From Candidatus Heimdallarchaeota archaeon (GTDB lineage Archaea; Asgardarchaeota; Heimdallarchaeia; Heimdallarchaeales; Heimdallarchaeaceae), in assembly GCA_030603365.1 (NCBI GenBank), contig JAUVXV010000008.1, positions 85,388 to 149,387 on the forward strand: a stretch of 64,000 nt of DNA. Reading direction: 5' to 3'. The position numbers were made by a program, and so were the translations under genes. Shown piece by piece: positions 1 to 64,000 of this stretch. Under the pieces are notes generated by a model. That model had not been told where the DNA came from, searched no databases, and worked only from the letters and a program-made list of their open reading frames with translations. The stretch's first letter is position 1, and each line of letters opens with the position of its first letter.

Positions 1-462
1 AGAAACAACAATTTTGGTTTCATCCTCAAAAGGTTCTATGATATACCCAAGTTTTCTACTGGAAAGAATTGCACATGCTTCTGCCGCTGCAAGTGGAGAT
101 AATTTACCTGATACATCCAAACCATTCTGTTTCATTAATCTTGAAAGAGAAGTAAATCCATGAATAGGTGACCCTGTGACTTGAATGAGTTTAGTTGTTG
201 GTAATAATTGGAGACATAGATGAGGAATCTGCGAGGGACTTTTCACTAATTCATAGATATTATCACTGGCAATATACATTGCTTGAGAGCTCTTTACAAT
301 AGCTATTAATTTCTGAAGATTCACTTTATCGAATTTCTGGATAACATTCTTGTTGGTTCCATCATAAACACAAACAGCATAATGAGCTCCTCTTGCTGCT
401 GATGTACTAGGAAGTATATCAACTCCAACAGAAATTATATCTGATTCCGATATTATTATCAC
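1..462 (-). CDS. DUF460-family protein (RNase H-like N-terminus), 3' end truncated by the window edge
   Basis: Not in the ORF track; translated by hand from GTG at 462, which overlaps the RIO2 TGA: IISVGVDILPS...HYAV...IASDNIYEL...IQVTG...LSPLAAAEACA...PFEDETKIVVS. This is the motif series of archaeal DUF460 proteins. Confidence 0.75.
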   Translation of the reverse strand, partial: MIIISESDIISVGVDILPSTSAARGAHYAVCVYDGTNKNVIQKFDKVNLQKLIAIVKSSQAMYIASDNIYELVKSPSQIPHLCLQLLPTTKLIQVTGSPIHGFTSLSRLMKQNGLDVSGKLSPLAAAEACAILSSRKLGYIIEPFEDETKIVVS

Positions 463-1361
463 CTCTTTTTCTTACCAATAATGTATTCTATCACAGTTTC
501 AGAATCATCTGTACTAACTCCCCATTTCTTACCAAAATAGTCTAAGAAATGGTCAAAATCCCGTCTCAAGAAGTTGTCTGCTTCTGGATGATCTATCTCA
601 ACAGCTTGAGGAAAATCAATTATTATGACCTGTTCATTTCTTTCATCAAACATTATATTGTACTCTGTTAGATCTGCGTGAACTAAGTTGTATTTCTGAT
701 AAAGCGTTTTAGCAAACTCAATTATCTTTTCGAGAACTTTGATTGGTTTTTTTATTTTTCTCACATTAATTAATTCAATACCTTCGATTACATTCATAGC
801 TATGATGTGACGATTATGGCCTTTCACATCTGGAATTGGTAAATTCTCATTCTGGAGTTTCTTTAGGATTGTAAATTCTCTCTTTGCTGATGAAGCAGCT
901 GTTGAGAATATGGAATAATGAAATCTTCCTTCCAAAAAATTTCTTTTTCGTTTAATTTGATGAAAACTTGCTCTACCTGTTCTATTTATTTTGAGCATAA
1001 TTTCATTATTATCGAAATCTATTGCATGATAAATGTCACTTTCTTTTCCTACTCCCCTAGAATTGCCAACGCCGTATACTATCTTCTTATTGTAAAGAGT
1101 GTTTAAAGCTAGTGCATCAAATCCAGATAAGGTTAAAGAATAACCTATGAAATAACCTGACCACCTTCGTATTAGTTTTAGTTTATTCAATTTTGATAAA
1201 ATTAAATCTACATCTTTAGCTCTATAACCAGAAAAAGTGACTATTTTGTCAACAGGAGCATATTCACCTTTACGTAAAAGAGTTTCAACCATATTCAATA
1301 CTCTGAAGTCCATATTTGATAGTTCTTTGAGAACTCTCGCTCCGCGTAAGGTTATAGGCAT
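459..1361 (-). CDS. rio2: RIO2-type serine/threonine kinase (ribosome biogenesis)
   Basis: N-terminal winged helix (DFRVL..VE; GYSLT..GFDALAL), GVGKESDIY, HADLTEYNI, IIDFPQ. Start moved to ATG 1361 because the longer ORF overlaps the divergent gene. Confidence 0.92.
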   Translation of the reverse strand: MPITLRGARVLKELSNMDFRVLNMVETLLRKGEYAPVDKIVTFSGYRAKDVDLILSKLNKLKLIRRWSGYFIGYSLTLSGFDALALNTLYNKKIVYGVGNSRGVGKESDIYHAIDFDNNEIMLKINRTGRASFHQIKRKRNFLEGRFHYSIFSTAASSAKREFTILKKLQNENLPIPDVKGHNRHIIAMNVIEGIELINVRKIKKPIKVLEKIIEFAKTLYQKYNLVHADLTEYNIMFDERNEQVIIIDFPQAVEIDHPEADNFLRRDFDHFLDYFGKKWGVSTDDSETVIEYIIGKKKR

Positions 1362-1415
1362 CAATATGTTGTAAGAGTAGGACTTAAAATTCTTTTCTTT
1401 CATAATGTTATTTAG

Positions 1416-1961
1416 ATGAATACCAAAAAGTTCGAGGTAGCACGAAGGTACAATGAAACAGCTGATGCTTATGACAAACGATATACAAAAATTCAACATA
1501 CAAAATTTAGAGAAGTTTTACCTGAGCTTGATTTTCAAAAACATGAAATAATTGTAGACATTGGAGGAGGGACTGGACTCCTAATTGATTTTTTAAAGGA
1601 TATTGAACAAAACATAATTGTATGTGATCTCTCTTATGAGATGCTGAAGATAGGAAAGAATAAACATAAGCGATGTCATTTTATTTGTGCTGATAGTGAA
1701 TCACTTCCTTTAAGGCAATCATGTTCTCAAAAAACGTTTTACTTCTCTGTATTGCAGAATCTAGAAGAATCAGATCAGACATTAAGAGAAGGTTTCAGAA
1801 TTCTACAAAATAATGGATACATTGTAGTAACTGCATTAACAAAAATCTTTGAAGAAGAAAAATTAAAGCAAATTCTAGAAAAGATTGAATTTAAAATCAA
1901 AAAAATATGGGTTCTCTCAATAGAGGATATAGCCGTTTTAGCGAAAAAAAAGAAGAAATAA
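1416..1961 (+). CDS. Class I SAM-dependent methyltransferase
   Basis: VDIGGGTG motif I, CDLSYEML, CADSESLP. Confidence 0.85.
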   Translation: MNTKKFEVARRYNETADAYDKRYTKIQHTKFREVLPELDFQKHEIIVDIGGGTGLLIDFLKDIEQNIIVCDLSYEMLKIGKNKHKRCHFICADSESLPLRQSCSQKTFYFSVLQNLEESDQTLREGFRILQNNGYIVVTALTKIFEEEKLKQILEKIEFKIKKIWVLSIEDIAVLAKKKKK

Positions 1962-1964
1962 AAA

Positions 1965-2246
1965 CTAAAGAATGGTAAGAATAATCTTATTTACTTTAGT
2001 CTTACAGACTTTTCTTACTCCATGAGCCCCAGGTTCATATCTTGATTCAAGTACTCCAGCTCTTTCCAGATATTTAATCTGAGCAGAAGTATTTGCTTCT
2101 GTTTGTTTCATTCTCTTAGCTATACTTGAAATGTCCATTTCTTTATCAAGCAGCAATTTCACGATATTAAACCTTGTAGGAGAAGATAAGGCTTTTGCTA
2201 GTGCAATTATTTGCTTCTCATCGCTTAGTTCTAGTGTTTCAGTCAA
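1965..2246 (-). CDS. ArsR-family HTH transcriptional regulator
   Basis: KALSSPTRFNIVKLL...ISSIA...LERAGVL...G.RKVC; TTG start. Confidence 0.85.
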   Translation of the reverse strand: MTETLELSDEKQIIALAKALSSPTRFNIVKLLLDKEMDISSIAKRMKQTEANTSAQIKYLERAGVLESRYEPGAHGVRKVCKTKVNKIILTIL

Positions 2247-2503
2247 TTCAAAACCACCCCATAAATTCAGATTATATTAAAATATCAATTATTTAAATAT
2301 ACTGCTCGGTAAACAAAAAAATGAGTAAAAGATTTATAAACCATAAAGGTGTAGGTTATTAATTTTTGATTTAATTTACTATTGCTTATTAATTCAAGTA
2401 GTTGTTTTAGCAACTGTATAAGAATCTTCCACATTAATAGTTAAATCTAAATACTGATTAAAGTGAATATTACCATACTCTAAGCAAGTAGGATGGAAAT
2501 CTC

Positions 2504-3616
2504 ATGAGTCTCACTATTGATGAAAAAATCACCAAAATTGAAGATGAGATTAGGGAAACCCCTAAAAATAAAGCTACAGAGAAGCATATTGGGGTTTTGA
2601 AATCTAAACTTGCTAAATGGAGAAGGAAAAAACTTGACCAACAGCTTTCATCAAAATCAGGGACAAGTTATGGATTTGATGTTAAAAAGGCTGGTGATGG
2701 CTCAGCTGTTCTCATAGGTTTCCCCTCAACAGGTAAGTCTACTTTGTTGTCCAATATTACAAGCAAAATATCAAAAATAGGTGCCTACGATTTTACAACT
2801 ACTACTGCCATTCCAGGCATAATGGAGCACCGAGGTACTCAAGTACAATTAATAGATCTTCCAGGTATAATTGAGGATGCTAGTAAGGGTAAAGGTAGAG
2901 GCAAAGAAATTTTAGCAGTTGCACGTAGTATAGATTTAATTGTTCTCCTTCTTGAATATAAGTATGCTGAAGAGATTTATTCGAAAATACTTAATGAATT
3001 GAGTAAAGTAGCAATTCGTCCAGGTCAAACTAAACCTGATATTAAAATTACAAAGAAAGAGAGAGGAGGTATAGCCCTCTCAACTATATCAAAATTAAAA
3101 CAGATGTCTGAACAAACTTTCGTAAATATACTTAGAGAATACAAGGTCATGAATGCTGCAGTTACAGTAAGATGTGATCCTACTATGGATGAATTAATTG
3201 ACGTACTTGAAGGAAACAGAGTTTATCCAAAACTTCTAATTGTAATAAATAAAATCGATTTAATTTCTGCTAGACAAATTACACGGTTGAGGAGAAAATT
3301 CCCAAATGCAGTTTTTATTAGTGCTCTCAAGGAAGAAAATCTCGATTTGCTAAAAGACACAATAATTGATGAATTGGAACTTATTCAAGTATATTTAAAG
3401 AAACAGAGAGCAAAGACTGATTATGAAGAACCTTTGATAATCACAAGTGGTTCTACAATTAAGGATGTTTGTAACAAAATCCATAGAAAATTTAAGAAAC
3501 AATTTCGTTATGCAGTGGTTTCAGGACCTAGCTCTAAGCATCCAAATCAGAGAGTTGGATTAGATCACACTATCCAAGAAGGCGATGTAATCACAATTAT
3601 TGTTAAACAATTTTAA
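2504..3616 (+). CDS. DRG/OBG-family GTPase with C-terminal TGS domain
   Basis: TPKNKATEKH, GFPSTGKS, YDFTT, DLPG, NKID, C-terminal QRVGLDH TGS domain. Confidence 0.93.
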   Translation: MSLTIDEKITKIEDEIRETPKNKATEKHIGVLKSKLAKWRRKKLDQQLSSKSGTSYGFDVKKAGDGSAVLIGFPSTGKSTLLSNITSKISKIGAYDFTTTTAIPGIMEHRGTQVQLIDLPGIIEDASKGKGRGKEILAVARSIDLIVLLLEYKYAEEIYSKILNELSKVAIRPGQTKPDIKITKKERGGIALSTISKLKQMSEQTFVNILREYKVMNAAVTVRCDPTMDELIDVLEGNRVYPKLLIVINKIDLISARQITRLRRKFPNAVFISALKEENLDLLKDTIIDELELIQVYLKKQRAKTDYEEPLIITSGSTIKDVCNKIHRKFKKQFRYAVVSGPSSKHPNQRVGLDHTIQEGDVITIIVKQF

Positions 3617-3628
3617 TTTAAGATATTC

Positions 3629-5188
3629 TTATTTTTGATAAGCTATTTTTCCACCGACTATTGTGTAGTTTATGTCCACATCATGAAATCTTTCAACATC
3701 AAGTTCATCTAAATTGTGACTGAGTATAACAATATCTGCAAGTTTTCCTTCTTCTATTGATCCTTTTAATCTCTCTTCCCCTGAGACTTTTGCAGGATAA
3801 AGAGTATAACATCTAATAGCTTCTTCGAGCGTTAATCTTAATTTCTTATTTGGATGAAATAATGCTCCTTTCATACCATATAGGGGGCCTAATGGCATTC
3901 CATCGCTTCCAAAAACAATCAGTTGATCATTATCTTGAACCCATCGGAAAGGATTATTGATCATTGTTCGTTCTGTTCCTATTCTTTGCTCATACATCCC
4001 ATTAACGCCAACCATTCCCCATCTCCAAACAAAGTTAGGTTGCATTGAATAAACTAAGCCGTATTCCTTGGATCGTTCTATATCTTCCAATAATAGAAGT
4101 TCTGCATGTTCTATTCGGTGGAGAGCTTGTCTGCATTCTTCTGGTTTAATATTTTTCATAATTGCTGTTATCAGATTTGATATTGCTTTATCGCCTATTG
4201 CATGTGCTGCGATTTGAATATTAGCCTTATGCACTTTACTAACCATCTCATCTAATCTTTGCTCATCATAAAGAGCAAATCCTTTTTCACCCTCTAAATC
4301 AGAATAATCATCAAAAAGATAAGCTGTTCTAGAGCTGATAGCTCCATCAGTCATCAGTTTGCATGCGCCTATCCTAAACCATTTATCTCCAAAATCTCTT
4401 TGTAATCGTAATTTTATTGCTTCATCAATCATATCTTCGTAAATAATTCCGTAAATTCTGATCAATAATTCTTTTTTGTCAGAGAGATATTTGTAGGCTG
4501 GAAGATTCTCAAATGTGATATTATCATGAACAGATGTTATCCCTAAACTTAAACACTCATCCATTCCGAACTTCAATCCTTTTATAAAATCATCAAATTT
4601 GGGTCTAATTTCTGTTTTACCTGAAAGTTCTACATCTCTCAAAGTACCTGTTGGGTTTCCCTGTTCATCAACGTCTACTCCCTTTTGATTAATGTCAAGA
4701 GCTAAACGTTGAAAACCAAGAGTATTTACGGTTTCAAAGTGACCCGAAACATGTCGAAGAATCACCGGATTTTCAGGGCTTACTGGGTCTAAATCTTCAG
4801 CTGTAATGTAACGCTGTTCTGACCAATTGCTTTGATCCCATGACCTTCCAATAATCCACTCACCAGTCTCTTTTTTTTCTACCTCTTGCTGAACAAGATC
4901 TATTGCTTCTTGTAAGCTTTTAGTAGATCCTAAATCCAAGTAAATTTTATTCATTCCATTCCAGGCAATATGTGTATGAGCATCTATAAACCCTGGAATA
5001 ACAGTTTCATAATTCAGATTGATAACCTTAGTTTCTGGACCAATTAGTGTTTCAATTTCTTCATTGCTACCAACTTTTAAAATGGTATCTTGATAAACTG
5101 CTATTGCTTCAGCTCTAGGTTGCTTTTCATTTATTGTCCATACATTTGCTTTTTGAATAATAAAATCTGCAAACAGCTGTTTCGACAT
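3629..5188 (-). CDS. YtcJ-like metal-dependent amidohydrolase
   Basis: PGFIDAHTH, HAIGD, RIEHA, GSD, GKLADIV. Confidence 0.9.
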   Translation of the reverse strand: MSKQLFADFIIQKANVWTINEKQPRAEAIAVYQDTILKVGSNEEIETLIGPETKVINLNYETVIPGFIDAHTHIAWNGMNKIYLDLGSTKSLQEAIDLVQQEVEKKETGEWIIGRSWDQSNWSEQRYITAEDLDPVSPENPVILRHVSGHFETVNTLGFQRLALDINQKGVDVDEQGNPTGTLRDVELSGKTEIRPKFDDFIKGLKFGMDECLSLGITSVHDNITFENLPAYKYLSDKKELLIRIYGIIYEDMIDEAIKLRLQRDFGDKWFRIGACKLMTDGAISSRTAYLFDDYSDLEGEKGFALYDEQRLDEMVSKVHKANIQIAAHAIGDKAISNLITAIMKNIKPEECRQALHRIEHAELLLLEDIERSKEYGLVYSMQPNFVWRWGMVGVNGMYEQRIGTERTMINNPFRWVQDNDQLIVFGSDGMPLGPLYGMKGALFHPNKKLRLTLEEAIRCYTLYPAKVSGEERLKGSIEEGKLADIVILSHNLDELDVERFHDVDINYTIVGGKIAYQK

Positions 5189-5290
5189 AAATGCACATAT
5201 TTCATTGCAGTTTTAAATTCTACTGTCTAGTGAAAGGTAAAATAGAAAGAAAATAATATATATTGACTATTTCCTTTCATCAAGGGAACA

Positions 5291-6187
5291 ATGACAAAAA
5301 TTGCTATCATATCTACCGATAATAGATTTGAAGGAACTGTTCAAGCAATTGACCTTCTTGGAATTAATCCAGTAGAAGGAAAAGAAGTTATTCTAAAACC
5401 AAATTTCAATACAGCTGATCCACCACCTGCTTCCTCATCTGTTGAAACACTAAAATCATTAATTATCAAATTAAAACAAATGGGTGCCAAGTCTATCACT
5501 TTAGCTGAGAGAAGTGGCCCTACTGATACACGTAAGTGTTTTGAACAGAAAGGTATGTTTGAACTTGCAAAGGAATTAGAATTTGAGCTCGTGAACCTAG
5601 CAGAACTACCAGTAGAAGAATTCGTTCTTTTAACTCCTGAAAATAGTTATTGGAATGAAGGGTTTCTATTTCCTAAAATATATCACAATGCTGAATGCAT
5701 AGTTGAAACTTGTTGCCTCAAAACACATCAATTTGGTGGTCATTTCACAATGGCACTCAAGAATGCCACAGGTTTGGTACCAAAAAGAAATCTTAATGGT
5801 ACTGCATATATGCAAGTTTTGCATAATTCTGAAAACCCAAGAAAGATGATAGCAGATATTAATAGTGTTTTTTCTCCTGATTTGATTGTTCTAGATGGAG
5901 TCTCTGCATTTGTTGATGGAGGTCCAGCTAGAGGAACACAAAAGGAACCTAATATTATGATGGCTGGAACAGATAGAATCGCGATAGATGCAGTTGGTGT
6001 AGCTATTTTGAGAATGCTAGGAACAACTCCTGAGGTTAGTGAAGGTAAGATATTCGAGCAAGAACAAATAGCCCGAGCAGTTGAACTAGGTATAGGTGTA
6101 AGTTCAGCCAAGGAAATAGAAATATTAACTAATAGTGATCAAGCTAACAATATGGCTGAAAAAATCTATGAACAGCTACTCAAATAG
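5291..6187 (+). CDS. DUF362 domain protein
   Basis: ILKPNF, LKTH, TMALKN, D.IAIDAV motifs. Confidence 0.85.
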   Translation: MTKIAIISTDNRFEGTVQAIDLLGINPVEGKEVILKPNFNTADPPPASSSVETLKSLIIKLKQMGAKSITLAERSGPTDTRKCFEQKGMFELAKELEFELVNLAELPVEEFVLLTPENSYWNEGFLFPKIYHNAECIVETCCLKTHQFGGHFTMALKNATGLVPKRNLNGTAYMQVLHNSENPRKMIADINSVFSPDLIVLDGVSAFVDGGPARGTQKEPNIMMAGTDRIAIDAVGVAILRMLGTTPEVSEGKIFEQEQIARAVELGIGVSSAKEIEILTNSDQANNMAEKIYEQLLK

Positions 6188-6270
6188 AATTAAACATTCA
6201 TTTATAGTGCTAGATATTTTAGCTATCAATGCTAAGATGATAAAGAATCATATACAAAAGTGAAGATATA

Positions 6271-7635
6271 ATGCCGGGAATAGATACCGAACTTGGTCCA
6301 CCAGCTGAATCAGCTAATATTATAGATGTTCTCAGAGCTCCAGAAACTAGAGAAGTTCTAGCTTTCCTTCTTTCCCAATTTTTAGCATTTGCAGTTTATA
6401 TGTCAATACGACAACTCTTTCCTTTGTATCTGTTAGAAAAAGAATCATCACATTTTGTAAATTTCTCAAGTTCAACATATATTCAAAACTTAACTCCCTT
6501 AAACCTAGAAGAATATTCTAGAACTATTGAAATAGCAGTTCTTGCAAAATGGGGGATTATAGCTACAGCATATACATTTGCAGGTTTATTTGGAAGAATT
6601 CCAAGTGGATGGCTTATTGAAAAATTCGGCAGGAAACCAATTATTTTTTCATCATTTGTCTTAATGATTATTTCAGTAGGTTGCTTAGCTTTTACAGAAA
6701 ATACGGCTCTTTTAGCATTCCTGTTTATCATACTTAGATTAACAAACAATACTTTTGGATTATCGAGTAGATCACTTCTATCAGATCTTAAAACAAGGTA
6801 TAAGGGGTTGTATAATTCATTAATCTCAAGTTCAGGAAGACTTGGCAATCTTATTGGTACTTTATGTTTAGGATTTGTTCTTAATTTCTTTCCTGGATAT
6901 GTGATGATACTATGTGGTTTAGCTCTTTCGATTGTAGGTTTTGCAGCTTTTCAACTTGTTTTTGTAAAGGGTAAAGCTGAAACCATTCATTTTATACGAA
7001 GGGTAGATATTAAAATGGGTAAGAAAGAAAAATTAGATTTTAAGATATTTACCTCTAAAACGTTCATATTCTTTACTTTAAGTTTCATAATATTTGGTTT
7101 GATATCGGGGATTACTGATCCAATACTAGCAATTTATGGAAATAAATTAGAACTCTCTGAAAGTACTATCGGGATAATTCTAGGTTTATCCCAACTAAGT
7201 TTCATCATCATATCACCATTTGTTGGATGGATGATTTCAAGTAAACCAAAAATAACTGATAGTCTTCTTCTAGTATCTACTATTATTCTATTGTGTAACT
7301 ATTTGTTGATATATTTAGTTCCAAATAATACTGCAATCTACACAGTGATTCTCTTTGGAAAAAATATAGGGCATGCATTGTTCTTTCCTGTAGTTTTTAC
7401 TATACTAACGTATGAACTTCCAAAGGCTCATTTCTCTTTAATTTACTCAATTTTAACTACAGGGTTCTTTCTAGGGATTACTGGGACAGCTTATCTCTCA
7501 ACTTATTTATATCTAATATCAGAAACATTACCCTGGCTTTTTGCATTTATTTCCACAATTGCATTAGCAATTACGGTTCTAATTTACATACTTGTAAAAA
7601 GAACATCAAAAGAGAAGCAGCAAAATAAATCATAA
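6271..7635 (+). CDS. MFS transporter
   Basis: About 12 hydrophobic segments; motif A-like GWLIEKFGRK. Confidence 0.85.
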   Translation: MPGIDTELGPPAESANIIDVLRAPETREVLAFLLSQFLAFAVYMSIRQLFPLYLLEKESSHFVNFSSSTYIQNLTPLNLEEYSRTIEIAVLAKWGIIATAYTFAGLFGRIPSGWLIEKFGRKPIIFSSFVLMIISVGCLAFTENTALLAFLFIILRLTNNTFGLSSRSLLSDLKTRYKGLYNSLISSSGRLGNLIGTLCLGFVLNFFPGYVMILCGLALSIVGFAAFQLVFVKGKAETIHFIRRVDIKMGKKEKLDFKIFTSKTFIFFTLSFIIFGLISGITDPILAIYGNKLELSESTIGIILGLSQLSFIIISPFVGWMISSKPKITDSLLLVSTIILLCNYLLIYLVPNNTAIYTVILFGKNIGHALFFPVVFTILTYELPKAHFSLIYSILTTGFFLGITGTAYLSTYLYLISETLPWLFAFISTIALAITVLIYILVKRTSKEKQQNKS

Positions 7636-7679
7636 ACTCATGATTTTCTTGATTTTGAGGTGTTTAAATAGCTGAGTTT

Positions 7680-8774
7680 ATGTTAAATAGTGTGTCAATT
7701 GAGATAGAAAACTTGTATAAGGAATACCAGAAAAAAGGGAAGAAAATAGTTGCTTTAAACAATGTTTCATTAAATATTAAAGAGGGAGAATTTATAGGAC
7801 TGCTAGGACCTAATGGAGCAGGAAAAACCACTTTAACAAAGATTCTAACAACTCTTCTTCTTCCTACATCAGGTGAAGCTTATATCAATGATATTTCAAT
7901 AAAAGAAGACAAAAAAATTCGGAAGATAGTTGGAGCTGTTTTTGGAGAAACAGGGGGTAGAAGTTTATATTATCGTCTTTCTATTGAAGACAATCTTCTG
8001 TTCTATAGTACCCTTAGTGGTTTGAGTAAGGATGTAGCAAGGAAAAGAATATCTTCATTATTGAATTATTTTGATTTAGAAGATAAAAGAAAAACCTTAG
8101 TCATGAAACTTTCAACAGGAATGAAAGCTAAAGTGCTTTTAATTAGGGCATTAATTCCTTTTCCTAAAATTCTTCTGCTTGATGAACCAACACTAGGATT
8201 CGATGCAGAAAGCTCTGAAAAAGCAAAAGATCTTCTTAATGAATTTAATAGAGAGTTCGGAACCACTATTCTTCTAACAAGCCATAATTTTCCTGAAATT
8301 GATGAACTAACCTCACGTTTGATTCTAATAGACAGTGGAGACATAGTTGAAGATTGTCCTCCTAATATCTTCAAGAAAACAGCTGTTCAAGAATATGTGC
8401 ACTTAATGTTTTCCTTACCTCCTCTACCCTCAGATGGATTTGGAATGTCTAAGCTTCCAACAGAAATTTTCAAGAAACTTGTAAAAGATCAAGCAGGAGC
8501 TGACATATTATCTTTGAAAGTGAAGGATAGTTTCAATTTTGTATTTGAAGCAACAATACAACCTATAACATATCCCTTGAATGAAACAATATCTCGTATA
8601 ACAGTCTTAATTCTTCGAGCAAGTGGTGAAATCTTCAAAATTGCTCCCTATATGCCAAGTTTAAAAGAATCATTTTTAGCCTTTCTTGCTCTTAATAAGC
8701 AAGAATCACTTGAAAACAAGGAAACCGACTTAAATGAAATATTCACTTTTCCAATCCAAGAGGAGGATGTATAA
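7680..8774 (+). CDS. ABC-2-type exporter, ATP-binding subunit
   Basis: GPNGAGKTT, LSTGM signature variant, LLLDEPT, TSH. Confidence 0.92.
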   Translation: MLNSVSIEIENLYKEYQKKGKKIVALNNVSLNIKEGEFIGLLGPNGAGKTTLTKILTTLLLPTSGEAYINDISIKEDKKIRKIVGAVFGETGGRSLYYRLSIEDNLLFYSTLSGLSKDVARKRISSLLNYFDLEDKRKTLVMKLSTGMKAKVLLIRALIPFPKILLLDEPTLGFDAESSEKAKDLLNEFNREFGTTILLTSHNFPEIDELTSRLILIDSGDIVEDCPPNIFKKTAVQEYVHLMFSLPPLPSDGFGMSKLPTEIFKKLVKDQAGADILSLKVKDSFNFVFEATIQPITYPLNETISRITVLILRASGEIFKIAPYMPSLKESFLAFLALNKQESLENKETDLNEIFTFPIQEEDV

Positions 8775-8788
8775 CTATTACTCATCAA

Positions 8789-9640
8789 TTGGTGGATGTT
8801 CTCGAGTCCTTTAGTTATACTACTAAGAAATCAGCTTTTTACTCTCGAATCAATGTTATTTTTAAATCAAGAATTAAGATGGCTTTAAGCTACAAAAGTA
8901 GTTATTTTATGACTATTTTTTTGAATCTTGTTACACTAGTAATGTACTTCTTTTTTAGTAAACTCAACCCAGATTTAACTATTTTTGGTATTTCATCAAC
9001 CTATGTAGAATTTTGTTTTCTTGGATTGAGCTTACAAATGATAATAGGTACTACACTTTCAACTGTGAGTGCAAGTATCTACAATGAGATAATATCTGGA
9101 ACCTGGTCTTCTCTTTTAGTTAATTTCAGTTTCTTTGAATATTCGATAGGAAGTACTCTTGCAGGAGTAACACTATCATCAATTTCAGTTTTCATAGCTT
9201 TATTCTTAGCTTTTCTTTTCATGGGATCATTTTATGTGATTTCTTTACAAGAGGTTTTAATCATCATAATGCTATTTGTTCTTATTTTACTTTCACACAT
9301 GGTCGTTTCAATGGTCTTTGCATCATTTACAATATTCTATCAAAAAAACAGTGGATTAATACCACTTCTTTATCAATTATCTAAAACTTTTACAGGTGTA
9401 GTTTTTCCAATTGCTTTGCTTAAAGGATTTCCTATGTTTCTTTCAAGAGTTTTACCTCTAACGTATGGATTGGAAGCATTACAATCTATCGCTTTAAATG
9501 ACACTTCAAATTGGAGGTTAATTTTCACCAATAGTGCAATTTTGATCGGTATCACCTTAATCTTAGGTGTATTGTCCTATTTTCTAGTCGTAAAGAGTAT
9601 TAAAAACTCTAAATTGAAAAACAAGGTGGATTGGTACTAA
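8789..9640 (+). CDS. ABC-2-type exporter permease
   Basis: About 6 TM segments; E..SGT, GVVFPI..L...LPLTYG pattern. Confidence 0.85.
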   Translation: MVDVLESFSYTTKKSAFYSRINVIFKSRIKMALSYKSSYFMTIFLNLVTLVMYFFFSKLNPDLTIFGISSTYVEFCFLGLSLQMIIGTTLSTVSASIYNEIISGTWSSLLVNFSFFEYSIGSTLAGVTLSSISVFIALFLAFLFMGSFYVISLQEVLIIIMLFVLILLSHMVVSMVFASFTIFYQKNSGLIPLLYQLSKTFTGVVFPIALLKGFPMFLSRVLPLTYGLEALQSIALNDTSNWRLIFTNSAILIGITLILGVLSYFLVVKSIKNSKLKNKVDWY

Positions 9641-10524
9641 TTTCAACAAAACGGACTAAAGGAGTAATTGAACAATTTAACCATACAGAAGTATCTCTAA
9701 GTTTTCTTAGTGGTTTTAAAGCAACATTCGCTAGAAACATACGTATCATTTGGCAGTATAAGTTTACACTCCTAATTGGGTTTGTTAATACATTTACTGT
9801 TGCTAGCCTATTTTATTATGTAGCGAATTTAGTTCCCAATCTGCTAATAAGTCAAGATAATTACGTTGTTAGTAGTATACCATTTATTTTTGCAGGAAGC
9901 ATGCTAGTGGATATATCAACACGAATCTTGATGAAATCAATGAATAGTTTCACAAGTGAAATGAGACAAGGAACTTTTGAAACACTTGCAACTCAACCTT
10001 TTGGTTTAAAGAAATATTTCATTTCAGAGATTACTTTCGAGGTATTGTATAGCTTAATCTTCTCAATTATTTACTATATTCCAGTATTATTTATCTTCCC
10101 TATATTCACTGGAATATCAGTCAATGTTTACTCAGCACTTTCTTTCCTACTTATCATTGTATTTGTACTCTTATTTTTCTTTTCTCTATCTCTATTAGCA
10201 GCCAATATCACTATATTGGTAAAGAGAGGAAGAGAGATTTCTATGGTCCTTATAGGAGTTATACACCTTCTAAGCGGAAGTCTCTTTCCTCTCTCGCTAT
10301 TCCCAGAATGGTTAAGAATAATAGCATATTTTTCACCAATGACGTTAGCAGTTCAGGCATTTAGATTATGCTTATTTGGAGGAGGAACAATAGGAGATTT
10401 CCATGTATGGTTATCTTTAATTGTTCTGATAGTTTCATCTCTAATTATCCTTTTACTTTTTAATTTTACGTACAAAAAAATCTATAATCGAATAAGAATG
10501 AAGGGGACAATCCATGAATTCTGA
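9631..10524 (+). CDS. ABC-2-type exporter permease (second subunit)
   Basis: EMRQGTFE, LSGSLFPLSLFPEWL, SPMT; overlaps the upstream permease. Confidence 0.87.
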   Translation: MVLISTKRTKGVIEQFNHTEVSLSFLSGFKATFARNIRIIWQYKFTLLIGFVNTFTVASLFYYVANLVPNLLISQDNYVVSSIPFIFAGSMLVDISTRILMKSMNSFTSEMRQGTFETLATQPFGLKKYFISEITFEVLYSLIFSIIYYIPVLFIFPIFTGISVNVYSALSFLLIIVFVLLFFFSLSLLAANITILVKRGREISMVLIGVIHLLSGSLFPLSLFPEWLRIIAYFSPMTLAVQAFRLCLFGGGTIGDFHVWLSLIVLIVSSLIILLLFNFTYKKIYNRIRMKGTIHEF

Positions 10525-10543
10525 AAGAGGAAAAATATTTTGT

Positions 10544-11188
10544 TTAATTCAACAATTGAAGGAACTCACCAGTGATTTTTTCGACATCTTTAGCTTGAGT
10601 AATTGCTCTACCTACAACTATTATGTCAGCACCATTATTGAGGGCTTTTTGGCTAGCATTGATATCTAATCCACCAGCAACAGCAATAAGTGACTTAGGA
10701 TAACTAGTTTTAATCAATCGAATTGTTTCCCAAGGATGATCTATATTGTTCTCTTGATCAATACCTCTATGGAATAAGATGATTTCAGGAACTCTGGATA
10801 ATGAATCTAGTAATTGCTTAGGGTCATTAATATTCATACAATCAAGAATTATATCAACAGCTTTCTGTCGTCCTTCTTTTAGAGAAGATTCTATAGTCTC
10901 GAGTGAAGCTAAACCGCTAATCGCGACTGCATTGACGGAAGCTTCAGCAGCAATTCTCACTTCCAGCCAACCAACATCTAAAGTTTTCATATCTGCGATG
11001 ACATAAGAATCTAAACAAAAACCTCTAATTTGCTCAATTATTGAAACACCGAATTTCTTGATTAGGGGGGTACCTGCTTCATAAAGAATTTCCTTTTTCA
11101 CAGGTAGTCGGCTTAAGATACGATTTAAATCTTCAAGCGAAACTAAATCTAAGGCGATTTGTAAGTATGGAGGTTCTTCTAAGTTCAT
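10544..11188 (-). CDS. 3-hexulose-6-phosphate synthase (OMPDC/HUMPS family; resembles the Hps domain of archaeal Fae-Hps)
   Basis: YLQIALD, EAGTPLIK, ADMKTLDVG, HRGID, VAGG, VGRAIT. Confidence 0.8.
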   Translation of the reverse strand: MNLEEPPYLQIALDLVSLEDLNRILSRLPVKKEILYEAGTPLIKKFGVSIIEQIRGFCLDSYVIADMKTLDVGWLEVRIAAEASVNAVAISGLASLETIESSLKEGRQKAVDIILDCMNINDPKQLLDSLSRVPEIILFHRGIDQENNIDHPWETIRLIKTSYPKSLIAVAGGLDINASQKALNNGADIIVVGRAITQAKDVEKITGEFLQLLN

Positions 11189-11189
11189 T

Positions 11190-12548
11190 TTATACGCCTA
11201 GCAGTCTTGTTTTAACTCCTTCTTTGAGTGTCCTTGGTTGAGCAACATCTTTAACATAATCTAAGATATAATTTTGATTCCTTTTATCACCATGAATAAG
11301 AATAATATCTTGTGCATCTGTTTTTTGCATTATAAATTTCAATCCATCTACAGAACTATGACCAGAATAGGGGAATTTCATTACTTTGGCTTTAAGAACA
11401 AGATTCTTTTTTCGTCCCCTTCCATTATCAATTGTAATAGATCTTTCTCCATCATAAATTGCTCTACCAAGTGTTCCATCAACTTGATATCCTGTAAATC
11501 CTATAACATTTTCTTCATTGTCTCCACACAATTCAAGATAGGTATGAACAGGTCCTCCTTCCAACATTCCAGAAGTAGTGACAATAATAGATCCTTCAGT
11601 ATTTTTAGCAATATATCTCCTTGCGGCATGGGTTCGTTCAGAAATTGAGTTTACAGGAATAAAATTACTTTTTTCGAAGGGAGAATGTAAACCTGCATCT
11701 CTTAATTGTTCCAGAAATCTTTTTGAAACCCATTTATCTGAAAGAAAATGCTCTGTAATCATATTCATTTGGTTGATCATCCCATCGATATATATAGGAA
11801 CATCTGATAAATCATCATCAAGAGCTAAAGTAATTAGGGTTTCTTGAGATCTTCCAACAGCAAAAGAAGGTAAAATCATTTTGTGTTTTTCATCAGTTAC
11901 TTGTTTCGCAATGAGTCGTAATCCCACATCAATTTTGGATCTTTCAGGAACATATCTTTCTCCATTTGTTGATTCAGTTATGAGAATATCAATTTCTTCC
12001 TTAGGCAAATCATATCCATCGAACATTGGGGTTACTCTATCATTTATATCAGCAGTATAAAGTATCAAAGTCCCTTCCCAATCTATAAGAATTTGAGCAG
12101 CACCTAACACATGACCTGCATTAAGGAACTGTGCAGATATTCCATCAGCTAACTTGAATGGTTTATAATAGTTTAATGTTCGAATCTTGTGAAATACCCT
12201 ATCTAAGTCTGATTCACCCCAATGTCTTCTTCCCTCAATTTTTAGATGATCCAACCACAATCTATAGACAACTTCCTTAGTAGGATGGGTCATAAAATAA
12301 TTTCCTCTATATCCATTTCTGGATAAAGAAGGCATGTAACCAGAATGGTCTATGTGAGCATGACTAAGTAATACTGCATCTAAATCAGATGCAACATCAT
12401 CTACACCTTTGGGTGCGACAGAAAACTGCTTAGGTCTAAGTTCTATCCCGCAATCCAGCAGTATATTGTGATCTTTGTTACTTAGAAGAAAGGAGCTTCT
12501 TCCAACATAATCCGTAGCGCCGAAAGCAGTTATGTTTATTTCATTCAT
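11190..12548 (-). CDS. Beta-CASP metallo-beta-lactamase ribonuclease (aCPSF-like, no KH domains)
   Basis: LLDCG, SHAHIDH, AGHVLG, EST.G, FAVGRSQE, TSGML.GG, SGH, IHG. Confidence 0.9.
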   Translation of the reverse strand: MNEINITAFGATDYVGRSSFLLSNKDHNILLDCGIELRPKQFSVAPKGVDDVASDLDAVLLSHAHIDHSGYMPSLSRNGYRGNYFMTHPTKEVVYRLWLDHLKIEGRRHWGESDLDRVFHKIRTLNYYKPFKLADGISAQFLNAGHVLGAAQILIDWEGTLILYTADINDRVTPMFDGYDLPKEEIDILITESTNGERYVPERSKIDVGLRLIAKQVTDEKHKMILPSFAVGRSQETLITLALDDDLSDVPIYIDGMINQMNMITEHFLSDKWVSKRFLEQLRDAGLHSPFEKSNFIPVNSISERTHAARRYIAKNTEGSIIVTTSGMLEGGPVHTYLELCGDNEENVIGFTGYQVDGTLGRAIYDGERSITIDNGRGRKKNLVLKAKVMKFPYSGHSSVDGLKFIMQKTDAQDIILIHGDKRNQNYILDYVKDVAQPRTLKEGVKTRLLGV

Positions 12549-12703
12549 ATTATTACTACCAGGTAGTACTTTATGATAGAAGTGAAATATTAGTAAAAAT
12601 TAATTACTTCAATTCTCTTCATCAGTGGTTTATCAAATAACAAGTAAATATGTATTGTCATCTTTAATTGAATATTTTTTTATATAATGGAAGATAGAAT
12701 ATC

Positions 12704-13441
12704 ATGATAGTAATGGTACCAGAGAAAGAAAAAGGCAAGAAAAAAGAGTCTGATTTACGTTCAAATCTTTCGGATGCTTACAAAAAATTTGATTTAGAAC
12801 TGGATAAATCACAAGAAAAGGATGAAAAAAAGAGACAAGAAGTAATAGATGAGGGGTTAGAGAGGATAGAGAAAAAATCGGAGAAGGAATTGGTATCATC
12901 CAAATTGCTTGTCAACAGAATTCTAGAAATTAGAAAGAAATCAGGAATGATTCAAACCATTGGTACAGCAGGTAAGATTAAGACTCCCATCCTATTTGGA
13001 AAAGATGAATTCAAACAGAAACTAGTTCAAGAAATCATGATTATAGGAACAGAAGAGCTAGAAGCTATAGGATCAGCAATAACAATTGTAAATTTCATAG
13101 ATTATTTCAGAGAAACAAGACCTAATTGGAAAATTAAGACAGGAGAAATATTAGAAGTAATTAGGAAATTAGAAGAAAAGGAGATAATTCCACCAAGAGT
13201 AGATATCGGAGAAGATGATGTGTTGGTGAGATTCAAACCTATAGAAATGTCAAATGATTTGCAAGAAGTGCTGAGATTAGCAACAGGACTACCTTCACTC
13301 TCAGTGGAGAAAGTTTCATCACACTTGGGTTGGTCAGTTGAGAGAGCTCAAAGTACACTAACATTAATGATGAAAATGGATTTAGCTGTACTAGAAGAAG
13401 GCTCAGGAGACTATTACTTCCCAGGAATTATGAACATGTAA
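12704..13441 (+). CDS. ESCRT-II Vps22/Vps36 (EAP30)-like winged-helix protein
   Basis: C-terminus PIEMSNDLQEVLRLA...LSVEKVSSHLGWSVERAQSTL..MMKMDLAVLE...YYFP parallels the Vps22/Snf8 pattern ELS.D...VL.LA....V....L.W..ERA...L..L...GLA..D....Y..P; DEFKQKLVQEI resembles DFY.EL..QI. Confidence 0.75.
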   Translation: MIVMVPEKEKGKKKESDLRSNLSDAYKKFDLELDKSQEKDEKKRQEVIDEGLERIEKKSEKELVSSKLLVNRILEIRKKSGMIQTIGTAGKIKTPILFGKDEFKQKLVQEIMIIGTEELEAIGSAITIVNFIDYFRETRPNWKIKTGEILEVIRKLEEKEIIPPRVDIGEDDVLVRFKPIEMSNDLQEVLRLATGLPSLSVEKVSSHLGWSVERAQSTLTLMMKMDLAVLEEGSGDYYFPGIMNM

Positions 13442-13552
13442 AGAAGTAAGTCAAGTGCCTAAAACAATTTTCGAAGAATATTAGAGAGAGTTTTAGGTCT
13501 AATTTGTTGCATTTTGCGAAGTATTTATAAGTATCAAAAAGAGGAGTATTAT

Positions 13553-13587
13553 GGTGAAATCTCACACATATTTTGCGAGATTTCACC
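13553..13587. other. Perfect 11-bp inverted repeat (hairpin) between convergent genes
   Basis: GGTGAAATCTC (13553-13563) and GAGATTTCACC (13577-13587). Confidence 0.8.
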
Positions 13588-13624
13588 CTCCCTCCCTCAT
13601 TTCTGTTATCATAAGTTTGTTATT

Positions 13625-14458
13625 TTAGATTTTTCTATACCAGAATTTCTTATTTGATTTCTTTTTTGCTTCATCCATTTCTGCTAACACTTTTACTGCA
13701 TAATTCGCTGCAGAAATTACTTCCTTTTCCCCTTTTGTATCAAATTCATTTGTTACTCTATTGGCATAAACTGCACATATCGCTCCTGTTCTTGCACCAA
13801 ATATCTGCCCTAGTGTGAAGATATGTGATGCTTCCATTTCAATATTAGTTACGCCCATTTTTTGTAAATCTGGTACAATGGCATCTGTCTTAGATATTTT
13901 ATAGCCATTATAACCTGGTCTTCCTTGTCCTAGGTAGAAACTTGAAGATGAAGCTGCTATTCCCAAGTGATAAGTATACCCCAAGGTTTCACATGCTTCT
14001 ATTAAAGCTAAAACAACTTCGTAATTTGCTAAAGCTGGAAAATCAGCTGGTACATAGTGTATGCTTGAGCCTTCCAATTTTACAGCTCCTGTGTTTATTA
14101 TTAAATCTCCCAACTCTAGTCCTGGTTGGATTGCACCTGTTGAACCTACTCTAATGAACGTGTCACAACCGATATTCAGAAGTTCTGTCAAAGCAATTTC
14201 ACAAGCAGGAGTTCCAATCCCAGTTGAGGTCACACTAATTGGAACATCATGAACTTTACCCGTGTAAGAATAATATTGACGATGAGCTGCTATTTCTTTG
14301 TGTTGATCCCATGTTAGAGCTATTCTTTTTGCTCTATCAGGATCACCCGGAAGCATAACAGGTCCTAATAAATCTCCAGGCTTACATTCTATATGATATT
14401 GTAATCCCTCCTCGAAAACAGGTTTATCTGCTTCTATTTTCTTATCTTGTCCTTCCAT
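13625..14458 (-). CDS. udp: Uridine/nucleoside phosphorylase
   Basis: QYHI, PGDPDRA, STGIG.P, FIRVGSTG, FY.GQGR, EME. Confidence 0.88.
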   Translation of the reverse strand: MEGQDKKIEADKPVFEEGLQYHIECKPGDLLGPVMLPGDPDRAKRIALTWDQHKEIAAHRQYYSYTGKVHDVPISVTSTGIGTPACEIALTELLNIGCDTFIRVGSTGAIQPGLELGDLIINTGAVKLEGSSIHYVPADFPALANYEVVLALIEACETLGYTYHLGIAASSSSFYLGQGRPGYNGYKISKTDAIVPDLQKMGVTNIEMEASHIFTLGQIFGARTGAICAVYANRVTNEFDTKGEKEVISAANYAVKVLAEMDEAKKKSNKKFWYRKI

Positions 14459-14491
14459 ACATTCTTATTGAAAGGAGAGAATAAAAGTTTT

Positions 14492-15151
14492 TCACTTTGT
14501 TGTCTTCAATTGTCTTATTTTCTTCGCATATAGAAACAATACCGTCAATACTACCAAACCTACTATGGAATTGGTTAAGTAATTAGTAGCGAAGGACAAA
14601 ATTGTACCCCAATTTGAAGGTAGTTCTTCATTTGAATAATATTCTCCAGTACTATTTACTTGCAAATAAGTATCCATATATTCTGCATTAATATCTGAAT
14701 CAAATTCAACCCAGAATGTATAATTTCCAAAAGGTAAAGAAGTTAAATTTCCTGAACAAACAATAAAGGAAATCGAATAAACATATTGTGACAATCCTGT
14801 AGGTATACTATACTGGTTTGTTGCGGGAAGCTCTATTTCATCTGCAAAGGCGAAATTGGTTTCGTTTTCAAATTGAGCTTCAAAGCCAGTGTCAAATAGA
14901 CCATGGTTCCCTGTTCTGACAGTTATATTTGACAATGATGGGTTCCATATATCAATTTGAATGTGGAAGTAAAACTCTGTCCCATCGATATCACCGGTGT
15001 AGCAGATACCATAATAGAAGTAAGTATAGTTTTCATCAATTGAACTTATCCGAGTATACAAAACTGGACCTGCAGAAACTGAAGATAAACTTAACAGTAA
15101 AAGATTGCAAGAGATTAAAAACACAGTAATTTCTTTGATATGTTTCATCAT
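14492..15151 (-). CDS. Secreted, C-terminally membrane-anchored hypothetical protein
   Basis: Signal peptide, beta-rich acidic body with several N-x-S/T sequons, C-terminal TM helix and basic tail. Confidence 0.75.
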   Translation of the reverse strand: MMKHIKEITVFLISCNLLLLSLSSVSAGPVLYTRISSIDENYTYFYYGICYTGDIDGTEFYFHIQIDIWNPSLSNITVRTGNHGLFDTGFEAQFENETNFAFADEIELPATNQYSIPTGLSQYVYSISFIVCSGNLTSLPFGNYTFWVEFDSDINAEYMDTYLQVNSTGEYYSNEELPSNWGTILSFATNYLTNSIVGLVVLTVLFLYAKKIRQLKTTK

Positions 15152-15189
15152 ATGAGAATCTCATACACACTTTTAAGTTTCTTTGAATG

Positions 15190-16449
15190 TCAGTTATATT
15201 CCTTCAGAAGTTCTTTTGCTCTGTCAACAGAAATCTTGTTGTCTGCTATCATTCTTTCAGCAACTCTATCAATTTGGTCTTCTATTGCTCCGGCAATTAT
15301 AGCTATATTTCTTGCATGTAGAGACATATGTCCAGCTTGAATTCCTTCAGATACAAGAGCTCTAAGCGCTGCTAAATTCTGAGCTAAACCAACAGCTCCT
15401 AAAGCTTCTGCAAACTCACTTACATTAGTTACTGACATAATTTTGAATGCTAACTGATAGATAGGGTTCACATTAATTGCTCCCCCCAGTATCCCTACAA
15501 AGGTTGGAATTTCTATTGTTCCTACTAAATCACCAACTGAATTCTTTTCAAAGTTAGTTAGGGGTTTATACGTACCATTTCTTGTAGCAAAAGCATGAGC
15601 TCCTGCTTCAACTGCCCTAGTATCATTGCCTGTAGCAAGCAGAACAGCTGAAATGCCATTCATAATGCCTTTGTTGTGAGTCGTACATCTATAGATATCA
15701 TTGTTTGCAAAATCATAAGCTAGAAGTATTTTATCGACAACTTCTTCCCCACCCAACATCTTTTTGTCAAAAACAGCTGATGCTTTAACTGTCCTTTTTA
15801 CGGCATAATTTGATATAATTTTCATTAACACTGATCCTTGAGTTAATTCTTCAATCTTAGCATGAAGTTTCTCTAGCATTGTATTAACTGTATTTGCTCC
15901 TTGTACATCTTTTACATCAACTATCAGATGAATAATGAGATAATTTTCTAAATCTCCTTTGATTTCTCTTACTTCAATATCTCTTGCTCCACCACCAAGA
16001 TTAACTAAAACTTTGTTAGTAGAATTTGCTAGTGAAAGAAGTTCATGTTTTTCTGAAAGGATTCGTTTAGAAGCTTCATCAAAATTTGAAACGTTTAAAA
16101 CTTGCATTTGTCCAATAGCAAGAGAACCTGAATATTCAGCAGTAAAACCACCTTTAACTCTAGCAATTTTTGCAGAATTACTGGCGGCAGCTACTATGGA
16201 AGACTCTTCTACAGCCATAGGAATAAGATAGTCTCTTCCATTAACCTTGAAATTTGTAGCTATTCCTAATGGAAGTGAAACTCTCCCTACAACGTTCTCT
16301 ATCATATACCCCAGAGTTTCATCAGAGATTCCTTCTCCTTGAAGAATCCTGAGTTCATTATCAGTGAGATCTAGCAATGAAACTAGTAAGGATTTTCTCT
16401 CCTCAATTGACAAATTATAGAAATTAGCAATTCTAGAGTTTAAAGGCAT
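15190..16449 (-). CDS. mvaA: HMG-CoA reductase, class II
   Basis: ENVVG..SLPLG, PMA.EE.S, THNKGIMNG, GND.RAVEA, GLAQN, EGIQ.GHM.LHA. Confidence 0.93.
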   Translation of the reverse strand: MPLNSRIANFYNLSIEERKSLLVSLLDLTDNELRILQGEGISDETLGYMIENVVGRVSLPLGIATNFKVNGRDYLIPMAVEESSIVAAASNSAKIARVKGGFTAEYSGSLAIGQMQVLNVSNFDEASKRILSEKHELLSLANSTNKVLVNLGGGARDIEVREIKGDLENYLIIHLIVDVKDVQGANTVNTMLEKLHAKIEELTQGSVLMKIISNYAVKRTVKASAVFDKKMLGGEEVVDKILLAYDFANNDIYRCTTHNKGIMNGISAVLLATGNDTRAVEAGAHAFATRNGTYKPLTNFEKNSVGDLVGTIEIPTFVGILGGAINVNPIYQLAFKIMSVTNVSEFAEALGAVGLAQNLAALRALVSEGIQAGHMSLHARNIAIIAGAIEDQIDRVAERMIADNKISVDRAKELLKEYN

Positions 16450-16496
16450 AAGTATAAAATAAAGAAGGGGTTAAAAAAGATTTATTCTCAAAAGAA

Positions 16497-16715
16497 TTAG
16501 AGTTCTTCAAGAACCTGTATTGTTTGATCTTTAAATTGTCTCATAATTCGAGTAACATAACCTGCTATTAGATTTCTCATCTTTTTAGACATTACAGAGC
16601 ATACTTCTTCTACAACATGCTTATTATTTTCGAATTCTGTGTTTAATTGATTATGGAAATCTCTTACTATTTGTTTAGATAATCGTTTAACTTGGCTTGT
16701 TCGTATATTACCCAT
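16497..16715 (-). CDS. rps17e: 30S ribosomal protein S17e
   Basis: MGNIR...VKR, FE.NK, SKKMRN.IAGYVT. Confidence 0.95.
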   Translation of the reverse strand: MGNIRTSQVKRLSKQIVRDFHNQLNTEFENNKHVVEEVCSVMSKKMRNLIAGYVTRIMRQFKDQTIQVLEEL

Positions 16716-16786
16716 TTGACCACTAACTGGTGCAGTTTACAATTTATTTTAAATCTTGCTATCCAAGGCTTATTAGAAAAAGTAAT

Positions 16787-17506
16787 TTAGAAGTAGAATT
16801 GTTCAGTTGGATAGACTTCTATACCATTAGAAGTAATAGCAAAAGGTCTTTCAGACATTTCGTGCTTCAATCCTCTCATTTTTCTAATGTTCAAACTTCT
16901 TATAGCAACATTATTTCGATATTCGTAATTTAAAACAATTACACCTTGACTCATAAATTCCTCTACACCAAATCTACTTACAATACCACTCCTCATTTCG
17001 CTAGTTAGTATAGTAGTACACTCTAGTGAGGACATAACAGCACTTAGTTTTAGTATTTGTTTTCTAATAAGTTGCTCTGTTGGCATTGATAGTGCTAGAG
17101 CAGTGATACTATCAATAACTACTCTTTCTGCCGCAGTTCTATCAATGACATCTACGAGTTGTGTAATTAATTCATCTACATCTACAGCTGTTTGGTATTT
17201 CTCTTCAGAACTAACTCCTGCTCTTGGACTAAAACCGTCTATCAAAACAAGCAAGTTATCCTTTTCAATATCATTGAGATTCCACCCAAAGTTCAGAGTT
17301 TCTTCTCTTACATGAGTTGGATGTTCATCAAAAGAAACAAAAATCCCACTTTCACCACCAGAAACAATGCCATGATAAAGAAATTGCATCCCAAAGGTTG
17401 ATTTCCCTGCACCTGCTGGTCCAGAAACAAGAATTGTTCTTCCTTTTGGAATACCTCCTCCAAGGATTCCATCAAGTCCAATAATACCAGTTTCGATTAA
17501 TTCCAT
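16787..17506 (-). CDS. Single-domain KaiC-like (RecA-superfamily) ATPase
   Basis: TGI.GLD.ILGGGIP, GPAGAGKS, VVIDS, FGVEE, IRKMRG. Start refined to ATG 17506. Confidence 0.9.
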   Translation of the reverse strand: MELIETGIIGLDGILGGGIPKGRTILVSGPAGAGKSTFGMQFLYHGIVSGGESGIFVSFDEHPTHVREETLNFGWNLNDIEKDNLLVLIDGFSPRAGVSSEEKYQTAVDVDELITQLVDVIDRTAAERVVIDSITALALSMPTEQLIRKQILKLSAVMSSLECTTILTSEMRSGIVSRFGVEEFMSQGVIVLNYEYRNNVAIRSLNIRKMRGLKHEMSERPFAITSNGIEVYPTEQFYF

Positions 17507-17559
17507 ATGTTCTCTTTGACGTTTACAATAAAAAGAATTTCGGAAGAGTAAGAGCCATT

Positions 17560-19365
17560 TTAAGGTTCTTCCACTTTTCTTAATTCCCAACCACCAGGTG
17601 ATCTAAACATCATAGTAGGTTCGGAGAGACTGTCAATGTGAAGAATAAGTTCAACATCATGTTCTTTTCGAAAATGTGAGGAAGCTTGAGTAATCTTAAA
17701 TTTTCCATTGATTAGATGTATAGTATTTCCTAAAGTAGAATTATCCGTAAATTCACTATTTTCATCAATTATACCGATACGTGCCATCATACCCCAGTTC
17801 ATTACTTTGATAATGGGTGTTAACTTATTCTTAGTTCTCATTTGTCCAATACCGATACAGTAGAGTGCTGATTTTAGATCAACAGGTAAGGAGGCTAAAT
17901 CTACAAAAGTTGAAGTTTTGTATTCATCTAAATCTTTTGGACGATGTTTTACTTGTAGTTCAACTTTATAACTAGATTTGATTTCAGGAAATTTTTTCAC
18001 GAGTAATTCATATAGAGATTGAATCTTTGGTTTTACTTCAATATATCCTGAAAAATATAACCAGCTTAAGTATTCTAAACTAGCTATACATAGCCCCCTA
18101 TTCTTAGAATTGAGGGAGAGATAGAAGGTTTGTTCAAACATTAATGAGGCTTTGCTGAGTTCTGCTAATTGAAGAAATTTGAATCCTAGTTGGTTAATGA
18201 ATTCGATATTATCAAAATCAAGATCCTTAGCTTTTTCAACAGCAGAATTTCCTCCTAATACAACTGTAAGAAGAATTAACGCTCTTATTACATTTACAAC
18301 ATCTGCTCTTTGATATTGGTTACACTCGTCTTCAAAAGCTGGAGTAAAGTAAGAGTTTAATCTTTGAATTTGCCCAGATAGAAGCAAAATTATCATTCTG
18401 AGAAAATGGACATCTAAACCATATTCTTCAGATGCTTTACTACTTTGTAAGAGAATCATCAGTAGTTTATCCATGTATACTCTTGCAAGATCAACTTTCT
18501 TGTTTTCAACTAGACAAATACAGGCCAAATATTGTAATCTTCCCAACAGAAGTAGAGATTCATTATAGATAACATGATCTTCAATTTTATCCACTGCCAG
18601 TTTCCATTCTATTAAATTATCTGTAATTTCACGAACTCTTGAAAGTAATTCTTGTTCAAGTTCTTTGTATTGTCCCTGATTAAAATCTTCATCTAATCTT
18701 TGAAAATCAATTTGAATTTCTGTTAAAAGCTCTTTAAGCTGAAGAGATTCTATTGAGAAGCCATCAGTTTCTTCCAAATCTGATTTAGCAATTTGTGATA
18801 ATTTCTCTTCATATTCAGTTCTTATAACTGATATAGCAGAATCAATGATTTTCCTGATACGTTTTACAGGATCATACCTGTTAGTACTTTCAACTGAATA
18901 TCTGATTTCAGCTGTCATAAGTTGGTTCTCTAATTCTTTAAGGTATGATTCAGAAGAGAGATCGTTATTTTCTTCAAGAATCATTTTCAAAAATGCGCTA
19001 TTTGTCAGAGTAGCCATTCCTATTAATTCAGCAGTTTCTAGAAGCTTTAAATCACTACTTACAACAGTTGCACTTAATTTCTCCGCTACATAGATGACAG
19101 ATAAGTCAGGTTTCTGTGGTAAATTAGTTGTAATATTGTAAATTTTAGTGATGAATTTCTGAAATTTGTTATGGTCAACAGATTCTTCCTTGACATGAGG
19201 AGTTATTTCTCTTAATAAGAAAAACCTCATCTCATTTTTTATCAGAGAGGGCAGAAAAATCTCAATTTTCTGTTCTTTGAATATTTTGGCAAACTTTGAG
19301 AATTTGTTAGGTTGAGATTGAAAACCACTAATATAGAAGTTGGTATCGATAACGAAACGTGACAT
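17560..19365 (-). CDS. PIN-domain protein with long helical middle region and beta-rich C-terminal domain
   Basis: N-terminal RFVIDTN...P....E...PDLSV...A......VVSSD PIN pattern; the rest is unassigned. Confidence 0.7.
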   Translation of the reverse strand: MSRFVIDTNFYISGFQSQPNKFSKFAKIFKEQKIEIFLPSLIKNEMRFFLLREITPHVKEESVDHNKFQKFITKIYNITTNLPQKPDLSVIYVAEKLSATVVSSDLKLLETAELIGMATLTNSAFLKMILEENNDLSSESYLKELENQLMTAEIRYSVESTNRYDPVKRIRKIIDSAISVIRTEYEEKLSQIAKSDLEETDGFSIESLQLKELLTEIQIDFQRLDEDFNQGQYKELEQELLSRVREITDNLIEWKLAVDKIEDHVIYNESLLLLGRLQYLACICLVENKKVDLARVYMDKLLMILLQSSKASEEYGLDVHFLRMIILLLSGQIQRLNSYFTPAFEDECNQYQRADVVNVIRALILLTVVLGGNSAVEKAKDLDFDNIEFINQLGFKFLQLAELSKASLMFEQTFYLSLNSKNRGLCIASLEYLSWLYFSGYIEVKPKIQSLYELLVKKFPEIKSSYKVELQVKHRPKDLDEYKTSTFVDLASLPVDLKSALYCIGIGQMRTKNKLTPIIKVMNWGMMARIGIIDENSEFTDNSTLGNTIHLINGKFKITQASSHFRKEHDVELILHIDSLSEPTMMFRSPGGWELRKVEEP

Positions 19366-19413
19366 TAAACAAAATTAAGTAAAGGGCTATTTTTATCTTT
19401 TCATCAATAGTTA

Positions 19414-20337
19414 TTAAATTTCAATGTGATTGTACAGCTCTTTTAAGCCGTCTTCAAATTGAATAGTAGGTTTGAAATCTAATATCCTTATTACTTTCTC
19501 AGTTGAACAATAACTTTCTTTGATATCACCAATTCTTGCTTCTACATAAACTGGCTTCAGGTCTTTTCCGCTTATTTCAATAACTAATTTCGCTAATTCT
19601 TCAACAGAAACAGCTTTACCAGAACCTATATTGAAAACACGATTCTCTCCTGTATCCTTCTCTAAAGCAAGCTTAACTGCAAGAGCTAAATCTTTTACAT
19701 GAATAAAATCTCTAGTTTGTTTCCCATCTCCTTCAATCCTTGGAGGTAAATTTTGCTTTACTGCTGATATGAATTTGGATAAAACACCTGCATAAGGATC
19801 GTCTTCTTTCAGTAATGGGCTATAAATATTGAAAGGGATTAAAACAATAGAATTTAATGCAAATAGCTCAGAATACAGTAAAACATATTTTTCACCGACA
19901 TATTTACTTAATCCATAAGGGGAGATTGGATTGCGTGGATGTTCCTCAGTAATTGGTAGAAAATGTGGTTGACCAAATACTGCAGCTGAACTCAAATAAA
20001 TAAATTTCTTGATATTGTTTTTCCTAGCAAATTCCAACACCTTTAGGGTTCCCAAGATATTATTTTGAGCATCAAAAACTGGTTCATTTACTGATTGATT
20101 AATACTAATCTGTGCTGCACAGTGAATAATATAATCTATTGCAGGAAGTTTAGCAAAAATTTCATCATCCAAAATGTTCCCTTTTAAGAAAAACGCATCA
20201 TCGGGTGGGTTGTATTTTGCTTCACTTTCATTATCTAAGATACAAATTTGGTAACTATTTTTTAGTATAGAGTAAAGAAAATGACCAATTTGCCCCAATC
20301 CACCAGTGATAAGAATGGTTTGTTGTTTTAAACTCAT
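19414..20337 (-). CDS. NAD-dependent nucleotide-sugar epimerase/dehydratase (GalE-like)
   Basis: ITGGLGQIG, SSAAV, SPYGLSK, GDGKQTRDFIHV. Confidence 0.9.
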   Translation of the reverse strand: MSLKQQTILITGGLGQIGHFLYSILKNSYQICILDNESEAKYNPPDDAFFLKGNILDDEIFAKLPAIDYIIHCAAQISINQSVNEPVFDAQNNILGTLKVLEFARKNNIKKFIYLSSAAVFGQPHFLPITEEHPRNPISPYGLSKYVGEKYVLLYSELFALNSIVLIPFNIYSPLLKEDDPYAGVLSKFISAVKQNLPPRIEGDGKQTRDFIHVKDLALAVKLALEKDTGENRVFNIGSGKAVSVEELAKLVIEISGKDLKPVYVEARIGDIKESYCSTEKVIRILDFKPTIQFEDGLKELYNHIEI

Positions 20338-20434
20338 ATAAAGTAAAGAGGGTAAAACTTTTTAAAAGCATAACGTTCCTTTGCTCAATTAGTTCAATAT
20401 ATTTATTTTACTAGTAATAAGTAAGGGTGAATGA

Positions 20435-21517
20435 ATGTCAAAAAAAGTACGGATTGCAATTGCAGGATTAGGCAATTGTGCATCGTCTCTAGTTCAAGGA
20501 CTGGAGTATTATAAAGATGCAGATGAGAATGATTATGTTCCAGGATTAATGCATGTCAGATTTGGTGATTACCATTTATCAGATGTTGAAATTGCAACAG
20601 TATTTGAGGTAAATACTAAAAAGATTGGAAAAGACATTTCTGAGGCAATTTGGCAAGAACCTAATTGCTGTAAGAAATTCTCAAATGTTCCTCACAAAGG
20701 TATAGAAATTCTTCCTGGTCCAATTAATGATGGTGTTGCACCTCATATGAAAGAATCTTTTCATTGTTATGATGAAACCCAAGTAAAAGCAGTGAATGTA
20801 GCTGATGTTCTAAAAGAAAAGGATGTAGATGTTCTGATTAATTTCCTTCCAGTGGGTAGCGAAGAGGCATCTAAAACATATGCTCAAGCAGCTTTGGATA
20901 CTAATGTTGCATTTGCTAATGGTATACCAGCTTTTATTGCTTCAAATGAAGAATGGGGAAAGAAATTTTCTGATAAAAATGTACCGATCGCAGGTGATGA
21001 CATAAAATCTCAACTCGGGGCAACTATACTACACAGAATGTTAGTAGCATTAGCTCATGATAGAGGAATAAAAATGGATGAAACCTTCCAATTGAATATT
21101 GGTGGTAACACAGACTTCGAGAATATGAAGAAGGAATACAGATTAACCACTAAGAGAGTTTCTAAAACAGAAGCAGTAACCAGCATGATACCTTATGAGG
21201 TACCTACAAGAATCGGTCCTTCTGATTATGTGCCATTTCTAAAAGACGAAAAAATATGTTATCTTTGGTTAAAAGGAAAGAATTTTGGAGAACAACCTCT
21301 AACAGTTCAACTCAAATTATCAGTTCAAGATTCTCCAAATAGTGCAGGCGTAATGATAGACGTGGTTAGATCCTTGAAAATCGCTCAAGATAGAAAGATA
21401 GGTGGTCCCCTAATTGGTGTTTCCAGCTATTTCTTCAAGCACCCACCAAAACAAATTCATGACTCTGAGGCTAAAGAACTAGTAGAGAAATTCATTAGAG
21501 GAGAGATAACTAACTAG
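20435..21517 (+). CDS. ino1: myo-inositol-1-phosphate synthase
   Basis: GLGNCASSLVQG, LPVGS, GDDIKSQLGAT, QLNIGGNTDF, SKT, DSPNSAG, FFKHPP. Confidence 0.93.
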   Translation: MSKKVRIAIAGLGNCASSLVQGLEYYKDADENDYVPGLMHVRFGDYHLSDVEIATVFEVNTKKIGKDISEAIWQEPNCCKKFSNVPHKGIEILPGPINDGVAPHMKESFHCYDETQVKAVNVADVLKEKDVDVLINFLPVGSEEASKTYAQAALDTNVAFANGIPAFIASNEEWGKKFSDKNVPIAGDDIKSQLGATILHRMLVALAHDRGIKMDETFQLNIGGNTDFENMKKEYRLTTKRVSKTEAVTSMIPYEVPTRIGPSDYVPFLKDEKICYLWLKGKNFGEQPLTVQLKLSVQDSPNSAGVMIDVVRSLKIAQDRKIGGPLIGVSSYFFKHPPKQIHDSEAKELVEKFIRGEITN

Positions 21518-22597
21518 GTGATGAAAATGAAAGAAGATATTATTAAAATAGCAATAGCAGGTGTTGGAAACATCGCTTCTGGGTTACTTCAAGGAATCAC
21601 CTATATGAAAACCTATGAAGACCAAAAGAAAAAGCTCCTCCACCCAAAATTAAGCAGTTTTGAGGTAAAAAACATTGAAATTGTTGCAGCTTTTGATGTA
21701 GACAAAGAAAAAGTTGGGCAAGATCTTACAGAAGCTATTTTCACGCCCATAAATAGTACACCTAAATTTGTTGAGTTAGATAAAACAGGTGTGACTGTAG
21801 TTAAAGGACCTCTCAAAGATGGTCTTTCTGGACATTTACTGAAAGTAATAACAGTTTCTGAAAATAAAGAAGAGGATGTAACTCAGATATTGAAAGATAC
21901 TAGAGCTGAAATTCTTATTTGTGCTCTTCCTACTGGAGCTGAGGAAGCAGTTAAAACATATGCACAAGCTTCTTTGGATGCTGAAGTCGCATTCGTCAAT
22001 TGTACACCTACATTAATTGCCAGTGATCCATTCTGGGGAAAGAAATTCAAAAAATCAAATGTATGTGTTATAGGTGATGATTTACAATCTTTAGCAGGAG
22101 GTACTGTTCTTCATAAAGGATTCTTAGATGTGCTTAAAGAGCAAGGAGTCAAAATAAAGGATACTTATCAGTTAGATGTTGCTGGAGGACTTGAAACTCT
22201 TAATACATTGGATGATGACAGAAAACAGTATAAAAGAGAGGTAAAAGAAAGAACTATACAACAATCTTTTGGAAATGATATTAATTTAGCAAGTGGGACT
22301 TCAGATTATCTAGAATTTCTTGGTAATCGAAGAATAGGTCACTTTTGGATACTAGGAGAAGGTTTTATGGGTATGCCAATAAAAATCGATATAAGATTAG
22401 AAACCTTAGATGGACCCAATGCTGCAGGAACATTAGTTGATGTAATTCGTGCAACTAAAGTAGCAATAAACAGAGCAGGAAGCGGTCCTATCAGTTCAAT
22501 CTGTGCATACGGATTCAAAGCTCCTCCTGTTACAACATCTAGACATACCGCTCATGAATGGTTCAATGAATATATTGAAGGAATCAGAACTGAATAG
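21518..22597 (+). CDS. Divergent inositol-1-phosphate synthase paralog
   Basis: GVGNIAS, VAAFDV, LPTGA, GDDLQS, DGPNAAG, GFKAPP. True start is probably ATG 21521 or 21527. Confidence 0.85.
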   Translation: MMKMKEDIIKIAIAGVGNIASGLLQGITYMKTYEDQKKKLLHPKLSSFEVKNIEIVAAFDVDKEKVGQDLTEAIFTPINSTPKFVELDKTGVTVVKGPLKDGLSGHLLKVITVSENKEEDVTQILKDTRAEILICALPTGAEEAVKTYAQASLDAEVAFVNCTPTLIASDPFWGKKFKKSNVCVIGDDLQSLAGGTVLHKGFLDVLKEQGVKIKDTYQLDVAGGLETLNTLDDDRKQYKREVKERTIQQSFGNDINLASGTSDYLEFLGNRRIGHFWILGEGFMGMPIKIDIRLETLDGPNAAGTLVDVIRATKVAINRAGSGPISSICAYGFKAPPVTTSRHTAHEWFNEYIEGIRTE

Positions 22598-22609
22598 TTC
22601 TTTCTCTCT

Positions 22610-23584
22610 TTATTTTATGAGTAGCATTGATGTGATGTTAATCAGTTTATCTCTAGCTGAACTCGGAGGAAATTCTTCCAAAATGGCTTTTGATTCATCA
22701 GCATATTGATTAATCAGATTTTTTACAGTATCAATAGCTTGAGAGTCTACTAAAATAGTTGTGATGGTCTCAACAGGATAAGTCATTCGCTCTATATAGT
22801 ATTCTTCAATTATTCGTTTTTCCTTTTTAGGTAAGGTATCTATTGCTTCCAAAACAATGAAAGTTTGAATTCTATTGGTAATATCTGTCAAGACACCAAA
22901 TTTACTCAAATCATTTTGGTTTGAAGTTAACGATAGTAAATCATCTCTTAATTGAAAAGCCCTTCCAAATAAAGTTCCGAACGTTTTCATCTTCTCCAGA
23001 TCGTTTTTTGTGGATTTGCCTAGTATAAAACCGACGACGGAAGCAGTTTCAAAAAGAATTGAAGTTTTTCGATCTATTAGTTGTAATGCTTCTTCCTTTG
23101 ACATTTTCTTACCCCCCTCTCTGAATTTTTGTTCTAAGAACAAAGAGGTGGAAAGGACAGAGATCGCTTTAATAATTTCTTCTACAATCTCTAAAACATC
23201 TGTTTTTGAAGCTAAACTGAGAGCTAAACTACTCATTGAGTAAGAAATTGAGAGTGCAGAAAAAGTTGAGAATTTCAAGTAAAATGATTTTTCTTTTCTT
23301 CTGAAAATATCTTTATCAAAAATATCGTCTATAAGGAGTGACGCATTATGTATAATCTCTAGTGCACATGCAGCTGCATAACTTGTATCATTTCTGATTT
23401 GATTTGATATCATCTCAAAGGATAATAGACAGATTAAGGGCCTAATTCGTTTCCCACCTTTGTGAAGAATTTGATCTATCAAATCATTAATTTCATCGTC
23501 ATATGGGCTATAATCCCTCAAATTATGAAGATAGATGTTTATCTGTTCTACTTCCTCAGTGAGATCAAAGTATGCCTTGCTCAA
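22610..23584 (-). CDS. trans-polyprenyl diphosphate synthase (probably long-chain), divergent
   Basis: GGKRIRP, EIIHNASLLIDDIFD...RR, KT..LF, AFQLRDD. Confidence 0.88.
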   Translation of the reverse strand: MSKAYFDLTEEVEQINIYLHNLRDYSPYDDEINDLIDQILHKGGKRIRPLICLLSFEMISNQIRNDTSYAAACALEIIHNASLLIDDIFDKDIFRRKEKSFYLKFSTFSALSISYSMSSLALSLASKTDVLEIVEEIIKAISVLSTSLFLEQKFREGGKKMSKEEALQLIDRKTSILFETASVVGFILGKSTKNDLEKMKTFGTLFGRAFQLRDDLLSLTSNQNDLSKFGVLTDITNRIQTFIVLEAIDTLPKKEKRIIEEYYIERMTYPVETITTILVDSQAIDTVKNLINQYADESKAILEEFPPSSARDKLINITSMLLIK

Positions 23585-23640
23585 TCAAATCAAGTTAAAA
23601 CAATCTTAACCATAAAAAAAGTTATTGTAAAGTCTTTTTC

Positions 23641-25140
23641 TTAAGAGAGTAGATTTAAGGATATAAGAGAACAATATTCAAGAAATTGTACAAAAAGTAT
23701 CAGTACTGAAATGATGATAACACAAAGCAACAATGTACTAATGATAGTACCTGGCTCTATCCTCTGGACATCTAGTTTTTCCTTCGATTCAACCACAAAT
23801 AGTAATTTCATAATTCTAATAAAATAAATCAAGGAGAACAATAAAACTACTAAAAAGAAAATTGAACTCAAATACATTCTAGGGGTGTAGAAAGAAGCAA
23901 AACTATACTTTTTGGATATGATGAACATACTTATTGGAATGATGAATAGCAGTAAGAAATTGAAGATATTTACTACATATTGAGAGATAGAATTTCGACT
24001 AATACTACTCAGTAGATCTATATCATCTGTTTTGAATCCTTTAGAAATAGAACTGAACAAAGAAATAGAAAATGAAAAAATCAAAACATATGCAAAAACA
24101 CCATAATTTACAGTTTTGAGACTTTCAATAAGATTTTCATTTGGAATTGAGATTGAGAATATATCAGATAAAATCAGGAATATTATACCGATATAAAGAA
24201 GGCTAAGGTAATAAAGCAGCTTTTGAAGGCTAGATTGGGTTATCGCACCTAAAACACCCCATAATGAATAGAGTAGTCCAAGTATTGTATAGAACCACAA
24301 TAAGACAGTTGATAATTGGGAAACGGAAATCATACTAGAATACTTAACCAAAAATGCTAGAGCCAATCCTCTTTGAATAATTAATAGTACAAAAGTACTT
24401 GCGTTAAATTGCTTATTTTCCACATCAAAGAACCACGAATGGAATGGAGGGACACCAATTAATATCAACAGAGAGAATATAACAAATATAATACTTAGAT
24501 ATTCCCAAAGATGCATTGATGTATTTCCTATTGAAAAACTAAATAAATTACCTGAGAATGAATGACAGGCTATCCCTATAAACATCAGAGATAATGACAT
24601 GCTTGTCATAGCCAGATAACTAGTGAATACCTTTCTATTTTCAGGAGTAGTTCGATGATTTAAACTTCGCAAGAAAAGATTCAATCCCATAAAAATCAGA
24701 ATGAATCCAAAAAGTATGTTAATCCAGGAATTGGAAGCAATTACAAACCATGTAGAACTCTGGATCAGTAATAGTGAGATGAATAGAAGATAACTCTTTT
24801 TTGATTCTAAACTAACCTCAACAATCGAAATAAAACTAGCAATTACAGTTGCAATTCCAATTGTATAATATATTCCCGCAGTAAATGGTGTGATTTGAAT
24901 ATTGAAATAAGGGTTCCAGATTTCTTCAAATGGTGAATAGATATACCAGAACATAATAAGAGAAATAACACTACAGGTTATTGCAATGTAACCATAAATA
25001 ATTCTCATTCTTGATAGGAAATAAGGATATTTCTGTGTTATTTTGGAAGATAACATCCCAGAAATAATTAAAACAAAAATCCCCAGTAACAGAATTTCTA
25101 AAGGAAAGAAAATGTAAAGAAATAGTGCTGCATAATGCAT
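23641..25140 (-). CDS. NuoN-like antiporter-family membrane protein (degenerate)
   Basis: About 14 TM segments; GVPPFHSWFFDV, LGAITQSSLQKLL.Y, LIYFIRIMK. Confidence 0.75.
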   Translation of the reverse strand: MHYAALFLYIFFPLEILLLGIFVLIISGMLSSKITQKYPYFLSRMRIIYGYIAITCSVISLIMFWYIYSPFEEIWNPYFNIQITPFTAGIYYTIGIATVIASFISIVEVSLESKKSYLLFISLLLIQSSTWFVIASNSWINILFGFILIFMGLNLFLRSLNHRTTPENRKVFTSYLAMTSMSLSLMFIGIACHSFSGNLFSFSIGNTSMHLWEYLSIIFVIFSLLILIGVPPFHSWFFDVENKQFNASTFVLLIIQRGLALAFLVKYSSMISVSQLSTVLLWFYTILGLLYSLWGVLGAITQSSLQKLLYYLSLLYIGIIFLILSDIFSISIPNENLIESLKTVNYGVFAYVLIFSFSISLFSSISKGFKTDDIDLLSSISRNSISQYVVNIFNFLLLFIIPISMFIISKKYSFASFYTPRMYLSSIFFLVVLLFSLIYFIRIMKLLFVVESKEKLDVQRIEPGTIISTLLLCVIIISVLILFVQFLEYCSLISLNLLS

Positions 25141-27104
25141 TAGATTTTACCTCCCGAATATAAAATGAGTACCACAATTATAAGTAAAAACAAAGACACT
25201 AAAACAACTTGAATTTGGCTTCTAAGTTTAGATTCTTCAAGCTTCTGAATGAAATTAGATGTCAGTTTGAAGAACTTAACTACATTTGGAATTACAGTAT
25301 CCTTTGTTTTTCTAGCAATAAATTTATATGCTGTAACAATGAATTTCCAAATCCTCATTAAAATATTTTCTACCATGATTTTCTTGATTACAATTTGATA
25401 GAACCAATTTGAAGCTGGAACTATAGCTTTGGTCCAAACTAAAATCACTGGTGCAAAAATGAAGTCAAATGTGTAAATATTTCTGAATATCTTTTCAAGA
25501 ATTACAGTAAATTTCAAGAGTTTTTTTGAGAAACTTTCAAAGTATTTCTTAATGATAATAAATGCACATAGTACTATAAGACATCCTGAAAGCAGAGAAA
25601 TTAATGAAATCAGTAGATGGCTAAATGTAATAATTGAAGGGAAAGTAAATGGATTTATTATATTGAAACGGGGATAAAGAAAACTATTCAATGAAAGGAA
25701 AATAACTACAAGAATTGTAATCGTTATTTCAACATTCGTGAATTGAAACTTTTCTTCCAAGGTGATTTGTTTTTTGTAAAGTATAATTGAAAGACAAAAG
25801 ATTCCAAAGAAAAGAAGTAGAGTTATTACGAAAAATCCGATATTAAATGCAGGAGAACTAACTGAAAGAATGTGAATTAGTGATAGGAATGTACCATTGA
25901 AAGGCTCTACTCCTAGTATTGATAAAAATATAATCACAAAACCGATAAATCGAGTTGTTGTTCTGATAATCATTACGCTTTTTCTACTCGGTTTCTCATC
26001 TTCTTTAGCTTCATTTGGCGTAAATAGGAAGGGGACAAGTCCTATAGATATGATAGGTAATGCAATCAGTAATTGAAAACTAATTGATAGATATCCTAAC
26101 CCTAGAAAGAAAATAAACAATCCTGATAAGAGAGCAAAAACAAGAATAACAGTTTCAAGTTTTTGCTGTAGGAATAAAGAAAATATCACGCTAATGAGTG
26201 CAAACAACAATCCATACCAAACGAAGAAAGTGGAACCTTGAAGAGAGATTAGTAGTACAAATGGAGTAATGTAGATGAAAGAAAGAATAATTGTGAAATG
26301 TGTTGATAAGAAGAGAAAGATCGAATCTCCATTTGGTGAGCATGTTTTTTTGAACCAAGTATGAAATGGAAACAAAGCGTTTTTGGCTATTATTCCAAGA
26401 AGAAGTAAACTAACAAACAGCTGAACTACAGGTTCATACTTTGTTGGATTTGTGAGGATGTCATTGGATACAATATTGAAATCCAAACTTTTAGCCTCAT
26501 AAGCTAGAAGTACTGAACTAGATATCAATAAAGCATTTCCAATGATAAATGACCCAATCATACTCTTTTGAGCGATTGTAACTTTCTCCTTGGAAATCAG
26601 TGTTAGACTAATCACCAAATCTATTATCAATAAATCAGCTATAAGCATGAACAATAATATTTGGAAGAAATTTGTAGAAAGAATCACTAAAATTAAGGTG
26701 ATAGAATATAACGATATTTTACTAGTGTATTTTTCTTTCCAATAAGGCTTTTTCCAAGTTAGAAATACATTGGTAAGTGCAAGAATGAACATCACAGTAA
26801 AGTAGATAATACTCTGTGCTAGAGTTAGTTGAAATCCAATTTCAAAAGAATATGGATGGAACACTACAATAGGCACACTTTCTTTAATTTGAATTATTGG
26901 AGAACCAAAAAAGTTAACTAAGAAGATTGAGAAAATAGCAATAGCAAATCCTAAGAAGATAAGAGAAGTAAATATAGAAAACAACTTCTTCCTTTTATCA
27001 TTTCTAGACTTAATTAGAGCAAATAAATATCCTAAGAGTGAAACTAGTAGAAGTAAACCACCTTGTATCAAGAGTAATAATATGATGTTATTCATTCTCT
27101 TCAC
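25140..27104 (-). CDS. NuoL-like antiporter-family membrane protein (degenerate)
   Basis: GIIAKNALFPFHTW (cf. GKSAQ.P.H.W), long amphipathic C-terminal helix followed by a final TM helix. Confidence 0.75.
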   Translation of the reverse strand: MKRMNNIILLLLIQGGLLLLVSLLGYLFALIKSRNDKRKKLFSIFTSLIFLGFAIAIFSIFLVNFFGSPIIQIKESVPIVVFHPYSFEIGFQLTLAQSIIYFTVMFILALTNVFLTWKKPYWKEKYTSKISLYSITLILVILSTNFFQILLFMLIADLLIIDLVISLTLISKEKVTIAQKSMIGSFIIGNALLISSSVLLAYEAKSLDFNIVSNDILTNPTKYEPVVQLFVSLLLLGIIAKNALFPFHTWFKKTCSPNGDSIFLFLSTHFTIILSFIYITPFVLLISLQGSTFFVWYGLLFALISVIFSLFLQQKLETVILVFALLSGLFIFFLGLGYLSISFQLLIALPIISIGLVPFLFTPNEAKEDEKPSRKSVMIIRTTTRFIGFVIIFLSILGVEPFNGTFLSLIHILSVSSPAFNIGFFVITLLLFFGIFCLSIILYKKQITLEEKFQFTNVEITITILVVIFLSLNSFLYPRFNIINPFTFPSIITFSHLLISLISLLSGCLIVLCAFIIIKKYFESFSKKLLKFTVILEKIFRNIYTFDFIFAPVILVWTKAIVPASNWFYQIVIKKIMVENILMRIWKFIVTAYKFIARKTKDTVIPNVVKFFKLTSNFIQKLEESKLRSQIQVVLVSLFLLIIVVLILYSGGKI

Positions 27105-27369
27105 TCCTATTATCTTTTTCTAGAAGATTCATCTTTAATTCATCTCTAAACATGAAAATAAGAATTAAAGAGATAGCAAAAAACCCTAGAATGAAATATA
27201 GGATTGTGTTTGAATTTAAACTAATACTGGAAACTAGTAACAAACCTGAGAAAATAAGAAATAAAAATCCAAAAACCATCATCATCTTTGATTTGGAGAA
27301 TAATAATAGAAGAAAACCTAAACCAATACAAACCAACGCTGTTGCTACAAGATAACTTAAGTAAACCAT
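27088..27369 (-). CDS. NuoK-like small 3-TM protein (degenerate)
   Basis: YLVATALVCIGL resembles NuoK TM1; size and position between the J-like and L-like genes fit. Confidence 0.55.
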   Translation of the reverse strand: MVYLSYLVATALVCIGLGFLLLLFSKSKMMMVFGFLFLIFSGLLLVSSISLNSNTILYFILGFFAISLILIFMFRDELKMNLLEKDNRSEENE

Positions 27370-28037
27370 GGTTCATCTCCCCTCTGTTTATTTTTGGATT
27401 TTAGATCTATTACAAAGATAAAGACTAGAATAATCAGGAAAATTAAGAAAACTACGAGAATAGCTAAAGCTTCATAATTTTGTGCAAATAAATCAAGAAG
27501 AGATATTGGTTCCAACCAAATTATCTGATTTTGAGATAGAATTAGGAGGATGTACATCGATGTGACAGGAATAGCCAGAAGAACGATGAAACTTATAGCT
27601 TGGGTCTTCCTTGAGATTATCAATTCTTTACTAACTGTTTTATCTTTGAACAAGAAAAATGCAGTGAAACCTATCATAAGAATATATGAATAGCACAGAC
27701 AAAGTATGAATAATGCTATTTGTCCTATTGATAGAAAAATCAAGGAAAATGATAGGAAACTACACAAGAATAAGATTAAACTCATACCATTAGATTCAAG
27801 AATCCCCTTAACTAGAAACCCAGCTCCTATGAAGCTACCCAAGAAATAATATGAATCTGAAGTTGCATCAGAAAAAACAATTACTAAAGCAATTAGAATG
27901 ACCAATAGTGTTATCTTCAAACCTAACCAGATTTTTCTCTTTAACTTAAAGAAATTTGGAAGAATAATTATACTAGTTATAATTAAACTAAAAATTGAGA
28001 CTAAAATGGTAGAAATAAATTCTGATAAACCAAACAT
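27357..28037 (-). CDS. NuoJ-like membrane protein (degenerate, with N-terminal extension)
   Basis: LILFLCSFLSFSLIFLSIG...Y and LF..NY....I segments follow the NuoJ pattern; synteny supports it. Confidence 0.5.
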   Translation of the reverse strand: MFGLSEFISTILVSIFSLIITSIIILPNFFKLKRKIWLGLKITLLVILIALVIVFSDATSDSYYFLGSFIGAGFLVKGILESNGMSLILFLCSFLSFSLIFLSIGQIALFILCLCYSYILMIGFTAFFLFKDKTVSKELIISRKTQAISFIVLLAIPVTSMYILLILSQNQIIWLEPISLLDLFAQNYEALAILVVFLIFLIILVFIFVIDLKSKNKQRGDEPWFT

Positions 28038-28098
28038 CTCAAGTCAGAAAAAATAAGAAATGGAAAAATAAAAAGGTTTGGGAATCAAAACACTAGCT

Positions 28099-28845
28099 CT
28101 ACTTCGTTTTTGTGCCCCTTTTTTTTCTGTGATAACTGAACATTGAAATCACTACTATAACAGAAATCAATCCTGCTGGACTATCGAAGAACGCTGTTTC
28201 CTCTAATTCTGGTATTGGCAGATTTGCTGTGAACAGTGGAACACTTGTATTATAACCAGGAAAACTTGGTAAGCTTGGAACAAGTGGCATTCCATCACCA
28301 AAAGTAGTAAAATTACCTAATGTGTAATTTAAACCAAAATCTAGTCTATATAGTAAATTACAGCCTAATGTTTTAGTAAGATTCACATAATAAACGGGTA
28401 TATTGTGAAGAAGGTTTTTTCTAATTTCTTCATAAAGAGGATCAGGATAGAAAAGAACTTCCCAATGAAGTGGTGATGTTTCTGGAATTTTTAAACTCCA
28501 TTTAGCGTTCAAAATAATTCTGAATAGATCTGTTTTAACGGTATAATTATAGTGAGATAAATCAAATATTGATACTCCCCAAAAACCATAATATGTATCC
28601 ATTTCTACATCTTTGTTTGTATCAAAACCAAGAATTTGCATATATACTGTTGGTTTTTTATAATTATCTACTTCAGGATCTTCTGGGTTAATAATAATTC
28701 CTCTATAATCATCACTGCTTTGGTTCATCACACCTGTGAAATCCCAAACTTCTTCTTCAGCCCCTTGTGTTAGTGCAACTCTACTAGACATAAAGAAGAA
28801 TGATGAAAGCATCAAACCAATGAGTAATAAAGTAGTCTTTTTCAT
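28099..28845 (-). CDS. Secreted membrane-anchored hypothetical protein (paralog B)
   Basis: Signal peptide, C-terminal TM helix + RKKR; shares motifs with 28842-29705. Confidence 0.75.
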   Translation of the reverse strand: MKKTTLLLIGLMLSSFFFMSSRVALTQGAEEEVWDFTGVMNQSSDDYRGIIINPEDPEVDNYKKPTVYMQILGFDTNKDVEMDTYYGFWGVSIFDLSHYNYTVKTDLFRIILNAKWSLKIPETSPLHWEVLFYPDPLYEEIRKNLLHNIPVYYVNLTKTLGCNLLYRLDFGLNYTLGNFTTFGDGMPLVPSLPSFPGYNTSVPLFTANLPIPELEETAFFDSPAGLISVIVVISMFSYHRKKRGTKTK

Positions 28846-29705
28846 TTCTTAATCCTCCTAATTCGTTTGACTATCGTGAGAATCATAAGAGCAAGTCCTA
28901 ATGTAGTTAATACGGACATAAATTGGAAGTCAACTTCTATACTATGGGTACGAGGACGAGAGGTCCTATCAACATTCTGAGCAACAGTAATGTTAGTTTG
29001 TGGCCACCATTCTTCTTCAGGATAAGGGTCATGTGGGGGACCAACGAATAATGGATTGTCTTGACCATAAGTTGTGAAATTACCATTAATAATAGTCTGG
29101 TCTTTCTTAATCTGTTGCCAATGTCCAACTACACCTGTTTGATTGACTAAATAGGCTATATGTACAGGAACAGCTAGAACTCCTCCACTAAACAAATATG
29201 AAAAAGCTATAATTTTTATCATAACTCTTTGAAATATAAAATAAATTTCTTCATTATATGATGAGCTAGAACTATTGATTATTGGAGAATCTTCAAGAAC
29301 ATTAATCCATTCCATTCCGTTTTCTTTACTCACATTAAAACCATACTCAGCTCCAGGAGATGGTTCCTCCCAGAATATAGATGCATATGGTGCATTTCTT
29401 ATTTCATTTATACCATGTAATGCAACTATTGTATCAGGATTCAAATCATCATCATTCACATCGTCTAAAAGGAATATGAACGTTCTAAGCACATATGGGT
29501 CTTCAACAACAGACTTAGTTACACCATCAGTAGGATAAATCGGAATATATTTGATTCTGTGAGCTTGTTGATTTGTAATGCCTTTATAATCCCAGTTTTC
29601 AGTAAACACAAGTTCTCCTGATGTTGGAGTTATAGTATTTTTCACAAAAGGAGAGAACATTAATGTTAAAACAATTGTTAGACAAAATATCTTTGGGTAT
29701 TTCAC
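28842..29705 (-). CDS. Secreted membrane-anchored hypothetical protein (paralog A)
   Basis: Signal peptide, C-terminal TM helix + KRIRRIKK; 4-bp overlap with the next gene. Confidence 0.75.
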   Translation of the reverse strand: MKYPKIFCLTIVLTLMFSPFVKNTITPTSGELVFTENWDYKGITNQQAHRIKYIPIYPTDGVTKSVVEDPYVLRTFIFLLDDVNDDDLNPDTIVALHGINEIRNAPYASIFWEEPSPGAEYGFNVSKENGMEWINVLEDSPIINSSSSSYNEEIYFIFQRVMIKIIAFSYLFSGGVLAVPVHIAYLVNQTGVVGHWQQIKKDQTIINGNFTTYGQDNPLFVGPPHDPYPEEEWWPQTNITVAQNVDRTSRPRTHSIEVDFQFMSVLTTLGLALMILTIVKRIRRIKK

Positions 29706-29835
29706 TATTTTTCCACCGGAAATTATATTCTACAAGAATAGTTTAAGTGACATTTATAACCTTTTTTATCCAAAGTCATATCCTCCATAAATATAAATTC
29801 CCTATCGGTATTCTTAAAATCGTTTAAAGGAAAAC

Positions 29836-31662
29836 TTGAACCAGATGTCATGGCTCCAAGACCGAAAACGGTCTCATTCTGCAAAAGAAGTTGCTAAGGT
29901 AATTATGCCTTATATTACTAGACGTAAAGGTTTCTTGGTCTTTATTACTATTGTATCTTTTTTTGCTGCTATTATCGGTCTGGTATCTCCGTTATTAGTT
30001 AGAGAAGTAATTAATACTGCAATTCCGGAGAATAATTTAGAACTTGTTTGGATAATAGGGGGAAGCGTTCTGGGAGTAGCTTTATTTGGTGGATTTCTTC
30101 AATATGTTTCTAGATTTTACGCTGCGAAATATGCTCAAGAAGCAATTTTCGATCTTAGGAATGACATATATGAAACATTGCAACAGCTAAGTTTAGAGTT
30201 CTATGATGAGGAAAATACAGGACAGATTATGACTAGAGTTACAACTGACTTAAATGCTATACAGAGCTTGATTAGTTTCACTCTTCGATTAATAATGAAT
30301 GGAGCGGTATTCTTTATTGGTTCATATATTGCGATGCTTGTTATGAGCTGGAGATTAGGTTTAATTCTTGTTGCTCTTTTTCCTGGATTTATATGGTTAG
30401 TTTATTGGTTTAGTACAAGAGTTAGACCCTTGTTCTATATGGCAAGAAGGCAGTTTGGTGATGTCACTTCAATTCTTCAAGAAAATGTTACTGGGGCACA
30501 TGTTGTTAGGGGATTTGCACAAGAAGAAAATGAGATTGCAAAATTCGATGAATCAAATATCATATACAGAGATTTAAGAGTCAAAACACAAGTCTATAGA
30601 GCTATTTATTTCTCAATTATGACACTGTTAATTGGTATAGGTTCAACTTTAATAATAATGGTAGGAGGTACTCAAATAGTTAATTATCAACTAAAAATTG
30701 GTGATTTTATTGCTTTCTTATCATATCTAGCTCTTCTACCAGGTCCAACAAGACAATTAACATGGTTAGTAGGTATTTTACAAAGAGCATTAGCTAGTGG
30801 AGATAGAATAATCGAACTAATTACTGCAAAGAAAGAAGTTCAAGAAGATCCAAATGCGTTGATTCCACCGAAGTTTGAAGGTGATATAACCTATAAAAAT
30901 GTCTTTTTTGAATATGAAAAGGGGAGAACGATACTAAAAAACATAAACATCAACATACCTAAAGGTCAAAAAATTGTAATTTTGGGCGGTACAGGAAGTG
31001 GTAAAAGCAGTTTTGTAAACCTATTATCACGCTTCTATGATCCAACTGAGGGATTGGTCATGATTGACTCTCAAGATGTAAAGCACTACAAACTAAAAGA
31101 AATGAGAAAGCAAATTGGTTTAGTTTTACAAGAAACATATCTCTTTAATGCAACAATAAGAGAAAATATCGCGTTTGGTAAGCCGGATGCAAATGATGAT
31201 GAAATTATTATGGTTAGTAAAATAGCCAATATTCATGATTTTATTTCTGGTTTACCTAATGGTTATGATACCAAAGTCGGTGATAGAGGCATTACTCTTT
31301 CTGGAGGTCAGAAACAGAGATTATCAATTGCTAGAACATTACTAACAGACCCTTCAATTCTGGTTTTTGATGATTCTACAGCTTCTGTAGATGCTGAAAC
31401 TGAAGCTCAAATTCAAGAAGCTCTTGATATCCTCAGTACTGGGAGAACAACTATCATCATTTCACAAAGGATTTCTTCTGTCCATTATGTGGATAGAGTA
31501 TTAGTGTTTGAAGATGGGGAGATTATTCAAGATGGGAAACATAAAGATTTGATCAAATCTCAGGGATTATATCAAGAAATTTACCACACATTAGAAAGAA
31601 GCTATGGTGATATTGAAAAAAATACAACAAAAACAGATTCAGAACTAAGGGGGAATGATTAA
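29836..31662 (+). CDS. Heterodimeric ABC exporter, TMD-NBD half (degenerate-site subunit)
   Basis: GGTGSGKS, LSGGQ, Walker B FDD, switch Gln (ISQR). Confidence 0.92.
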   Translation: MNQMSWLQDRKRSHSAKEVAKVIMPYITRRKGFLVFITIVSFFAAIIGLVSPLLVREVINTAIPENNLELVWIIGGSVLGVALFGGFLQYVSRFYAAKYAQEAIFDLRNDIYETLQQLSLEFYDEENTGQIMTRVTTDLNAIQSLISFTLRLIMNGAVFFIGSYIAMLVMSWRLGLILVALFPGFIWLVYWFSTRVRPLFYMARRQFGDVTSILQENVTGAHVVRGFAQEENEIAKFDESNIIYRDLRVKTQVYRAIYFSIMTLLIGIGSTLIIMVGGTQIVNYQLKIGDFIAFLSYLALLPGPTRQLTWLVGILQRALASGDRIIELITAKKEVQEDPNALIPPKFEGDITYKNVFFEYEKGRTILKNININIPKGQKIVILGGTGSGKSSFVNLLSRFYDPTEGLVMIDSQDVKHYKLKEMRKQIGLVLQETYLFNATIRENIAFGKPDANDDEIIMVSKIANIHDFISGLPNGYDTKVGDRGITLSGGQKQRLSIARTLLTDPSILVFDDSTASVDAETEAQIQEALDILSTGRTTIIISQRISSVHYVDRVLVFEDGEIIQDGKHKDLIKSQGLYQEIYHTLERSYGDIEKNTTKTDSELRGND

Positions 31663-33578
31663 TGGGGCACATAATGAGACAAATGGCACGAGAAGAAGAA
31701 CAACGAGAGAAGAAATATTCTGATTGGGTTCTTTTCAGAAGAGTATTTGGAGTATTTAGCTATTATAAAGCTGAAGCTGGTTCAGTACTTGCAATAGTAG
31801 TTGTTTTTTCTGTTTTTACATCTACAGTACCTCTACTTCTTGCACAAATTATTGATTTATTTATCTCTCCTTTAGCAAGATCGAGTGCGTATATCGTAAA
31901 TTACTTTAATTCTTTTACAAGTTATGAAACGATCAACGAGGTTCTAATTCAGAGTAAACTGAAAATACTTGCCCCATCAGCAACTTCACAAGATATAAAT
32001 TCTATTTTGATTATGGGAGCAATGTATCTGTTATTTATGATAATGAATTTCATTATGATACTTGTAAGAACAATTTTCTTTGCTCGATTGGGTCAGAAAA
32101 TGATATACCGTATAAGAAATGATTTATTCGCAAAATTGCAGTATCTTTCATTTGAGTATTTCACAGAAACAGAATCAGGCAGAACAATTTCAAAGTTAAC
32201 GAACGATGTTGATTCCTTAGGAGAACTATTAACAACAGGAATTATAGATATCTTTGCTGATTTTGTTAGTTTAGTATGGATACTTGCCCTTATGTTTATT
32301 ATTGATGTCCAGATGGCTTTGTTCACTCTCACTGTTATTCCAGTATTGCTGGTAATAGCATTTCTTTTCCAAAGGAAAGTTAGGTCGGCTTATAGAAGAA
32401 CAAGAGTAGCAATAGCTAAAGTAACTGCAAACTTGCAAGAAACAATATCTGGTGTAAAAGTAACTAAAGCACTTTCTAGAGAAGAAAAAAACATTCAGAA
32501 TTTTAAGGGTTTAAATCGTGAGAATTATTCAGCTAATGTTCATGCAGCTAGTATCTCATCACTATTTATGCCCATAATACAAATTATTGCAGCATTAGGC
32601 AGCACTATCGTTATTGTTTTTGGGGGTTATTCTGTCATTACAACAGGAACAATATCTCTGGGTGAACTTTATGCCTTCCTTGAATATTCTAACAGATTCT
32701 TTATGCCAGTCATAAGTCTGTTTACCTTCTATACAACAATTCAATCAGGTTTCGCTAGTGCAGAAAGAATATTTGAGATTCTTGATGAAGAACCTTCTGT
32801 AAAAAACTCAAAAGAACCAATCATACCTGAGGTAATAAACGGTCATTTAAAGCTGGTAAATGTTGACTTTCATTATCTACCAGAAGTTCCTATTCTAAAA
32901 GATATTAATCTAGCAATAGAACCTGGAAAGAGCATCGCTTTAGTTGGTCAAACTGGTGCTGGAAAAACCACAATCACGAAACTACTCTCTCGCTATTATG
33001 ACGTGACAGCTGGAGAGTTATTTGTTGATGGTATAAATATTAAAGAAATTGACTTAGAAACTTTGAGAAAAAATATAGCCGTTGTTCCTCAAGATGTATA
33101 TCTGTTTAGTGGTTCTATTATGGACAACTTAAAATTTGGAAGAAAAGAGGCTTCTGATGATGAAGTATATGAGATTTGCTTAATACTAGGCTTACACGAT
33201 TATATTCTGAAACTTCCAGAAGGATATGATACTGATGTGAAAGAAGGTGGAGCCAGATTATCATTAGGACAGAGGCAATTGATATCTCTTGCTAGAGCTG
33301 TAGTGGCAAATCCAAGTATTCTCATTTTAGATGAGTGCAGCAGTTCAGTTGATCCTATTACAGAAGCTCTTATTCAAAAAGGTATAAATTATATCTTGAA
33401 GGAAAGAACATCAATCATTATTGCTCATAGGTTAAGTACCATTAAAAATGTCTCACAAATAGTAGTCTTAGACGATGGTGAAATTGTGGAAATAGGTTCT
33501 CATAAAGAGCTTCTTCGTAAAAAAGGTAGATATCACGACTTATACGAAACACAAATTACAAGTAATCTAATTAATTAA
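31662..33578 (+). CDS. Heterodimeric ABC exporter, TMD-NBD half
   Basis: GQTGAGKT, LSLGQ, ILDE, IAHRLST; TAATG coupling to the upstream gene. Confidence 0.92.
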   Translation: MGHIMRQMAREEEQREKKYSDWVLFRRVFGVFSYYKAEAGSVLAIVVVFSVFTSTVPLLLAQIIDLFISPLARSSAYIVNYFNSFTSYETINEVLIQSKLKILAPSATSQDINSILIMGAMYLLFMIMNFIMILVRTIFFARLGQKMIYRIRNDLFAKLQYLSFEYFTETESGRTISKLTNDVDSLGELLTTGIIDIFADFVSLVWILALMFIIDVQMALFTLTVIPVLLVIAFLFQRKVRSAYRRTRVAIAKVTANLQETISGVKVTKALSREEKNIQNFKGLNRENYSANVHAASISSLFMPIIQIIAALGSTIVIVFGGYSVITTGTISLGELYAFLEYSNRFFMPVISLFTFYTTIQSGFASAERIFEILDEEPSVKNSKEPIIPEVINGHLKLVNVDFHYLPEVPILKDINLAIEPGKSIALVGQTGAGKTTITKLLSRYYDVTAGELFVDGINIKEIDLETLRKNIAVVPQDVYLFSGSIMDNLKFGRKEASDDEVYEICLILGLHDYILKLPEGYDTDVKEGGARLSLGQRQLISLARAVVANPSILILDECSSSVDPITEALIQKGINYILKERTSIIIAHRLSTIKNVSQIVVLDDGEIVEIGSHKELLRKKGRYHDLYETQITSNLIN

Positions 33579-33641
33579 AATAGGAGTAACTTCATTTCAA
33601 AATCCTTTTTAGATATTCATTTCTTTTAATCTTGAAATTAA

Positions 33642-35495
33642 ATGGCAAGGGTAGAAGAACTTATAGCTAACAACGAGAGTAGAGTGTTATGTTTAGGAAA
33701 TGAAGCTATCGCTAGAGGTGCATTAGAGGCAGGGGTTCAAGTTTTTGCAGCTTATCCAGGCACACCTAGTAGTGAAGCAAGTACAGCTATCATTGCAACA
33801 GCTTCTAAGTTAGGTCATTATGCTGAATGGAGCACAAATGAAAAAGTTGCATTCGAAACTGCATATGCAGCGTCTATTTCGGGAGTAAGAGCTATGACTG
33901 CTTGTAAACACGTGGGAATAAATGTTCTTGCTGATGCACTTTTCAGTGCAGCATATATGGGGACAACTGGCGGTTTTGTTGTTTTAGTTGCAGATGATCC
34001 TCATTGTTTTAGCAGTCAAAATGAACAAGATTCAAGATGGCTAGGAGTAACAGCTCAAATTCCTATACTTGAACCATCTAACCCACAAGAAGCAAAAAAT
34101 TTCACAAAATTAGCTTTTGATATTAGTGAAAAATTTGAAACCATAATGATTCTAAGGTCTACTACAAGGATCTCTCATGCTAGATCAGATGTAGAATTCA
34201 ACGAATTTGAATCGAACTTTAGAGAAGGAGAATTTGAAAAGGGTATGAGATATAAGTGTCTTCCAGCTATTGCACGAGCAAACCATCCTAAGCTAGTGGC
34301 TAAGATGGATGAAATCAAGAAATGGATACCAGAAAGTGGTTTATCTATAATTGAAGGATCCGGGAATAATGAATTTGGAGTGATAACAAGTGGTATTTCT
34401 TATGCTTACCTTAAGGATGCACTATCATTGCTAAAAAAAGATCTTCCAATACTTAAACTAGGTATGATTGCTCCTCTTGATGAAAAAACAATTTTAGAAT
34501 TTGCACGAGATAAGAAAAATATCATTTTTATTGAAGAAGTTAATCCTTATTTGGAAGATAGAATTTGTGCTCTTTTATTACAGAACAATATAACTCCGAA
34601 AATACATGGTAAATCATCAGGGATCACAAAAAGATACCATGAATTGAATTCAAGACTTGTCGCGGAAGCACTGCAGGGAATCATAGGTGGAGAATTAACT
34701 TCAGTAACTGAGATAGAAAATACTTCAGAAGAAAATAATGATTTTATACCATTCAGACCCCCATTGTTTTGCCCTGGATGTCAACATAGAGCTGCTTTTT
34801 GGGAGCTTTCAAAAGTAGTTAGAAAAAATAAAGGCATATTCGCTTCTGATATTGGATGCTATTCCTTAGATCCTTGGGTGACAGATACTATATTATGTAT
34901 GGGGGGAGGTATAAGTATGGCAAATGGTTTTGCTCGTGTTATCACAGATAAACCTATCTTTGCATATATTGGTGATAGCACATTCTTTCATACAGGTTTA
35001 CCAGCTTTAGCAAACGCTGTTTATCATAAAGCAAACATTACCATTTTAGTTCTAGACAATAGAATGACCGCAATGACAGGTTTTCAACCAAACCCTACAG
35101 AAGTTATTGATATAGTCGATGTTGCTAAATCTTTTGGAGTAGAGTATGTTGTAGAATTTGATCCATATGATTTTGAGAATGGAAAGAAAACATTCGAAGA
35201 AGCATTGAAACACGAAGGACCCACCGTTATAATTATGAGAAAAGTATGTGCAAATGAATGGTGGAGGCAGAAAAGGAGAAGAGGAGAAAAAATTGAAGTT
35301 TATACAATAGACCCTGAAACTTGCATATCGTGTGGTACATGTTTAGTTCAATATCAATGTCCTGCAATCCATTGGAGCTTAGATACTAATTCAAAAGGTA
35401 AAAACTATTCTGTTATTGATCCTTCAATGTGTACAGGATGTAGTGTTTGTTCTCAAATATGCCCGACAGGAGCAATTACAAAGGCGGTGGACTAA
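33642..35495 (+). CDS. iorA: Indolepyruvate:ferredoxin oxidoreductase alpha subunit
   Basis: GNEAIARGA, YPGTP, NEKVA, SSQNEQD, RPP.FCPGC, DIGCY, GDSTF, two C-terminal CxxCxxC ferredoxin motifs. Confidence 0.95.
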   Translation: MARVEELIANNESRVLCLGNEAIARGALEAGVQVFAAYPGTPSSEASTAIIATASKLGHYAEWSTNEKVAFETAYAASISGVRAMTACKHVGINVLADALFSAAYMGTTGGFVVLVADDPHCFSSQNEQDSRWLGVTAQIPILEPSNPQEAKNFTKLAFDISEKFETIMILRSTTRISHARSDVEFNEFESNFREGEFEKGMRYKCLPAIARANHPKLVAKMDEIKKWIPESGLSIIEGSGNNEFGVITSGISYAYLKDALSLLKKDLPILKLGMIAPLDEKTILEFARDKKNIIFIEEVNPYLEDRICALLLQNNITPKIHGKSSGITKRYHELNSRLVAEALQGIIGGELTSVTEIENTSEENNDFIPFRPPLFCPGCQHRAAFWELSKVVRKNKGIFASDIGCYSLDPWVTDTILCMGGGISMANGFARVITDKPIFAYIGDSTFFHTGLPALANAVYHKANITILVLDNRMTAMTGFQPNPTEVIDIVDVAKSFGVEYVVEFDPYDFENGKKTFEEALKHEGPTVIIMRKVCANEWWRQKRRRGEKIEVYTIDPETCISCGTCLVQYQCPAIHWSLDTNSKGKNYSVIDPSMCTGCSVCSQICPTGAITKAVD

Positions 35496-36098
35496 ATGAC
35501 TGAAACGTATCAAATGATTGTGTGTGGAGTTGGCGGTCAAGGGATATTAACCATCACGGATGTTATTGTAATGGCTGCTCAGAAAAAAGGATTAAGAGTT
35601 TTAGGTTCCGAAGTTCATGGAATGGCTCAAAAAGGTGGATCTGTTGTGACTAATCTTAAGCTAGGAAAAGAATTGCATTCACCAGTGACACCTATAGGAA
35701 GTTGTAAGGTACTAGTTGGTTTAGAACAAAATGAAACTTTGCGATATATGAAATACCTAGAACCAGAAGGAACTGTGATTACTTCTAAAACTGTTTTATA
35801 TCCAATTTCTTGGAAAAAAGACAAAAACACTGCCCAATTAGCTAGGGAGAAAATAGAAGAAAACTTAGCAAAATATAAAGCTAGAATCATGAGAATAGAT
35901 GCTGAAGGATTAGCAGTTGAAGCTGGGTTAGCTTTAACTCAAAACATTGTTCTGCTTGGTGCATTGTCACAAGTAAAGGATTTTCCACTATCTGCAGATG
36001 AATTGAAGGAAGCGTTAAAACTTAGAGTTCCTGCAAAGTATCTAGATCAGAATATAAAAGCCTTTGAGTTAGGTATAAGTACTGTATCTAACTTTTAG
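35496..36098 (+). CDS. iorB: Indolepyruvate:ferredoxin oxidoreductase beta subunit
   Basis: GVGGQG, SEVHGMAQKGGSV, N..AFELG. Confidence 0.93.
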   Translation: MTETYQMIVCGVGGQGILTITDVIVMAAQKKGLRVLGSEVHGMAQKGGSVVTNLKLGKELHSPVTPIGSCKVLVGLEQNETLRYMKYLEPEGTVITSKTVLYPISWKKDKNTAQLAREKIEENLAKYKARIMRIDAEGLAVEAGLALTQNIVLLGALSQVKDFPLSADELKEALKLRVPAKYLDQNIKAFELGISTVSNF

Positions 36099-36153
36099 TA
36101 ATTATTCTAGAAAAGCAAGACCAACAATGTATAGAGTTTAGTAGAAATAGTTC

Positions 36154-36465
36154 TTATTTTTCTTCATCAGGAAGTTGCACAGTTTCAATAATTTTTTCTC
36201 CTGCTACAACTTCATCTACAGAGTGGATAGAGGATCCATAATCACGAAGTGTTTCTTGGATTTCATCAAACACTAGATTATCACCTACTATAGTAACATT
36301 GATTCCTTCAGTACTAGAATCAGTTTCTGTTCTCATGATATTAACAGATTCTACACCATGTAATTCTGCAAGAGCATGGGCCAAAACATCCATTCTGGGC
36401 TGATGAGGTTTTAAAACATCTAATACAAGTCTTCTTATACGAACAGTTCTTGAGGAAGTAACCAT
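36154..36465 (-). CDS. DUF211-family protein
   Basis: IRRLVLDVLKPH.P and SIHSVDEVVAG. Confidence 0.9.
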   Translation of the reverse strand: MVTSSRTVRIRRLVLDVLKPHQPRMDVLAHALAELHGVESVNIMRTETDSSTEGINVTIVGDNLVFDEIQETLRDYGSSIHSVDEVVAGEKIIETVQLPDEEK

Positions 36466-36664
36466 CTTTAATTCCCAATATATAATAAATTAACTAACTG
36501 GATTTTGTATGTTAGAATTCTTAAACTTTTAGATATGAAAATTGATAGCCAACTTTATTATATAATGACGTCTATTTGTATTTTGTTAGTTACCAGTAGG
36601 CAAAACCATATTAAATATAGTAAAAATTAAGAATTGGGAACTTTAAGTTACAACGTACAATAAC

Positions 36665-39600
36665 GTGAGGTCTATGTCGAAGAACTTTCCTTATGACTTA
36701 TGGATGACAGCTGGAAGCGATGCTGGTATTAGCTTTGCAACAATTGGAAGTTTAGCAAAAGATTCAAGCATGATGCAGGGAATTCTCCTCTCTCTTCAAA
36801 CACTTATGACAACAGAAGTTAATGTGAGCAATTCACAATTTATGACAGGAGAAAATGAATATGTTAAATTCGGAACATTTACTCTTGCTGAAGAAGCTGA
36901 TAATGTTGTTGTACAATATGTGGTTAAATCGGATCAACCAAATAAACTGACAAAAGAAAACGAAATGCTGGTTCAAGAATTAGCTCTTTCATTTTGTCGA
37001 TTTATCATATTAACACCTAAATTTCATCAACACCTAGCAACTGGGAGAATGATATCATCAGACAATGTATCTAAAGCATTTCTAAAAGCTTGCACAATTG
37101 CTAAACAGAAGATTTTTGTATCTAAAAACAACAAAGGACTTTTGGATTTAATTGATAAAAATCTGAAAAATATTGAAAAGGACAGTCTGAAATTCCCAAC
37201 GGTTGCTCAACTTCGAAATCTGAAAGAATGGATAGGTGAGGATGAGAAATCTTGGGAAGATGGAGCTTTAGTTCCATTTAAACGTCAGCTACTAGTACAG
37301 ATGGTTGCTCAAGACATTTTGAATCAAATAATAACTGAGGATCCTTTTGTCCTAATAGAATTCGAAACCCCAAGATATGTTATTGAAGAAATTAGAAATC
37401 ATATAGAAAGATTTCTCAGGGGTAAAGAAATCAAACCCAAAGAGCTTATTGAAGAGTACTTAGTCAAGAATATGGATAAAAAGGTTGCAGCTCAACTCAA
37501 GAAACTTTCAATCGATGAGATTCATTCTGCTAACTCCTTTATAGCCCACAACCTAGCAAAAGAGGTAATCTTTGCACTTTCTAAGGAAAATCCTATTTGT
37601 TCCTTAGTAGATTTTCGAAGTGTAGATTTATTTTCAGCAATTCGAAATCAGATAAGTACAGCTACAGAAGTTCCTAATCCGGGTAACATGATATGTGATG
37701 CTCTCATAGAAGACGTTTCTCCCTTAGCATTACAGAGTGCAAGACTCTTTTACAATCAGCTCATACAACCATTTATAGGTAGAAAACTACCACCCAGTAT
37801 TTGGAATGTAATTGTTGATTTCACATTTTCTATATTAGACGAAAAAAAGATTAAACCTTCTAACAAGAAAAAAGGAAAGAATAAGGGCACATCTATTGGT
37901 GTTAAACGCGATTTATTAAAAGAGAGAATATCAAAATTATCAGTAATTCAACCAAAATGGCAAAAGGAACTAACTAAGAAGTTCTCTGACATGGGTATAG
38001 GAAAACAACTTCAAATCTCTAATGTTGAAGAATCTGTTTTATTTGCAAGTGCATTAGAAAGAGCTATTATCACAACATTAGAAAAAATAGTAAAAGATCA
38101 GCTTTTCAATTCTAACTTAGGAGACATATTTTCTTATATGATTAATTCATTCAAAGCTATTGCTCCTAAAACAGTTTTTGTTAATATTCTTGAAGGAATT
38201 ATGACTGATTTAAAAAACAGGAAATATGAAGCACCAACACAAATGGGTTTGAACACCAAAGATTTGATAAGTGCTGCAATTGAAGAAGGAACAATTAGAG
38301 CTCATGTAAATTCAGTACCAGTTCAGTTAAAGAAATTATTTTTCAAAGGTAGTTTTCTTCGATTTGATGGTAGAAAGATATCAGCAGCAGAGGTACTTCT
38401 AAAACAGGGAATAACACTCAATGTTAGTAATAAAGTAATGCCACTTCGAGAAGCAGAGTGTGATGCTGAATTCTTGACAACTTGTTTTATGAATACAAAA
38501 ATTCTCAAGAAAGCATATCCTAAGGCAATCCTTCGAGGCATGATTGAATCATATCTTCAGCAAATGTTCCATTTTGAAGGAGAAGTTTACAACCAACTAG
38601 ATACTTTGATTACTGTTTTTAATAGAGAAGTTGCTTCGAAATTAATACCAGCTCATCGATTACCTGACGTCAGAAATAGTTTTCCCTCTTTTCCACTCAT
38701 TAGAGATGTTCCTCAAAAATTCACAGGGAAAAATTTCCACGATAGATGTCAGGAAAGCTGGAACGAGTATGCTCCAAAAATCCACAAAACGATACAAGAT
38801 CTACTCACAGGTTTCTCTTCATTAAGGTTAAACGATTTAAACTATAAGAAGAAAGCTATGAAACTATACAATACAGCAACTAAAGAACTTAAGTATATTC
38901 GAAAGAATCTGATTAAGAATTGGAGTCCATTAAACGACCAAATGACAAAAATGGTCGAAAATTGGTCAAAAGAAGTAAGTGTTGATCTTTCAGCTCATCT
39001 TGATACAATTAGAAAGCAAGCACACAATTGGGTAGGTAATGAATTTAAAATTCAAAAATTAGAATATGGCAAGTTCACAGTATCTGAGAAACAAAGTCTT
39101 AAGGAAATCATTGATACCGTAAATAAACTAAATCCACAAGAAATTGCAGATTTGCCTAAGAATTTCATGGAAATAGCTATCTCTATCCTCTTATACAGAA
39201 GAATTCCTGAATATGTGATAGATGAATCTTATACTCAAATGATAAGTGGGGAGAAAAAAATAGCTGATTCTGTTCTGAAAGCTTGGGGAAAAAGTCGTTC
39301 TAGGAAAGAATTTGAAAATAACTTATATCTTAATATGAGAGCTTTAGGAAATACTTTCACAAAGATGATCAATACCTATGGTAGACTTACAAGTACTTTG
39401 TTTGTAGAAAACGATTTGGAGCTTTCTAGTGATATCAAAGGTTATTACATCATTTTAGGCAATCTTCCCAAGGAGATATATTTAACTAAAAATAGTGTTT
39501 TCGATATACTAAAATTCCCAAATGTGGACGTTGTCAGTCATCCTAAGGACTGGGAAATCCGTTTGTATTTGGAACCTGATTATAAGAGAGAGATGGATGA

Positions 39601-39820
39601 ATATAGAGACAGATTAATCGTCATGAGTGATATTGTAGGGTTTGTTGCTCGCAAAAAATTTGATGAAAATACAGGTCCTGTTCTTGAAGGGATGAAATCT
39701 GTAATCTCTTATCTCATTGAAAATGGGGAAGCTAATATTATAGACCTTTCAGAAACAATAAAAGAAGCACTTTTCAGGCTCTCTGAATATCCTACAACTG
39801 TTACAGAGGAAAAAGAGTAA
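36665..39820 (+). CDS. Large helical hypothetical protein with probable N-terminal longin-like domain
   Basis: 1051-aa ORF; the N-terminal beta-beta-alpha pattern (DAGISF...D.SMMQGILLSLQTLMTTEV) resembles Asgard longin domains. Confidence 0.6.
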   Translation: MRSMSKNFPYDLWMTAGSDAGISFATIGSLAKDSSMMQGILLSLQTLMTTEVNVSNSQFMTGENEYVKFGTFTLAEEADNVVVQYVVKSDQPNKLTKENEMLVQELALSFCRFIILTPKFHQHLATGRMISSDNVSKAFLKACTIAKQKIFVSKNNKGLLDLIDKNLKNIEKDSLKFPTVAQLRNLKEWIGEDEKSWEDGALVPFKRQLLVQMVAQDILNQIITEDPFVLIEFETPRYVIEEIRNHIERFLRGKEIKPKELIEEYLVKNMDKKVAAQLKKLSIDEIHSANSFIAHNLAKEVIFALSKENPICSLVDFRSVDLFSAIRNQISTATEVPNPGNMICDALIEDVSPLALQSARLFYNQLIQPFIGRKLPPSIWNVIVDFTFSILDEKKIKPSNKKKGKNKGTSIGVKRDLLKERISKLSVIQPKWQKELTKKFSDMGIGKQLQISNVEESVLFASALERAIITTLEKIVKDQLFNSNLGDIFSYMINSFKAIAPKTVFVNILEGIMTDLKNRKYEAPTQMGLNTKDLISAAIEEGTIRAHVNSVPVQLKKLFFKGSFLRFDGRKISAAEVLLKQGITLNVSNKVMPLREAECDAEFLTTCFMNTKILKKAYPKAILRGMIESYLQQMFHFEGEVYNQLDTLITVFNREVASKLIPAHRLPDVRNSFPSFPLIRDVPQKFTGKNFHDRCQESWNEYAPKIHKTIQDLLTGFSSLRLNDLNYKKKAMKLYNTATKELKYIRKNLIKNWSPLNDQMTKMVENWSKEVSVDLSAHLDTIRKQAHNWVGNEFKIQKLEYGKFTVSEKQSLKEIIDTVNKLNPQEIADLPKNFMEIAISILLYRRIPEYVIDESYTQMISGEKKIADSVLKAWGKSRSRKEFENNLYLNMRALGNTFTKMINTYGRLTSTLFVENDLELSSDIKGYYIILGNLPKEIYLTKNSVFDILKFPNVDVVSHPKDWEIRLYLEPDYKREMDEYRDRLIVMSDIVGFVARKKFDENTGPVLEGMKSVISYLIENGEANIIDLSETIKEALFRLSEYPTTVTEEKE

Positions 39821-39999
39821 GTTAGGAGAGTAAGCATCTAGAACGAGCTAAAATCTCATCTACATTTTTTTTCTATATGTTCTTTCTTTGTTCGAGGAGA
39901 TTGATACCTGAGTTCAGTATTGAAAAATCACCTCACTGAACATCCCATTTCACCAGAAACCTACTCACTTTTTAAAACTGTTAAACTATTCAAAGCGTT

Positions 40000-40725
40000 T
40001 TATTTTGGTATTCTAGGGCCAAAAATAGCAGTACCAATTCTGATTAGATTTGAACCTTCTTCTATAGCTATTTCGTAATTACCTGACATTCCCATAGAGA
40101 GATGTAGTTCGTCTTTGTTCACCATTGGCATAAATTTTTCTTTAAAAATTTTGTAAGTTTTTGCGAAGAATTTTCTCAAAATCTGAGGTGTTGTTTCATA
40201 TTTTAAAGGAGCAATTGTCATTAAGCCTTGAATATCAATTGAAGTGTAATGTTGTGAAAGAGATAAGAACTTCATAAATTCTCCCTCATTGAGCCCTTTT
40301 CTGTTTTCGTCTTCACTGAAATCAACTTGAAGATAAATTGGATACAGCTGATTTCTCTTCTCTGCATACTTGTTAAGTAAAGAAAGAATCTTCTCAGTTT
40401 TTACACTTTGAACTAAATCACATTTTTCAACCGCAAATTTAGTTTTATTGGATTGTAATTGTCCTACTACGTGTACAATAATTGATGGTAAATAACTTTT
40501 GATTTGGTTGATTTTCGCTTTAAGTTCAGTGCCGACAACTTCTCCCACATATTTCAGACCAGCGTCTAGAGCAGGTTCAATCCTTGCCATCTCTATTCTT
40601 TTTGTTACACCAACAATTGTAATATCTGAAATATCTCTACCAGAAAGAGAAGAACTTTTCTCTACTCTTCGAACTACTTCTTGATAGTTAGAATTGACAT
40701 TAACCTCAGCTGATATATCAGACAT
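40000..40725 (-). CDS. yggS: YggS/PLPBP pyridoxal-phosphate homeostasis protein
   Basis: VGVTK, GQLQSNK, GLMTI, LSMGMS..Y.IAIEEGS..IRIGTAIFG. Confidence 0.92.
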   Translation of the reverse strand: MSDISAEVNVNSNYQEVVRRVEKSSSLSGRDISDITIVGVTKRIEMARIEPALDAGLKYVGEVVGTELKAKINQIKSYLPSIIVHVVGQLQSNKTKFAVEKCDLVQSVKTEKILSLLNKYAEKRNQLYPIYLQVDFSEDENRKGLNEGEFMKFLSLSQHYTSIDIQGLMTIAPLKYETTPQILRKFFAKTYKIFKEKFMPMVNKDELHLSMGMSGNYEIAIEEGSNLIRIGTAIFGPRIPK

Positions 40726-40760
40726 TAATTGAACTTTAAATTACTTTAAGAAAAGTATTA

Positions 40761-41567
40761 CTATAGAGAGATGTCTTTTTTATCAAAGAGAACTCTTCCT
40801 TCCATACCCCCATGAACCATAATGGTATTTCCAGAAATATGCCCTGCGGCACTATCTGATAACAAGAATACAACTGTTTTAGCAACATCTTCTGATTTTG
40901 CAATTTTTTTCATGGGGATTGTTTGGAGTACTTTCCTTAATTCATTTTTATCTCCTAAAGCTTCTTTCGCCATTTCAGTTAAAACCCATCCAGGTGCGAC
41001 AGTATTAACTCGTCCGAAAGGAGCAAAATTAACAATTTCATTCTTCCATGTATTTGTTAACCCATATTGTAAAGCAGCTTTAGTAGCAGAATAATCAGAG
41101 TGACCAGCTTCACCAAAAAGACCAGCAGTTGAACCAATTAATACTAATGAAGCATTTGAATTGGGATATTCTCTCAGATTTTTAAAAAACTCTTTAACAC
41201 ACAAGAAGACTCCAGTTAGATTTACATCCAGTGTATTCTTCCACTGAACTAAATCTATGTCAGATGTAAGTTTTGGAGAGGAAGACCAGATTCCAGCATT
41301 TGCTATCAACCCATCAATTCTACCAAAATGATTATTTGCTTTTGAAAAAATATCTTGTACATCGCTTTCTTTTCTTAAATCTCCCTTAAGAAGAACGACT
41401 TTTTCAGTAATATACTTATTCTGCAATTCTTGAGCTTTTTTTGCATTTTTATGATAATGAATGGAAACTTTGGTACCTTCAAGAGTTAACTGTTCTATAA
41501 TAGCTCTACCTATACCTCCAGTGCCACCAGTAACAAGAATGTGTTTATCAGTGAGTTCAAGTTCCAT
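40761..41567 (-). CDS. Short-chain dehydrogenase/reductase
   Basis: TGGTGGIG, NAG, YSATK, RVNTVAPG. Confidence 0.92.
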   Translation of the reverse strand: MELELTDKHILVTGGTGGIGRAIIEQLTLEGTKVSIHYHKNAKKAQELQNKYITEKVVLLKGDLRKESDVQDIFSKANNHFGRIDGLIANAGIWSSSPKLTSDIDLVQWKNTLDVNLTGVFLCVKEFFKNLREYPNSNASLVLIGSTAGLFGEAGHSDYSATKAALQYGLTNTWKNEIVNFAPFGRVNTVAPGWVLTEMAKEALGDKNELRKVLQTIPMKKIAKSEDVAKTVVFLLSDSAAGHISGNTIMVHGGMEGRVLFDKKDISL

Positions 41568-41669
41568 GGGTTTAAAAAACTAATACCGGATTTTAAACTT
41601 ATTTGAGTATGATTCCATCTTCATTGAATAAATTTATATTTACTTTTGCTTTCAAAGAAATTGATTAGA

Positions 41670-43067
41670 ATGTCTAACGATTTTATAGATAAAGCATTAA
41701 GTAAGTTAGAATCTTTAAAACTATCTTATGCAGATATTCGTGCAGAAAATTCTCTAATGACACAAATACGTACAGTAAATGGTCGTGTCGAAACCAGTAC
41801 GACAGGTATAGAATCAGGTATAGGAATTAGGATTCTTAGCGATGGTACTTGGGGATTTGCTTACGGTCCAATGGAGAGTTATGAAGATGTAATTGAGATG
41901 GCAATTGAAGTTAATAAACTTAATCTCAGACATAAAAAGAGAGACATCAAACTTGCTGAAGTCAAGATTGTTGAAGATTCTTTTGAAGGAGAACAGAAGA
42001 AGAAAATCGAGGACACAGGTTTTGATGAGAAAATAGAATTAACTTTGGAAGCTGATAAAGCTCAAGAAGATGAAAAGATCAAATCTAGAACAACACTGTA
42101 TAGAGAAGTTCTTAGAAGAATAACACTTGTGACCACCGAAGGAACAAAAATAGAATATAATGTCCCTTATGTCATGATGTATGCACTCTCAGTAGCTAGA
42201 GAGGAAAGTGAAACGATAGAAGGATACAGCAGAATAGGTCATTTAGGTGGTTTAGATATATTTGAACTGAGATCACCATCAGAGTTAGGTGAAAAAGCCA
42301 AGGAAAGAGCACTTGAAGGATTAAAATCTCCCAAAATTAATGGTGGAAGATATCCTGTTGTTTTAGATGGAACAATCAATCATCTCTTTTCTCATGAAGC
42401 TGCAGGTCATAGTGCAGAAGGTGACTTTGTTCAAACTGCTGGAGTTCTAAGAGGGAAAATCGGTAAGAAAGTAGGATCTCCACATGTAAATCTAATCGAT
42501 GATGGTTCTATGAAAGAATCCTCTGGTATCAACTCCTTTGGTTATTTGAAATATGATGATGAAGGCATTCCTGGACAGAAAACCTTTGTAATCAAAGATG
42601 GTATTCTCAAAACTTACTTAAATGATCGAAGTTCAGCAGTTCATTTTGACCAAAAAGCCACTGGAAACTCAAGAGCTGAAGCTTACAATGTCCCCCAAAT
42701 AGTTAGAATGACAAATACTTACATTGCTCCAGCAAGAGAATCAATGAAAGAAGAGGAATTATTGGAACAAGTCAAAAATGGATTACTACTAATGCAAGGA
42801 GGAGGAGGGCAAGTTGATCCAATAAAAGGAACTTTCAATTTCGGTGTCTCTGAGTTGTATGAAATTAAAGATGGGGAAGTAGGACAACGTTATAGACCCA
42901 CAACTTTAGCTGGAAATACTTTAGAGACTCTTATGAAAATTACTGGTGTTTCTTCAGAAATGGGTAATCCTTTAGATAGTATTGGTTTTTGTGGAAAAGA
43001 TGGACAATCTGCACCCGTAGGTGTTACAGCTGGTTGGTTAGCTGTTAAAAATATTGTAGTAGGTTAG
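41670..43067 (+). CDS. tldD: TldD-family metalloprotease
   Basis: HEAAGH..EGD, YDDEG, TGNSR, RMTNTY, CGKDGQ. Start refined to ATG 41670. Confidence 0.92.
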   Translation: MSNDFIDKALSKLESLKLSYADIRAENSLMTQIRTVNGRVETSTTGIESGIGIRILSDGTWGFAYGPMESYEDVIEMAIEVNKLNLRHKKRDIKLAEVKIVEDSFEGEQKKKIEDTGFDEKIELTLEADKAQEDEKIKSRTTLYREVLRRITLVTTEGTKIEYNVPYVMMYALSVAREESETIEGYSRIGHLGGLDIFELRSPSELGEKAKERALEGLKSPKINGGRYPVVLDGTINHLFSHEAAGHSAEGDFVQTAGVLRGKIGKKVGSPHVNLIDDGSMKESSGINSFGYLKYDDEGIPGQKTFVIKDGILKTYLNDRSSAVHFDQKATGNSRAEAYNVPQIVRMTNTYIAPARESMKEEELLEQVKNGLLLMQGGGGQVDPIKGTFNFGVSELYEIKDGEVGQRYRPTTLAGNTLETLMKITGVSSEMGNPLDSIGFCGKDGQSAPVGVTAGWLAVKNIVVG

Positions 43068-44534
43068 GTGGAAGAAATGGTTACAAACAATTTAAACGAG
43101 AAAATCCAAAAAGCTCTTGATATTGGTTTGAAATATGCTAAAAAGGAAGGAGCAGATCATTGTGAGGCATTCGGAGTAAATGAAAAAGCTTTCAATCTAG
43201 AACTCGAGAAAGATAAGCCTAAACACAATATGGGAATTCAACATGGTTTATCCTTCAGAGTCATAGCAAATAGTGCCGCAGGTTTCGCTTACACTTCCTC
43301 TTTTGAAGAAAGAGATATCGAAATGACTGTGAAAATGGCGATTCAATGTGCCAAAACAAAGGAAAAAGACCCAGATTTACAACCTTTTCCTGAACCCAAG
43401 AAAAATACTGCAAAATTACCCTTAGATAAGAAACTCTATTCAGTTGATTCAAATACTATTGCGGAACTATTTGCAGAAATGCTACCTGAAGATCTTCCAA
43501 AGAATACATATTTCTTGCAAGCTATGGGGTTGGTTGGAATAGGAGATTCTTTTCTAAAATCTTCTCAAGGATTAGATTTAGTAGAAAAGGGCGCAGGATA
43601 TGGTTTCGGAATAGGTTTTCTTTCAACACATGGTTTTCCTAATTATGATTTTCATTTCGCAGGATCTCGTTCTTTGGATGGTATAAACCCTAAAGAAATT
43701 ACTAAGATAGCTATTGAAAAAACTTTGAATTCGGCTAAACCACAAACTATGTCTCTTGCTGGTGAGTATCCAGTAATTATCACTCCAGAAGGTTCTTATG
43801 GTCTCTTTGGTGGATTATTTACTATTTTAACTAACTTGTTAAAAGGAGATAAAGCTTCAAGAGGAGAGACAGTTTATGCTGATAAAATTGGAGAGCAAAT
43901 TGCTCCAGATAACTTCACTTTAGTTGATGATCCCCTTCACCTTGACATGATAACTTCTACTCTTTACGATGGAGAAGGAATTCCTACTGAAAGAACAAAA
44001 CTAATAGAAAATGGGATTTTGAAAACATATTACCTCGATAATTACTATGCTAGAAAACTAAATATGGATAGCAATGGTAAAGCACAACGTGGAGGATTCT
44101 TTGGAGGAAGTCCTGCAAAAACACCTCCAACAATTGGTTCATATGCTACAATTATTGATGCTGGTGATTCTTCACTTGATGAAATGCTTTCAGAAACAAA
44201 AGAAGGTTTCATGCTAAAAAGCTTCATGGGAATTCATATGTCTGATTTCAGCAGTGGAAGATTTGCAGTAACAGGTTCAGGTTGGTATGTTAAAGATGGT
44301 GAAACTAAGTATCCAGTTCAAGACATATCTATTTCTGGTACAATTCCTGAGCTTCTGATGAATATAGATATGATTTCGAAAGAGAGAACGAAGGGACTAA
44401 ATAACGAAGTACCTTATGTCAGAGTTTCTGAACTTAGTGTCACAGCTAAGAAACTTGATTTCAAAGTGAGGTTTGGTTTGAAAATGTTAAAAACACTTGT
44501 TAAATTGGGGATAGTGAAAAATCCCTTTATTTAA
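43068..44534 (+). CDS. pmbA: TldE/PmbA-family protein with C-terminal extension
   Basis: DDP, YDGEG, SGRF, ISG, no HExxxH; follows tldD. Probable start ATG 43077. Confidence 0.88.
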   Translation: MEEMVTNNLNEKIQKALDIGLKYAKKEGADHCEAFGVNEKAFNLELEKDKPKHNMGIQHGLSFRVIANSAAGFAYTSSFEERDIEMTVKMAIQCAKTKEKDPDLQPFPEPKKNTAKLPLDKKLYSVDSNTIAELFAEMLPEDLPKNTYFLQAMGLVGIGDSFLKSSQGLDLVEKGAGYGFGIGFLSTHGFPNYDFHFAGSRSLDGINPKEITKIAIEKTLNSAKPQTMSLAGEYPVIITPEGSYGLFGGLFTILTNLLKGDKASRGETVYADKIGEQIAPDNFTLVDDPLHLDMITSTLYDGEGIPTERTKLIENGILKTYYLDNYYARKLNMDSNGKAQRGGFFGGSPAKTPPTIGSYATIIDAGDSSLDEMLSETKEGFMLKSFMGIHMSDFSSGRFAVTGSGWYVKDGETKYPVQDISISGTIPELLMNIDMISKERTKGLNNEVPYVRVSELSVTAKKLDFKVRFGLKMLKTLVKLGIVKNPFI

Positions 44535-44570
44535 TTTTTTTAAAAACAAGAAAAAGAAAAAGAAAAGTTG
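44530..44570. terminator. Probable bidirectional archaeal oligo-T terminator region
   Basis: T7 run on the + strand after pmbA and (T5C)n on the - strand after the surface-protein gene, between convergent genes. Confidence 0.4.
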
Positions 44571-44580
44571 AGATAGAATT

Positions 44581-47388
44581 TTATCTCTTTTTTACAAATA
44601 TTACTGCGCTAACTATTGCTGCGAATCCAAGAATTGTTAGTATTGATATTAACCCATATTCTGGAACAGCAGGCAATCCACCTAACACTGAATATAGATC
44701 AGGTAAAGCTCTGAATGTACTACCTATCATGATTTCCATGTAGGCTGAAACAAGACCACCGTTCATACCATAATCTGGTGTCTGTGTCATTTCAAAGTCA
44801 AAGCTTGTTTTTAAGCCTGCCCCCAATACTACGCCAGTTAGTTCATCAACACCTACCCAAATGGTACCTCTTAACCAACCTTCTTGAGTTGTAGTTTCCC
44901 ATACATAATCTCCATTAAGATTTGAAAATTCTACGTCTAGAATAGCATCAACTGAAACATAGTAGTAGATAATAGGATTACCTGCACCTGTATAGTAGTA
45001 TTGATCTGCAACAAGATTCAAATCCAAATCATAGAGATTGAAATTAGTGTTTTGAGTAGATAAAGCATTTAATGCAGATTCTATATAGGTAGTTGTTCCG
45101 AAGATGGAATTCAAGGTTGTCCAAACACCATCAAGAAGTTCAAAATCTGTTGACCATTGAGGACCTTGTGGTGAGAATATTGGCCATTCATATATATCAA
45201 TTTCTGGTACTTTTGAAGTGTTTGAAGGATCATACATTGTCAATTCAGCTTCTGCCCAGAGACCATCGTAGCCTATCATATCAACACCTAATAATGGATT
45301 ACCAATTGCGCTAAGACCGTTATTCTTGAATTCAACTACATCATCAACAAAGTCAGGACTAGCTGTTGGTGGTAAATCGAAGTAGAACACGAAGTTATTG
45401 ATCGAATACAACCAAGAATCTGGTGTTGGTATCACTGGTGTAATATTATCAGCTCTTGATGGATCTAACTCTAGAGTTATTCCAGCCCAAACATCTTCCA
45501 TTGAATTGAAGCTAAGATCACTTGTAACGTTTAGCAGATAACCAGTTGCTGTATCGTAACACCATGTAACATTCATAGATAATTCTGGATCAGCATCATA
45601 TAACTTGAAATCCATCCAGAATAAGTTGTTTCCAGCATCATATGTTGTTGTTATTTCTTCAGTAGTGTTACCATCCACTCTATACTTAGAGTAAGCATCC
45701 ATTGATACCCAATCTGTAGTTCCTGCATAAAATGTTTGCATTGGAACAACTGGAGTATTGAAATGTCCGTAGTCATGTGATCCCCAATCGAATTCCCAGT
45801 CTCTATCCAAAGTCTCTTCTAGATCAGTTAACATTGTGAAACCCATCATTGGAGTTGGAATTACTGAACCTGGTGCTAAAGTGAAGTCGAAGTATGGTAG
45901 ATTCATATAATAGAACGGACCTGCGTGCCATAACCAATCTAATGCATTTGAACTTGAAACTAATGTTGCATATAGATAACCATTTTCATAACCTTCACGA
46001 TATTGGTTTCCATACATGAAATTAGCTCCTTCTTCATAAGGAAGGGATGGTGAGGGATATGGTAAGCTTGCGGGAGTATTATCTGCAGGTTGACTAGTGA
46101 GTTTATCGTCTGCACCAATTGCAAAACCATCATAATATGGTTCCCAATCATAGTTCTCCATACCATGCATGTAATCTTCTCCAACGGAGTAACCATACTG
46201 ACCGTCATCGTATCCGGCAACATAACCATCAAAAGCTCCTGCGTTATAACCGTGTGCCCAAGAATCTCTGGGATCATAGTAAGGTTCGTAGAAATTGAAT
46301 GGATAACTGTTGTAACCATCATTTTGGCCACTCCAGTAGTAATTTCTATATCCTTCTAAATATCCGCTCCAGAAGGTATCATGAGCGGAATCGTATAAAT
46401 CGCCATAGAGTTCATTATTGAAGTTTATTTTAGCTGCTTCATATCGAAAACCTCTACTGTAAAACATCTCATACCATCTTTGATAGTCCATATATCTTCC
46501 GAAATCATAGACATCTGAGGGAGCAGGTATAGTACCTGGATAGCGTTTGTCTGGGATTTTAGTTGAGTTGAAATCAAGTCTTCCTTGGAGAAAACCTTCT
46601 TCCCAAGCCTCATTGAAACCAAAGTAAAATCCGTCTAGTGCAAGAGACCAATCATCCCAAGCTGGATTAGCAGAGCTCTCATGGTATCCGTCGTAACCGA
46701 TTCTATAGCCTAAGTAGTATCCTAAGTCATTAGCAAACCATTCAATACTATCGTCACCATACATGTATTCATCTGGCCACCAAGCACTGAATCCCCAGCC
46801 TTGATCAGCTTCAAACCAACCGTTATTGAATCCGCTTACAAATGACATGTTGAAAGAAGACCAGAAATTCTCGTTGATTGGATCTCTGAAATTAGCATAA
46901 GGCCAATAATCGTGGTAATACGAATAGTCTGTGTTTCCAAAATCATCTGGGAATGTGAACTGAGAAACGTCTGCATATACGCCTAATTCTTGATCTAATT
47001 TCAAGAATGAGTATATTTGCATAGCATTGACAAGTGTGCCGTTAACATATGTGCCACCGACATCATCCCACTCATAGAGATTAATATCATCTACTAATCC
47101 TAGATAGGTAATCAATTCAGTTCCTTCTAATGTTCCGAGTATTCCCTTATCAAAATCTGGGCCACCCACCTGCTCTAAAAGCATGTCTAGTATTTCCCAA
47201 ATTCCATCACCATATTCAAATCTTGATACATTGTAAACAATTTTATCGCCACTTACAGCAGCGTTAAGTTCAGGGGATGATGGAAAAGAGATATCTTGAC
47301 TTGCGTCTACAGCTAAAGGAGTCGCCGAGTTTATAAAAGGCATTAATAATATTAATAAGCCTATTCCTAAAAATATCTTTTTTTTCAT
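44581..47388 (-). CDS. Large acidic cell-surface protein with GY/GF helical repeats and PEF-CTERM-like sorting signal
   Basis: Signal peptide; D/Y/G/W-rich; C-terminal VPEYG + TM helix + KKR. Confidence 0.8.
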   Translation of the reverse strand: MKKKIFLGIGLLILLMPFINSATPLAVDASQDISFPSSPELNAAVSGDKIVYNVSRFEYGDGIWEILDMLLEQVGGPDFDKGILGTLEGTELITYLGLVDDINLYEWDDVGGTYVNGTLVNAMQIYSFLKLDQELGVYADVSQFTFPDDFGNTDYSYYHDYWPYANFRDPINENFWSSFNMSFVSGFNNGWFEADQGWGFSAWWPDEYMYGDDSIEWFANDLGYYLGYRIGYDGYHESSANPAWDDWSLALDGFYFGFNEAWEEGFLQGRLDFNSTKIPDKRYPGTIPAPSDVYDFGRYMDYQRWYEMFYSRGFRYEAAKINFNNELYGDLYDSAHDTFWSGYLEGYRNYYWSGQNDGYNSYPFNFYEPYYDPRDSWAHGYNAGAFDGYVAGYDDGQYGYSVGEDYMHGMENYDWEPYYDGFAIGADDKLTSQPADNTPASLPYPSPSLPYEEGANFMYGNQYREGYENGYLYATLVSSSNALDWLWHAGPFYYMNLPYFDFTLAPGSVIPTPMMGFTMLTDLEETLDRDWEFDWGSHDYGHFNTPVVPMQTFYAGTTDWVSMDAYSKYRVDGNTTEEITTTYDAGNNLFWMDFKLYDADPELSMNVTWCYDTATGYLLNVTSDLSFNSMEDVWAGITLELDPSRADNITPVIPTPDSWLYSINNFVFYFDLPPTASPDFVDDVVEFKNNGLSAIGNPLLGVDMIGYDGLWAEAELTMYDPSNTSKVPEIDIYEWPIFSPQGPQWSTDFELLDGVWTTLNSIFGTTTYIESALNALSTQNTNFNLYDLDLNLVADQYYYTGAGNPIIYYYVSVDAILDVEFSNLNGDYVWETTTQEGWLRGTIWVGVDELTGVVLGAGLKTSFDFEMTQTPDYGMNGGLVSAYMEIMIGSTFRALPDLYSVLGGLPAVPEYGLISILTILGFAAIVSAVIFVKKR

Positions 47389-47577
47389 AGTTGAACCCCT
47401 CTTGGTTCTTATACATTATAATGAAAAATCCCTTTAAAAACATAATGTTAGGTTTTTTTCGAACCTGTGTTTTAGAGATAATAACGTTGCAGAATCTAAT
47501 TAACATAAAACCAAGTATATTTTATGTAGAACACTTGAAAATTAAGATTAAAGAGAAGATAGAAGTGAGAAATTTCT

Positions 47578-47763
47578 CTAATCTAATTCTGCTGGTTGTT
47601 CAAATTGGCTTCCAAAAAATTCAAAAATCTGATAGCTACCACAGTCTTTACAATAGAAAGTTAAACAGAAGGCTTTGTCTCTATTTTCTCCAATAAATTG
47701 TTGTTCTCGGTCTTGCTCACAGAATTTGCAATAAATTTTAAGTTTAGGTACTTCCTCTGCCAT
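47578..47763 (-). CDS. Small zinc-ribbon protein
   Basis: CKFC...CKDCG; GGTGA SD just upstream of the ATG. Confidence 0.7.
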   Translation of the reverse strand: MAEEVPKLKIYCKFCEQDREQQFIGENRDKAFCLTFYCKDCGSYQIFEFFGSQFEQPAELD

Positions 47764-47817
47764 TTGTTCTCACCACTGATTCTTTTAATCATTTTTAAAT
47801 TATTTCATTTTTCTGTT

Positions 47818-48978
47818 TCAGTACTCTAAAAACTTTGTTAATCTATGTAGAACATCTTCTATCTTTGGTAGACTGACTGAACCAAAACTTGCTCTTATAT
47901 TGTGTGTTTGCGTTGGTCCAAATTCAGTTCCTGGAACCAAAACCACTCTTGCTTCCTTAAAAGCTTCGTCGGAGAATTCCTTACCTGTTGGATATTTGGA
48001 TTCTGAGATATCTGGATAGCAATAAAATGATCCTGATGATTTATGGCATCTAATACCTTCAATTGAGTTGAAACCATCAACAATTGTATCTCTTCTCTGT
48101 TGAAACTCTTTTCTCATAAATTCTTGAAATTCTTGTGCTTCTTCCGTTTCCATATAATTTGCGAGAGCTATTTGAGTAGGGGTTGTTGCGTTTGCAATGA
48201 CATAAGTATGATAACCTAGTATTGGTTTCATTATTTCAGCTGTTGATACTCCAAATCCCATTCTCCACCCAGGAATAGCGAAAGTTTTTGAGAATGAATT
48301 AGCAGTTAGTGTCCTTTCATAAGCATCATCTATTGCACCAATGTGAACATGTTTCTTCTCATCGAATGTAAAGTATTCATAAACCTCATCACTTATTATC
48401 ATCAAATTATTATCTACAGCTACATCTACAAGCGCTTTTAATTCTTTTTTCTCCATAATTGCTCCTGTTGGATTGCTAGGAAAATTCAGAATCATCATCT
48501 TTGTTTTTTTATTTACCAACTCTTTCATTTTCTCTATGTCAATTTTAAAATCAGAAGTAGATGGCATCCAAACTGTTTTTCCTCCAGCTAATTGAACTTG
48601 GTGAGGATAAGTTAAGAACGAAGGATCTTGAATGAGTACTTCTTCACCTTTCTTTAGATAAGTCTGTAATGCGACGTAAATTAACTCAACACCACCACAA
48701 GTAATTATAACTTCATCTAAACTATAATCGACACCATATTCATTTTTATACTTTCTAGAAATCATATTTCGAAGTTTAGAATTCCCTGGTGATTGATCAT
48801 AATTATTGTAATTGAAGTCTATAGCATTCATAGCAGCTTTCTTCAAGCCATCAGGAGTTTGAATATCTGGAGCACCTATACCTAAGGAAATCGTATCAGG
48901 GATCCCTTGTGCTCTAGCAAATAATTCTCGAATACCACTTGGCTTTATTTTTTGCATTTTTTCTGAGTGAAAAATCAT
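47818..48978 (-). CDS. PLP-dependent aminotransferase, class I/II
   Basis: NFPSNPTG, SDEVY, SFSKTFAIPGWRMG. Confidence 0.93.
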   Translation of the reverse strand: MIFHSEKMQKIKPSGIRELFARAQGIPDTISLGIGAPDIQTPDGLKKAAMNAIDFNYNNYDQSPGNSKLRNMISRKYKNEYGVDYSLDEVIITCGGVELIYVALQTYLKKGEEVLIQDPSFLTYPHQVQLAGGKTVWMPSTSDFKIDIEKMKELVNKKTKMMILNFPSNPTGAIMEKKELKALVDVAVDNNLMIISDEVYEYFTFDEKKHVHIGAIDDAYERTLTANSFSKTFAIPGWRMGFGVSTAEIMKPILGYHTYVIANATTPTQIALANYMETEEAQEFQEFMRKEFQQRRDTIVDGFNSIEGIRCHKSSGSFYCYPDISESKYPTGKEFSDEAFKEARVVLVPGTEFGPTQTHNIRASFGSVSLPKIEDVLHRLTKFLEY

Positions 48979-49038
48979 CTATAACCAAGACGAGAAAAAA
49001 TAGAGCAAAATTAAATCTTTGCCTTCAACACTTAAAAT

Positions 49039-50103
49039 TTATTCTTCCAACAATGTTAAAATTTTTGTTATTGGTGATTCGAGTTCAGTTAAAATCTGCT
49101 TGGTTTTACTTCTAATTGCAGATTTGTATTCTGTTTTATCAATTAGCTCTTTAGCTCTTCTAATTGCTGATTCAATTGTATATTCGTTATAAAGAGGGAT
49201 GCCGATATTTGATATATATTCAAGAACATCAAGTGGTTTAGGATAATAAGAAATAGACGGAGTTCCCAAGGCAGCAGCTTCTCTAGCCATGGTTGCCCCA
49301 CCTGTTATGCACAAATCAGAGTAGTAATACAAAGACAGGGTATCTACAGCTCTTGGAGGAACGATAATTCTGTTTTTAAATTTCTTCTTAAGATAATTTC
49401 TTTGGCTTTCATATCTTGGAAAAATAATAGCTCGTCCATCATATTCCTTGAATATCTCATTTAATATTTCATCTAGAAAAGTACGATCAGCCATGTTTCG
49501 ATCTAGCATATAAGCAGCGCTGCTCTCTTCAGGTCTTCCAACAATATAATTATCATCTCTATGTAATCCAAGAATATCTAAAACCTCTTCATTTGGCTTA
49601 AAATCTCTTAACCACGCAACTTCATCAATTCCGTCATAGGGTTGTAATTGCTCCTGAGTAGCTCCCAGTTTTATCCACTTATTTTGGTCTATACATGAAC
49701 TGTAAACTAAGTATTTAGACAAGGGGATAGTTAATTTTCCTACAGCCTTTGCATGAGGTGAGTCATTTATAGTAATTGCTGGAATACCCAATCCAAACGC
49801 AACACGAATGGATTCAGGAGAAGAAAATGAAATATGGTAATCTGGTTTAGCTCCAAGCTGATTAATATATTTAGCAAGTAAAGAGATTCTTTCATTACCT
49901 GCCATTAGTTTACCAAAAAGAGTTCCACCGCCATGTTTTCCTAGAATTTCAACATCTAAATCCAGCAGAAAGAACAGACTAGCTACATAATCATAATTTC
50001 GGCAAGTGAAAATTACCTCATGACCAAGTTCTTCTAATTCCTTTGCAATTGCATTAAACAACAAAGGTTCTTTTGCGGTTACAGCATCAAACCAGAATAT
50101 CAT
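49039..50103 (-). CDS. DUF354-family protein (GT-B-fold-like)
   Basis: WFD, GKHGG, SPE..RVAFGLGIP, NDSPHA, R.EE..A.Y, TMAREAA.LGTP. Confidence 0.88.
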   Translation of the reverse strand: MIFWFDAVTAKEPLLFNAIAKELEELGHEVIFTCRNYDYVASLFFLLDLDVEILGKHGGGTLFGKLMAGNERISLLAKYINQLGAKPDYHISFSSPESIRVAFGLGIPAITINDSPHAKAVGKLTIPLSKYLVYSSCIDQNKWIKLGATQEQLQPYDGIDEVAWLRDFKPNEEVLDILGLHRDDNYIVGRPEESSAAYMLDRNMADRTFLDEILNEIFKEYDGRAIIFPRYESQRNYLKKKFKNRIIVPPRAVDTLSLYYYSDLCITGGATMAREAAALGTPSISYYPKPLDVLEYISNIGIPLYNEYTIESAIRRAKELIDKTEYKSAIRSKTKQILTELESPITKILTLLEE

Positions 50104-50180
50104 TACTGTTCATCTAGTTTAATTACAAAAAAATCTTGTGTTTTGGTTTGAAAAAGAAAAAATGAGAAAAAAGGAGAGAT

Positions 50181-53100
50181 TCAGTCACATTTACTGTATC
50201 CACAACTTTTACAAGTGAAACATCCTTCAGAAAACTCTAACAGTCCTCCACAATCAGGACAAGCTACTGAGCCATTAAACCGAATGATTTCTTCCCCATC
50301 TATGTATTCCTCTAGTACATGAGCAATTCCATCAGCACAAGAAAGAATTGTTTTCCCTTGGTAGAAGTTTGGACTTGGGCATCTTATTCCTGCAAGATGA
50401 TTAGCAACCGATTCAAGTTTTACTCCCGATCTTAAAGAGAGTGAAATTAATCTTCCTACTGCTTCACTTTGACTGGTTATGCATCCACCACTTTTGCCCA
50501 CTTGTACAAATACCTCACACACTCCAGTCTCATCTCTATTCACTGTGACATACAGATTACCACAACCTGATCTGATTTTGTGGGTTCTACCAATAGTGAT
50601 TTCTGGTCGTTCTCTTGGTTCTACTTTCTCTACTACGGCTGTAGTTGTGGGTTGTTCTGCTTTTTCTTGTTTCTTTGTTGTCAGAACTTGATACTTACGT
50701 GACCCATCCCTATAAACTGTAACTCCCTTACAACCTTTCTGAAAAGCCAATAAGTAAGCTTTAGCAATATCTTCTCTGGTTGCAGAATTGGGAAAATTGA
50801 TAGTTTTTGAGGTTGCATTGTCGATGTATTTTTGAAACACAGCTTGCATATCTATATGGCTCTCAGGGGAAATATCATGAGAGGTTACGAAAACACTCCT
50901 CAATTCTTCAGGTATTTCATCTAGCTCTTGAATTGAGTTTGTACTTGAAACCTTCTCAATCAAATCTTCTGAGTATAACTCCATGTCTTTCAGCTTTTGT
51001 TCAAAAATAGTATTGACATCAAATAGTTTCTTTCCTCCAAGAACATTTCTGGTAAATGCTATAGCATAGTAGGGTTCTATCCCACTTGAGCAACCTGCTA
51101 TAAGTGATATTGTTCCTGTTGGGGCAATGGTTGTGACTGTTGCATTTCTCATGGCTTCATACTTTGATTTAAAGATACTTTTCTCGAAATTAGGGAAGTT
51201 TCCTCTTTCTTTACCCAATTTGACAGATTCATCACGAGCTGTCTTTTGAATGAAGTCCATAATTTCGCTAGCGGTTTTTAGACCTTCTTTACTGTTGTAT
51301 GGGATATTTAGTTTAACCAACAGATCTGCGAAACCCATAATACCTAAACCAATTTTACGGTTAGCTTTAGTTATATCTTCAATATCATCTAGAATATATT
51401 GGTTTTTGTCAATAACATTATCTAAGAAAATTATTCCTTTCCGAATTGTATCTTCCAATAAATCCCAATCAAGTTTATTTTCTAAAATATGCTTAGATAG
51501 ATTGATGGAGCCCAAATTGCAGGATTCAAACGAAAGCAACGGAGTCTCACCACAGTTGTGGATATAAATTCCATTTGCTGAAAAAGCGTTTTTTCCAGGA
51601 ATTTGAATATCATAGACGCTGTCTTGTTTTACATAAACAATATTTTTTATACTTTGAACAAACCTTTCTCGGTAAAAGGGTCGTGAGTATGAAGAGAGTT
51701 TTTCTTCAAGAGATGTTTGTTTTATAATATCAGTGAAACCTATAACTTCAGCAAATACTTGTATATTATCCTTTGAAATCACTAATTCATGTTGAGATTT
51801 TATTCGATACTTCTTTAAGGACCCTTTACCATCAGGAAGTTCTTTCATTTGTGATTTTCTTCGGTTAATATAAATTGTTGATACGATACCCACTCTATGC
51901 AGCATCCTTTGGATAGCTTGAAGAGTTTTAAGATTTGACTGAGATAATCTGACTGATATACCCTTTTCTAAAGATCCTTGAACTGAACCATCTGCATCAA
52001 ATAATCCTCTTATGAAACCGATATGAAATCCAAAACTTGTTGTCTCGATTAGAGGCGTTACTTCTTTATGTCCTTGATACATACCGTATTTACTTGCTAA
52101 AGATGTAAATGCAACGAGTTTTAACCGGTACTCATTTCTTCTAGATTGTGGTCTAAAACCCTTGAAATCAGAACGATGTGGGAGATTAAAAGCGAAATCC
52201 TCAACTACAGAACGAATATTCTGTGATCCTTCATTGTCACCCCAAACAGATATGACTGCATTACCTTCAGCAAAAGTACCGTCTCCCACAAGTAATCCTA
52301 AAACATAACCCTCTTCAAGTGTTCCCTCTCCACCAGTCCATATAGTTTCACGGTTGTTGCTTAAAACTATTTTATCTTCTTTTGTTAGTTCATCTACTCT
52401 CTTCCAATTTGTTTTAGTCGTTTTTCTAGAAATGGATTTCAAAACCTTAACTAAATGATTTCCAGTAGCTTTAATGGAATAGCCACTTTTTGTAGTAATT
52501 TCAAAAATATGTTTGTTTCCAGTAAAAAAGAAACCTCTTATGTCAGAGTCATGAAACTCACCATCAAGTAGGAGTTTAACTTGATGCCCGATAATATCGC
52601 ATATCATTCTTGGGCCATCTTGAGTAGTAACCCAAGTATCTCCAGTTAAGCATGGGTTTGTAGACTCAATTTCTCCTATCTCAGGAGTAGGATTATCTTT
52701 ATTGATTCTGTCAATAAAAATTATTCCAGGTTCACCATTTTTCCAAGCCATTTCAACAATTTTATTGAAAACTTCTTTTGCATTTAACTTAGCAGTCGCT
52801 TTGTTAGTTCGTGGATTAATCAAATCATAATCTTCATTCTTCTCAACAGCTTTCATAAATTGCTCAGTAGCTGCCACAGATATATTGAAGTTAGTGAGCT
52901 TAGTTTGGTCCTCTTTGCAAGTTATAAATTCCATAATATCAGGGTGATCAATACGAAGAATACCCATGTTCGCTCCACGTCTCTTTCCTCCCTGTTTCAC
53001 GGTATTAGTGGCAGCATTGAAAACTTCCATAAACGATAGAGGTCCCGAAGCAATTCCTCCAGTAGTCTTAACAACATCATTCTTTGGGCGTAGTTTTGTG

Positions 53101-53441
53101 AAGGTGAATCCAGTGCCACCACCTGCCTGTTGAATTAGAGCTGAGAGTTTTACTGCTTCGAAAATAGATGTCATGTTATCTTCTACTGGTAAAACAAAAC
53201 ATGCTGACAACATTCCTAAAGATGTTCCTGCATTCATCAAAGTGGGAGAATTTGGTAAAAATCTAAGAGATGTCATTAGTTCATGAAATTCTTTTTGCTC
53301 TTCTTCGGAGTTGCCAATGAAATTCGCTACTCTCCAAAACATTTCATCGATTGTTTCAATGAGTTTATTATTTTCATCTCTTCGAAGATATCTTTTTTCC
53401 AAGACTGTTTGAGCATTTTTTGATAGTTCTATTGATGTCAC
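50181..53441 (-). CDS. nrdJ: Class II (adenosylcobalamin-dependent) ribonucleotide reductase with intein and C-terminal TSCPD/zinc-ribbon region
   Basis: FLPNSPTLMNAG, LSACFV, QGGKRRGANM, TNP|CGE, CNLGS, TIAPTG, KGVTVYRDGSR, C-terminal CPDC/CKSC. Confidence 0.95.
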   Translation of the reverse strand: MTSIELSKNAQTVLEKRYLRRDENNKLIETIDEMFWRVANFIGNSEEEQKEFHELMTSLRFLPNSPTLMNAGTSLGMLSACFVLPVEDNMTSIFEAVKLSALIQQAGGGTGFTFTKLRPKNDVVKTTGGIASGPLSFMEVFNAATNTVKQGGKRRGANMGILRIDHPDIMEFITCKEDQTKLTNFNISVAATEQFMKAVEKNEDYDLINPRTNKATAKLNAKEVFNKIVEMAWKNGEPGIIFIDRINKDNPTPEIGEIESTNPCLTGDTWVTTQDGPRMICDIIGHQVKLLLDGEFHDSDIRGFFFTGNKHIFEITTKSGYSIKATGNHLVKVLKSISRKTTKTNWKRVDELTKEDKIVLSNNRETIWTGGEGTLEEGYVLGLLVGDGTFAEGNAVISVWGDNEGSQNIRSVVEDFAFNLPHRSDFKGFRPQSRRNEYRLKLVAFTSLASKYGMYQGHKEVTPLIETTSFGFHIGFIRGLFDADGSVQGSLEKGISVRLSQSNLKTLQAIQRMLHRVGIVSTIYINRRKSQMKELPDGKGSLKKYRIKSQHELVISKDNIQVFAEVIGFTDIIKQTSLEEKLSSYSRPFYRERFVQSIKNIVYVKQDSVYDIQIPGKNAFSANGIYIHNCGETPLLSFESCNLGSINLSKHILENKLDWDLLEDTIRKGIIFLDNVIDKNQYILDDIEDITKANRKIGLGIMGFADLLVKLNIPYNSKEGLKTASEIMDFIQKTARDESVKLGKERGNFPNFEKSIFKSKYEAMRNATVTTIAPTGTISLIAGCSSGIEPYYAIAFTRNVLGGKKLFDVNTIFEQKLKDMELYSEDLIEKVSSTNSIQELDEIPEELRSVFVTSHDISPESHIDMQAVFQKYIDNATSKTINFPNSATREDIAKAYLLAFQKGCKGVTVYRDGSRKYQVLTTKKQEKAEQPTTTAVVEKVEPRERPEITIGRTHKIRSGCGNLYVTVNRDETGVCEVFVQVGKSGGCITSQSEAVGRLISLSLRSGVKLESVANHLAGIRCPSPNFYQGKTILSCADGIAHVLEEYIDGEEIIRFNGSVACPDCGGLLEFSEGCFTCKSCGYSKCD
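51555..52652 (-). mobile_element. Intein (366 aa) with LAGLIDADG homing endonuclease in nrdJ
   Basis: Starts CLTGDT after TNP, block B ATGNH, LGLLVGDG and IRGLFDADG blocks, ends ANGIYIHN before CGE. Confidence 0.95.
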
Positions 53442-53769
53442 ATTAACCCCTTATTTTATTATCTCTAAATTGATTATTAAACCCCTTGAGTTTCCTCAAA
53501 TTTGCTACGTGATCAATTTATAGAATCAATCCATAGACCATTACATTACCAAAAACTAAAAGATATTTAAGCCTTTACAACTTCAATAAGAACACCTCTA
53601 AAGCATTGTAATCAATTTGAATTACCGACAAAAATATTTAGAAAAAGCACATATGATTTTAAAGCTATTAAAAACAAACAAGGTCAGAAATCTTGCCTTA
53701 CACAAAAACACTACACTAGAAAGAATACCATAAACTTTAATTTATACAAGTTCACATTTATTCCATACA

Positions 53770-54627
53770 ATGAAAATTAAGATGAATCGACGTGCACTTT
53801 CACCAGTGGTTGCAGTAGTACTAATGTTTGCACTAATAACGGCTGCAATTGGTATTTCTTTAGTTTATATGATGCCAAGCATCACTAAATTCAAAGATAA
53901 AAGCTACAATAATAGCAACAATTTATATTTCACAGCTCTCGATTCAACACTGCAAAATTTAGTTATAGGTTCAGCACCAAGTAGCAGTCAATTCTTATTT
54001 GTTCAAGAAGAGGGAAGCTTTCAACTGGATACAAGCTGGAATTTTGTTTTCTTACTGAAAGATATTGTGGGAGTACAAACGAGTCTATTGTTTAGAGATA
54101 ATGTCTCGCGTATAACCCATAGAAGTGTAGCTACAGCAGATTATGAAATCGGAGAACACAGATACATAGTTGGACCACAAGATCAAGATTACCTTTTCCT
54201 AAATGGGAGTAATACATTATACAACGATATTGCTGTATTGAATAGTTCAAGAGCTATCTATGAATCAAGTTTCTTGGAGCTAGCACTTTATTACAGATAC
54301 TCTCTGAATACAGAGTACGTTACGTTTTCCACAGAAGAAATATATTATCTTGATATTATTCATATAAACTTTGTATTAGAAGATTCTACTTTGGTAAGCA
54401 ATACTCAGAAGTATATAAATATACAACTAACATATGAAGGAACAGAGAAGATTAGCCTTGGAACAATTGAATACAATGATGATTTACAAGGTGAAGTGAT
54501 TCTCTTAAACCAATACAATTATCGTTTATACGAGTATCCTATCTACTTTCCAGCAAATCCTAGTTATTTATCTCATTCAATTGTAGCTAACCTTATTAAC
54601 ATAGTAGTAAGTGTATCATTAAGTTGA
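53770..54627 (+). CDS. Type IV pilin-like protein (class III signal peptide)
   Basis: RRA|LSPVVAVVLMFAL archaeal pilin N-terminus. Confidence 0.85.
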   Translation: MKIKMNRRALSPVVAVVLMFALITAAIGISLVYMMPSITKFKDKSYNNSNNLYFTALDSTLQNLVIGSAPSSSQFLFVQEEGSFQLDTSWNFVFLLKDIVGVQTSLLFRDNVSRITHRSVATADYEIGEHRYIVGPQDQDYLFLNGSNTLYNDIAVLNSSRAIYESSFLELALYYRYSLNTEYVTFSTEEIYYLDIIHINFVLEDSTLVSNTQKYINIQLTYEGTEKISLGTIEYNDDLQGEVILLNQYNYRLYEYPIYFPANPSYLSHSIVANLINIVVSVSLS

Positions 54628-54638
54628 GGAAATGAAGA

Positions 54639-55106
54639 ATGCCTAGCGAATATATTATGTATTTATCTATACTTCTTGTAGGTTCTCTTGCAATTGCAGG
54701 AATATCAGTGACAATGTTAGCTATTGATAATTCCATGGAAGAGCGTTCGATAGAAACGAGCTTTGAGAGTATTCTTCAAAATTTTGCTGAAATAATACAT
54801 GATCTGAAAGCAGCTGGAGAACAAATGGTTCTAGAAGGCGCAACGAGCATACAATTAACGTTTATACTAGGAGAGCTTCCTCAAGAAATTCAACAATCTG
54901 AGTATCAAATAGAAGTTAGTTCAACTGAAGTTTCTTACACACTGAAAGCCTTTGTTTTGGATAATGAAGAAATCAGTACAATAGTTTCTTTATTCATAGA
55001 TCCAGCTGATATATCGATCTCCGGTAGTATTGTTAGTACAGGTTCAGCACCAAGTATTGTCTATTTCTATAACGGAGTTTCTAGTAGTATTATTTTACAA
55101 GCTTGA
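54639..55106 (+). CDS. Pilin-like protein
   Basis: SEY followed by a hydrophobic helix and a beta-rich domain; lies between the pilin and the ATPase. Confidence 0.6.
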   Translation: MPSEYIMYLSILLVGSLAIAGISVTMLAIDNSMEERSIETSFESILQNFAEIIHDLKAAGEQMVLEGATSIQLTFILGELPQEIQQSEYQIEVSSTEVSYTLKAFVLDNEEISTIVSLFIDPADISISGSIVSTGSAPSIVYFYNGVSSSIILQA

Positions 55107-55215
55107 GAAATACACCAGTTTTTATGTGACAAATTAATAGATTTTTTAACCTTTTTTTGAAAATAGAGCTAATATGAAAACAATCTTTAAAAAGTGTAGT
55201 ACATAATGATTATTC

Positions 55216-56751
55216 ATGCAAGAAGATAGTAGCGATGCTTTTGTTGATACGTCTGCAGTTCCCATTCTTGAAGAAACTTATCCAGTCAGTCCTCCCTTCT
55301 CTTACGTTCTCATTCAGACTGACCCTACTACCAAGCGTACAATGTATATGGTAGTGGAAATTCCACTGGATTCTAAGGAAACTGCTATTTATAATAAAAT
55401 CTTTTCAATTATGGTGGATGAATTGGATGTTGATTTTACAGTCCTTAAATCAACAGAGAAAGCTGAAGAGTTTCTAAAAAAGAAAATAGTTGATATTATC
55501 AAACGTTATAGAATCTCGCTCAACGAATCTCAATTTGAGAAAATAATGTATTATTTAACAAGAGATCTGATAGGATACGGTAAAATTCAACCATTTATGT
55601 TAGATCCAAACATTGAAGATATTTCATGTGATGGTACTGGCATTCCTATTTATGTATGGCATAGGAAATATGAATCCATTGCAACAAACATATCCTTAGA
55701 TACTAACGAAGAATTAGACAGTTTCATTATAAAATTGGCTCAAAGAGCTAATCGTCATATAAGTATTGCCAATCCTTTGCTTGATGCATCTTTGCCTGAT
55801 GGTAGCAGAATACAACTGACATATGGAAAAGAAGTTACTCAGAGAGGTTCTACTTTTACTGCAAGAAAATTCAAAGCAGATCCATTTACAATCACAGATT
55901 TGATTCTTTACAATACTATCGATTTAGATATTGCGGCTTATTACTGGTTTTCGATGGAACACAACGTAAGTACTTTAATTGCAGGAGGTACTGCAGCTGG
56001 TAAAACAACTCTACTTAACACAATAGCTATGATGATTAAACCAGACATGAAAGTAATTACAATCGAAGACACAGCAGAACTGAATCTAGCTCATGAAAAC
56101 TGGATTCCAAGTGTTGTTCGTTCTGGTTTTGGAGAAACCACTGAGTCAGGTTATAGAAGAGGGCAAATCTCTATGTATGAATTGCTAAGAGCAGCGATGA
56201 GACAAAGACCTGATTATATTATAGTGGGAGAAATCAGAGGTGAAGAAGCATACGCCATGTTCCAAGCAATGAGTACAGGACATAGGGGATTAGGAACTAT
56301 CCACGGTGATTCTGTAGAAGGAGTGATTCACAGACTTGAAAGTAAACCAATGAATATCCCACGTTCAATGATGAAATCTCTAGATCTCATCCATGTTATT
56401 CGTAAAGTGAGGCTTCAATCCAAGTTTGCTCGTAGGACACAATCTGTCACAGAATTGATTGGTTTGGATCCCGTTACTGAAGAGATTCTGACTAACAAAC
56501 TGTTCCAATGGAATCCACGTGATGACACATACATCTTCTTTGGTAGAAGTTATGTGATGGAGAAGGTAATGGAAAGCACTGGAATGGAAGAACAAGAGAT
56601 ATTCGATGAACTGGAAAGAAGAAAAACTATCCTCAGATGGATGGTAAAGAAGAGAATAAGATACTTCGAAGATGTTGCTTCCGTAATTCAGGAATACAAT
56701 TCTGATCCAGATAGATCTCTTGAAAAAGCAAGAAAGGGTCTTAAAGCATAA
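55216..56751 (+). CDS. Type IV pilus assembly ATPase (ArlI/TadA/VirB11-like)
   Basis: DPNIEDISCDG, LPDGSR, GGTAAGKTT, IEDT.E, RQRPDYIIVGEIRG, TGH..TIH. Confidence 0.95.
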   Translation: MQEDSSDAFVDTSAVPILEETYPVSPPFSYVLIQTDPTTKRTMYMVVEIPLDSKETAIYNKIFSIMVDELDVDFTVLKSTEKAEEFLKKKIVDIIKRYRISLNESQFEKIMYYLTRDLIGYGKIQPFMLDPNIEDISCDGTGIPIYVWHRKYESIATNISLDTNEELDSFIIKLAQRANRHISIANPLLDASLPDGSRIQLTYGKEVTQRGSTFTARKFKADPFTITDLILYNTIDLDIAAYYWFSMEHNVSTLIAGGTAAGKTTLLNTIAMMIKPDMKVITIEDTAELNLAHENWIPSVVRSGFGETTESGYRRGQISMYELLRAAMRQRPDYIIVGEIRGEEAYAMFQAMSTGHRGLGTIHGDSVEGVIHRLESKPMNIPRSMMKSLDLIHVIRKVRLQSKFARRTQSVTELIGLDPVTEEILTNKLFQWNPRDDTYIFFGRSYVMEKVMESTGMEEQEIFDELERRKTILRWMVKKRIRYFEDVASVIQEYNSDPDRSLEKARKGLKA

Positions 56752-56853
56752 AAGCTTTAATTCTCCATTTAATTTCTTTATTTTCATTAAATAATCGAAT
56801 TTATATAGAATGATATCTGTTTTTTTAATAGCAATTTAATGAGATGAGGAATA

Positions 56854-57480
56854 ATGGATCCTGAAGATGACAATAAGAAAAAAAAGAAAAATTGGTCAGA
56901 TGATGACTTTAACCCATTTGATTTTTTTGAAGGATTTGAAGAATTTGATATGAATAAATTCATGGAGAATTTTGCACCTTACTTCAAAGGATCTTCTTTT
57001 GGGAAAATGATAGATGAAATGATCAAAAATTTGATGAAAAATCTTGAAGGTGGATTGGATTCTAAATCTATTGAAGATATGCTCAACAGTAATTTTGTTT
57101 ATGGTTTCAATATTGGAATGAATCCAGAAGGTAAGCCGAGTTTCAGACAGTTTGGTAATCTAAAACCTAAAGGTTATGGTGACCTAGAAGCATCTGATGT
57201 AAGAGAACCACTGATAGATGTGTTCAAAGAAGAGAATAATGTTAGAGTAATAGCAGAAGTTCCTGGAATTAACAAAGGTGATATCAAATTAACAGGATCA
57301 GATAGAACTTTGACAATAAAAGCTCACTCTCAATCAAGAAAGTACGAAAAATCAGTAAGTTTACCAGTACCTGTAGATATCACAACTGCCAAAGCCAAAT
57401 ACAAAAATGGTGTTCTTGAAGTAATTATAGACAGAAAACAGAAAAAATCTGAAGAGGACTATAAAATAGATGTAGATTAG
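56854..57480 (+). CDS. hsp20: Archaeal small heat-shock protein Hsp20
   Basis: FVYGF....PEGKP..RQFGN, REPLIDV, AEVPG, AKYKNGVLEV. Confidence 0.92.
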   Translation: MDPEDDNKKKKKNWSDDDFNPFDFFEGFEEFDMNKFMENFAPYFKGSSFGKMIDEMIKNLMKNLEGGLDSKSIEDMLNSNFVYGFNIGMNPEGKPSFRQFGNLKPKGYGDLEASDVREPLIDVFKEENNVRVIAEVPGINKGDIKLTGSDRTLTIKAHSQSRKYEKSVSLPVPVDITTAKAKYKNGVLEVIIDRKQKKSEEDYKIDVD

Positions 57481-57501
57481 TAAAATCAACTTCTTTCTCT
57501 T

Positions 57502-58182
57502 TTAAGGTATTTCTAAAGTTAGAATTACATTATGTGGCAGAACAGCTGTTATTGTATAACCAGTTTCTAAATCTGCTAAGTAACTGCCATCACCCATATT
57601 TAGAACAGAAACGCTAGGAGAAGTTGTTACATCAGCATTGTCAATCAGAGAAGTGATTCCAGAACTTAACTTGTAAAGATAGATGTAATTTTGATTACCT
57701 GCAACACCTGAATATTCCAGATAATATGATGTATTTATGTAAATAACTGCATCATAAACAATATCAAGGCTGTTTATATGAACAATGAATTCAGCTTCGA
57801 AATGAATAAGGACAGGATTGATAGTGGTACTGCTATTCGCAATTATCAAGTTTAGGGAATCATATGATATATTCGAAGGTAAATTATGATTATCAAGGTA
57901 TGAATCTATCACACTGATACCTTCGTCCAACAAATCAAGTATTTCGTTTCGGGTTGCACCATTTGAGAATTGAGAAATTGCCATTTCAGAGAGTTCTTCA
58001 ATTGAGGACAGACTATTATCAACATAGTTTAGCAGTTGCTTGTGGTTAGGTGATAGATCAATATATGGACTTTGAGTTATCTGGTATACAGTTGAAGAGA
58101 GAATAATCAGATAGATCAGGATAGTAATGGCTAGAAGAAGGAAAACTTGTCCTTTCTTATTTTTTGAAAGTTTGTTTTTCAT
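57502..58182 (-). CDS. Minor pilin-like protein (class III signal peptide)
   Basis: KKG|QVFLLLAI plus hydrophobic helix. Start refined. Confidence 0.78.
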   Translation of the reverse strand: MKNKLSKNKKGQVFLLLAITILIYLIILSSTVYQITQSPYIDLSPNHKQLLNYVDNSLSSIEELSEMAISQFSNGATRNEILDLLDEGISVIDSYLDNHNLPSNISYDSLNLIIANSSTTINPVLIHFEAEFIVHINSLDIVYDAVIYINTSYYLEYSGVAGNQNYIYLYKLSSGITSLIDNADVTTSPSVSVLNMGDGSYLADLETGYTITAVLPHNVILTLEIP

Positions 58183-58187
58183 TTTTA

Positions 58188-58652
58188 TCATCCTTTTAAC
58201 CACACCTGTAGATGTATTGTATAGGGTGCATACTCACCATATACTTCTGTTATCAAATAATCAATACTAACTACAGTATCACCTAGAGTAAGGTATTCAT
58301 TAATCCAACTGCCTGTAACTATCAAACTAGTTAGAAAATCTTCATAATTTAACTTGAATTCACCATGATCGGGTAAAGCCCCGTAAATAGCTTGTGTAAT
58401 GATATTCCTGTAATAGATTACATCAGCACTTAAACCATTATCTATGGAATAAATGAATGCATCCAGATACCCATTTTTATCGAGAGCTTGAATAGAAGTA
58501 TATACTTCTTCATGGAAATTTGGTTCTATAGGTGGTTGTGTTGCTAGTTGTACTTCATATAAAGCAGTAACCATTATTATCATTACAGAAACAGCGATAA
58601 ATGCTTCAATGATGAACAGCTGACCTTTCTTTGATTTGCACAGTTTTTTCAT
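58188..58652 (-). CDS. Minor pilin-like protein (class III signal peptide)
   Basis: KKG|QLFIIEAFIAV; GGTGA SD before ATG 58652. Confidence 0.8.
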   Translation of the reverse strand: MKKLCKSKKGQLFIIEAFIAVSVMIIMVTALYEVQLATQPPIEPNFHEEVYTSIQALDKNGYLDAFIYSIDNGLSADVIYYRNIITQAIYGALPDHGEFKLNYEDFLTSLIVTGSWINEYLTLGDTVVSIDYLITEVYGEYAPYTIHLQVWLKG

Positions 58653-58656
58653 TTTA

Positions 58657-59814
58657 TCACCAATACCAAATTTGACACTTAAGTAGTACATTTCTCATCA
58701 ATATTGTTCTTGTTTGCGAGATGAATGATGTTTGGTCTGCAAAAGAAGAATGAGCAAATATCATTCCATTTTCTTCATCTTGAAACATAGGTAATCCTAT
58801 GTACCCTGCGGTATATGTTGTGTCTGCTCTATCATGAACTACTAGAACAGCTAAACCACTTGCAGGTATAGGTATTCCTGTTCCTTCATAGATTGTTTCA
58901 GAATTCAAGGTAGTAGCTAACAAAGATTGTCTAAAATATGAGACACCTAAATCTGAAAATGGAAAAACTACTATTCCTGTTGCTTCATCACTTAAGGAAT
59001 CTCTTTCCACGTTTAAGTCGATTGCTGAAGTTTGTATAACTGAATTTTCATATGCAAAAGGATGTGAATCAAAATCGACAATTTCATATTCTAAACCTGC
59101 ACTCTCTTTAGCTAAACGAATTGTTGTATAATCTTGATAAATTTCTCCTACTTGAGCAAATGCAACTATTGTATAATGGTCAGTTTCATCAGCATTTATA
59201 ACAGCTTGAAACTTTATTTCACCAGAGAAATTTTGGGTTGTTGTGTAATTTGTTGCTACATTGTTGTTATCATCAATTGAAAGAACCCAAATATCTGCAT
59301 TTTCAATAGGAGTTAGAAGCTCTTTCACTACACCTTCAATTGTAATTGTACCAAAAGCAGCTGTGAAACTTTCTATTTCGATAGAAATTGGGGAGTAAAT
59401 ACTCACAGCAAAATCCCGTATTAAACCATAAGAAACCTTCACATCCAAATAATTTAGTGCCCAATAATCAGAAATGTCTGAAGTTAATCTGTTAATCTTA
59501 GTAAAATCAAGTTCAAGATTAGATCCCATCAAACCTAACTTGAAATCCAATAAAGCATCTGTACTAATAGTACCCCAATTTGTTGGATTTCCTTTGGAAT
59601 TAAAGATATTGCTATAAAGCTTGTTCAGTTCTTGTTCTTGAGAATATGTTTCCATCTGTACTAAAGAGGGGATAAGTAGATTTGAAAGAACGATTATAAC
59701 TTGACTAAAAGCTATCACAAAAATAAGCAAAGCTAGAGCAAAATCAACTCCTCTAATTTGAGCTTTTGTATTTCGTAATAGGGCTTTTAATCTCTTTTTC
59801 TGGTTATTTGTCAA
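58657..59814 (-). CDS. Large pilin-like protein (class III signal peptide)
   Basis: TKA|QIRGVDFALA; G.P.NW and LGL motifs seen in archaeal pilus accessory proteins. Confidence 0.78.
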   Translation of the reverse strand: MTNNQKKRLKALLRNTKAQIRGVDFALALLIFVIAFSQVIIVLSNLLIPSLVQMETYSQEQELNKLYSNIFNSKGNPTNWGTISTDALLDFKLGLMGSNLELDFTKINRLTSDISDYWALNYLDVKVSYGLIRDFAVSIYSPISIEIESFTAAFGTITIEGVVKELLTPIENADIWVLSIDDNNNVATNYTTTQNFSGEIKFQAVINADETDHYTIVAFAQVGEIYQDYTTIRLAKESAGLEYEIVDFDSHPFAYENSVIQTSAIDLNVERDSLSDEATGIVVFPFSDLGVSYFRQSLLATTLNSETIYEGTGIPIPASGLAVLVVHDRADTTYTAGYIGLPMFQDEENGMIFAHSSFADQTSFISQTRTILMRNVLLKCQIWYW

Positions 59815-59832
59815 TTTACTAATCTCCTTTGA

Positions 59833-60246
59833 TTAAGCATCATCACCTAAAATTCGCTCTTCAAGAAGAGATTTAATTTCAGCAAGAGTTGCTTCAAGTT
59901 CAACAAGTTGCATGCCTTTTTCGAGTAGATTGGAGGCTCGTTCTTGCATAGCTTCTGCTTTTTCAATTCTTTCAGAAACTAATTGTTCAACTTGTTCCTT
60001 CAATTGCATTAAATCTTCTTTAGTACTCATAGTGGTTTCTAATCTTTCAATTCGATCTTCAATAGGACCAAGATCTACTGATACTCCCCCTAATGAACCC
60101 TCAGAATCACCACCTGCTGAAGGAGATATTCCTTTATCAAGAGTACCCATGATTCGTACTAAATTGAAACTTACTTGATTTACAATCTTATGTAATTCTT
60201 CTACCTGTTCTTTGATATTCTTAACATCATCCTCAAGTTTTCCCAT
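59833..60246 (-). CDS. Soluble acidic coiled-coil protein in pilus operon
   Basis: Heptad-rich, G/S linker, no TM helix; GGTGA SD. Confidence 0.75.
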   Translation of the reverse strand: MGKLEDDVKNIKEQVEELHKIVNQVSFNLVRIMGTLDKGISPSAGGDSEGSLGGVSVDLGPIEDRIERLETTMSTKEDLMQLKEQVEQLVSERIEKAEAMQERASNLLEKGMQLVELEATLAEIKSLLEERILGDDA

Positions 60247-60265
60247 TTACTCACCGTTATTAGTT

Positions 60266-61213
60266 TTATATATTGAGAGCGATTAATGGATTATCTGGTT
60301 GAATCAATATTTTGAACGCAAACCATCCTATAAACATTAAGACAACTGAATGCATTAAACCAGCTTTTATAGTCATCTTTGACATCTTTCCTGCTACCAA
60401 GCCTGAGAAGAATGCTTGAATTGCTAACATATGCAAGAAAAGAATTTCCAAAATATCCAAATCGATATTTAATAGAAACATCCCTGCAGTCTGTTCTTGC
60501 GTAATGTTTGCTTGTCCAAACGGAATGAAGAATGTTTGGAATAAAATAACTACAACTAAGATAAATATAATATATGAAGCATATACAATCCAGACATAGG
60601 GTTTCATTGCTCCTTCTCTCTCTTTTTTGAGATTTAACAATGTTTGGACATGTTTTTCAGTAGCTTCGAAGATTTCTTCAAGATTTCCTCCGGACCTTTC
60701 AGCTTCAAGAATCAAAACAGTAGCTCTTTGAGCTAAAGGAGTATGAATTGCATCCTGGAAGTCTTCCATTGCTTGACTAAATGGTATACCCCATGAAATC
60801 TTACTTGACATTTTTCTTAATTCTGGTGTTAATGGACCATAGTGTCTTTTTGCGGATTCTTGTATGGCTCTAGGTAGACTCATACCAGTTCTCTGAGCAT
60901 TACTGATTTCCCTCAAAAGATAAGGTAGATTTTCATCTATCCTGGCTTGTCTTCTTTCTTCTCTATAAACAATCAGGAAGGTTGGAATTCCAATGACAAC
61001 GATAATTGCTAGAATTACAAAATCGTTAATATCAAGAATTGTTATGAAATCACTAATTATATTTCCTTCTGCATCTTTTTGAGTAGTCAGAACATCAATA
61101 ATACCTAGGGTTACTAAAATGATTCCTGCTACACCAGCTATAATCCAATAGATAATATCTTGTGTAATTTGAAACTGTTTAACTTCAACTTCTACTTCGT
61201 CTTGTATCGCCAT
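60266..61213 (-). CDS. Type II secretion F-family (TadB/C, ArlJ-like) platform protein
   Basis: LP.LLR.IS...TGM, YG.LT.EL, SGG, 3 C-terminal TM helices. Confidence 0.9.
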   Translation of the reverse strand: MAIQDEVEVEVKQFQITQDIIYWIIAGVAGIILVTLGIIDVLTTQKDAEGNIISDFITILDINDFVILAIIVVIGIPTFLIVYREERRQARIDENLPYLLREISNAQRTGMSLPRAIQESAKRHYGPLTPELRKMSSKISWGIPFSQAMEDFQDAIHTPLAQRATVLILEAERSGGNLEEIFEATEKHVQTLLNLKKEREGAMKPYVWIVYASYIIFILVVVILFQTFFIPFGQANITQEQTAGMFLLNIDLDILEILFLHMLAIQAFFSGLVAGKMSKMTIKAGLMHSVVLMFIGWFAFKILIQPDNPLIALNI

Positions 61214-61218
61214 TTTTA

Positions 61219-62082
61219 TCACATCTCAGGCTGCTGAGCGTCAATCAGCACAATTATTGCAAGTTCGGAAACTGGAATGATAATATACACTAAAACTGCC
61301 ATCAACAGATTAGGATTACTTGAATCTCCTCCAAGCATTGACATCATAGCTAAGATGACTATGAAGAAGATTGGAGACACCACTCCGAGGACCATGAACA
61401 ATTCTGCCATAATTCCTAATGTTTCAATGAAATTTCTCTCAATTTGAACTTGATCTTTCATTAGAGTTTCGGATGAAACCTCTAAATATCTTTGAAGTTC
61501 TCCACCAGATGTAAAAGTACCAATAATTCCTTCTAAGAAACTTGAGTATTTTGCAGAGGGAGATCTCAAAGATGCCTCACTCAATGCATGAACTATATCG
61601 TACCCGAAAACCTGTATGTCTCTAGATATTTTCTTGGCATCTTTTACAATAGCTTCACCAATCTTTTCTTTTGTTAAAGAAAGAAAAATCCTATCAGGTG
61701 TAACACCTGCTGAAGCCATCGCTGTCATGTAGCTAGATGCTGTTGGTAAAGCTGCTTCTAGTTTCTTTTTTCTTTCTCCAACTAGATAGCTTGGATACAC
61801 CCAAGTAAACACAAACATGCTAATTAAAACTAAAATCGGTAACACTATTACCAAAATTACTGAGAAATCAGGAACGACTATTTTAACCGCAATAAGAACC
61901 ACAAGGGATACAATTGCGAGAATTATTGCCCAAAAGAGTCTAACACTTAAATACATTCGGACACTTTTATCAACTCCAGCCTTTCTGAGGGTTGTTCTTA
62001 ACCCATCAAATTCAGCTAAGTATGGTTCTATTATCCTCCCTATATATGAGTAAGCTATTGATTCGATGATTTTTGAGCTCAT
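61219..62082 (-). CDS. Type II secretion F-family (TadB/C, ArlJ-like) platform protein
   Basis: LRKAG, LP.A..YM.AMASAG, FGYD...AL, SPS, SGG. Start refined to ATG 62082 with GAGGA SD. Confidence 0.9.
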   Translation of the reverse strand: MSSKIIESIAYSYIGRIIEPYLAEFDGLRTTLRKAGVDKSVRMYLSVRLFWAIILAIVSLVVLIAVKIVVPDFSVILVIVLPILVLISMFVFTWVYPSYLVGERKKKLEAALPTASSYMTAMASAGVTPDRIFLSLTKEKIGEAIVKDAKKISRDIQVFGYDIVHALSEASLRSPSAKYSSFLEGIIGTFTSGGELQRYLEVSSETLMKDQVQIERNFIETLGIMAELFMVLGVVSPIFFIVILAMMSMLGGDSSNPNLLMAVLVYIIIPVSELAIIVLIDAQQPEM

Positions 62083-62343
62083 AATAATATCCTCGAAACA
62101 TTTGGATTTTATGTTATACAACATTATATTGTATAAGGACTATTTAACATTTCCTCGATAGGTAAATAGCATCTTTCTTCTTTTGAAATTTGCTGTTCAT
62201 GCAAAAAGAGATTTTATAGATTAAAAATATTCAGATAGAGTTTCTATCACTTCTAAAAAAGGAATTGGCTATTTCAGGGGATTGTCGCTTGAAACAATCA
62301 CTAACTATAAAAATGTAAACACTAATTTTTTATTCGAACTCAA

Positions 62344-63066
62344 ATGACTCTTTATATAATTCAATCAACTGGTGAAATGACTGAATGTACAAATAAAGAA
62401 ATTGCACTTGCATCAACAAATGTTTTAGTAGTTATTTCTCATACACAAAAGAAAATCTACACTTGGATAGGAGGTCAATCATCTCCACATTCAAAATTTG
62501 CTTGTGCTCGAGAAACTGCTAGATTACGTATGGAATTAGGATATAAAATCGTAAATCTTGAAGAATCAGCAACAAACGATGAGTTTCTACAGGCTGTAGA
62601 CATAGCTTGTAATATTCAATCAGACTCTGCAACTACTCGCAAACCAAAACCAGTTAAACCAATCGCTAAAGCTGATCCAAAACCTAAAACCAAGACAGCA
62701 GCTAAACCCAAAACTGAAACAAAACCTAAGACAGCAGCCAAACCTAAGGCAAAACCAAAAGCTGAACCAAAGGAAACAAAAGAAGATACAGCCAGACGAT
62801 ATTCTTCAAAAACCGTTGAAACAACAATAGTAGATATTGAACACATAATGAAACAGTTAGAAGTTTTACCTCATCTTGGAAATAGCATTAGAGATTATGT
62901 AATAATTAGTGACACATTATATATTGCTCCAGAAAATCTTGAAAAACCAGGCACAGAATCTAAAGTAAAATTGCCAGACGGATCTTTTGTAGCTGATGAT
63001 TATGTCCCAAGGCTTTTTCTAGAAAATGGCAAGATTATTGCTGTGGAGCTTTGGAGAGAAAATTAG
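62344..63066 (+). CDS. Gelsolin-domain protein with K/P/A-rich linker and C-terminal domain (1DGelX-like architecture)
   Basis: L.S..VLVV.....KIYTWIG..SS...KF..A gelsolin pattern; C-terminal RDYVII...LPDGSF.A.DY.PR...ENGKI.A.E domain. Confidence 0.72.
   Translation: MTLYIIQSTGEMTECTNKEIALASTNVLVVISHTQKKIYTWIGGQSSPHSKFACARETARLRMELGYKIVNLEESATNDEFLQAVDIACNIQSDSATTRKPKPVKPIAKADPKPKTKTAAKPKTETKPKTAAKPKAKPKAEPKETKEDTARRYSSKTVETTIVDIEHIMKQLEVLPHLGNSIRDYVIISDTLYIAPENLEKPGTESKVKLPDGSFVADDYVPRLFLENGKIIAVELWREN
62641..62772 (+). repeat. Low-complexity coding repeat (KPK/TAAKPK units)
   Basis: KPKPVKPIAKADPKPKTKTAAKPKTETKPKTAAKPKAKPKAEPK; aagacagcagc occurs repeatedly in the DNA. Confidence 0.8.
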
Positions 63067-63596
63067 AAGCCTTGTTTCTTCATTACCTGTTCAGCAATTA
63101 TGGAATAAATATCACTTACACCATCACCTAATCTTGCTGAAGATTCCAAGACAGTGTGATTTTTTACACCCCATGTCTCTTCAGCTTCTTTCAATGTGAC
63201 AGTTCTTTCTTCTTCTAAATCTGTTTTATTACCCACAATAATAATAGGTATATCTGGACACTTCTCTTCAACTTCTTTAATCCAATTGTCAATGTGATCA
63301 AAAGATTCTCTTCGTGTTACATCGAAAACCACAACAGCTCCATGAGCTCCTGTATAGTAACGTTTACGTAAGGTTGCTAGTTTTTCTTGCCCTACTGTAT
63401 CAAATAGAACTAATCTCAAAGTAACATCTTCATCATATTGAATTATTTTACTGTAAAAATCTACCCCTAAGGTAGGTAGATACGATGTTGAAAAACGGTT
63501 TTGTGTATATCTCACCGCTAAACTGGTTTTTCCAACTCGGAAATCTCCTGCGTTTATTATCTTAATAATGTAAGTAACATTAGGGGATAAAGACAT
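63063..63596 (-). CDS. Rab-like small GTPase
   Basis: GDFRVGKTS, YLPTLGVDF, DTVGQE, YYTGA, GNKTDL, ESSA. Start refined to ATG 63596. Confidence 0.92.
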   Translation of the reverse strand: MSLSPNVTYIIKIINAGDFRVGKTSLAVRYTQNRFSTSYLPTLGVDFYSKIIQYDEDVTLRLVLFDTVGQEKLATLRKRYYTGAHGAVVVFDVTRRESFDHIDNWIKEVEEKCPDIPIIIVGNKTDLEEERTVTLKEAEETWGVKNHTVLESSARLGDGVSDIYSIIAEQVMKKQGF

Positions 63597-63772
63597 TATA
63601 ATTGAATAAACTTCGAAGAATATAAAATTCTTTGTTTTCTTGCCATCACAAATGCACTGTCTAAAATGCAATTGAACCTTCTGATTATTATGAAAGATAT
63701 TTGTCATGTAGTCATGTTAAATGAACTAACAATCACTCTGAACGTATGCGTTAGACCAGATATTACTGGAGC

Positions 63773-63780
63773 TTTTATAG
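63773..63780 (+). promoter_or_regulatory. Candidate TATA box for a leaderless tnpB transcript
   Basis: TTTTATAG ending 22 nt before ATG 63802; no SD visible. Confidence 0.35.
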
Positions 63781-63801
63781 GAAAATACAACTGAACTACT
63801 G

Positions 63802-64000
63802 ATGACACAGGTCTTACGAGCTGAATGTATAGAAGTAGACTATCATCCAGCGTTGAGCAAGCTTTGTCATCAAGTGAAGAATCTCTATAATCGAGCTAAT
63901 TTCCTTTTCAAAACCTCTCTTAATAAGCAGAACAAGCTCCTGTACTATTATGACCTCAACTCTTTACTCAAGAACGAAGAATGCTATAAGATTTTACCAG
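63802..64000 (+). CDS. tnpB: TnpB-family RNA-guided nuclease of an IS200/IS605-group element, 5' part only
   Basis: Not in the ORF track; manual translation MTQVLRAECIEVDYHPALSKLCHQVKNLYNRANF...LYYYDLNSLLKNEECYKILP matches the TnpB N-terminal C...KNLYN.AN...L...LK...YK.LP pattern. Confidence 0.8.
   Translation, partial: MTQVLRAECIEVDYHPALSKLCHQVKNLYNRANFLFKTSLNKQNKLLYYYDLNSLLKNEECYKILP

Follow-up and report, generated by a model that had tools for sequence, protein, structure and literature searches.

To our knowledge, antiporter-like subunits have been described solely as modules for ion translocation, whether in Complex I, in Mrp, in MBH and its relatives, or in DAB. The systems closest to the locus described here are the membrane arms of Complex I and of the Heimdallarchaeia group 4 [NiFe]-hydrogenase, the redox-independent Mrp complex (MrpABCDEFG), and MBH/MBS. 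MBH is tied to a hydrogenase module via the NuoH-like subunit MbhM and keeps its charged axis; in structure 6CFW, MbhH has its lateral helix supplied by a separate protein, MbhI. In antiporter-like subunits, ion pair, middle lysine and terminal residue play distinct roles (PMC11496545).

The window, a stretch of 64,000 nucleotides from a Candidatus Heimdallarchaeota archaeon, contains four translationally coupled membrane genes on the minus strand (23641-28037), arranged in the K-L-(M)-N order of a Complex I arm. As the original prediction had it, the ORFs overlap and are uninterrupted: a survey of the ORFs of the window detected no internal stops, and the overlaps are 13 nt (J-like/K-like), 17 nt (K-like/L-like) and 1 nt (L-like/N-like). 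The cluster has not been described in the literature, as far as searched. Its genes and their neighbors are the following:

28099..29705, minus strand: two paralogous exported, C-terminally anchored proteins of 287 and 248 aa, at the head of the gene run (ORFs)
27357..28037, minus strand: 7-TM protein of 226 aa, called J-like because it lies where NuoJ would be expected (ORF, no known family matched)
27088..27369, minus strand: NuoK-like 3-TM subunit of 93 aa, in which neither membrane Glu is present (hhalign plus weak PF00420)
25140..27104, minus strand: NuoL/ND5-like subunit with lateral helix and C-terminal TM anchor (profile and fold), 654 aa as called, the likely start being an ATG three codons in
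23641..25140, minus strand: NuoN-like antiporter-fold subunit of 499 aa, without the TM5 Glu/TM7 Lys pair (profile matches)
22610..23584, minus strand: polyprenyl diphosphate synthase, the second in the genome (PF00348, 149 bits)

Three of the four membrane genes are remote homologs of NuoN, NuoL and, less firmly, NuoK. The L-like protein aligns with the canonical NuoL-type subunits of Asgard archaea (hhalign 98.4%), matches NdhF among PDB profiles (E 5.9e-10), and has canonical NuoL as closest relatives beyond its own family in a library of 1.84 billion proteins. The N-like protein aligns with NuoN-type subunits over 421 columns (hhalign 98.7%, E 2.8e-16), matches NuoN among PDB profiles (E 8.6e-5), and shows a full-length but weak match to TIGR01770 (E 1.6e-10). 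These matches bear out the identities proposed for both genes. Unlike the subunits of Complex I, however, both proteins fall below the PF00361 gathering threshold and have no Pfam match at E ≤ 1, and the same is true of distant members of their families.

The AF2 model of the L-like protein (pLDDT 83.4, pTM 0.80) agrees with this assignment. The top 50 Foldseek matches were all NuoL/ND5/NdhF chains, aligned over the full length of the model. As in Complex I, TM7 is broken in the model (helix 227-241, loop, helix 249-255), and so is TM12 (helix 375-397, break, helix 405-415); a conserved GxxP of TM12 (Gly398, Pro401) sits at the predicted break. The beta-hairpin and TM16 are also present, and the lateral helix that had been predicted is modeled as 75 residues (550-624), after which comes a TM (627-650). 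Ser616, Glu623 and Gln630, located in this region, are invariant in the family. Conservation of the P.H.W hinges was likewise confirmed, as the PFH motif of TM7 is invariant in both the L-like and the N-like proteins.

Assignment of the two smaller proteins is less straightforward. The K-like protein is likely a NuoK homolog, judging from its alignment with Asgard NuoK over columns 1-42 (hhalign 87%, P 4e-6) and from PF00420, which is the commonest weak Pfam match of the family (seen in 5 of 15 members with a best E of 0.0037, none of them reaching the cut-off). For the J-like protein, identity with NuoJ, as originally proposed, is unproven, and in this respect the cluster differs from Complex I: it opens with a 7-TM protein in which NuoJ is not recognizable. 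No PDB profile was matched, hhalign against NuoJ (full-length and N-terminal) gave at most 14%, no hhalign signal was obtained against the NuoA, NuoH and NuoK of the same genome, and PF00499 was not matched in a Pfam scan of each of the 15 members. NuoJ has five TM helices, while seven long helices are predicted in the J-like protein by AF2 (pLDDT only 54); a wide VIA-align search with the model yielded generic helical matches only (Z ≤ 8.3). Language-model similarity to NuoJ/MbhD clusters (0.82 and 0.78) provides a weak lead. TgpA_N, found in 6 of 15 members at E ≥ 0.005, was discarded as a weak match that looks compositional. The J-like gene is nonetheless present in all orthologous clusters.

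The resemblance to Mrp is of a general kind: L-like, N-like and K-like subunits could be equated with MrpA, MrpD and MrpC, and the cluster has no redox module. However, the divergent subunits match Nuo L, M and N better than MrpA or MrpD, key Glu and Lys residues are missing, and the MrpE, MrpF and MrpG families are absent; no Pfam family, these and MrpB included, gave a match of meaningful E-value to any of the six proteins of the cluster.

Residues involved in proton translocation were compared with those of 23 M/N-type and 8 L-type canonical Asgard subunits. The TM5 Glu is present in 23/23 and 8/8 of these, respectively, and the TM7 Lys in 21/23 and 8/8. The TM7 Lys and His are, however, missing from the canonical N subunit of this very genome too, so that the loss of one residue says little about inactivity. 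In the N-like protein, the TM5 Glu and the TM7 Lys are absent from all 16 orthologs, in agreement with the original prediction; the TM5 site is occupied by I/L/V and the TM7 site by L/Q/N/V. The "middle Lys" site of TM8 (257) holds Arg or Lys in 16/16 (Arg in 11), and the terminal site of TM12 holds Lys or Arg in 9/16 (Lys410 here), both assigned from profile alignments with an uncertainty of about one residue. Glu462 and Glu/Asp108 are additional conserved buried charges. The TM8 Arg/Lys and the frequent TM12 Lys do not appear in the original description of the locus.

The L-like protein shows a different pattern. Lys241, at the TM7 Lys site, is K/R in 14/14, as had been noticed, and His248 is kept in 12/14. 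The canonical TM5 Glu site ("WE") is hydrophobic, yet Asp157, three residues further on, is D/E in 14/14, and the TM6 Asp site is still Asp/Asn. The losses predicted for this subunit hold for the Arg, for HxxxHxxxK and for the TM12 Lys-Asp ("SKD"), but an acidic residue is found at a shifted position. The second His and the Lys of TM11 and the Lys-Asp of TM12 have no counterpart, a result obtained by profile alignment only, and the site of the first TM11 His is Gln/His/Glu. In the K-like family, the TM2 Glu site is aligned and hydrophobic; the TM3 site lies beyond the profile alignment, and no acid is found in the tabulated TM3 columns. The proposed lack of Glu in its TM helices extends to the family.

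Loss of charge in the arm is real, yet partial and complementary among subunits. Overall depletion was discarded, as DEKRH fractions are near those of the canonical paralogs (L, 0.135 vs. 0.139; N, 0.102 vs. 0.112) and the loss is site-specific. The view that charged residues are mostly gone was too strong: L Asp157 and Lys241 and N Arg257 and Lys410 remain. Survival of the Glu/Lys axis at shifted positions had been regarded as an argument against the original prediction, and it is found only in part, with some residues shifted.

We infer from homology and gene coupling that the four proteins may assemble into a small complex in the membrane. The L-like protein, through its lateral helix and final TM, would hold the other three subunits (N-like, K-like and 7-TM) in place like a strap. 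None of the subunits has a module that is complete, and for this reason proton pumping of the canonical redox-coupled or Mrp type may have been given up: the L-like protein would have a gating ion pair without middle or terminal proton carriers, the N-like protein would have middle and terminal basic residues without the gating pair, and the K-like protein would have lost its Glu relay. A different job seems probable because part of the pumping charges have been lost yet selection persists. Our tentative interpretation, to which we assign slightly less than an even chance, is that the cluster is a very divergent paralog of the Complex I membrane arm, specific to Heimdallarchaeaceae, that would have been repurposed as a K/L/N-like plus 7-TM complex and would not act as a canonical pump. 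It would probably be a membrane module with a structural or organizing role, perhaps in the service of the two surface proteins encoded alongside it, or else it would carry something different from pumped protons. The new functions put forward originally (scaffold, lipid or quinone handling, sensor) are putative.

The conserved buried charges (L Asp157 and Lys241; N Arg/Lys257, Glu462 and Glu/Asp108) could also delineate a rewired ion path. A stand-alone, Mrp-like cation/proton transporter or a gated proton path might then operate with L Asp157-Lys241 and N Arg/Lys257, Lys410 and Glu462. We consider this explanation less likely. In its favor, conservation is highest in the broken-helix elements (TM7 PFH in L and N; Gly398 and Pro401 in L), the middle basic residue of the N-like protein is found in all orthologs, and the arm is under purifying selection. 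Isolated antiporter modules do conduct protons (PMC11496545). A canonical Mrp is moreover lacking in the genome, as no PF00361 gene was found outside contig C14. On the other hand, the N-like middle site is mostly occupied by Arg, which carries protons poorly, and the TM12 basic residue is found in little more than half of the orthologs. Lack of all middle or terminal carriers in the L-like protein, lack of both Glu in the K-like protein, absence of MrpE, MrpF and MrpG, fast evolution of the arm and the dispensability of the entire L core in genus g3 (see below) also argue against ion translocation.

The cluster was found in 26 of 30 other Heimdallarchaeaceae genomes and nowhere else in any search. 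All genomes examined have intact frames, matches to the N-like gene are free of stops, and translational coupling is kept in orthologous loci. A first set of genome pairs was saturated and was replaced by closer pairs with unsaturated dS, in which dN/dS (w) was 0.24 and 0.17 for the L-like gene and 0.15 and 0.12 for the N-like gene. Divergent K, L and N share only 28-37% identity in genome pairs whose canonical K, L and N share 60-70%. The divergent arm is therefore under relaxed constraint, and its evolution is much faster than that of its canonical counterpart in these genomes. Fast evolution, together with loss of catalytic residues and with the existence of lineages that have lost M or the L core, might suggest a functionless relic of a duplicated nuo arm, heading for loss. 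Such a relic is very improbable and largely refuted: frames and coupling are intact, w is 0.12-0.24, and the cluster is retained across genera with saturated synonymous sites. The original assumption that simple decay is not involved was, hence, well founded.

Two variants of the cluster were found. Genome G003 harbors an additional NuoM-like gene (PF00361, 36.3 bits; TIGR01972, E 1.4e-17), the only gene of the family that passes PF00361 and one whose best match is NuoM. In genus g3, the L core is missing, and a 151-aa gene contains the lateral helix and the last TM only; short forms of this kind are also found in two metagenome contigs. The g3 variant, with one antiporter-like subunit and a separate small gene for lateral helix and anchor, is reminiscent of MBH, but the divergent cluster lacks a partner such as MbhM and has kept the charged axis only in part. 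Variants that drop the whole pump module retain the lateral helix, and the series K-L-M-N, K-L-N, K-(lateral helix only)-N can be viewed as a natural deletion series, according to which the lateral-helix strap would be indispensable and the L pump module would not. Exaptation of an arm that gave up proton pumping and was kept for a non-bioenergetic membrane role is somewhat less likely than not. The arm, under selection, devoid of redox partners and with each subunit lacking a different half of the proton machinery, provides a test bed in which the separate contributions of lateral helix, ion pair and middle Lys can be probed. It further points toward a still unknown membrane function in the archaea that are closest to eukaryotes.

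Canonical modules were found elsewhere in the genome. Profile search of the contigs detected no NuoH, NuoA, NuoM or hydrophilic arm on the contig of the window, so that the absence predicted for the vicinity extends to the whole contig. Contig C14 carries a complete group 4 hydrogenase-type complex with H-A-J-K-L-N, and the only NuoH of the genome (PF00146) lies inside this operon. The window arm is not, therefore, the only, split canonical arm of the genome. PF00346 was detected on C14 and C16 and not on the contig of the window, and C16 contains an orphan NuoB-C-D-I set without membrane genes. A 340-aa gene adjoining this set was examined as a NuoH candidate and discarded, as it encodes an acidic coiled-coil protein.

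The divergent cluster lacks NuoH, NuoA and a Q-module in cis. Docking in trans may be envisaged: the arm would be an alternative or additional distal arm of the C14 complex or of the C16 NuoB-C-D-I. Cyanobacterial NDH-1 swaps antiporter-like subunits, and the orphan set, devoid of membrane genes, has close orthologs (80-91% identity) in Heimdallarchaeaceae only. Heimdallarchaeia complexes have short arms (bioRxiv 10.1101/2024.07.04.601786). Docking in trans is, however, improbable. A co-occurrence test led us to discard partnership with the C16 set, as about 15 arm-bearing genomes lack an ortholog of the orphan NuoD, with the caveat that many assemblies are incomplete. The sole NuoH belongs to an operon already equipped with J, K, L and N, and in the K-like protein the Glu relay, by which the arm is connected to the quinone site, has been lost. 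Since K-like and 7-TM subunits are supplied by the cluster itself, a self-contained complex seems more plausible.

The neighbors of the arm are ABC exporters, the surface proteins and the prenyl synthase. The two surface proteins gave no Pfam or Atlas lead, and their paralogy is indicated by HMMs that match each other at 1e-8 to 1e-11. They are an accessory part of the cluster, found in genera g1, g2 and g3. Three lineages with the four TM genes lack them, an observation that does not favor a role of the arm in serving surface proteins.

The polyprenyl diphosphate synthase gene lies 56 nt downstream of the N-like gene. A paralog on C14 has a better PF00348 score, and the second Asp-rich motif of the linked copy is DDLLS. 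Linkage to the arm is conserved: among the retrieved loci that reach past the N-like gene, all except G083 have the synthase as the following gene.

The divergent Complex-I-like arm lies in a run of six co-directional genes that is followed by a prenyl synthase gene:

28842-29705, - strand: exported (surface) protein 1
28099-28845, - strand: exported (surface) protein 2
27357-28037, - strand: 7-TM protein at the NuoJ position, 226 aa, very hydrophobic ORF
27088-27369, - strand: K-like protein, 93 aa, very hydrophobic ORF
25140-27104, - strand: L-like protein, 654 aa, very hydrophobic ORF
23641-25140, - strand: N-like protein, 499 aa, very hydrophobic ORF
22610-23584, - strand: polyprenyl synthase, 56 nt beyond the N-like gene

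The four membrane ORFs overlap by 13, 17 and 1 nt, and a gap of 61 nt separates them from the surface-protein genes. The polyprenyl synthase (22610-23584) is the second, lower-scoring PF00348 product of the genome, and reads DDLLS where the second DDxxD motif is expected. Two ABC exporter genes (ABC_membrane + ABC_tran; 29836-33578) are transcribed divergently from the cluster, and the pair is kept beside it in every fetched locus that extends that far upstream.

None of the four membrane proteins was recognised by Pfam. In NCBIfam, weak full-length matches were obtained for the N-like protein with NuoN (E 1.6e-10, 40 bits, cut-off 332) and for the L-like protein with NuoL (E 0.002). Orthologues are scarce: nine 90%-identity clusters, with 46-64% identity, were found, one of them named Candidatus Heimdallarchaeaceae. 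When 1.84 billion representative proteins were searched with an HMM, the L-like protein had no more than 21 relatives at E < 1e-10; beyond them came a gap, and then ordinary NuoL with PF00361, PF00662 and NADH5_C. Against solved structures, the L-like family profile matched NdhF (6hum_F, E 5.9e-10) and also NuoL, and the N-like profile matched NuoN (8e9g_N, E 8.6e-5).

For comparison with canonical Asgard subunits by hhalign, the family alignments were enlarged with distant members from related genomes. The N-like family aligned with the NuoN type over 421 columns (probability 98.7%, E 2.8e-16), and the L-like family with the NuoL type (probability 98.4%). The K-like match to NuoK (probability 87%) was confined to columns 1-42; PF00420 is the most frequent weak Pfam match among K-like members (5/15). 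AF2 predicted the L-like protein confidently (pLDDT 83.4, pTM 0.80): the model has a beta-hairpin past TM2, TM7 is broken, another helix breaks at the conserved Gly398/Pro401, and a 75-residue helix (550-624) leads into the last TM (627-650). The best 50 Foldseek matches of this model are all NuoL/ND5/NdhF chains, aligned over their full length. Descent of the L-like and N-like proteins from Nuo arm subunits is secure, and that of the K-like protein is likely. The remaining protein has seven predicted helices, a poor AF2 model (pLDDT 54) and a weak language-model lead to NuoJ/MbhD clusters; its hhalign probability against NuoJ does not exceed 14%, and none of the methods tried gave a signal to NuoJ, A, H or K. 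For these reasons we name it only by its position.

Charged residues were mapped using profile alignments, family columns and a canonical Asgard baseline of 23 M/N-type and 8 L-type subunits. In the M/N-type baseline, the TM5 Glu is present in 23/23 and the TM7 Lys in 21/23, and Lys or Glu occupies the TM8 site in 22 of these subunits and the TM12 site in all 23; the TM5 Glu, TM7 Lys and both TM11 His are each found in all 8 L-type subunits. All 16 N-like proteins carry I/L/V at the Glu site and L/Q/N/V at the Lys site. Their PPFH motif is kept without exception, Arg or Lys fills the TM8 site (16/16), and 9/16 carry Lys or Arg at the TM12 site. In the L-like family, the canonical Glu site is hydrophobic and Asp/Glu157 is found three residues further on (14/14), together with Lys/Arg241 (14/14), His248 (12/14) and Asn or Asp at the TM6 Asp site. 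The second TM11 His, the TM11 Lys and the TM12 Lys-Asp are absent, and the first His site is only Gln/His/Glu. The K-like protein has a hydrophobic residue aligned to the canonical TM2 Glu; no acid was seen in the tabulated columns for its TM3, which falls beyond the profile alignment.

As the overall charge content of the divergent proteins is normal, the charge loss is site-specific. Dissection of antiporter modules has assigned gating to the Glu-Lys pair and the proton path to the middle Lys and the terminal residue (PMC11496545). On that basis, the L-like protein would retain the gate without the path, and the N-like protein part of the path without the gate. A serious rival to loss of pumping is that the divergent arm retains a rewired ion path.

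In the genome's own hydrogenase-type complex, the TM7 Lys and His sites of the canonical NuoN/M-type subunit (locus L003, contig C14, 11597-13075) are occupied by Thr and Asn, respectively, unlike in 21 of the 23 Asgard homologues, which retain both residues. That a canonical subunit likewise lacks them is a caution against reading inactivity from a single missing residue.

The ratio dN/dS (w) was computed on pairs with unsaturated synonymous sites. For loci L005 and L043, w was 0.24 (L), 0.15 (N) and 0.12 (prenyl synthase); for L004 and L050, the values were 0.17, 0.12 and 0.025. No interrupting stop occurs in the L-like and N-like genes of these pairs. In comparisons with two genomes from other genera, the same two for every protein, identity was 46-72% for the canonical H, A, J, K, L and N subunits, 58% for the prenyl synthase and 28-37% for the divergent K, L and N. 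By these w values and the lower identity, the divergent arm is selected, yet far less tightly constrained than a pump at work.

The canonical subunits belong to a complete Complex-I-like operon of hydrogenase type on C14 that encodes NuoH, A, J, K, L and N as well as NuoB, I, D (NiFe-type) and C, plus HypC, D, E and F. This is consistent with the short-armed group 4 complexes described in Heimdallarchaeia (bioRxiv 10.1101/2024.07.04.601786). An orphan NuoB-C-D-I set without membrane subunits is found on another contig, C16 (L094, C16:139000-158500, at 9038-11550 and 7830-8852), adjoining a 340-aa highly acidic coiled-coil protein. By eye, its NuoD-like protein lacks the NiFe cysteines. Only the window's family has orthologues of the set with 80-91% identity; the best matches after these reach at most 48%. 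A partnership of the set with the divergent arm, while conceivable, is not supported, since about 15 arm-bearing genomes lack the orphan set.

The N-like profile detected the divergent cluster in 26 of the family's 30 other genomes and in no other family of the order; the weak matches elsewhere (E about 1e-6 to 1e-8) are taken to be canonical subunits. A literature search found no description of the cluster, which is, as far as we found, undescribed so far. Synteny is stable, running from the divergently transcribed ABC exporters through the genes for the two surface proteins, the four TM genes and the prenyl synthase to two inositol-phosphate synthases on the other strand. The surface proteins are missing in two genomes (G083, G084) and one metagenome lineage. 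In another genome (G003), an additional 495-aa M-like gene that passes PF00361 (36 bits) and best matches NuoM (E 1.4e-17) lies between L and N. This makes the order K-L-M-N and favours derivation from nuo over derivation from mrp.

In one genus, g3, the L core is absent, and a 151-aa gene lies between the K-like and N-like genes. Within the L family, it matches the C-terminal lateral helix and final TM only (C-terminal HMM, E 8e-5 and 5.5e-4), and it shares the Pro, Ser, Glu, Gln and Gly-Gly positions that are invariant in that family. Short genes of this kind are found on two metagenome contigs, upstream of a weak-PF00361 gene in one and, in the other, of a gene that is truncated where the contig ends and is presumed N-like. 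The reading we prefer, with a mechanism that we infer, is that the complex would be strapped by the lateral helix, would have lost canonical-style pumping and may have been recruited to another role.

Several minor observations concern individual loci. The second surface protein of g3 (L053 7246-8595, L054 7202-8551) has 449 aa instead of the usual 250 or so, with an inserted region that matches a PKD-like domain. On one metagenome contig (L008), the K-like gene (7179-7535) encodes 118 aa with a 25-residue TM3 stretch repeated in tandem, and one inositol-phosphate synthase gene is broken into three ORFs; both may reflect assembly errors or genuine lesions. In several genomes, TnpB/Cas12f-like genes and pieces of transposase genes adjoin the cluster or the orphan Nuo module (L004 3252-5201; L094 13797-15827; L053 4681-5627).
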